From Candidatus Methylomirabilis sp. (GTDB lineage Bacteria; Methylomirabilota; Methylomirabilia; Methylomirabilales; Methylomirabilaceae), in contig JBGQJI010000059.1 of NCBI GenBank assembly GCA_041498975.1, positions 1 through 13,894 on the forward strand: a stretch of 13,894 nucleotides of DNA. Reading direction: 5' to 3'. The notes beneath the pieces are model-generated. The model ran no database searches and was not told the DNA's origin. It was given only the letters and a program-made list of their open reading frames with translations. This document shows, in pieces, positions 1 to 13,894 of the stretch. The translations under genes were made by a program, and so were the position numbers. Positions within the stretch are counted from its first letter, which is position 1; every line of letters starts with the position of its first letter.

Positions 1-468
1 CAACGTGATCGCCAAGCGATCCTTCGGCGAGAGCGTTTCCAAGATCCGCCCCGCCAAGTCCCTGGCAGCCAACCGATCATCGCTCTTCCCGCCCGCAGAC
101 AGGTACGCCTTCTCGCGCTCCGCCAGGTCGTCAAGGGCAACCTCGGGGCGGCGGCGGATACTTCGGAGATGGTCGTAGCAGGCGTTGACAGCGATCCGGT
201 GAAGCCAGGGGGCAAACGGCGCCCCCGGCCGGAACCGCCCCACAGCAAGATAAGCTTTGAGAAAGACTTCCTGAACCAGGTCCTCTACATCCTGTCGGCG
301 CCGCAGAAAGCTGCCTACAACGGCAAAGATACGCCGCTCGTGCAGCTTGAGCAGGGCCTCGAAGGCTTGTTGATCCCCTTGCTGCGCCCGCTCGATCAGG
401 CGGGCCTCTCGCTGCGGATCCTCCCGCCCTTCCGCCGCCGACTCCTCGCCTTGCTTCTGGTCATTCAT
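1..468 (-). CDS. ECF (sigma-70 group 4) RNA polymerase sigma factor, 3' end runs off the window
   Basis: Not in the ORF track because it has no stop in the window. Manual translation from ATG at 468: MNDQKQGEESAAEGREDPQREARLIERAQQGDQQAFEALLKLHERRIFAVVGSFLRRRQDVEDLVQEVFLKAYLAVGRFRPGAPFAPWLHRIAVNACYDHLRSIRRR...LETLSPKDRLAITL. Region-2 motifs (DVEDLVQEVFLKAY, WLHRIAVN.CYDHLR) and the start of region 4 are present. Confidence 0.93.
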   Translation of the reverse strand, partial: MNDQKQGEESAAEGREDPQREARLIERAQQGDQQAFEALLKLHERRIFAVVGSFLRRRQDVEDLVQEVFLKAYLAVGRFRPGAPFAPWLHRIAVNACYDHLRSIRRRPEVALDDLAEREKAYLSAGGKSDDRLAARDLAGRILETLSPKDRLAITL

Positions 469-811
469 ACGTCTGGTGATGCCGTTTGGTAACGAGGGTA
501 ATCCCGCCGACATGGGCGCACCGCGCGGCATCTGCGCTCAGCCGGCCGTACAGTTCAGTTGTGGCCGAGAAAGGCGTCAATGAGGAGGGATCTCGGGTAA
601 GGCCTGACGTAAACGTCACTCGCGATGGGCCAAGCCCTCCCGTTCAAACCGGTGCGATCGATGGGCGATCTTCGTTTCGACATGGGGTATGGTGGCAGGC
701 AGGACCTTCCCTGGGTCACAACGCTGAGGCCTATGGAAAGCGGCCACAACCTTCGGCGTCGCTTCGAGGTCATCGGAAGCGCACAGGCGACCCGCCAGAA
801 TGTCATGACCC

Positions 812-897
812 GCTCATGGTTCACAGTTCAGAGTTTACAGTTCACAGAGAAAAGTCGGTGTCATCGGTTAACAGTGTGGACCGTGAACCATGAACCG
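812..897. repeat. Inverted pair of degenerate heptamer arrays (hairpin-forming)
   Basis: Left arm gctcatg-gttcaca-gttcaga-gtttaca-gttcaca (812-846). Right arm tggaccg-tgaacca-tgaaccg (877-897), complementary to the left unit. Abuts the TAG stop (898-900) of the minus-strand aminotransferase. Confidence 0.8.
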
Positions 898-2265
898 CTA
901 CAGCGCTCCTTCGTCCTGCAGAAGGCGTAGTGCACCCTCGAAGGCTCGAACGGTCTGCTCGATGTCTTCGCCTGAGTGCGCAGCGGAGACCCATCCGTGA
1001 TAGAGCGGGAGATCGACACCGTGCAGGAGCAGGGCACACCGGAGCCTATGATACGCCTCCTGGCTCGGGTGCCCCATGAGGAGGCGGTGGTCAAGTTGTG
1101 AGGCCGGTCGGTCGACGGCAAGCCCGTGCCGATGAGGACCGAGGAAGAGGTTCACGATCGAGGACTCGCCGTAGACATAGGCATCCACCCCAAGCCTCTC
1201 GACAACCTCGGCGAACCCGGCCCGCAACGCTTCGCCAGCGCGGTCCGCTTTGGCATGGGCCTGGCCGTCAGCCAGCAGCTCAAGGGTCGCGAGACCGGCG
1301 GCCGCACTGAGGGGATTCGCGTTGAATGTCCCTGCGTGGCCGACCCGTTCTTCTCGGTTCCAGACCGAATCGTCCCTGAATGCCAATTGGTCCATGACCA
1401 CGGCGCCCCCGACCACGGCGCCGCCAGGCAGACCGCCAGCCAGGATCTTGGCCAGGGTGGTGAGGTCGGCATAGACCTCGTACCGCTGCTGCGCGCCCCC
1501 GGGCGCGAAACGGAACCCGGTGATCACCTCATCGAAGATCAGGAGCATCCCGTGTGCCCGGGTGAACTCCCGCAACCGGGCGAGGAAGGCACGGTCGGTC
1601 GGAATCGTCCCGGAGCTGCCTCCTCCTGGCTCCAGGATCACACCGGCGATATCGTCTCTCCCAGATGTGAGGCCGAGAAACGCGTCCCAGTCGTTCGGCG
1701 GGCATATGAGGATCTCGTCGAGCACGCCCTGCGGGACGCCGGCCGAGACTGGTCGGTCGAAGGGCGGGCGGACTGCGACAGCCGCGTAGTCATGCCACCC
1801 ATGAAAATGGCCCTCGAACTTTACGATCTTGTCCTTGCCGGCGGCAGCCCGGGCCAGTCGGATCGCCAACAGCGTTGCTTCAGTCCCCGAGCCGACGAAG
1901 CGGATCCGTTCGGCCCAGGGGACGAGCTTGAGCACCTGTTCGGCCCACCGGATCTCCAGTTCGTGACAGGCTCCGTAGTGGGTCCCCCGTCCGAGCTGGT
2001 GTGCGATGGCTTCTCGGACGGCCGGCTGCCCGTGCCCAAGGAACAGGGCTCCATGCCCGACCCAATAGTCGATCAGCTCGTGGCCATCCACATCCCATTT
2101 TCTGGACCCCTGGGCCCGATCCACGTAGAGTGGGAAGGGTCGGAGATGTCGGATGTCGTGCGTGAGCCCGCCGGCGATCGCTCCCCTGGCCCGACGGAAC
2201 AGGGCCTCCGACCGAGGATGTGCCAGGCGAAATCGCTCCTCGATTGACACCCCCGTCTTCTTCAC
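898..2265 (-). CDS. Class III PLP-dependent aminotransferase, glutamate-1-semialdehyde 2,1-aminomutase-like
   Basis: 455 aa with WDVDG..LIDY, SGTEAT, KFEGHFHGWHD, LLIFDEVITGFR, PLP-lysine motif DLTTLAKILAGGLP and GTFNANPLS. The GTG start overlaps the upstream TGA (GTGA coupling). It has AGGLTHDIR instead of the HemL PGGVNSPVR motif, so it is probably a paralog. Confidence 0.9.
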   Translation of the reverse strand: MKKTGVSIEERFRLAHPRSEALFRRARGAIAGGLTHDIRHLRPFPLYVDRAQGSRKWDVDGHELIDYWVGHGALFLGHGQPAVREAIAHQLGRGTHYGACHELEIRWAEQVLKLVPWAERIRFVGSGTEATLLAIRLARAAAGKDKIVKFEGHFHGWHDYAAVAVRPPFDRPVSAGVPQGVLDEILICPPNDWDAFLGLTSGRDDIAGVILEPGGGSSGTIPTDRAFLARLREFTRAHGMLLIFDEVITGFRFAPGGAQQRYEVYADLTTLAKILAGGLPGGAVVGGAVVMDQLAFRDDSVWNREERVGHAGTFNANPLSAAAGLATLELLADGQAHAKADRAGEALRAGFAEVVERLGVDAYVYGESSIVNLFLGPHRHGLAVDRPASQLDHRLLMGHPSQEAYHRLRCALLLHGVDLPLYHGWVSAAHSGEDIEQTVRAFEGALRLLQDEGAL

Positions 2266-2561
2266 CCGTCCACTCTTCTCGACACAGGACCGAAAAGCCG
2301 CCGCTGCCAGACGATGAGCATCAGCTTACGGCGGAGCGCTGCTTCGCTCAGCCGATATTTGAAGGCCTTCCGACCATTGAGGTACAACACCGGGACCTGC
2401 TCAGCGAATCGAGCATGCAGCAAGGGGTCAGTCCCGACGTCGATCTCCTTGATGGTGAGCGGATACTCCCGGCCAACGCGCCCGAGCACCGATTTCATCT
2501 CGCCGCAGAGGCCGCATTGTTGGCTGGTGTACAGCTCCGCGACGATCGAGTCACCGATCAT
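2262..2561 (-). CDS. Glutaredoxin-like protein (thioredoxin fold, DUF836-like)
   Basis: 99 aa from ATG 2561, preceded by GAGGAAGAAGC. CxxC motif (CGLC), plus IKEIDV and cis-Pro motif QVPVLYLNG. Confidence 0.85.
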   Translation of the reverse strand: MIGDSIVAELYTSQQCGLCGEMKSVLGRVGREYPLTIKEIDVGTDPLLHARFAEQVPVLYLNGRKAFKYRLSEAALRRKLMLIVWQRRLFGPVSRRVDG

Positions 2562-2585
2562 GCTTCTTCCTCGCATTTTCAGGTT

Positions 2586-2614
2586 ACGTTACCATGCCAT
2601 CGTCCGACTGTCAA
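2586..2614 (-). promoter_or_regulatory. Sigma-70-type promoter for the glutaredoxin/aminotransferase operon
   Basis: Minus strand TTGACA (2614-2609), 17-bp spacer ending in TGG (extended -10), TAACGT (2591-2586), 25 bp upstream of the ATG. Confidence 0.65.
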
Positions 2615-2799
2615 CGCGACCTGATCTGCGCGACCCGATCCGCCTCTGAGGTTTGTCCTCTCTACCTGGATGCCGTCTTCAGCGATGATGATGACGCCTG
2701 CCCATCCTCCCGCGGCGAGGCTGCAGAGGCCGATCTTCGGTCCGCACATCGTCGCCTCGAGGTCGAGGACATCGTAACTCATTGAAACATTGGACACTT

Positions 2800-3125
2800 T
2801 CAGCTAACAAATGATTTTTTTCTCAAGCCCAAAAAAGGCTTGACAGTTGATGTAAGGTAAGCTAAAAGAGACTCCTCTCTGGAGGTCAAAGCCTGCAAAT
2901 GCTTATGGGACGCGGTTTTCCACAGCACCACCACTTCTCGATGATGTCCATAATCGGCAGCGAACGCGGTCGGACTGAGACTGGGCGAGGGTCTCAGCCT
3001 TATCCACACCTGTGGATAACTCTGTGGATAATACAAATCACATCTGGCGAGGGTTTTTCAAGGATCGTGCTAAGCTTCTACTGCAAATTCAATAGGTTGG
3101 ATGAGGAGTCCCCCTGTGGATAACA
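2800..3125. other. DnaA-box cluster: probable oriC and/or dnaA autoregulatory region
   Basis: Five matches to TTWTNCACA: TTTTCCACA 2916-2924, TTATCCACA 3000-3008, and TGTGGATAA at 3011-3019, 3023-3031 and 3115-3123. AT-rich tract at about 2797-2870. IHF-like ATTCAATAGGTTG at 3087-3099 (1 mismatch to WATCAANNNNTTR). Flanking genes point away from this site. Confidence 0.8.
2840..2868 (+). promoter_or_regulatory. Candidate dnaA promoter
   Basis: TTGACA 2840-2845, 17-bp spacer, TAAAAG 2863-2868 (imperfect -10), with A/T tracts upstream. Confidence 0.4.
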
Positions 3126-3142
3126 GTGGTGGAGGTGCGAGT

Positions 3143-4501
3143 ATGAGCGGTGTTCAGTCTATCTCCAAGGCACACGAGATCTGGCAGGAGGCTCTCTCGG
3201 CCATCCAGAGCAGGGTTGCGCGCCAGAGCTTCGACAACTGGTTCCGTCCCCTGGCCCTCGAGTCGATTGAAGAGTCGCGAGTCAGCGTGCGGCTCCCGAA
3301 TCGGTTCTTCAAGGAGTGGTTCGAGGACCATTATCTCGGTCTCCTCAAATCGGTGCTCGAGGACCTGATGTTCACCAAGGCGGACGTGATCCTCAGCGTT
3401 CAAGAACAAGAGAGTCAGGTGGAGCCCGACCCGAAACTTGAGGCCGCTACGAGGCGCCCGATCCGCCGACATCGGAACGAAACACCCTTCCTGAACCCGA
3501 AGTATACATTCGAGACCTTCGTCGTTGGCAGCTCGAACCAGTTCGCCCATGCCGGATGTCTGGCCGTGGGGGAGCAGCTCTCTAAGGCGTACAACCCGCT
3601 CTTCATCTACGGCGGCGTGGGGTTGGGGAAAACCCATCTGCTCCACGCGATCGGCCATCTGGTTTTGAGGCGGAACGGTAGGCTCCGGCTCTCCTACGTC
3701 TCTTCCGAAAAGTTCACGAACGACTTGATCAACGCGATCCGATTCGACTCCACCGTAGAGTTCCGCAACCGCTACCGGAGCCTCGACCTCCTCATGATCG
3801 ACGACATTCAGTTCATCGCCGGCAAAGAGCGAACCCAGGAAGAGTTCTTTCACACCTTCAATGACCTGTACGACTCCGCCAAGCAGATCGTGATCTCTTC
3901 CGATAGCCTCCCCCGTGAGATCCCGACGCTTGAGGAGCGGCTCCGCTCCCGGTTCGAGTGGGGTCTGATCGCCGACATCCAGCCGCCCGACCTCGAGACC
4001 AAGGCGGCCATCCTTCGGAAGAAGGCGCAGGCTGAGGCCGTTCGGCTTCCCGATGAAGTCTCGCTCTTCATCGCGAAGAACGTCCAGTCAAATATCAGAG
4101 AGCTGGAAGGCTCGTTGGTTCGCCTCATCGCGTACGCCTCGTTGACGGGCCGGGAAATCACTCTGGAGCTGGCCCAGGAAACTCTGAAAGACCTCAATGC
4201 CGAGCGCGCGAAGGTGATCACCCTTGCGGCTATCCAGCGGGTGGTGGCTGACTTCTTCCGGCTCAAGGTCGAAGACCTGAAGTCCAAAGAGCGGAACCAG
4301 GGAGTCGTGCTGCCGAGACAGGTGGCGATGTACCTGAGCCGCACCATGACCGTCTCATCATTGCCGGCCATCGGCGAGGCCTTTGGAGGAAAAGATCATA
4401 CGACTGTGATCCACGCCTGCGAGAAGATCAAGCGGCGACTTGTGGCCGATGAAGGATTCCGGCGACAGATCGAATCTCTCTCCCAAACGATTGCTTCCTA
4501 A
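3143..4501 (+). CDS. dnaA: Chromosomal replication initiator protein DnaA
   Basis: 452 aa from ATG 3143 with SD GGAGGT at 3131-3136. Contains LNPKYTFETFVVGSSN, YNPLFIYGGVGLGKTHL (Walker A), LLMIDDIQF (Walker B), TQEEFFHTFN, RLRSRFEWGL and domain IV FGGKDHTTVIHA. Confidence 0.99.
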   Translation: MSGVQSISKAHEIWQEALSAIQSRVARQSFDNWFRPLALESIEESRVSVRLPNRFFKEWFEDHYLGLLKSVLEDLMFTKADVILSVQEQESQVEPDPKLEAATRRPIRRHRNETPFLNPKYTFETFVVGSSNQFAHAGCLAVGEQLSKAYNPLFIYGGVGLGKTHLLHAIGHLVLRRNGRLRLSYVSSEKFTNDLINAIRFDSTVEFRNRYRSLDLLMIDDIQFIAGKERTQEEFFHTFNDLYDSAKQIVISSDSLPREIPTLEERLRSRFEWGLIADIQPPDLETKAAILRKKAQAEAVRLPDEVSLFIAKNVQSNIRELEGSLVRLIAYASLTGREITLELAQETLKDLNAERAKVITLAAIQRVVADFFRLKVEDLKSKERNQGVVLPRQVAMYLSRTMTVSSLPAIGEAFGGKDHTTVIHACEKIKRRLVADEGFRRQIESLSQTIAS

Positions 4502-4517
4502 CCAAGGCTGCCGGCTC

Positions 4518-5483
4518 GTGGCCAGCCGCATCCACTGTCTCCAGATCCCTACCCCATTCCCCGTCGGGCCGGTGAACGTCTATCTGATCGAAGGACACGA
4601 GCCCGTCCTCATCGACGCCGGTCCCAACACCCGGGAGGCCTGGGACGGGCTGCTGCAGGGTCTCCAGGGCCTCGGCGCGACGATCGATCAGATCCGCCAC
4701 ATCGTGATCACCCACGGCCATGCGGACCATTACGGCCTCGCCGGCCGCATCGCGGCGGAATCCAGAGCCCTGGTCTGGGTCCATCAGGGTGACCTGGAAA
4801 TGATCCAGGACTACCCCGGGGCCCTGCACGCCTGGCTCGCTTTCCTCCGGAGCTTCCTGCCTGAGACCGGGCTGGAGGACGCCTGGATCGAGCGCGTTTG
4901 CCGGGGAATCGAAAAGCGCCAAGATTGCGCTGCGCCGGTCCGTGCGTCGCACCTTCTGCACGATGGGGAGCGGCTGCAGCTCAACGGAATGGCGCTCACG
5001 GTGATCCATACCCCCGGCCACAGCCCTGGCTCCATCTGCCTGTATAGCGCGGCGGAGCGCCTGCTGTTCGCCGGAGACCATCTTCTCAAGACCATCACAC
5101 CAAACCCCGTTCTGCAGTCGTTTCCGGACTTCTTCGGCGAACGATTTCAGGGTCTCGTCCAGTACTTCGACTCTCTCAAGAAGCTGGAACGGTTTCCGAT
5201 CGCCCGCATTCTTCCCGGGCACGGCGAAGAAATCGCAGATCGCGATACCCGACTTCGCGAGGTCCGCGAGCACTCCGAGCGGCGCAAGGCCCGCTTGCTC
5301 GAGCTTCTCAGGGACGGTGAGTTGACGATCATGCAGGCGAAAGAAGGCCTCTTCCCTGGCCTACCGGATTCTCAGACCCTCCTGGCCATTTTTGACGTGA
5401 TCGGTCACCTCGACCTGCTGCGGCGCGAGGGAGCTGTGGGCGTCGAACGACACGGCGGCCTCCTCTACGCAAGAGCCATCTAG
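4518..5483 (+). CDS. MBL-fold metallo-hydrolase with a probable C-terminal winged-helix extension
   Basis: Motifs IPTPFPVGPVNVYLI, LIDAG, THGHADHYG (HxHxDH), HTPGHSPG, AGDHLL and LPGHG. GTG 4518 chosen as start to avoid overlap with dnaA; start uncertain. Confidence 0.9.
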   Translation: MASRIHCLQIPTPFPVGPVNVYLIEGHEPVLIDAGPNTREAWDGLLQGLQGLGATIDQIRHIVITHGHADHYGLAGRIAAESRALVWVHQGDLEMIQDYPGALHAWLAFLRSFLPETGLEDAWIERVCRGIEKRQDCAAPVRASHLLHDGERLQLNGMALTVIHTPGHSPGSICLYSAAERLLFAGDHLLKTITPNPVLQSFPDFFGERFQGLVQYFDSLKKLERFPIARILPGHGEEIADRDTRLREVREHSERRKARLLELLRDGELTIMQAKEGLFPGLPDSQTLLAIFDVIGHLDLLRREGAVGVERHGGLLYARAI

Positions 5484-5485
5484 AA

Positions 5486-5583
5486 TCGCACCTCGCACTT
5501 CGCCCTTCGCACTTCGCACCTCGCACCCCGCACTTCGCATTCAGTACCATGCACCTCGCACCCCGCACCTGGCACCTCGCACT
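5486..5583. repeat. Degenerate heptamer tandem array, 14 units, consensus TCGCAC(C/T)
   Basis: tcgcacc tcgcact tcgccct tcgcact tcgcacc tcgcacc ccgcact tcgcatt cagtacc atgcacc tcgcacc ccgcacc tggcacc tcgcact. Strict 7-bp phase with no indels. Confidence 0.95.
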
Positions 5584-5630
5584 CGATTTGAACTGTTGCC
5601 CAAACGAGATCGTTCACGTAACATGGAACC

Positions 5631-6623
5631 ATGCTGAGCCTTGTGACAGGTGGGACCGGGTTCGTCGGCGCAGCGGTTGTGCGACTGTTGCTTTCGGACG
5701 GGTATGCCGTCCGGGCCCTGGTAAGAAGGGGTTGCGACCTCCGAAATCTTGACGGGCTTGACATCGAACTGACGCGCGGCGACCTTGGGGACAGGAATTC
5801 GCTGCGACAGGCCCTGAAGGGATGTCGGCGTCTCTTCCATGTCGCCGCCCACTATGCCCTCTGGGCCCCTGACCCAAATGTCTTTTATCGGGTGAATGTT
5901 GACGGGACGAGAAACCTCCTCCAGACAGCCATGGAGGCCGGAGTGGAGCGGGTCGTCTACACCAGCACCGTCGGCGCCCTGGGCTACCGGGAAGACGGGG
6001 GGCCCGCCGACGAAAAAACGCCGGTCACCCTCGACCAGATGATCGGCCACTACAAGCGATCGAAGTTCCTCGCTGAAGAAGAAGCCCGTCAGGCCGCGGC
6101 CAGCGGCCTGCCGGTGGTGATCGTCAACCCGAGCACGCCGGTCGGGCCCCGCGACATCAAGCCGACTCCCACCGGCCAGATCATCGTCGATTTCCTGAAT
6201 CGTCGGATGCCAGCCTACATCGACACCGGCCTGAACCTGATCGACGTGGATGATGTGGCCTGGGGCCACCTACTGGCGGCAGATCGGGGAAAGGTTGGCG
6301 AACGGTACATCCTCGGCCACAGAAACCTGACCTTGAAGCAGATTTTCTCCATCCTGGCAGAGATCACGAAGATCCCGGCGCCGAGAGTCCGGCTGCCGTA
6401 TCGACTGATCCTGCCGCTGGCCTACGCGAACCAATGGCTCTCCAACCGGATCACAAAGAAACCCCCGCGCATCCCCCTTGAGGGGGTGAAGATGGCCAGG
6501 CGGCACATGTTCTTCGACTCCTCCAAAGCGATCCGGGAGTTGGGGTTGCCGCAATCACCGATCGAGCAGGCGCTGGAGCGGGCGGTCACGTGGTTCATCG
6601 AGAACGGGTATGTGAAGAAATAG
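5631..6623 (+). CDS. hpnA: NAD-dependent epimerase/dehydratase, hopanoid-associated sugar epimerase HpnA-like (dihydroflavonol reductase-like)
   Basis: 330 aa extended SDR: VTGGTGFVG, FHVAAHYALW, VYTSTVGALG, catalytic YKRSK. VNPSTPVGPRDIKPTPTGQIIVDFL and MPAYIDTGLN are typical of the HpnA subfamily. Confidence 0.85.
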   Translation: MLSLVTGGTGFVGAAVVRLLLSDGYAVRALVRRGCDLRNLDGLDIELTRGDLGDRNSLRQALKGCRRLFHVAAHYALWAPDPNVFYRVNVDGTRNLLQTAMEAGVERVVYTSTVGALGYREDGGPADEKTPVTLDQMIGHYKRSKFLAEEEARQAAASGLPVVIVNPSTPVGPRDIKPTPTGQIIVDFLNRRMPAYIDTGLNLIDVDDVAWGHLLAADRGKVGERYILGHRNLTLKQIFSILAEITKIPAPRVRLPYRLILPLAYANQWLSNRITKKPPRIPLEGVKMARRHMFFDSSKAIRELGLPQSPIEQALERAVTWFIENGYVKK

Positions 6624-6727
6624 GTTCCGGGTTCGGGGTTCGGGGTTCGGGGTGCCAAGTTACAGGTTCCAGGTTCAAGGTTCAAAGTGCAAGGTTCACA
6701 GGTCGGAGTGCGGGGTGCGAGGTTCTG
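6623..6727. repeat. Degenerate heptamer tandem array, 15 units, consensus RGT(T/G)CNR
   Basis: ggttccg ggttcgg ggttcgg ggttcgg ggtgcca agttaca ggttcca ggttcaa ggttcaa agtgcaa ggttcac aggtcgg agtgcgg ggtgcga ggttctg. The unit GGTGCGA is the reverse complement of the TCGCACC unit of the 5486-5583 array. Confidence 0.95.
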
Positions 6728-6740
6728 GAAAGGAGGGGGT

Positions 6741-7100
6741 GTGATTTTCGACGACTACTTAGGGCTCGAGACGCGGCGAACTGAAATCGGGGCGGAGGTT
6801 CGATTGGAGATCAGAGAGGAGACCCTTAACAGCCGGGGCATCGTTCATGGCGGCGTGATCCTCAGCCTGGTGGACCAGGCGATCGGCGCTGCAGCCAGCT
6901 TTGCGCTAGGACGTGGTCGCCGAGCCGTGACAGCAGAGTTGAAGGTAAACTTCCTGGCCCCGACAACCGGAGGGACCCTGACTGCCAGAGGCCGGCTGCT
7001 CCGGGAGGGCAAGCGCCTCATCGTCGGAGAGGCGGAGGTCATAGACCAGGACGGCCGGATGATCGCGAAAGGTCTTGGGACGTGGGCCGTCGTGGAGTAG
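6741..7100 (+). CDS. PaaI-family (hotdog-fold) thioesterase
   Basis: 119 aa from GTG 6741 with SD AGGAGG at 6731-6736. Motifs NSRGIVHGGVILSLVDQAIG, VTAELKVNFLAP and GKRLIVGEAEV. Confidence 0.9.
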   Translation: MIFDDYLGLETRRTEIGAEVRLEIREETLNSRGIVHGGVILSLVDQAIGAAASFALGRGRRAVTAELKVNFLAPTTGGTLTARGRLLREGKRLIVGEAEVIDQDGRMIAKGLGTWAVVE

Positions 7101-7194
7101 GCGGCTTACAGCCGGTCTCATCCATCCCCAGCCGAATCGACGATGCGGGTATACGTGGCCAGGGGTCGCTTCGCTTCCCTGACGAATTGCGCCG

Positions 7195-7761
7195 TCACGA
7201 GGCGCCGAAGGCTTTCTTGGAGATATCCCACACGGTTTTGCTGAGCTCCTCCAGAGACCGCTGGCTCGTTTGAGCGAAGGCGGTGGCCTGGTGGAGGGCC
7301 TCTTCCCACCGCCTTGCCCCCTCCTCCCAGAAGCGCTGCAGGCTCTGCAAGCGGTCCTCCACCTGCTTCGTCCAACTCTCGAATGCCTTCTGCCCCTCCA
7401 CCTGGTGGGCCAGGAGCCGATGGATCGTCTCGTCCATCCCTTTCCTCCACTGTTCCTGAAGCCTCCCGGCCGCCTCGACAGCCCCCAGGTAGCTCTTCAT
7501 CGCCTCGAGCTGGACCTGCATGGCGGAGACGCCTTCGGTGATGCGGCGGATATCCTCCCCGGTCGGTAGCTGCATGGATCTCAGGCTGGCCTGGATGCCC
7601 CTTTGAATCTGCTCCTGCATGGCCGCCGAGCCCTCGAACGCCTTTCCCAATCCGGCGGTGAAGGCGGGAGCCTTGAGCATCATCTCGAAGCCCTCCCCCA
7701 TCATCTTCTGCCACATGGTGAGCATCTCTCCAAAGGGCATCTGCTGCTTCTCCTCAGCCAT
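7195..7761 (-). CDS. Helical/coiled-coil protein resembling PHA synthase accessory subunits PhaE/PhaR
   Basis: 188 aa with strong SD (GAGGAGG). LRSMQLPTGEDIRRITEGVSAMQVQLE resembles the PhaE/PhaR L..LNLPTR.(D/E) motif, preceded by W..MM...F..M.....F. The family call is by recall. Confidence 0.6.
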   Translation of the reverse strand: MAEEKQQMPFGEMLTMWQKMMGEGFEMMLKAPAFTAGLGKAFEGSAAMQEQIQRGIQASLRSMQLPTGEDIRRITEGVSAMQVQLEAMKSYLGAVEAAGRLQEQWRKGMDETIHRLLAHQVEGQKAFESWTKQVEDRLQSLQRFWEEGARRWEEALHQATAFAQTSQRSLEELSKTVWDISKKAFGAS

Positions 7762-7992
7762 CTCAGTACCCTCCTCTCCTTTCCTCTTCAGCCTGGAAAC
7801 GATTCGCTTGCGATTCGCTACTCGGCGCTTCCGGAGTAGCCGGCCAGAAACACGCGCGTGGTCTGGAAGGTTGACTCCGGTCCATGTTCAAATAATCAGA
7901 ACGCGTCATTCGGCATTCGCGATAAAACCGATCTCTTCTGCCCGACCAGGGGGTCCCCTCTGGATTCGCGAGCTGGCGACTCCCCAGACACA

Positions 7993-8027
7993 AAGCCCTT
8001 CGGGCGTGCTGCTTTCCCGAAGGGCTT
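7993..8027. terminator. Strong hairpin, probable intrinsic terminator (direction ambiguous)
   Basis: Perfect 12-bp stem AAGCCCTTCGGG (7993-8004) / CCCGAAGGGCTT (8016-8027) with an 11-nt loop. Followed by CTTTCTCT on + and TGTGTCT on -. Confidence 0.6.
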
Positions 8028-8123
8028 CTTTCTCTGAACCTTCCGATACTGCCTGTCCTCAGGGCTTCCATCACCCCGGCATCGCCGATCCCTCGGCGCA
8101 GCGCATAAGACCTGGATAGCTCG

Positions 8124-8153
8124 CTTCTACTCCGCCGGTCCTGCGCTTGTCAA
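8124..8153 (-). promoter_or_regulatory. Candidate sigma-70 promoter pointing toward the PhaE-like gene
   Basis: TTGACA (8153-8148), 18-bp spacer, TAGAAG (8129-8124; imperfect -10). Confidence 0.35.
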
Positions 8154-8638
8154 GCGAAATCGCCTGCCGGGTAGTGTCCTAATTTCAGCTAAGCTGAAAG
8201 CAGGTTCTCAGGTAGTCAGAAGCAATCTGCGACCTTCCACTCGCCATTGAGTGTGTCCGTCCCACTCCCGTGCTATACGGATTGCATGAAAAAGGCATCC
8301 AATAGCCACGCTTCAGCCGAGGCTCAATGTCGACTGCAACCATGCCACACGCCATCGCCTGCATGCGGTAGTGAGCTGGACTCTACCGATTCATCGCCCA
8401 GACGACGTCGAACAACAGGGGCTTGACGGGCCACTTTTCCCGAAACAACCTTTGCCACCTGTGGTACAGGACGTGGTCTACCATTGGTAGCGAGAGATAG
8501 CGGCAGGATCGACTTCAAGCCGATCCCTGGCACGGATCTCCAAATAGAGGTGGACCTGGTCCTCCTCGCGATGGGGTTCCTGGGCCCGGAGCGGAACGGG
8601 ATGCTCAGCCAGCTCGGCGTGAAGCTGACCGACCGTGG

Positions 8639-8772
8639 GGTAGTGGGTCAGTTTGAACCTTGCGAGCCAATACGCGACAGGAGTTCAGATTCTTCGCTCC
8701 ACTCAGAATGACACTAGCGAGACCTGTCATCCTGAACGAAGTGAAGGATCTCTGGCAAACTGACCCACTACC
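8639..8772. mobile_element. 134-bp MITE (non-autonomous IS derivative; ends resemble the IS1 family)
   Basis: Perfect 17-bp TIRs GGTAGTGGGTCAGTTTG (8639-8655) / CAAACTGACCCACTACC (8756-8772). 8-bp TSD GACCGTGG at 8631-8638 and 8773-8780. Excision restores the GltD frame (LTDRGNV). Confidence 0.93.
8687..8751. repeat. REP-like palindrome inside the MITE
   Basis: AGATTCTTCGCTCCACTCAGAATGACA (8687-8713) and TGTCATCCTGAACGAAGTGAAGGATCT (8725-8751) are inverted arms, 21/27 complementary, with an 11-nt spacer. Confidence 0.8.
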
Positions 8773-8902
8773 GACCGTGGCAATGTCTGGCGCGACGAGC
8801 ACTGGATGACCAGCGTTCCGGGCGTTCACCGCCGGCGATATGCAGCGCGGCCAATCGCTGATCGGGTGGGCCATCGCCGAAGGCCGCAGCGCCGCCCGCG
8901 GC

Positions 8903-8956
8903 TAGGTTGTCATTGCGAGCGACTGAAAGGAGCGTGGCAATCTCGTAGCGTTTGAG
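8903..8956. repeat. 54-bp insertion with a REP/RPE-like palindromic unit (GTCATTGCGAG...GCAATCT)
   Basis: Interrupts GltD between ...AARG and LDHYLMG. Contains TGTCATTGCGAGCGACTGAAAGGAGCGTGGCAATCTC with ATTGC/GCAAT arms. Confidence 0.75.
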
Positions 8957-9132
8957 CTCGACCATTACCTCATGGGCCGCTCCGACCTCCCCGCCCCCCT
9001 CCCCTAAACACAACAGGGGACGTATATCCCGCTTTGAATTCCTCTTTAACTCGTTCTCCCAGCCACTGAAAAGCTAAGAAGTGCTCAATAACGCTTCGCA
9101 GATTTGAAAATTCCGGCCATTCTCATTTTTCT

Positions 9133-9162
9133 CTTGACGCATCAAGTGAAGCATCAGATGAT
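9133..9162 (+). promoter_or_regulatory. Candidate promoter with tandem operator boxes upstream of HTH-hsdM
   Basis: TTGACG 9134-9139, 17 bp, GATGAT 9157-9162. Overlapping boxes TGACGCATCA (9135-9144) and TGAAGCATCA (9147-9156), each TGA-N4-TCA; the first extends to CTTGA-N4-TCAAG (9133-9146). Confidence 0.55.
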
Positions 9163-9169
9163 ATAGGCC

Positions 9170-11080
9170 ATGAAGCGAGACTTCAATATTTCCAGCCTCA
9201 TAAGCGACATGCGCCAGCGCTTAGGGATTAGTCAGGAAAAACTGGCCGCTCAACTCCGGGTGTCACTCCCGACGATCAACCGATGGGAGAAGGGCAGGAC
9301 GAGGCCGGATGCCATGGCTTTGCATGTCATCGAGCAGTATCTCCAGCGGCTTGGCCCTCAGTATAGCGACCTGCTCCAGCGTTATTTCGGCGACGAAGTC
9401 GCCCCCCTCCCTGGAATCGACCTCCCCTCTCCTCCGCCTCGCAAGCGCCCGAAGCGCAAGAACGAGGCCAGCGAAGCAAATCTCGGCCGCCCGAGGAGCG
9501 CAGCAATGAGTCCTGGCCTCGACACGAAATCCATGGAAGGTCTTCTCTGGAAGGCGGCCTGTTCCATCCGTGGTGAGAAGGATGCGCCGAAATTCAAAGA
9601 CTACATCCTGCCGCTGGTATTTATCAAGCGACTCTCTGATGTTTTCGAGGACGAAGTGATCCGACTGACCGAAACCTACGGGGACCAGGAGACAGCCCGC
9701 ACGGTGCTGGACGCGGACCCCAGCCTGGTTCGCTTTTACATCCCACCGGAGGCCACGTGGCCTGTGGTCAGTGGCCGGCAGAAGTTCGATTGGCCCGAAG
9801 GCAAGAGACCCAAGACCCTGGGTGAGCAGCTCACGATGACCGTCCGCGCGATCACCCGCGCGAACCCCTCCCTCCAGGGCGTCATCGACATCGTAGACTA
9901 TAACGAGACCCGCAACGGCGAGCGAGAGATCAGCGAGGAAGCGCTGTCCCGCCTCATCGAGCTTCTGAGTGACCAGCGCTATCGCATGGGGCTTCACGAT
10001 GTCGAACCCGACTTCCTCGGGCGCGCGTACGAGTACCTGTTGCGCAAGTTCGCCGAGGGCCAGGGGCAGAGTGCGGGTGAGTTCTTCACTCCGAAAGAGG
10101 TTGGGTGGCTCATGGCCTATCTCATGAGGCCGAAACAAGGGGAAGAGGTGTACGACCCGTGCTGCGGGTCCGGCGGACTCCTGATCAAATGCCAGCTCGC
10201 GCTCAAGGCGCAAGAGGAAGAGATCGCCAGGCCCCTCAGACTGTACGGCCAGGAATTGACCGGGTCGTCCTTCGCCATCGCCCGGATGAACACGGTTCTC
10301 CACGACATGGAAGGAGAGATCGTTCGTGGCAACTCGATGACCAACCCGAAGTTTCTTGATGGATCGAACCTCAGGCGCTTCGACATCGTGGTCACGAACC
10401 CGATGTGGAACCAGGACAATTTCGATCCAACCTCGTATGAAAACGATCCCTTCGAGCGTTTCGTGGAGCGCGGCGGGTTCGCCCCGGCCTCGAGCGCCGA
10501 CTGGGGGTGGCTTCAGCATGTCCATGCCTCCCTCAATGACTCTGGCCGTGCGGCGGTGGTCATTGACACCGGGGCCGCGAGCCGGGGCAGCGGAAGTCAA
10601 AGCGAGAATAGAGAAAAAACCATCCGCCGCTGGTTTGTGGACCGCGACGTGATCGAGGGCGTCATCCTCCTCCCGGAAAATCTCTTCTACAACACCACAG
10701 CGGCCGGCATCATCATCCTTCTCAACCGCTGCAAATCCAAAGACCGGCAGGGCCGCATGGTTCTGATCAACGCCAGTGGCGAATTCGAGAAAGGCCGCCC
10801 GAAAAACTTCATTCCCGATGCGTCCATCAAGAAGATCGCCGAAGGGTTCCACGCGGGCAAGGACGTGGAACGCTTCGTCGAGGTCGCCAGCATCGAAGAG
10901 ATCGCGCAGAACGACTACAACCTTTCGCCCTCGCGGTACATCGAAACAGCCGCGGCGGCGCAGCACCGCGACGTTCAGACTATCCTGGATGATCTGTCGA
11001 AGCTGGAGGCGGAATCGAAACAATTGGATGGTGACCTGAAGGAGATCTTTACCGGACTTGGCTATCAGTGGCGCAGCTAG
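9170..11080 (+). CDS. hsdM: Type I R-M methyltransferase subunit with an N-terminal XRE/Cro HTH domain
   Basis: 636 aa. About residues 10-60 form an HTH (MRQRLGISQEKLAAQLRVSLPTINRWEKG), then a Pro/basic linker, HsdM_N (LLWKAACSIRG..KDYILPLVFIKRLSD), DFLGRAYEYLLRKFA, GEFFTPKEV, motif I YDPCCGSGG, YGQE, motif IV NPMW, LPENLFYNT and NDYNLSPSRYI. Confidence 0.95.
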   Translation: MKRDFNISSLISDMRQRLGISQEKLAAQLRVSLPTINRWEKGRTRPDAMALHVIEQYLQRLGPQYSDLLQRYFGDEVAPLPGIDLPSPPPRKRPKRKNEASEANLGRPRSAAMSPGLDTKSMEGLLWKAACSIRGEKDAPKFKDYILPLVFIKRLSDVFEDEVIRLTETYGDQETARTVLDADPSLVRFYIPPEATWPVVSGRQKFDWPEGKRPKTLGEQLTMTVRAITRANPSLQGVIDIVDYNETRNGEREISEEALSRLIELLSDQRYRMGLHDVEPDFLGRAYEYLLRKFAEGQGQSAGEFFTPKEVGWLMAYLMRPKQGEEVYDPCCGSGGLLIKCQLALKAQEEEIARPLRLYGQELTGSSFAIARMNTVLHDMEGEIVRGNSMTNPKFLDGSNLRRFDIVVTNPMWNQDNFDPTSYENDPFERFVERGGFAPASSADWGWLQHVHASLNDSGRAAVVIDTGAASRGSGSQSENREKTIRRWFVDRDVIEGVILLPENLFYNTTAAGIIILLNRCKSKDRQGRMVLINASGEFEKGRPKNFIPDASIKKIAEGFHAGKDVERFVEVASIEEIAQNDYNLSPSRYIETAAAAQHRDVQTILDDLSKLEAESKQLDGDLKEIFTGLGYQWRS

Positions 11081-11094
11081 AAAGCCCGCGGAGT

Positions 11095-11146
11095 GGTGGT
11101 CACGGTCTGTGACCACCTTTAAGGTCACAATTTGCGACCTTAAAGG
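11095..11146. promoter_or_regulatory. Two tandem palindromes with core GGTCRC-N5-GYGACC upstream of the ORF6N gene
   Basis: A: GGTGGTCAC-ggtct-GTGACCACC (11095-11117). B: CCTTTAAGGTCACAA-t-TTGCGACCTTAAAGG (11116-11146, one mismatch). Centres are 25 bp apart. A regulatory role is inferred. Confidence 0.65.
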
Positions 11147-11160
11147 GAAGGGGTAGTAGC

Positions 11161-11679
11161 ATGGAGAGCCTAGTTCCATTAGAGCGCATCGAGACGAGAA
11201 TCATCGTGTTCCGTGGCCACAAAGTCATGCTCGACAGCGATCTGGCTGATCTTTATGGTGTTTCTACCAAACGACTAAACGAGCAGGTTCGGAGAAATAT
11301 CAAGCGATTTCCAGCCGATTTCATGATCCAGTTAACGGATGAGGAGGCCAATGCTTTAAGGTCGCAAATTGCGACCTTAAAGCCGGGTCGCGGCAAGCAC
11401 CGTAAGTATTTGCCGTATGCGTTTACCGAGCAGGGTGTGGCCATGCTCTCGAGTGTCCTAAACAGTGAACGGGCCATTCAGGTCAACATCGAGATCATGC
11501 GGGCGTTTGTCCGGCTTCGAGCAATGGCACTCTCTTACAAGGAGCTTGCCCGAAAGGTGGACGCGATGGAAAAGAAGTATGACTCACGGTTCAAAGTGGT
11601 CTTCGACGCCATCCGCAAGCTCATGGAGCCGGTTGAGCGACCGAGAGCGCGGGTTGGGTTCCGGGCCGAGAGAGCGTGA
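11161..11679 (+). CDS. ORF6N-domain (KilA-N-related) DNA-binding protein
   Basis: 172 aa with IIVFRGHKVMLDSDLADLYGVSTKRLNEQVRRNIKRFPADFMIQLT, LPYAFTEQGVAMLSSVLNSERAIQVNIEIMRAFV and C-terminal VGF. Its stop overlaps the hsdS GTG (GTGA). Confidence 0.92.
   Translation: MESLVPLERIETRIIVFRGHKVMLDSDLADLYGVSTKRLNEQVRRNIKRFPADFMIQLTDEEANALRSQIATLKPGRGKHRKYLPYAFTEQGVAMLSSVLNSERAIQVNIEIMRAFVRLRAMALSYKELARKVDAMEKKYDSRFKVVFDAIRKLMEPVERPRARVGFRAERA
11353..11383. repeat. Perfect 31-bp palindrome inside the ORF6N coding sequence
   Basis: GCTTTAAGGTCGCAA-a-TTGCGACCTTAAAGC, encoding A65-L-R-S-Q-I-A-T-L-K74. 27/29 identical to 11117-11145. Confidence 0.95.
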
Positions 11680-12956
11680 ACATGGCTGGGCTCATCGAAA
11701 CAAGAATTGGGCCGTTACCCAAAGAATGGGAACTTGTCCAACTCCGCGACACCTGTCTGGATTTCTTCGGCGGAGGCACACCATCAACTAAGACCCCCGA
11801 GTTTTGGGACGGCAATGTAGCTTGGACAACCAGCGCCCATTTGGATGGGCTCTATCTAACAACCGGGCAGCGACGCATAACCGAGGTTGGGCTTGAACAT
11901 AGCGCATGCCGCGTGGTCCCTGCCGGAAACCTTTTGATCGGCACTCGCGTCGGGGTTGGGAAGACCTCCGTCAATCTTATTGATATTGCGATAAGCCAAG
12001 ATCTCACCGGGGCGATCATAGATAAGGAACGTTTTCTTCCGGAGTATCTGGCCCTCTATCTCCAGACAGCTTGCTGTCAATCAGTCTTCGCTCTCCAGAA
12101 ACGTGGAGCTACGATCAAAGGCATTCCTCGGGAGGACCTCCATCGTATCGAAATCGCCGCCCCCCCTCTGCCTGAACAACGCGCCATAGCCGGGATCCTA
12201 TCAAAGTTCCTCGCGGCAGTAGAGCTGCAGCACAGGATCGTGGCCACGCTGAAGGAACTGAAGGCCGCGACGATGGCCAAGCTCTTCCGCGAGGGTCTCC
12301 GCGGTGAACCCCTCAAACAAACCGAAATCGGCGAGATCCCCAAGGGCTGGGCGATCCTGCGACTTGACCAAGTCGCTACTATCGAGCGCGGCAAGTTTAC
12401 ACACCGCCCTCGGAATGACCCCCGATTCTATGGAGGCACAATCCCGTTCATTCAAACCGGTGACGTCGCGAAATGCAATGGACGAATTCGCACTTACACT
12501 CAAACGCTCAACGACGACGGCCTGGCGATCAGTCGGCTGTTCCCCAGGGGAACTATTGTCCTCACGATCGCGGCAAATATTGCTGACACCGGGATCTTGG
12601 AGTTCGATAGTGCCTTTCCCGACAGCCTCGTTGGAATCACCCCCGACGACACCATGGACACGGTTTTCTTGCAATACTACTTGCGAACTCAAAAGACAGA
12701 AATGGACCGGTTGGCACCAAAAGGTACTCAGAAAAATATCAACATCCAGTTTTTGAAACCGTGGCCGACTCCACGCCCCAGGATCGATGAACAGAGAGAG
12801 ATCGCGCAGAGCCTGCGCTCCTTTGATGACCGTCTGGAAGTCGCATCAGCAAAGCACCACACCTTCAAGTCTCTCTTCTCCTCGATGCTCCATCTGCTCA
12901 TGACCGGCCAGGTTCGAATCAATCGTGTGAAACCTGGAGAGGAAAGACATGGCTAG
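11676..12956 (+). CDS. hsdS: Type I R-M specificity subunit (two TRDs)
   Basis: 426 aa with two repeated halves: IGPLPKEW..GGGTPS...PPLPEQRAIAGIL and TEIGEIPKGW...PRIDEQREIAQSL, ending SMLHLLMTGQVRI. Start is GTG 11676 or ATG 11682. Confidence 0.95.
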   Translation: MNMAGLIETRIGPLPKEWELVQLRDTCLDFFGGGTPSTKTPEFWDGNVAWTTSAHLDGLYLTTGQRRITEVGLEHSACRVVPAGNLLIGTRVGVGKTSVNLIDIAISQDLTGAIIDKERFLPEYLALYLQTACCQSVFALQKRGATIKGIPREDLHRIEIAAPPLPEQRAIAGILSKFLAAVELQHRIVATLKELKAATMAKLFREGLRGEPLKQTEIGEIPKGWAILRLDQVATIERGKFTHRPRNDPRFYGGTIPFIQTGDVAKCNGRIRTYTQTLNDDGLAISRLFPRGTIVLTIAANIADTGILEFDSAFPDSLVGITPDDTMDTVFLQYYLRTQKTEMDRLAPKGTQKNINIQFLKPWPTPRPRIDEQREIAQSLRSFDDRLEVASAKHHTFKSLFSSMLHLLMTGQVRINRVKPGEERHG

Positions 12957-13113
12957 CGGCACGAAGCAACCCGCAACTGACAAACGCTCCAACCTTTCCC
13001 TGACTGACCGCATTCAACTTGAAGTTATCCCATTGGTGGTTAAACATGCGCGGCGACTTCCTATGAGTGTGATGCCACGGCCACTAGCTGGTGTGTTCGG
13101 AGCAGTGACATAG
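12949..13113 (+). CDS. 54-aa ORF, possibly the truncated 5' remnant of a gene once coupled to hsdS
   Basis: ATG 12949 overlaps the hsdS end and is preceded by GGAGAGG. MASGTKQPATDKRSNLSLTDRIQLEVIPLVVKHARRLPMSVMPRPLAGVFGAVT*; no recognised domain. Confidence 0.3.
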   Translation: MASGTKQPATDKRSNLSLTDRIQLEVIPLVVKHARRLPMSVMPRPLAGVFGAVT

Positions 13114-13342
13114 CACCCCGGGTAGGCTGCCGGCTGATATCAGGATAGGCTGCGAAGCATGCAGTGTTTGACGGAGTGATGGGTTTGGCAAAGTCTCGCC
13201 ATGTGATTGATATTGTGGTTGACCATGCTCACTGTGGATTAACCGGCTTGACGAGATATGCTGCTTTGCGTTGTTGCAATAGATCTAAATGGGCCGCTCT
13301 CTAAATGCCGCCGTTTCAGTAGGGGCGATTGGAGGTGAAGCA

Positions 13343-13894
13343 ATGAAGTTAAAGGAAGTGCAGGTTCGGAATTTTCGAAACATCCTCGATTCAACTCCGG
13401 TTCACATTCAGCCGGATGTAACCTGCCTGGTTGGGAAAAACGAAGCTGGAAAGACGGCGTTACTTCACGCCTTATATCGGCTCCATCCCGCACGAGCTAA
13501 CGTCAAATTTTCTGTTCCCGATCATTATCCGGCCTGGCTGGAAAAGAGGGATCGGCTGGAAGGCAAAGACCTCGAAAAGTTTGTCCCGACACGGGCTATC
13601 TTTGAGCTAGAACCTACCGATGTCGCGCCCTTCGAAGCCAAGTTCGGACCAAATGTATTAAAGGGCACCACGCTTTCCCTTGAGCGCAACTACGAAGGCA
13701 CGCTTTCCTGCGACCTCAATGCGGACGAACAAACTGCGGTTCGGAACTGCGTGTCGGGTCTAAAGCTCCTTAAAAAGTTCTCAGACCAAGCGAAGGGTCT
13801 AAAAACGTTCCAAGATCTCAAAGCGTATGCCCAAGAGCTAGCCACAAGAAAGGCCGAGGACGAAGAGAGCGGGAAGGTATCGGAAGGTATTTCC
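13343..13894 (+). CDS. ABC/SMC-like ATPase (AAA_15 / OLD-family ATP-dependent nuclease N-terminus), runs off the window
   Basis: Not in the ORF track because it has no stop. SD GGAGGT at 13331-13336. MKLKEVQVRNFRNILDSTPVHIQPDVTCLVGKNEAGKTALLHALYRL... with Walker A GKNEAGKT; open for 184 codons to the window end. Confidence 0.9.
   Translation, partial: MKLKEVQVRNFRNILDSTPVHIQPDVTCLVGKNEAGKTALLHALYRLHPARANVKFSVPDHYPAWLEKRDRLEGKDLEKFVPTRAIFELEPTDVAPFEAKFGPNVLKGTTLSLERNYEGTLSCDLNADEQTAVRNCVSGLKLLKKFSDQAKGLKTFQDLKAYAQELATRKAEDEESGKVSEGIS

Follow-up and report, generated by a model that had tools for sequence, protein, structure and literature searches.

Genes encoding ORF6N-domain proteins carry, at a conserved spot in their coding sequence, a palindrome that is maintained at the level of DNA or RNA: the complementarity of its arms is strict, the identity of the bases is partly free, and the encoded peptide is a passenger. 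In the stretch of 13,894 nucleotides analysed here (the window), the palindrome inside the ORF6N gene and two palindromes upstream of it, A and B (Table 1), are three copies of one nucleic-acid element, the "ORF6N unit", a dyad of about 25–35 nt with an odd centre. We regard it as practically certain that this DNA-level element is real. The apparent conserved motif of ORF6N proteins is thus dictated by a palindrome in the DNA, which affects alignment, annotation and modelling of a very large family that is enriched in restriction-modification and defence islands. As a natural example of nucleic-acid symmetry prevailing over the identity of a peptide the element is also unusually clean, its core even being read in two frames. 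A search of the literature on ORF6N, intragenic palindromes and PDC-S05, confined to openly accessible main texts (subscription-only texts and supplements excluded), returned no published description of the ORF6N palindrome.

Three copies of the unit around one ORF6N gene

The ORF6N gene of the window is embedded in a type I restriction-modification set, in which hsdM (with an N-terminal HTH_3 domain) and hsdS are present and hsdR is absent within the window; the next gene codes for an AAA_15 ATPase, runs off the window end and belongs to the same low-GC defence island. The GC content of this island is 0.50–0.57 as against about 0.62 upstream, on the dnaA side. The start of hsdS overlaps the ORF6N stop codon by 4 nt (GTGA), suggesting that translation of the two genes is probably coupled. 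Pfam searches detected no recombinase domain among the tested ORFs of the window.

Table 1. Palindromic units and neighbouring genes in the window
Feature	Position	Strand	Description
hsdM, type I methyltransferase	9170..11080	+	Pfam N6_Mtase 4.9e-89, HsdM_N 1.6e-21, HTH_3 3.4e-11; PADLOC MTase_I
Palindrome A	11095..11117	no strand	extragenic; VV-type arms GGTGGTCAC / GTGACCACC, 5-nt loop
Palindrome B	11116..11146	no strand	extragenic; RSQ type, 15-nt arms, 1-nt centre
ORF6N-domain gene, 172 aa	11161..11679	+	Pfam PF10543, E 1.6e-35; PADLOC PDC-S05
In-gene unit	11353..11383		in ORF6N gene; perfect 31-nt palindrome, 15-nt arms 100% complementary
hsdS, type I specificity subunit	11676..12956	+	Pfam Methylase_S 2.2e-32
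AAA_15 ATPase, N-terminal part	13289..13894	+	Pfam AAA_15 2.1e-13, PADLOC AriA 1.4e-13; AriA/GajA/PtuA-like

The spacer of 80 nt between hsdM and ORF6N contains only A and B, which abut each other, and a ribosome-binding site (GGAAGGGG) that directly follows B, the end of B lying 14 nt before the ORF6N start codon. The arms of A (11095–11103 and 11109–11117) form 9 bp of perfect pairing, and those of B contain a single mismatch, A.C. B differs from the in-gene unit at 1 of 22 arm positions, and over 29 nt the two copies, 208 nt apart, form a direct repeat of 93% and an inverted repeat of 97%, with the similarity ending exactly where the palindrome ends. The core pattern GGTCRC-N5-GYGACC is matched three times in the window, by A, B and the in-gene copy, versus 0.01 matches expected from 200 shuffles of the window, none of which (0/200) reached three; core-pattern and palindrome scans of the window returned no further units. 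The in-gene unit codes for A-L-R-S-Q-I-A-T-L-K, residues 65–74 of the ORF6N protein, and is paired at 12 of 12 positions, as opposed to 4.0–4.6 expected from synonymous recodings (p about 5e-4).

All three copies fold stably as single strands, with energies of -22.3 kcal/mol for the in-gene unit (z -8.2 versus shuffles), -17.6 kcal/mol for B (z -6.1) and -16.8 kcal/mol for A (z -3.9), and in the minimum-free-energy fold of 11075–11400 (-121 kcal/mol, z -4.9) B pairs with the in-gene unit. The covariance model R1, which was built from in-gene units, assigns 47.9 bits to the in-gene unit and 37.4 bits to B (E 4e-6), and does not recover A at E<=1. Arms of the A type are found elsewhere, namely in-gene in L047 and in non-coding units of L006 and L062. 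The dyad-symmetric A and B end 14–43 nt upstream of the ORF6N ATG, an operator-like layout that agrees with the placement of C-boxes. An Rfam scan of 10800–11900 at E<=10 gave one chance-level miRNA match (17.6 bits versus a gathering score of 87). A reading of the units as terminators was rejected, as a scan for terminator-like sites flagged none of the three copies and none of them is followed by a T-run.

The original prediction had read LRSQFATLK from B and VVTVCDHL from A, one base apart, as two versions of the ORF6N variable segment, and the translations are as claimed: the former spans 11119–11145, in frame with the ORF6N start codon (ATG, 11161), and the latter 11096–11119, one base off that frame. 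The shared core and the two frames also hold across the family (see below); the roles of silent cassette or gene footprint that had been proposed for A and B are not supported.

The in-gene palindrome across the ORF6N family

A profile made from 37 homologues was used to select the best 80 of 597 confirmed matching loci, and an HMM search of the ORFs in these loci and the window yielded 94 ORF6N entries. In 89 of the 94 a palindrome with at least 9 of 12 positions paired occupies the conserved spot, its centre being odd and lying about 190–270 nt into the gene; all 12 positions are paired in 35 genes, 11 in 38, 10 in 14 and 9 in 2. Of the five entries without it, four are gene fragments in which the region is missing, and the fifth is L056. 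Pairing averages 11.19 of 12, compared with 4.97 in synonymous recodings under uniform codon choice and 4.88 under each gene's own codon usage, and the excess is significant (p<0.05) in 89 of 89 genes, which bears out the expectation of the original prediction that selection (or drive) acts on the DNA and not on the peptide. The element is also present in 8 of 8 plasmid-borne ORF6N genes retrieved, which share 32–47% identity.

The codon choice in the segment is forced by the partner arm. Arginine is encoded by AGG (44 cases) or AGA (16) and once by CGG; serine TCA (34) is matched by valine GTG (34), serine TCG (25) by alanine GCG (25), and phenylalanine TTC, cysteine TGC and tyrosine TAC co-occur with glycine. 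The alternation between isoleucine and phenylalanine amounts to a central A or T (ATT 35, TTT 35). In a gapless alignment of 35 columns 90.7% of the cells are paired and double changes are seen in 11 of 14 pairs, the covariation score being 0.536, versus 0.176 in shuffles that ignore phylogeny (0/500 reach 0.536) and 0.07–0.14 for slid partners. These compensatory changes in the arms alter the encoded amino acids; for instance, a Gln-to-Lys and an Ala-to-Ser change in L088 leave positions ±3 paired. At ±4 the pair is A:T in 34 genes, G:C in 25 and C:G in 25, i.e. Watson-Crick in 84 of 85, so that base identity is free there, as it is at ±5, and the arm length varies from 10 to 17 bp. As synonymous recodings pair far less, compensatory changes alter residues and the core is read in two frames, the constraint rests on the nucleic acid and not on the peptide.

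The loop encoded at this spot is variable in length and tolerates very different peptides and insertions. Many genes have two or three tandem units in it (e.g. L039, L045, L083 and P0339), a loose pattern counting them in 83 of 150, although it is too permissive for this figure to be taken at face value, and the units differ between the paralogues of tandem arrays (L080, L062, L052). L056 is the sole full-length gene among the best 80 of 597 loci and the window in which the in-gene palindrome has been erased (6 of 12 positions paired). The loss took place by GC-rich recoding, with a related peptide, LKAHLGSTRSW, still being encoded, and a perfect unit is found 40 nt upstream of this gene.

The two reading frames correspond to two types of segment, both of which had been anticipated in the original prediction and are real. 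An RSQ(I/F)(A/V)T-type segment is present among ORF6N homologues, and among 120 homologues of the L047 protein EVV(A/T)NCDHL is found in 116 and EVVTVCDHL in three of the remaining four; the latter peptide, spelled by A, is identical in the real proteins P0167, P0191 and P0234. The palindrome is centred on codon position 1 in 85 of 89 genes (RSQ class, window gene included), in a sample taken from the best 80 of 597 loci and the window that favours close relatives of the window class and is dominated by one class. It is centred on codon position 2 in L047, the third gene of L052, L070, L075 and the plasmid genes L081 and L082, these six genes being the whole of the DNA for the VV class; as predicted, VV-class DNA shares GGTCRC-N5-GYGACC, which is exact in L070 and L075. 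In the VV frame the codons flanking the centre are reverse complements of each other, and the residue pairs observed (Ala-Cys 131, Thr-Cys 46, other 5) fit reverse-complement codons; Glu-Phe and Lys-Phe pairs occur in two Segatella plasmids. The peptide follows the DNA, and hence one core yields RSQxxT in the first subfamily and VVxNCDH in the second. A FastTree tree of 113 representatives with the segment masked has only 9 of 110 branches starred and is too poorly resolved to count frame changes; on it the class label needs 16 changes, of which the starred branches force only 2.

The window protein scores 121.7 bits against PF10543 (cut-off 27.8) over residues 13–99, and the homologues P0002 and P0003 are 95% identical to it. 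Its AlphaFold2 model (mean pLDDT 72.4) combines a winged-helix-like domain at the N-terminus with a long helix at the C-terminus, and the palindrome-coded residues 66–74 form the end of helix 60–69 and the start of a low-confidence basic loop, with pLDDT below 50 for residues 70–81. Foldseek comparison with the PDB gave only weak winged-helix matches, the best being the Dachshund/Ski winged-helix domain (E 0.16), and a sequence search of the PDB with the family profile gave nothing meaningful. Among PADLOC models of PDC-S05 the protein matches PDLC04856 (E 1e-57), PDLC04869 (E 5e-56) and PDLC04849 (E 1.3e-41), which places it by HMM in this candidate single-gene defence family. In a preprint (10.1101/2024.09.26.614923), protection of E. 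coli B from T7, T5 and T4 is reported for a single representative of PDC-S05; as the passage describes it as having a RhuM domain, this protein may not be the ORF6N form. The palindrome is unmentioned in the PADLOC library and in the preprint's passages on PDC-S05.

The ORF6N family comprises 32,975 representative clusters at E<=0.001. In the best 80 of 597 loci it covers many phyla, with protein identities of about 55–70% across them, and the neighbourhoods are very diverse: hsdM is the upstream neighbour in 1 of 69 cases and restriction-modification genes are downstream in 8 of 73, the rest being very diverse. The order hsdM-ORF6N-hsdS of the window is seen again in L074, and a similar one in L088. 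In the loci examined ORF6N genes are mostly solitary and chromosomal, and no transposase or integrase is consistently adjacent to them. The loci resemble each other in DNA only within the coding region, and shared ends or target duplications were not seen. L009 and L025 are syntenic around ORF6N, indicating that the gene can be stably inherited. A tblastn search of a phage collection matched five unannotated records, and a distant-mode blastn search of complete E. coli genomes gave no match.

Extragenic units and the possible role of the element

A search with R1 at E<=0.01 in 85 sources (589,262 bases) recovered 25 extragenic sites in 21 of the sources, B included. Of these, 20 adjoin an ORF6N gene, being either no more than about 130 nt ahead of its start codon or directly behind its stop codon. 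Those ahead of start codons are 3–90 nt away and typically end 3–45 nt from the start; a unit behind the stop codon is found in L084, with a weaker case in L068. A reading as a REP-like dispersed repeat was rejected within the bases searched, the units being tied to ORF6N. Non-coding units retain the sequence consensus of the family and not pairing alone, and the highest R1 score of all belongs to a non-coding unit in L017. Two or three units form arrays in the window, L017, L029, L049 and L050. Extragenic units differ from the in-gene unit of their own locus at 5.24 of 22 positions and from those of other loci at 7.15 (P 0.0024, n=17), and in L086, L060, L077 and L084 the extragenic and in-gene copies have identical lineage-specific arms, which are unusual ones in L086. 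Some extragenic units, A included, are of the other arm type than the local gene, and a hybrid unit in L034 combines a left arm of the RSQ type with a right arm of the VV type. The extragenic units of L034, L010 and L002 have decayed.

We propose that ORF6N units are cis-regulatory sites that travel with a horizontally mobile defence-island gene. The winged-helix ORF6N protein itself would most likely bind the units, in the form of a dyad or of an extruded hairpin, and such self-binding might allow autoregulation of ORF6N without dependence on a local promoter, with A and B as additional sites in the leader. In the window the units would also gate hsdS, because hsdS overlaps the ORF6N stop codon. 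The diversity of the neighbours fits a gene that moves alone and must carry its own control site. On sequence grounds the unit is probably a functional cis-site rather than neutral, because it is near-universal, its extra copies are placed by the ribosome-binding site, some non-coding copies decay, and L056 has lost the in-gene copy and possesses one upstream. Binding of DNA by the ORF6N protein as the mechanism is a more tentative proposal, with appreciably less than an even chance of being correct; the explanation taken whole, in which the protein binds the cis-site and thereby provides portable autoregulation and, here, control of hsdS, is possible, at somewhat under even. If the unit is indeed a portable control site, it would explain the regulation retained by a solitary defence gene after horizontal transfer, and also how ORF6N could gate hsdS inside a type I operon.

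Several observations sit uneasily with sites bound by the ORF6N protein. Across homologues the recognition helix hardly changes though the units vary; only about a quarter of the sources have extragenic units; A and some other units are unlike the local gene in arm type, A also being missed by R1; and no sigma-70-like promoter is predicted beside A and B. As regards the form of the site, the main point against a simple duplex reading is that the combination of strict pairing and free base identity at ±4 and ±5 argues for a stage at which the strand pairs with itself. Intrastrand pairing predicts this freedom and arms as long as 17 bp, and a dimer reading the duplex predicts them less well. We also considered a self-referential module of gene and site, which we think unlikely: the ORF6N protein would recognise the dyad or hairpin in its own coding sequence, the dyad-coded residues, which span a helix end and the first part of a wing-like basic loop, would help to read the site, and site and reader would co-vary by construction. 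A and B would then be further cognate sites, some of them for paralogues of the other class. Were this true, the mobile defence gene would have a control circuit that works wherever it is inserted, and the "conserved motif" of the family would be a nucleic-acid signal.

Strict complementarity with free base identity and very stable single-strand folds are also in keeping with stem-loops of the sense mRNA, in the 5' leader and the ORF, that would control its stability, processing (e.g. by RNase III) or translation, and the units, lying near start and stop codons, are hence probably on the same transcript as ORF6N. In a long-range variant, B and the in-gene unit, which are paired in the fold of 11075–11400, would form a stem of about 29 nt whose loop contains the ribosome-binding site and codons 1–65; the matching arms that this requires are present in the window, L060, L077, L084 and L086, but for A and the units of L062, L003 and L017b, pairing with the in-gene unit of the same locus would be limited to the core. 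We rate control through the mRNA as somewhat unlikely, since a sense-strand wobble signature is absent (11 G.T, 25 A.C and 32 other mismatches within ±12, a count that is confounded by codon constraints as a test of strand), no Rfam family is matched, the absence of a U-tract means that the units are not intrinsic terminators, and non-coding units keep a consensus beyond pairing. The lack of a strand-specific wobble bias, along with free identity, strict complementarity and arms of 10–17 bp, is what would be predicted of a palindrome that perpetuates itself without function, through arm-to-arm template switching in a permissive loop with the peptide dragged along. In such quasi-palindrome correction, template switching during replication copies a mutation to the other arm or removes it, and the coded residues do lie in a disordered, length-variable and tolerant loop. 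We nevertheless consider this to be clearly unlikely. The palindrome is near-universal, with 89 of the 90 region-containing entries (best 80 of 597 loci and the window) and all eight plasmid genes possessing it in a family of this size; the decay of extragenic units indicates that drive alone does not preserve them; the lone in-gene loser, L056, has its perfect upstream copy; and a drive towards correction leaves the preferred site just before the ribosome-binding site unexplained.

Explanations that depend on movement of the DNA fare worse than cis-regulation. The original prediction had taken A and B for silent cassettes or for footprints of successive ORF6N genes, and neither role is supported. 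Mobility relics or targets, that is footprints of earlier ORF6N genes or insertion and junction sites such as the hsdM-hsdS spacer, could be suspected from the very diverse neighbourhoods, the protein identity across phyla, the position of units on the borders of genes (ahead of the ribosome-binding site in some 20 sources, after the stop in L084 and, weakly, L068) and the fact that A spells a segment of real proteins. A reading of A and B as gene relics was rejected, as ORF6N similarity flanks neither of them, nor the stand-alone unit of L006; the spacer holds the units and the ribosome-binding site only, and similarity stops at the palindrome ends. With inter-locus similarity confined to the coding region, no consistently adjacent transposase or integrase and the capacity for stable inheritance that L009 and L025 indicate, mobility sites in general are very improbable. 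An even smaller likelihood attaches to silent cassettes, or inversion or deletion sites for phase variation, recombining at the shared core, despite the inverted and direct repeats formed by B and the in-gene unit, the hybrid unit in L034, which suggests recombination at the core, and the two to three tandem units in the loops of many genes. No recombinase gene is present among the tested ORFs of the window and its repeats lie outside hsdS, unlike a shufflon; a swap of A into the gene would shift the frame; and the N-terminal part is normally oriented in all loci examined, none of which contains an inverted or exchanged form, so that the proposed exchange between upstream and intragenic copies was not seen. 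The units moreover differ within the tandem paralogue arrays, and extragenic units mostly have no matching alternative coding versions.

Comparison with known systems

Sites inside the genes of proteins that act on them have precedents. The parS centromere site reportedly lies within the parB/spo0J coding sequence, and the ORF6N unit is like it in being a perfect palindromic site inside the gene of a DNA-binding protein that is conserved across distant bacteria. However, parS is 16 bp long and essentially invariant, whereas the ORF6N unit drifts by compensatory changes and is read in two frames; furthermore, partition genes are absent here and the ORF6N protein is only a putative binder. The iterons of the lambda origin, inside the O gene, are dyad-symmetric sites in a stretch that codes for a flexible linker and differ between relatives; in a comparable manner ORF6N genes carry one to three tandem units in the disordered loop of a putative binder. 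In contrast, the lambda sites make up an origin of replication, next to an AT-rich region and replication genes, while ORF6N genes are mostly solitary and chromosomal, and a role as origin is not indicated. The pac sites inside small-terminase genes are another close precedent.

With regard to restriction-modification systems, C proteins are small regulators with palindromic operators. The regulator RptR recognises TAGCTA, contained in direct repeats of a promoter (PMC12255303). Both resemble the arrangement in the window, in which the gene of a small helix-turn-helix protein stands beside type I restriction-modification genes and is preceded by palindromic sites. The ORF6N units differ from the RptR sites in their length of 25–35 nt and their location in the coding sequence as well as upstream, and the protein families are unrelated. 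Finally, the REP/BIME units of enterobacteria are about 30 nt long, hairpin-capable and often arranged in tandem between the genes of operons; they are dispersed genome-wide, extragenic and linked to RAYT transposases. ORF6N units are likewise hairpin-capable, about 30 nt long and sometimes arrayed, but unlike REP units they are tied, within the bases searched, to one gene family, and their main copy is part of a coding sequence.

Variation, possible recombination and loss of the palindrome

The palindromic unit associated with ORF6N genes, whose core can be read one base apart as an RSQ-type or a VV-type segment, varies even between neighbouring genes. In three loci ORF6N paralogues are arranged in tandem, three or four per array, and the in-gene palindrome differs between the paralogues of each array; one of these arrays (L052) carries both reading-frame classes together. 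Two small plasmids of Segatella copri, L081 (2955 bp) and L082 (4140 bp), have only a replication initiator and a VV-class ORF6N as annotated genes, and each ORF6N gene contains a separate compensated version of the palindrome. In a further locus, L034, the common core is flanked by an RSQ-type arm on the left and a VV-type arm on the right; this hybrid unit, which looks as if it arose by recombination of two neighbouring units, is followed by several decayed units upstream of the ORF6N gene. The sole full-length gene of the sample that lacks the in-gene palindrome (L056) has lost it by GC-rich recoding, with a related peptide, LKAHLGSTRSW, still encoded, and the unit upstream of this gene is perfect.

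Coordinates of ORF6N-associated and neighbouring features
Feature	Locus	Position	Remark
ORF6N array	L080	3385-5733
ORF6N array	L062	3575-5264
ORF6N array	L052	1053-2672
Hybrid unit	L034	55-85
Upstream unit	L056	1029-1063	40 nt before ORF6N start
Lost in-gene palindrome	L056	about 1290-1340
PF05635 gene	L008	4684-5208	directly 3' of ORF6N
PF05635 gene	L016	2915-3298	directly 3' of ORF6N
Long ORF6N	L084	2480-3376	298 aa
Long ORF6N	L088	1471-2367	298 aa
DnaA-box-like nonamers	window	2999-3020	TTATCCACA / TGTGGATAA, inverted
dnaA	window	3101-4501	nonamer pair ~80 nt upstream
HTH_3 of HsdM	window	9170-9400	residues 13-59, E 3.4e-11
AAA_15 ATPase gene	window	13289-13894	downstream of hsdS

Predicted transcript fold

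When the transcript spanning 11075-11400 of the window is folded to its minimum free energy, the extragenic palindrome B upstream of the ORF6N gene is predicted to pair with the in-gene unit in place of separate hairpins. The ribosome-binding site and the first 65 codons then lie together inside a single large loop.

Long ORF6N proteins and genomic neighbours

The two long ORF6N proteins match the 306-residue model of PDC-S05, a PADLOC candidate defence family, with E ~1e-120; their C-terminal part is weakly PLD-like (HKD nuclease-type), the match of L088 to PLDc_2 (E 0.003) falling below the cut-off. In two other loci the gene that follows ORF6N belongs to PF05635 ('23S rRNA intervening sequence protein'), likewise a small family and one noted for odd insertion sites.

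In the window, GC content is 0.50-0.57 from ~10800 onward, as against ~0.62 on the dnaA side, where the pair of DnaA-box-like nonamers probably marks a site of autoregulation or one close to the origin. The N-terminal fusion of HsdM to a Cro/C1-type HTH_3 domain is unusual, and HsdM could regulate the operon through this domain. No hsdR was found within the window. The N-terminus of the AAA_15 ATPase matches the defence ATPases AriA, GajA and PtuA.

Follow-up and report, generated by a model that had tools for sequence, protein, structure and literature searches.

A palindrome embedded in ORF6N genes as the predicted binding site of the encoded protein

An embedded palindrome is a family-wide feature of ORF6N genes. 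It measures about 27 bp, has a CAA-W-TTG centre and lies between the codons for F.LT..E and PYAFTE, and it is present in the ORF6N gene of the window analysed here, a stretch of 13,894 nucleotides from a Candidatus Methylomirabilis sp. contig. The palindrome is most likely the binding site of the encoded ORF6N protein, because residues specified outside its codons predict its bases. Our preferred reading (probability roughly 0.65) is that this palindrome and its upstream copies are duplex DNA sites for dimers of ORF6N type, which would be read by the second helix of a helix-turn-helix, the intragenic site being cognate and the upstream ones accessory. The protein would then bind DNA and dimerise, and regulatory or immunity consequences might follow. 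Readings based on recombination, RNA hairpins or mutation alone have weaker support.

The ORF6N gene and three palindromes in a type I restriction operon

The ORF6N gene follows hsdM in the same orientation after a gap of 80 bp (Table 1). The start of hsdS either overlaps or directly adjoins the ORF6N stop: the stop codon (11677-11679) overlaps the hsdS GTG at 11676, and the next in-frame ATG is at 11682. A simple scan of the spacer (11081-11160) gave no terminator-like or promoter-like site, using a promoter model that may not be that of the host. An RNA-library contig spans the hsdM-ORF6N junction (10967-11230), with DNA carry-over possible; stretches without RNA cover are uninformative.

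Table 1 Features of the ORF6N locus (positions in the window; a dot marks features without strand).
Feature	Position	Strand	Description
hsdM	9170..11080	+	type I methyltransferase; Pfam N6_Mtase (E 4.9e-89), HsdM_N; PADLOC MTase_I
Site A	11095..11117	.	palindrome GGTGGTCAC-GGTCT-GTGACCACC, centre 11106
Site B	11116..11146	.	31-bp palindrome, 14/15 pairs, 15-nt arms, centre 11131
ORF6N gene	11161..11679	+	172 aa; Pfam PF10543; PADLOC candidate defence family PDC-S05
Predicted second HTH helix	11266..11295	+	codons 36-45, TKRLNEQVRR; AlphaFold model
Intragenic site	11353..11383	.	perfect 31-bp palindrome, centre 11368, both halves GGTCGC
hsdS	11676..12956	+	type I specificity subunit; Pfam Methylase_S (E 2.2e-32); PADLOC Specificity_I

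The ORF6N protein matched PF10543 with 121.7 bits (cut-off 27.8; E 1.6e-35) over residues 13-99, corresponding to positions 2-86 of the 86-position model, and its sole other Pfam match was a sub-threshold one to Phage_pRha. In PADLOC it matched three PDC-S05 models (PDLC04856, E 1e-57; PDLC04869, E 5e-56; PDLC04849, E 1.3e-41) and no other model at E <=0.001, and in PHROG an anti-repressor (E 4.8e-31). The AlphaFold model of the protein places a predicted helix-turn-helix at helices H25-32 and H36-45, and puts residues 65-74 where helix H60-66 ends and a low-confidence loop (67-85) begins. Foldseek returned no PDB match at E 0.001, and a sequence search of solved structures returned nothing relevant (top match SSE1, E about 0.04). 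The predicted fold weakly matched DNA-binding domains in VIA-align (baculovirus Orf22-N, Z 6.2; Dachshund, 5.9; the pSK1 Par DNA-binding domain on centromere DNA, 5.0; Mbp1, 4.4), all of these values being below the caution level of Z 8.

Sequence and repeat searches bore out the earlier note's description of a perfect 31-bp palindrome within the gene, a near copy upstream and a further related palindrome. The intragenic arms (11353-11367 and 11369-11383, 15 nt each) are 100% complementary (15/15 pairs), and their codons specify residues 65-74 (ALRSQIATLK). Site B stops just short of the GGGAAGGGG ribosome-binding stretch, 30 nt before the ORF6N ATG. Its segment 11117-11145 repeats the intragenic site both directly (93%, 27/29) and inverted (97%, 28/29), with 23/24 identity over positions 2-13 of both arms. 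The left half of site B is GGTCAC (Q type) and the right half GGTCGC (E type, cognate). The nearest relatives of the protein carry sites of E type and of Q type with TTTAAGG arms, and site B is an exact hybrid of the two. Both half-sites of site A are GGTCAC (K37/Q41 type) in the family register, around a spacer that is not the usual AAWTT. Three of the four upstream half-sites are of Q type, whereas the ORF6N protein is of E type.

The core GGTCRC-N5-GYGACC is confined to this locus within the window, as had been claimed: it occurs three times with <=1 mismatch, against 0.23 expected, a count reached in 1/200 shuffles of the window. The exact core occurs five times in the assembly of 2,676,622 bases, three times inside this 290-bp stretch and twice within long open frames (C6:10006 and C206:498), and the 25-nt pattern (<=3 mismatches) has no further copy anywhere in the genome. 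A genome-wide REP-like repeat was ruled out by this lack of a second 25-nt copy, with just two chance-level cores elsewhere. The purpose of the palindromes is likely to be self-directed, since the genome holds no other clear site.

Family-wide palindromy and helix residues that predict its bases

The family extends over many bacterial phyla and viral contigs, and was sampled as 247 distinct ORF6N gene contexts out of 269 loci. On a palindrome scale with a maximum of 15, 28 genes scored 15, 48 scored 14, 79 scored 13, 49 scored 12, 23 scored 11 and 20 scored <=10, with a mean of 12.8 versus 8.0 in synonymous recodings. At the same codons, 216/247 genes exceeded 99% of their synonymous recodings (200 per gene), which agrees with the earlier contention that protein constraint is insufficient to explain the palindrome. 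The main register comprises 209/247 genes, including that of the window, and in these genes positions 2-13 form Watson-Crick pairs in 2350/2508 cells. Compensatory changes have produced several pair types at positions 4, 5, 7, 8, 10 and 13, and the paired base changes that preserve the palindrome alter the encoded protein. In 17 genes the same core, TCACAA-W-TTGTGA, lies in a different reading frame, and in 16 genes it is displaced 12 nt downstream.

Residues 37, 38 and 41 are encoded outside the palindrome codons, yet they predict the bases at -8/-7 and -5/-4. Across the 227 genes tabulated, Q41 occurred with CA (TCAC) in 120/123 genes, E41 with CG (TCGC) in 47/47, R41 with C at -4 in 38/39, K41 with TC in 14/14, R38 with CG in 46/46 and K37 with GG in 122/129. 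Column 41 and position 4 shared a normalised mutual information of 0.92, and for the variable columns in between (43-64) the value was <=0.19. These pairings, which are associations between sequences, agree with the usual residue-base preferences (Gln for A, Glu for C, Arg or Lys for G). In the shifted frame different codons encode the same bases, and there K37 occurred with GG in 7/7 genes and all R37 genes had A at -7. The protein of the window (K37 R38 E41, with GG and CG on both intragenic halves) fits the family rules.

The independence of these associations was assessed on a tree from which columns 34-46 and 60-84 had been omitted. On well-supported branches there were concordant independent pairs for E (5), Q (5) and K (3), with no opposite pairs, and K37 accompanied G at -7 in 8 independent pairs, none opposite (median p 0.016); the tree is poorly supported, with 3-8 pairs per state on trusted branches, and p 0.05 was unreachable in 4/5 tests. 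In principle, residue 41 could co-vary with residue 71 within the protein rather than with the DNA. The earlier suggestion that the ORF6N protein binds its own palindrome gains indirect but strong support from the family-wide palindrome and its residue-predicted bases.

In the model that we favour, binding by the dimer, each ORF6N monomer would read one 13-bp half-site through the second helix of its helix-turn-helix, residue 41, aided by residue 38, reading -5/-4 and residue 37 reading -8/-7. The intragenic site, with its GGTCGC halves, would be the cognate and family-defining site of the K37 R38 E41 protein, written into a tolerant loop of that protein; gene and site would be inseparable because the site is written into the ORF6N coding sequence. 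Sites A and B would be accessory sites ahead of the ribosome-binding site, either weaker operators of the window's own protein that a switch of specificity from Q to E has left behind, or targets of a sister protein of K/Q type. The sites may serve autoregulation or stand as a roadblock in the way of the hsdM-ORF6N-hsdS transcript; the palindrome might also act as a mark, similar to the aba element discussed below, showing a DNA-binding defence protein its own DNA.

The symmetry covers 13 bp in each half-site, a long stretch for a single helix-turn-helix and one that would suit a hairpin as well. The palindromes could be mRNA stem-loops or DNA hairpins/cruciforms that affect translation, RNA stability or replication with no base-specific reading by ORF6N. 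Complementarity is maintained by compensatory changes at all 13 arm positions; strong RNA stems are predicted, one at 11340-11396 with -29.5 kcal/mol (z -5.0) and an adjacent pair in the upstream spacer (+ strand z -3.1, - strand z -5.8). However, the 158 non-Watson-Crick cells at positions 2-13 (23 G-T on the sense strand, 65 A-C and 70 others) show no wobble enrichment, G-T making up 0.9% of the 2508 cells, and the hairpin leaves unexplained why residues encoded some 80-100 nt upstream (37, 38 and 41) predict the stem bases with pairings that make chemical sense, in the other frame as well. Non-coding copies are, moreover, commoner on the promoter side of the gene. We regard the hairpin as unlikely.

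Copies upstream of the gene and other readings

Upstream copies recur in 43/227 ORF6N genes, and within 200 nt of 175 genes there were 39 non-coding sites upstream versus 8 downstream. Among 63 non-coding copies, 52 are bare palindromes and 11 extend into gene-like flanks. Over the whole site, upstream copies scored 17.0/24 in similarity to their own intragenic site and 16.0 to those of other loci (p 0.004); where the specificity bases are concerned, 29/68 upstream half-sites fit the adjacent protein versus 22.7 expected (p 0.11), so that many upstream copies are non-cognate. The homologue check proposed in the earlier note was therefore clear for palindromy beyond codon-shuffled controls and weak for co-varying upstream copies. 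A cognate non-coding site accompanied 10/31 genes without a cognate intragenic site versus 20/215 genes keeping one; such compensation is an anecdote, because most of the 31 are borderline by threshold and five come from one viral lineage.

The palindrome might instead be functionless, a chance near-palindrome in the conserved LRSQIATS perfected by quasipalindrome template-switch repair, with upstream copies that are duplications or leftovers of decayed genes. Template switching is a known mutational route by which imperfect palindromes are perfected, and ORF6N genes form tandem arrays with many fragments. The gene-like flanks of 11 copies would fit such an origin, as would two features of the window: the site B copy shares the reading frame of the ORF6N gene, and on one side its similarity to the gene reaches 14 nt beyond the palindrome. 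This explanation nevertheless fails to account for the residue 37/38/41 code, for the same core in three registers, or for the bare palindromes and their upstream bias. Site B is also palindromic one pair past its identity with the intragenic copy (C...G versus G...C), and its own symmetry has therefore been kept. We find it quite unlikely that the palindrome is without function.

Recombination at the palindromes was considered as well, either inverting, deleting or exchanging the 237-bp segment between site B and the intragenic site or shuffling ORF6N halves. The two sites are mutual direct and inverted repeats, relatives carry complete and partial genes in arrays, the fragments being bounded near residues 77-86, and one low-depth contig (2.7) joins 11146 to 11353. 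The shorter side of that joint, at 26 letters, is under the reliability guide (<30), and in two runs the main DNA contigs are collinear with the window. Three other low-depth joints occurred in one run; the shorter side was <=31 letters in all joints, which may stem from other ORF6N genes in the community. Among 81 gene pairs with >=90% identity in one half, just one has <=65% in the other, no recombinase family was found by Pfam in seven of the window's longer open frames, and the odd 1-nt centre is ill-suited to serine invertases, which make a 2-bp staggered cut. Recombination is consequently very unlikely. Nothing supported the earlier proposal of recombination or hairpin sites by which the gene is moved or diversified, a single close pair being mosaic and no read rearrangement being well supported.

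The HsdM protein carries an extra HTH_3 domain at its N-terminus (residues 13-59, Pfam E 3.4e-11), which is absent from the Pfam matches of the ORF6N protein. In restriction systems, palindromic boxes are the targets of controller proteins, and the upstream palindromes might be operators for this domain, acting as a C-protein-like controller, rather than for ORF6N. The palindromes nonetheless recur upstream of ORF6N genes across the family, and HsdM or HsdS was found at 5/223 other ORF6N loci (1.5-kb flanks, with the window's proteins as queries; an undercount, especially for HsdS). The strict core (<=1 mismatch) and the relaxed genome scan gave no copies elsewhere in the window, so hsdM has none upstream of it. 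Operators for the HTH_3 domain are the explanation to which we give the least credence.

Comparison with known systems and significance

C proteins are small Xre-type HTH proteins of restriction operons whose C-boxes lie only upstream of their own gene. The ORF6N protein resembles them as a small DNA-binding protein of a restriction operon with palindromes before its own gene, an arrangement that suggests feedback control of the downstream restriction genes. It differs from them in its ORF6N/KilA-N-like fold and in a universal site that is intragenic, and it does not classify as a controller; most of the sampled homologues, too, are without detectable adjacent hsdM or hsdS. Cis sites inside the gene of their binder are known from parS within parB/spo0J and from the lambda origin iterons within gene O. 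The embedding of a binding site in the coding sequence of its binder is shared with these, but they are partition or replication systems, and the ORF6N locus has no evident partner ATPase or origin function. We know of no family-wide residue-to-base code with frequent specificity switches described for parS/parB or lambda O.

By analogy, the closest known counterpart of the ORF6N palindrome would be BstA with its aba element. According to the available text of Owen et al. 2021 (PMC8585504), BstA is a protein of abortive infection, about 307 aa long, that combines a DNA-binding domain of KilA-N type with a second domain, and its own gene contains aba, a 63-bp element that overlaps the bstA start and needs terminal direct CCCGCC repeats; aba acts as DNA, not as RNA or peptide, and each BstA variant has its cognate element. 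As far as that text allows comparison, both cases have a short DNA element inside the gene of a defence-linked DNA-binding protein. The ORF6N element is, however, a 27-31-bp palindrome in mid-gene (codons 65-74), with extra copies upstream and no overlap with the start, and the ORF6N protein, which has 172 aa, matched only PDC-S05 models in PADLOC. No follow-up on the aba mechanism was among the literature matches listed for BstA, aba and KilA-N.

PDC-S05 is a candidate single-gene defence family, and defence by the gene of the window is putative. This gene, like the founding examples of the family, is embedded in a type I restriction operon. In the portion available of a cold-seep study (PMC12881386), a PDC-S05 representative in E. 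coli B cut the plating of T7 and T5 about 1000-fold and that of T4 about 10-fold; it may belong to a different PDC-S05 sub-family, since a Virulence_RhuM domain is described for it. The palindrome goes unmentioned in the available portions of that study and of the PADLOC source for PDC-S05. A search of the literature outside subscription journals and supplements found no publication describing the ORF6N palindrome: the ORF6N papers listed did not concern a palindrome, to judge by their titles and the opening of their abstracts, ORF6N with palindrome returned only CRISPR or phage-genome papers, and KilA-N with palindrome, coding sequence and binding site returned no match.

The palindrome could, by analogy with aba, be a self-identity tag, a cognate site that switches off or diverts an ORF6N/PDC-S05 defence effector on its own replicon; we put this forward tentatively, as possible rather than probable. 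ORF6N/PDC-S05 proteins would then be DNA-binding effectors against incoming DNA, and the frequent joint switches of residue 41 and site would reflect an arms race. Non-cognate upstream palindromes, such as the Q-type halves here, might be borrowed passwords against sister ORF6N variants, which would protect the locus or its carrier.

At least some proteins of the ORF6N family are linked to phage defence. If the binding-site reading is true, a widespread family of small DNA-binding proteins encodes its own recognition site and has kept it matched through many specificity switches, which would provide a natural and readable code linking amino acids to the bases recognised by the ORF6N/KilA-N fold. 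The family would also be a clear instance of protein evolution constrained by a DNA element, the palindrome-encoded residues co-varying only because the DNA must stay symmetrical, and would offer a testable model of self/non-self marking in single-gene defence beyond BstA-aba. What the window contributes is a set of three sites within a type I restriction operon, one of them a half-switched hybrid, a combination well suited to testing specificity switching and hsdS control.

Palindromes at the ORF6N locus and predicted structure of the protein

The three palindromes of the ORF6N locus are a perfect one inside the gene (codons 65-74, intragenic site) and two between hsdM and the gene (sites A and B). 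The repeat search detected a second copy of the intragenic palindrome at 11117-11145 (27/29 as a direct and 28/29 as an inverted repeat), within site B, which is a palindrome of its own. The core GGTCRC-N5-GYGACC is present three times in the window, all at the ORF6N locus (0.23 expected), and five times in the genome (2.68-Mb assembly) including these three; the remaining two copies are within long open frames. The window palindrome was rejected as a dispersed repeat, because the whole-assembly search showed no copy of the longer palindrome pattern elsewhere in the genome. The antisense open frame covers all of hsdM and sites A and B, and is probably a by-product of composition.

Features of the ORF6N locus and its surroundings (window positions)
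Feature	Position	Strand	Detail	Source
dnaA	3101-4501		Bac_DnaA E 2.6e-69; about 4.7 kb upstream of hsdM	
hsdM	9170-11080	+		sequence
HTH_3 of HsdM	about 9206-9346		Xre-type, residues 13-59, E 3.4e-11	
Antisense open frame	9263-11179	-	638 aa	
Spacer hsdM-ORF6N gene			80 bp	sequence
Site A	11095-11117		GGTGGTCAC-GGTCT-GTGACCACC	sequence
Site B	11116-11146		14/15 pairs	repeat search
ORF6N gene	11161-11679	+	PF10543 E 1.6e-35	sequence
Intragenic palindrome	11353-11383		15-nt arms, perfect	repeat search
hsdS	start GTG 11676 or in-frame ATG 11682	+	GTG overlaps ORF6N stop	sequence
AAA_15 ATPase gene	13289-13894		3' of hsdS; runs off the end of the window	

Besides PF10543, the ORF6N protein hits PDC-S05, a candidate defence family in PADLOC (E 1e-57), and PHROG 'anti-repressor' families. 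In the AlphaFold model (71-sequence alignment, mean pLDDT 79.4, pTM 0.66), helices 25-32 and 36-45 are arranged as a helix-turn-helix, and long C-terminal helices (103-139, 142-155) could mediate dimerisation. In the protein, the palindrome's codons correspond to the last part of helix 60-66 and the first part of a loop, 67-85, that is unstructured (mean pLDDT of 57 at residues 71-80). Structure searches showed only weak similarity to DNA-binding domains.

Palindromy across the ORF6N family

The family sample comprised 269 loci (window-genome relatives, genome contigs, metagenome contigs and viral contigs), with 280 gene hits spanning the palindrome region and 247 distinct 121-nt contexts. The best 15-arm palindrome score was 15 in 28 of the 247 genes, 14 in 48, 13 in 79, 12 in 49, 11 in 23, and 10 or less in 20. 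The control consisted of 200 synonymous recodings per gene (family codon usage, same 31 centres searched): the mean best score was 12.8 observed versus 8.0 recoded, and the observed score was reached by no recoding in 173 genes, by at most 1% in 216 and by more than 5% in 11. In the comparison with codon-shuffled controls that the earlier note set as its test, homologues exceed the controls in palindromy by a wide margin.

Arm positions 2-13 were Watson-Crick paired in 2350 of 2508 cells (main register, 209 genes), and the pairs themselves vary: A-T (99 genes), C-G (51) and G-C (48) at position 4; G-C (132) and A-T (48) at position 7; T-A (117) and C-G (70) at position 13. Positions 14 and 15 are paired in about half of the genes only, indicating an effective element of approximately 27 bp. 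Paired base changes alter the encoded residues (residues 68 and 71 occur as Ser-Ala, Ser-Val, Tyr-Gly, Phe-Gly and Cys-Gly), so it is the DNA symmetry that shapes the peptide and not the other way round. In 17 genes the core TCACAA-W-TTGTGA lies 2 nt away, in another frame (peptide E-V-I-T-N-C-D-H-L), and in 16 genes it is shifted 12 nt downstream.

In one run, short-read contigs stop or start within the intragenic palindrome, with one piece ending at 11382 and a second beginning at 11354. Such assemblies seem to be broken by perfect 31-bp palindromes, and ORF6N genes in metagenome bins may be fragmented as a result.

Correspondence between helix residues and site bases

Normalised mutual information between protein columns and site bases was calculated in a query-anchored alignment (227 genes with palindrome score of at least 11). 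It singled out columns 37, 38 and 41, in the second helix of the predicted helix-turn-helix and outside the palindrome's codons: 0.92 for column 41 and 0.69 for column 38 with position 4, and 0.74 for column 37 with position 7 (the palindrome-encoded column 71 reached 0.87). The variable columns 43-64, between helix and palindrome, scored at most 0.19, which makes simple linkage of a recombining block an unlikely cause of the association. At positions -5/-4, Q41 was accompanied by CA (120/123 genes), E41 by CG (47/47), K41 by TC (14/14), L41 by TT (3/3) and R38 by CG (46/46); R41 was accompanied by C at -4 (38/39), K37 by GG at -8/-7 (122/129) and R37 by A at -7 (52/57). These pairings agree with the usual contact preferences (Gln-A, Glu-C, Arg/Lys-G). 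In the shifted-frame class, where the bases are encoded by other codons, K37 occurs with GG in 7/7 genes, A occupies -7 in every R37 gene, and TCGC is present in one or both halves of each of the two E41 genes; since the code holds in this frame, a contact inside the protein is argued against as its cause.

The tree (191 rows, columns 34-46 and 60-84 left out) requires at least 70 changes of residue 41 and 76 of the site, upper-end counts because the tree is weakly supported. Independent pairs on well-supported branches all changed in the same direction for E41 (five pairs), Q41 (five) and K41 (three), tests with five pairs or fewer being unable to reach p 0.05. The eight pairs for K37 with G at -7 also agreed (median p 0.016), and those for R41 (four pairs) gave a mean of 3.6 in the same direction, with one opposite in a few random pairings. 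Among the 27 nearest relatives (65-72% identity to the window protein), the KRE, KVQ, KTR, KYR and KNK types (named by residues 37, 38 and 41) are interleaved, and the site matches in all except locus L042 (Q41 with TCGC). In the genes noted at L101 1046 and L042 1430, the intragenic site is lost (L101) or misfits residue 41 (L042); both have a cognate palindrome 61-62 nt upstream, which hints that a nearby cognate site is what matters.

The correspondence bears on two other readings. The palindromes might act as RNA hairpins, and the predicted stems are strong; however, sense-strand G-T accounts for 23 of the 158 non-Watson-Crick cells, without wobble enrichment, and a hairpin leaves the residue-to-base code unexplained. 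Quasipalindrome repair is a mutational mechanism able to keep palindrome symmetry and could do so without function, but it explains neither the code, nor the three registers, nor the bare promoter-side palindromes.

The window protein is K37 R38 E41, and both halves of its intragenic site carry GG at -8/-7 and CG at -5/-4, so under the code the site is fully cognate. Site B shares the outer arms TTTAAGG, and its halves differ, GGTCAC (Q type) and GGTCGC (E type): it is an exact hybrid of the sites in KVQ and KRE relatives. Over positions 2-13 of its two arms it agrees with the intragenic site at 23/24 bases, one of the closest matches between upstream and intragenic sites in the family comparison. 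In site A the half-site register is retained (GGTCAC, 5 nt, GTGACC), but the spacer differs. Searches of the assembly (85% complete) found no intact K/Q-type partner, the sole other ORF6N trace being a pseudogene fragment at a contig end (L004, G000:C208, 1-132, minus strand); this N-terminal fragment has two in-frame TGA codons and a helix of another specificity type (R37 E38 Q41).

Near-identical strains from two sediment metagenome runs differ from the window at three points: G>A at 11093, C>A at 11195, and an additional C after 11115 (site A/B junction), which increases the A-B spacing by 1 nt. The main DNA contigs of both runs are collinear with the window, and mosaicism between N- and C-terminal halves was confined to 1 of 81 close gene pairs; a single contig (depth 2.7) joins 11146 to 11353, one side having only 26 letters. 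The alternative in the earlier note, recombination at palindromes that move or diversify the gene, is therefore not supported.

Upstream copies, neighbouring genes and possible function

Under a strict definition (CAA-N-TTG core, at most one mismatch, at least 10/12 arm pairs) the loci yielded 359 sites, of which 278 fell at the homologous codons, 2 at other points of ORF6N coding sequence and 79 beyond any ORF6N match. One or more sites lay no further than 200 nt upstream in 43 of 227 genes whose upstream sequence reached at least 200 nt (39 distinct combinations); the centres were 3 to 167 nt ahead of the estimated start, in most cases 30-100 nt. Upstream sites outnumbered downstream ones (39 versus 8; 175 genes flanked by 200 nt on each side, a related viral lineage of about 10 genes being uncollapsed). 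Further degenerate copies were visible on inspection, so arrays are commoner than the strict count suggests. By the coding-context profile, 52 of 63 non-coding copies match the palindrome alone, with at most 15 nt beyond; the other 11 are gene remnants. Locus L123 has three palindromes of different types (1041, 1075, 1105; 30-34 nt apart) directly 3' of the ORF6N stop, a downstream rather than an upstream array.

Covariation of upstream and intragenic copies was weak: for whole sites, similarity was 17.0/24 to the own intragenic site versus 16.0 for intragenic sites elsewhere (permutation p 0.004), and at the specificity bases only 29/68 half-sites fitted the adjacent residue 41, versus 22.7 ± 4.7 expected (p 0.11). 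The upstream copies are thus real and recurrent and lie on the promoter side, but about half belong to another specificity type. Relatives of the window genome have tandem arrays of two to five ORF6N genes plus fragments (L275, G010:C18; L276, G018:C45; L279, G005:C157; L277, G049:C148), with stand-alone palindromes between members. Because these arrays mix types and every gene has a site that matches it, sister proteins could plausibly recognise one another's sites.

HsdM has an extra N-terminal HTH_3 domain, its N6_Mtase domain starting only at residue 280; the methyltransferase thus has a DNA-binding or controller-like domain built in. The upstream palindromes might be its operators, but palindromes also precede ORF6N genes without detectable adjacent hsdM. 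The AAA_15 ATPase best matches AriA in PADLOC (E 1.4e-13), then many GajA, PtuA and Old models, and because of these matches the locus looks like a small defence island. The distance to dnaA places the restriction/ORF6N island close to the presumed replication origin region.

With its sites restricted to the locus that encodes it, the ORF6N protein would not be a global regulator in this genome, and its putative action would be either self-directed or against foreign DNA. A transcript from hsdM would have to cross sites A, B and the intragenic site before hsdS, and bound protein could reasonably feed back on ORF6N and hsdS; an RNA-library contig spanning 10967-11230 is a weak hint of an hsdM-ORF6N transcript, with DNA carry-over possible. 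One PDC-S05 representative, described with a RhuM domain, lowered T7, T5 and T4 plating in E. coli B (PMC12881386). The closest experimentally studied analogue is BstA, an abortive-infection protein of prophages that carries a KilA-N-like domain; its gene overlaps aba, a 63-bp element that functions at the DNA level and confers cognate self-immunity (PMC8585504). The literature searched, of limited coverage, contained no description of the family-wide ORF6N palindrome. As in BstA-aba, the palindrome would be a cis site of cognate specificity inside the gene of its own binding protein; the half-switched upstream site and the location within a type I restriction operon make the window a clear and informative instance.
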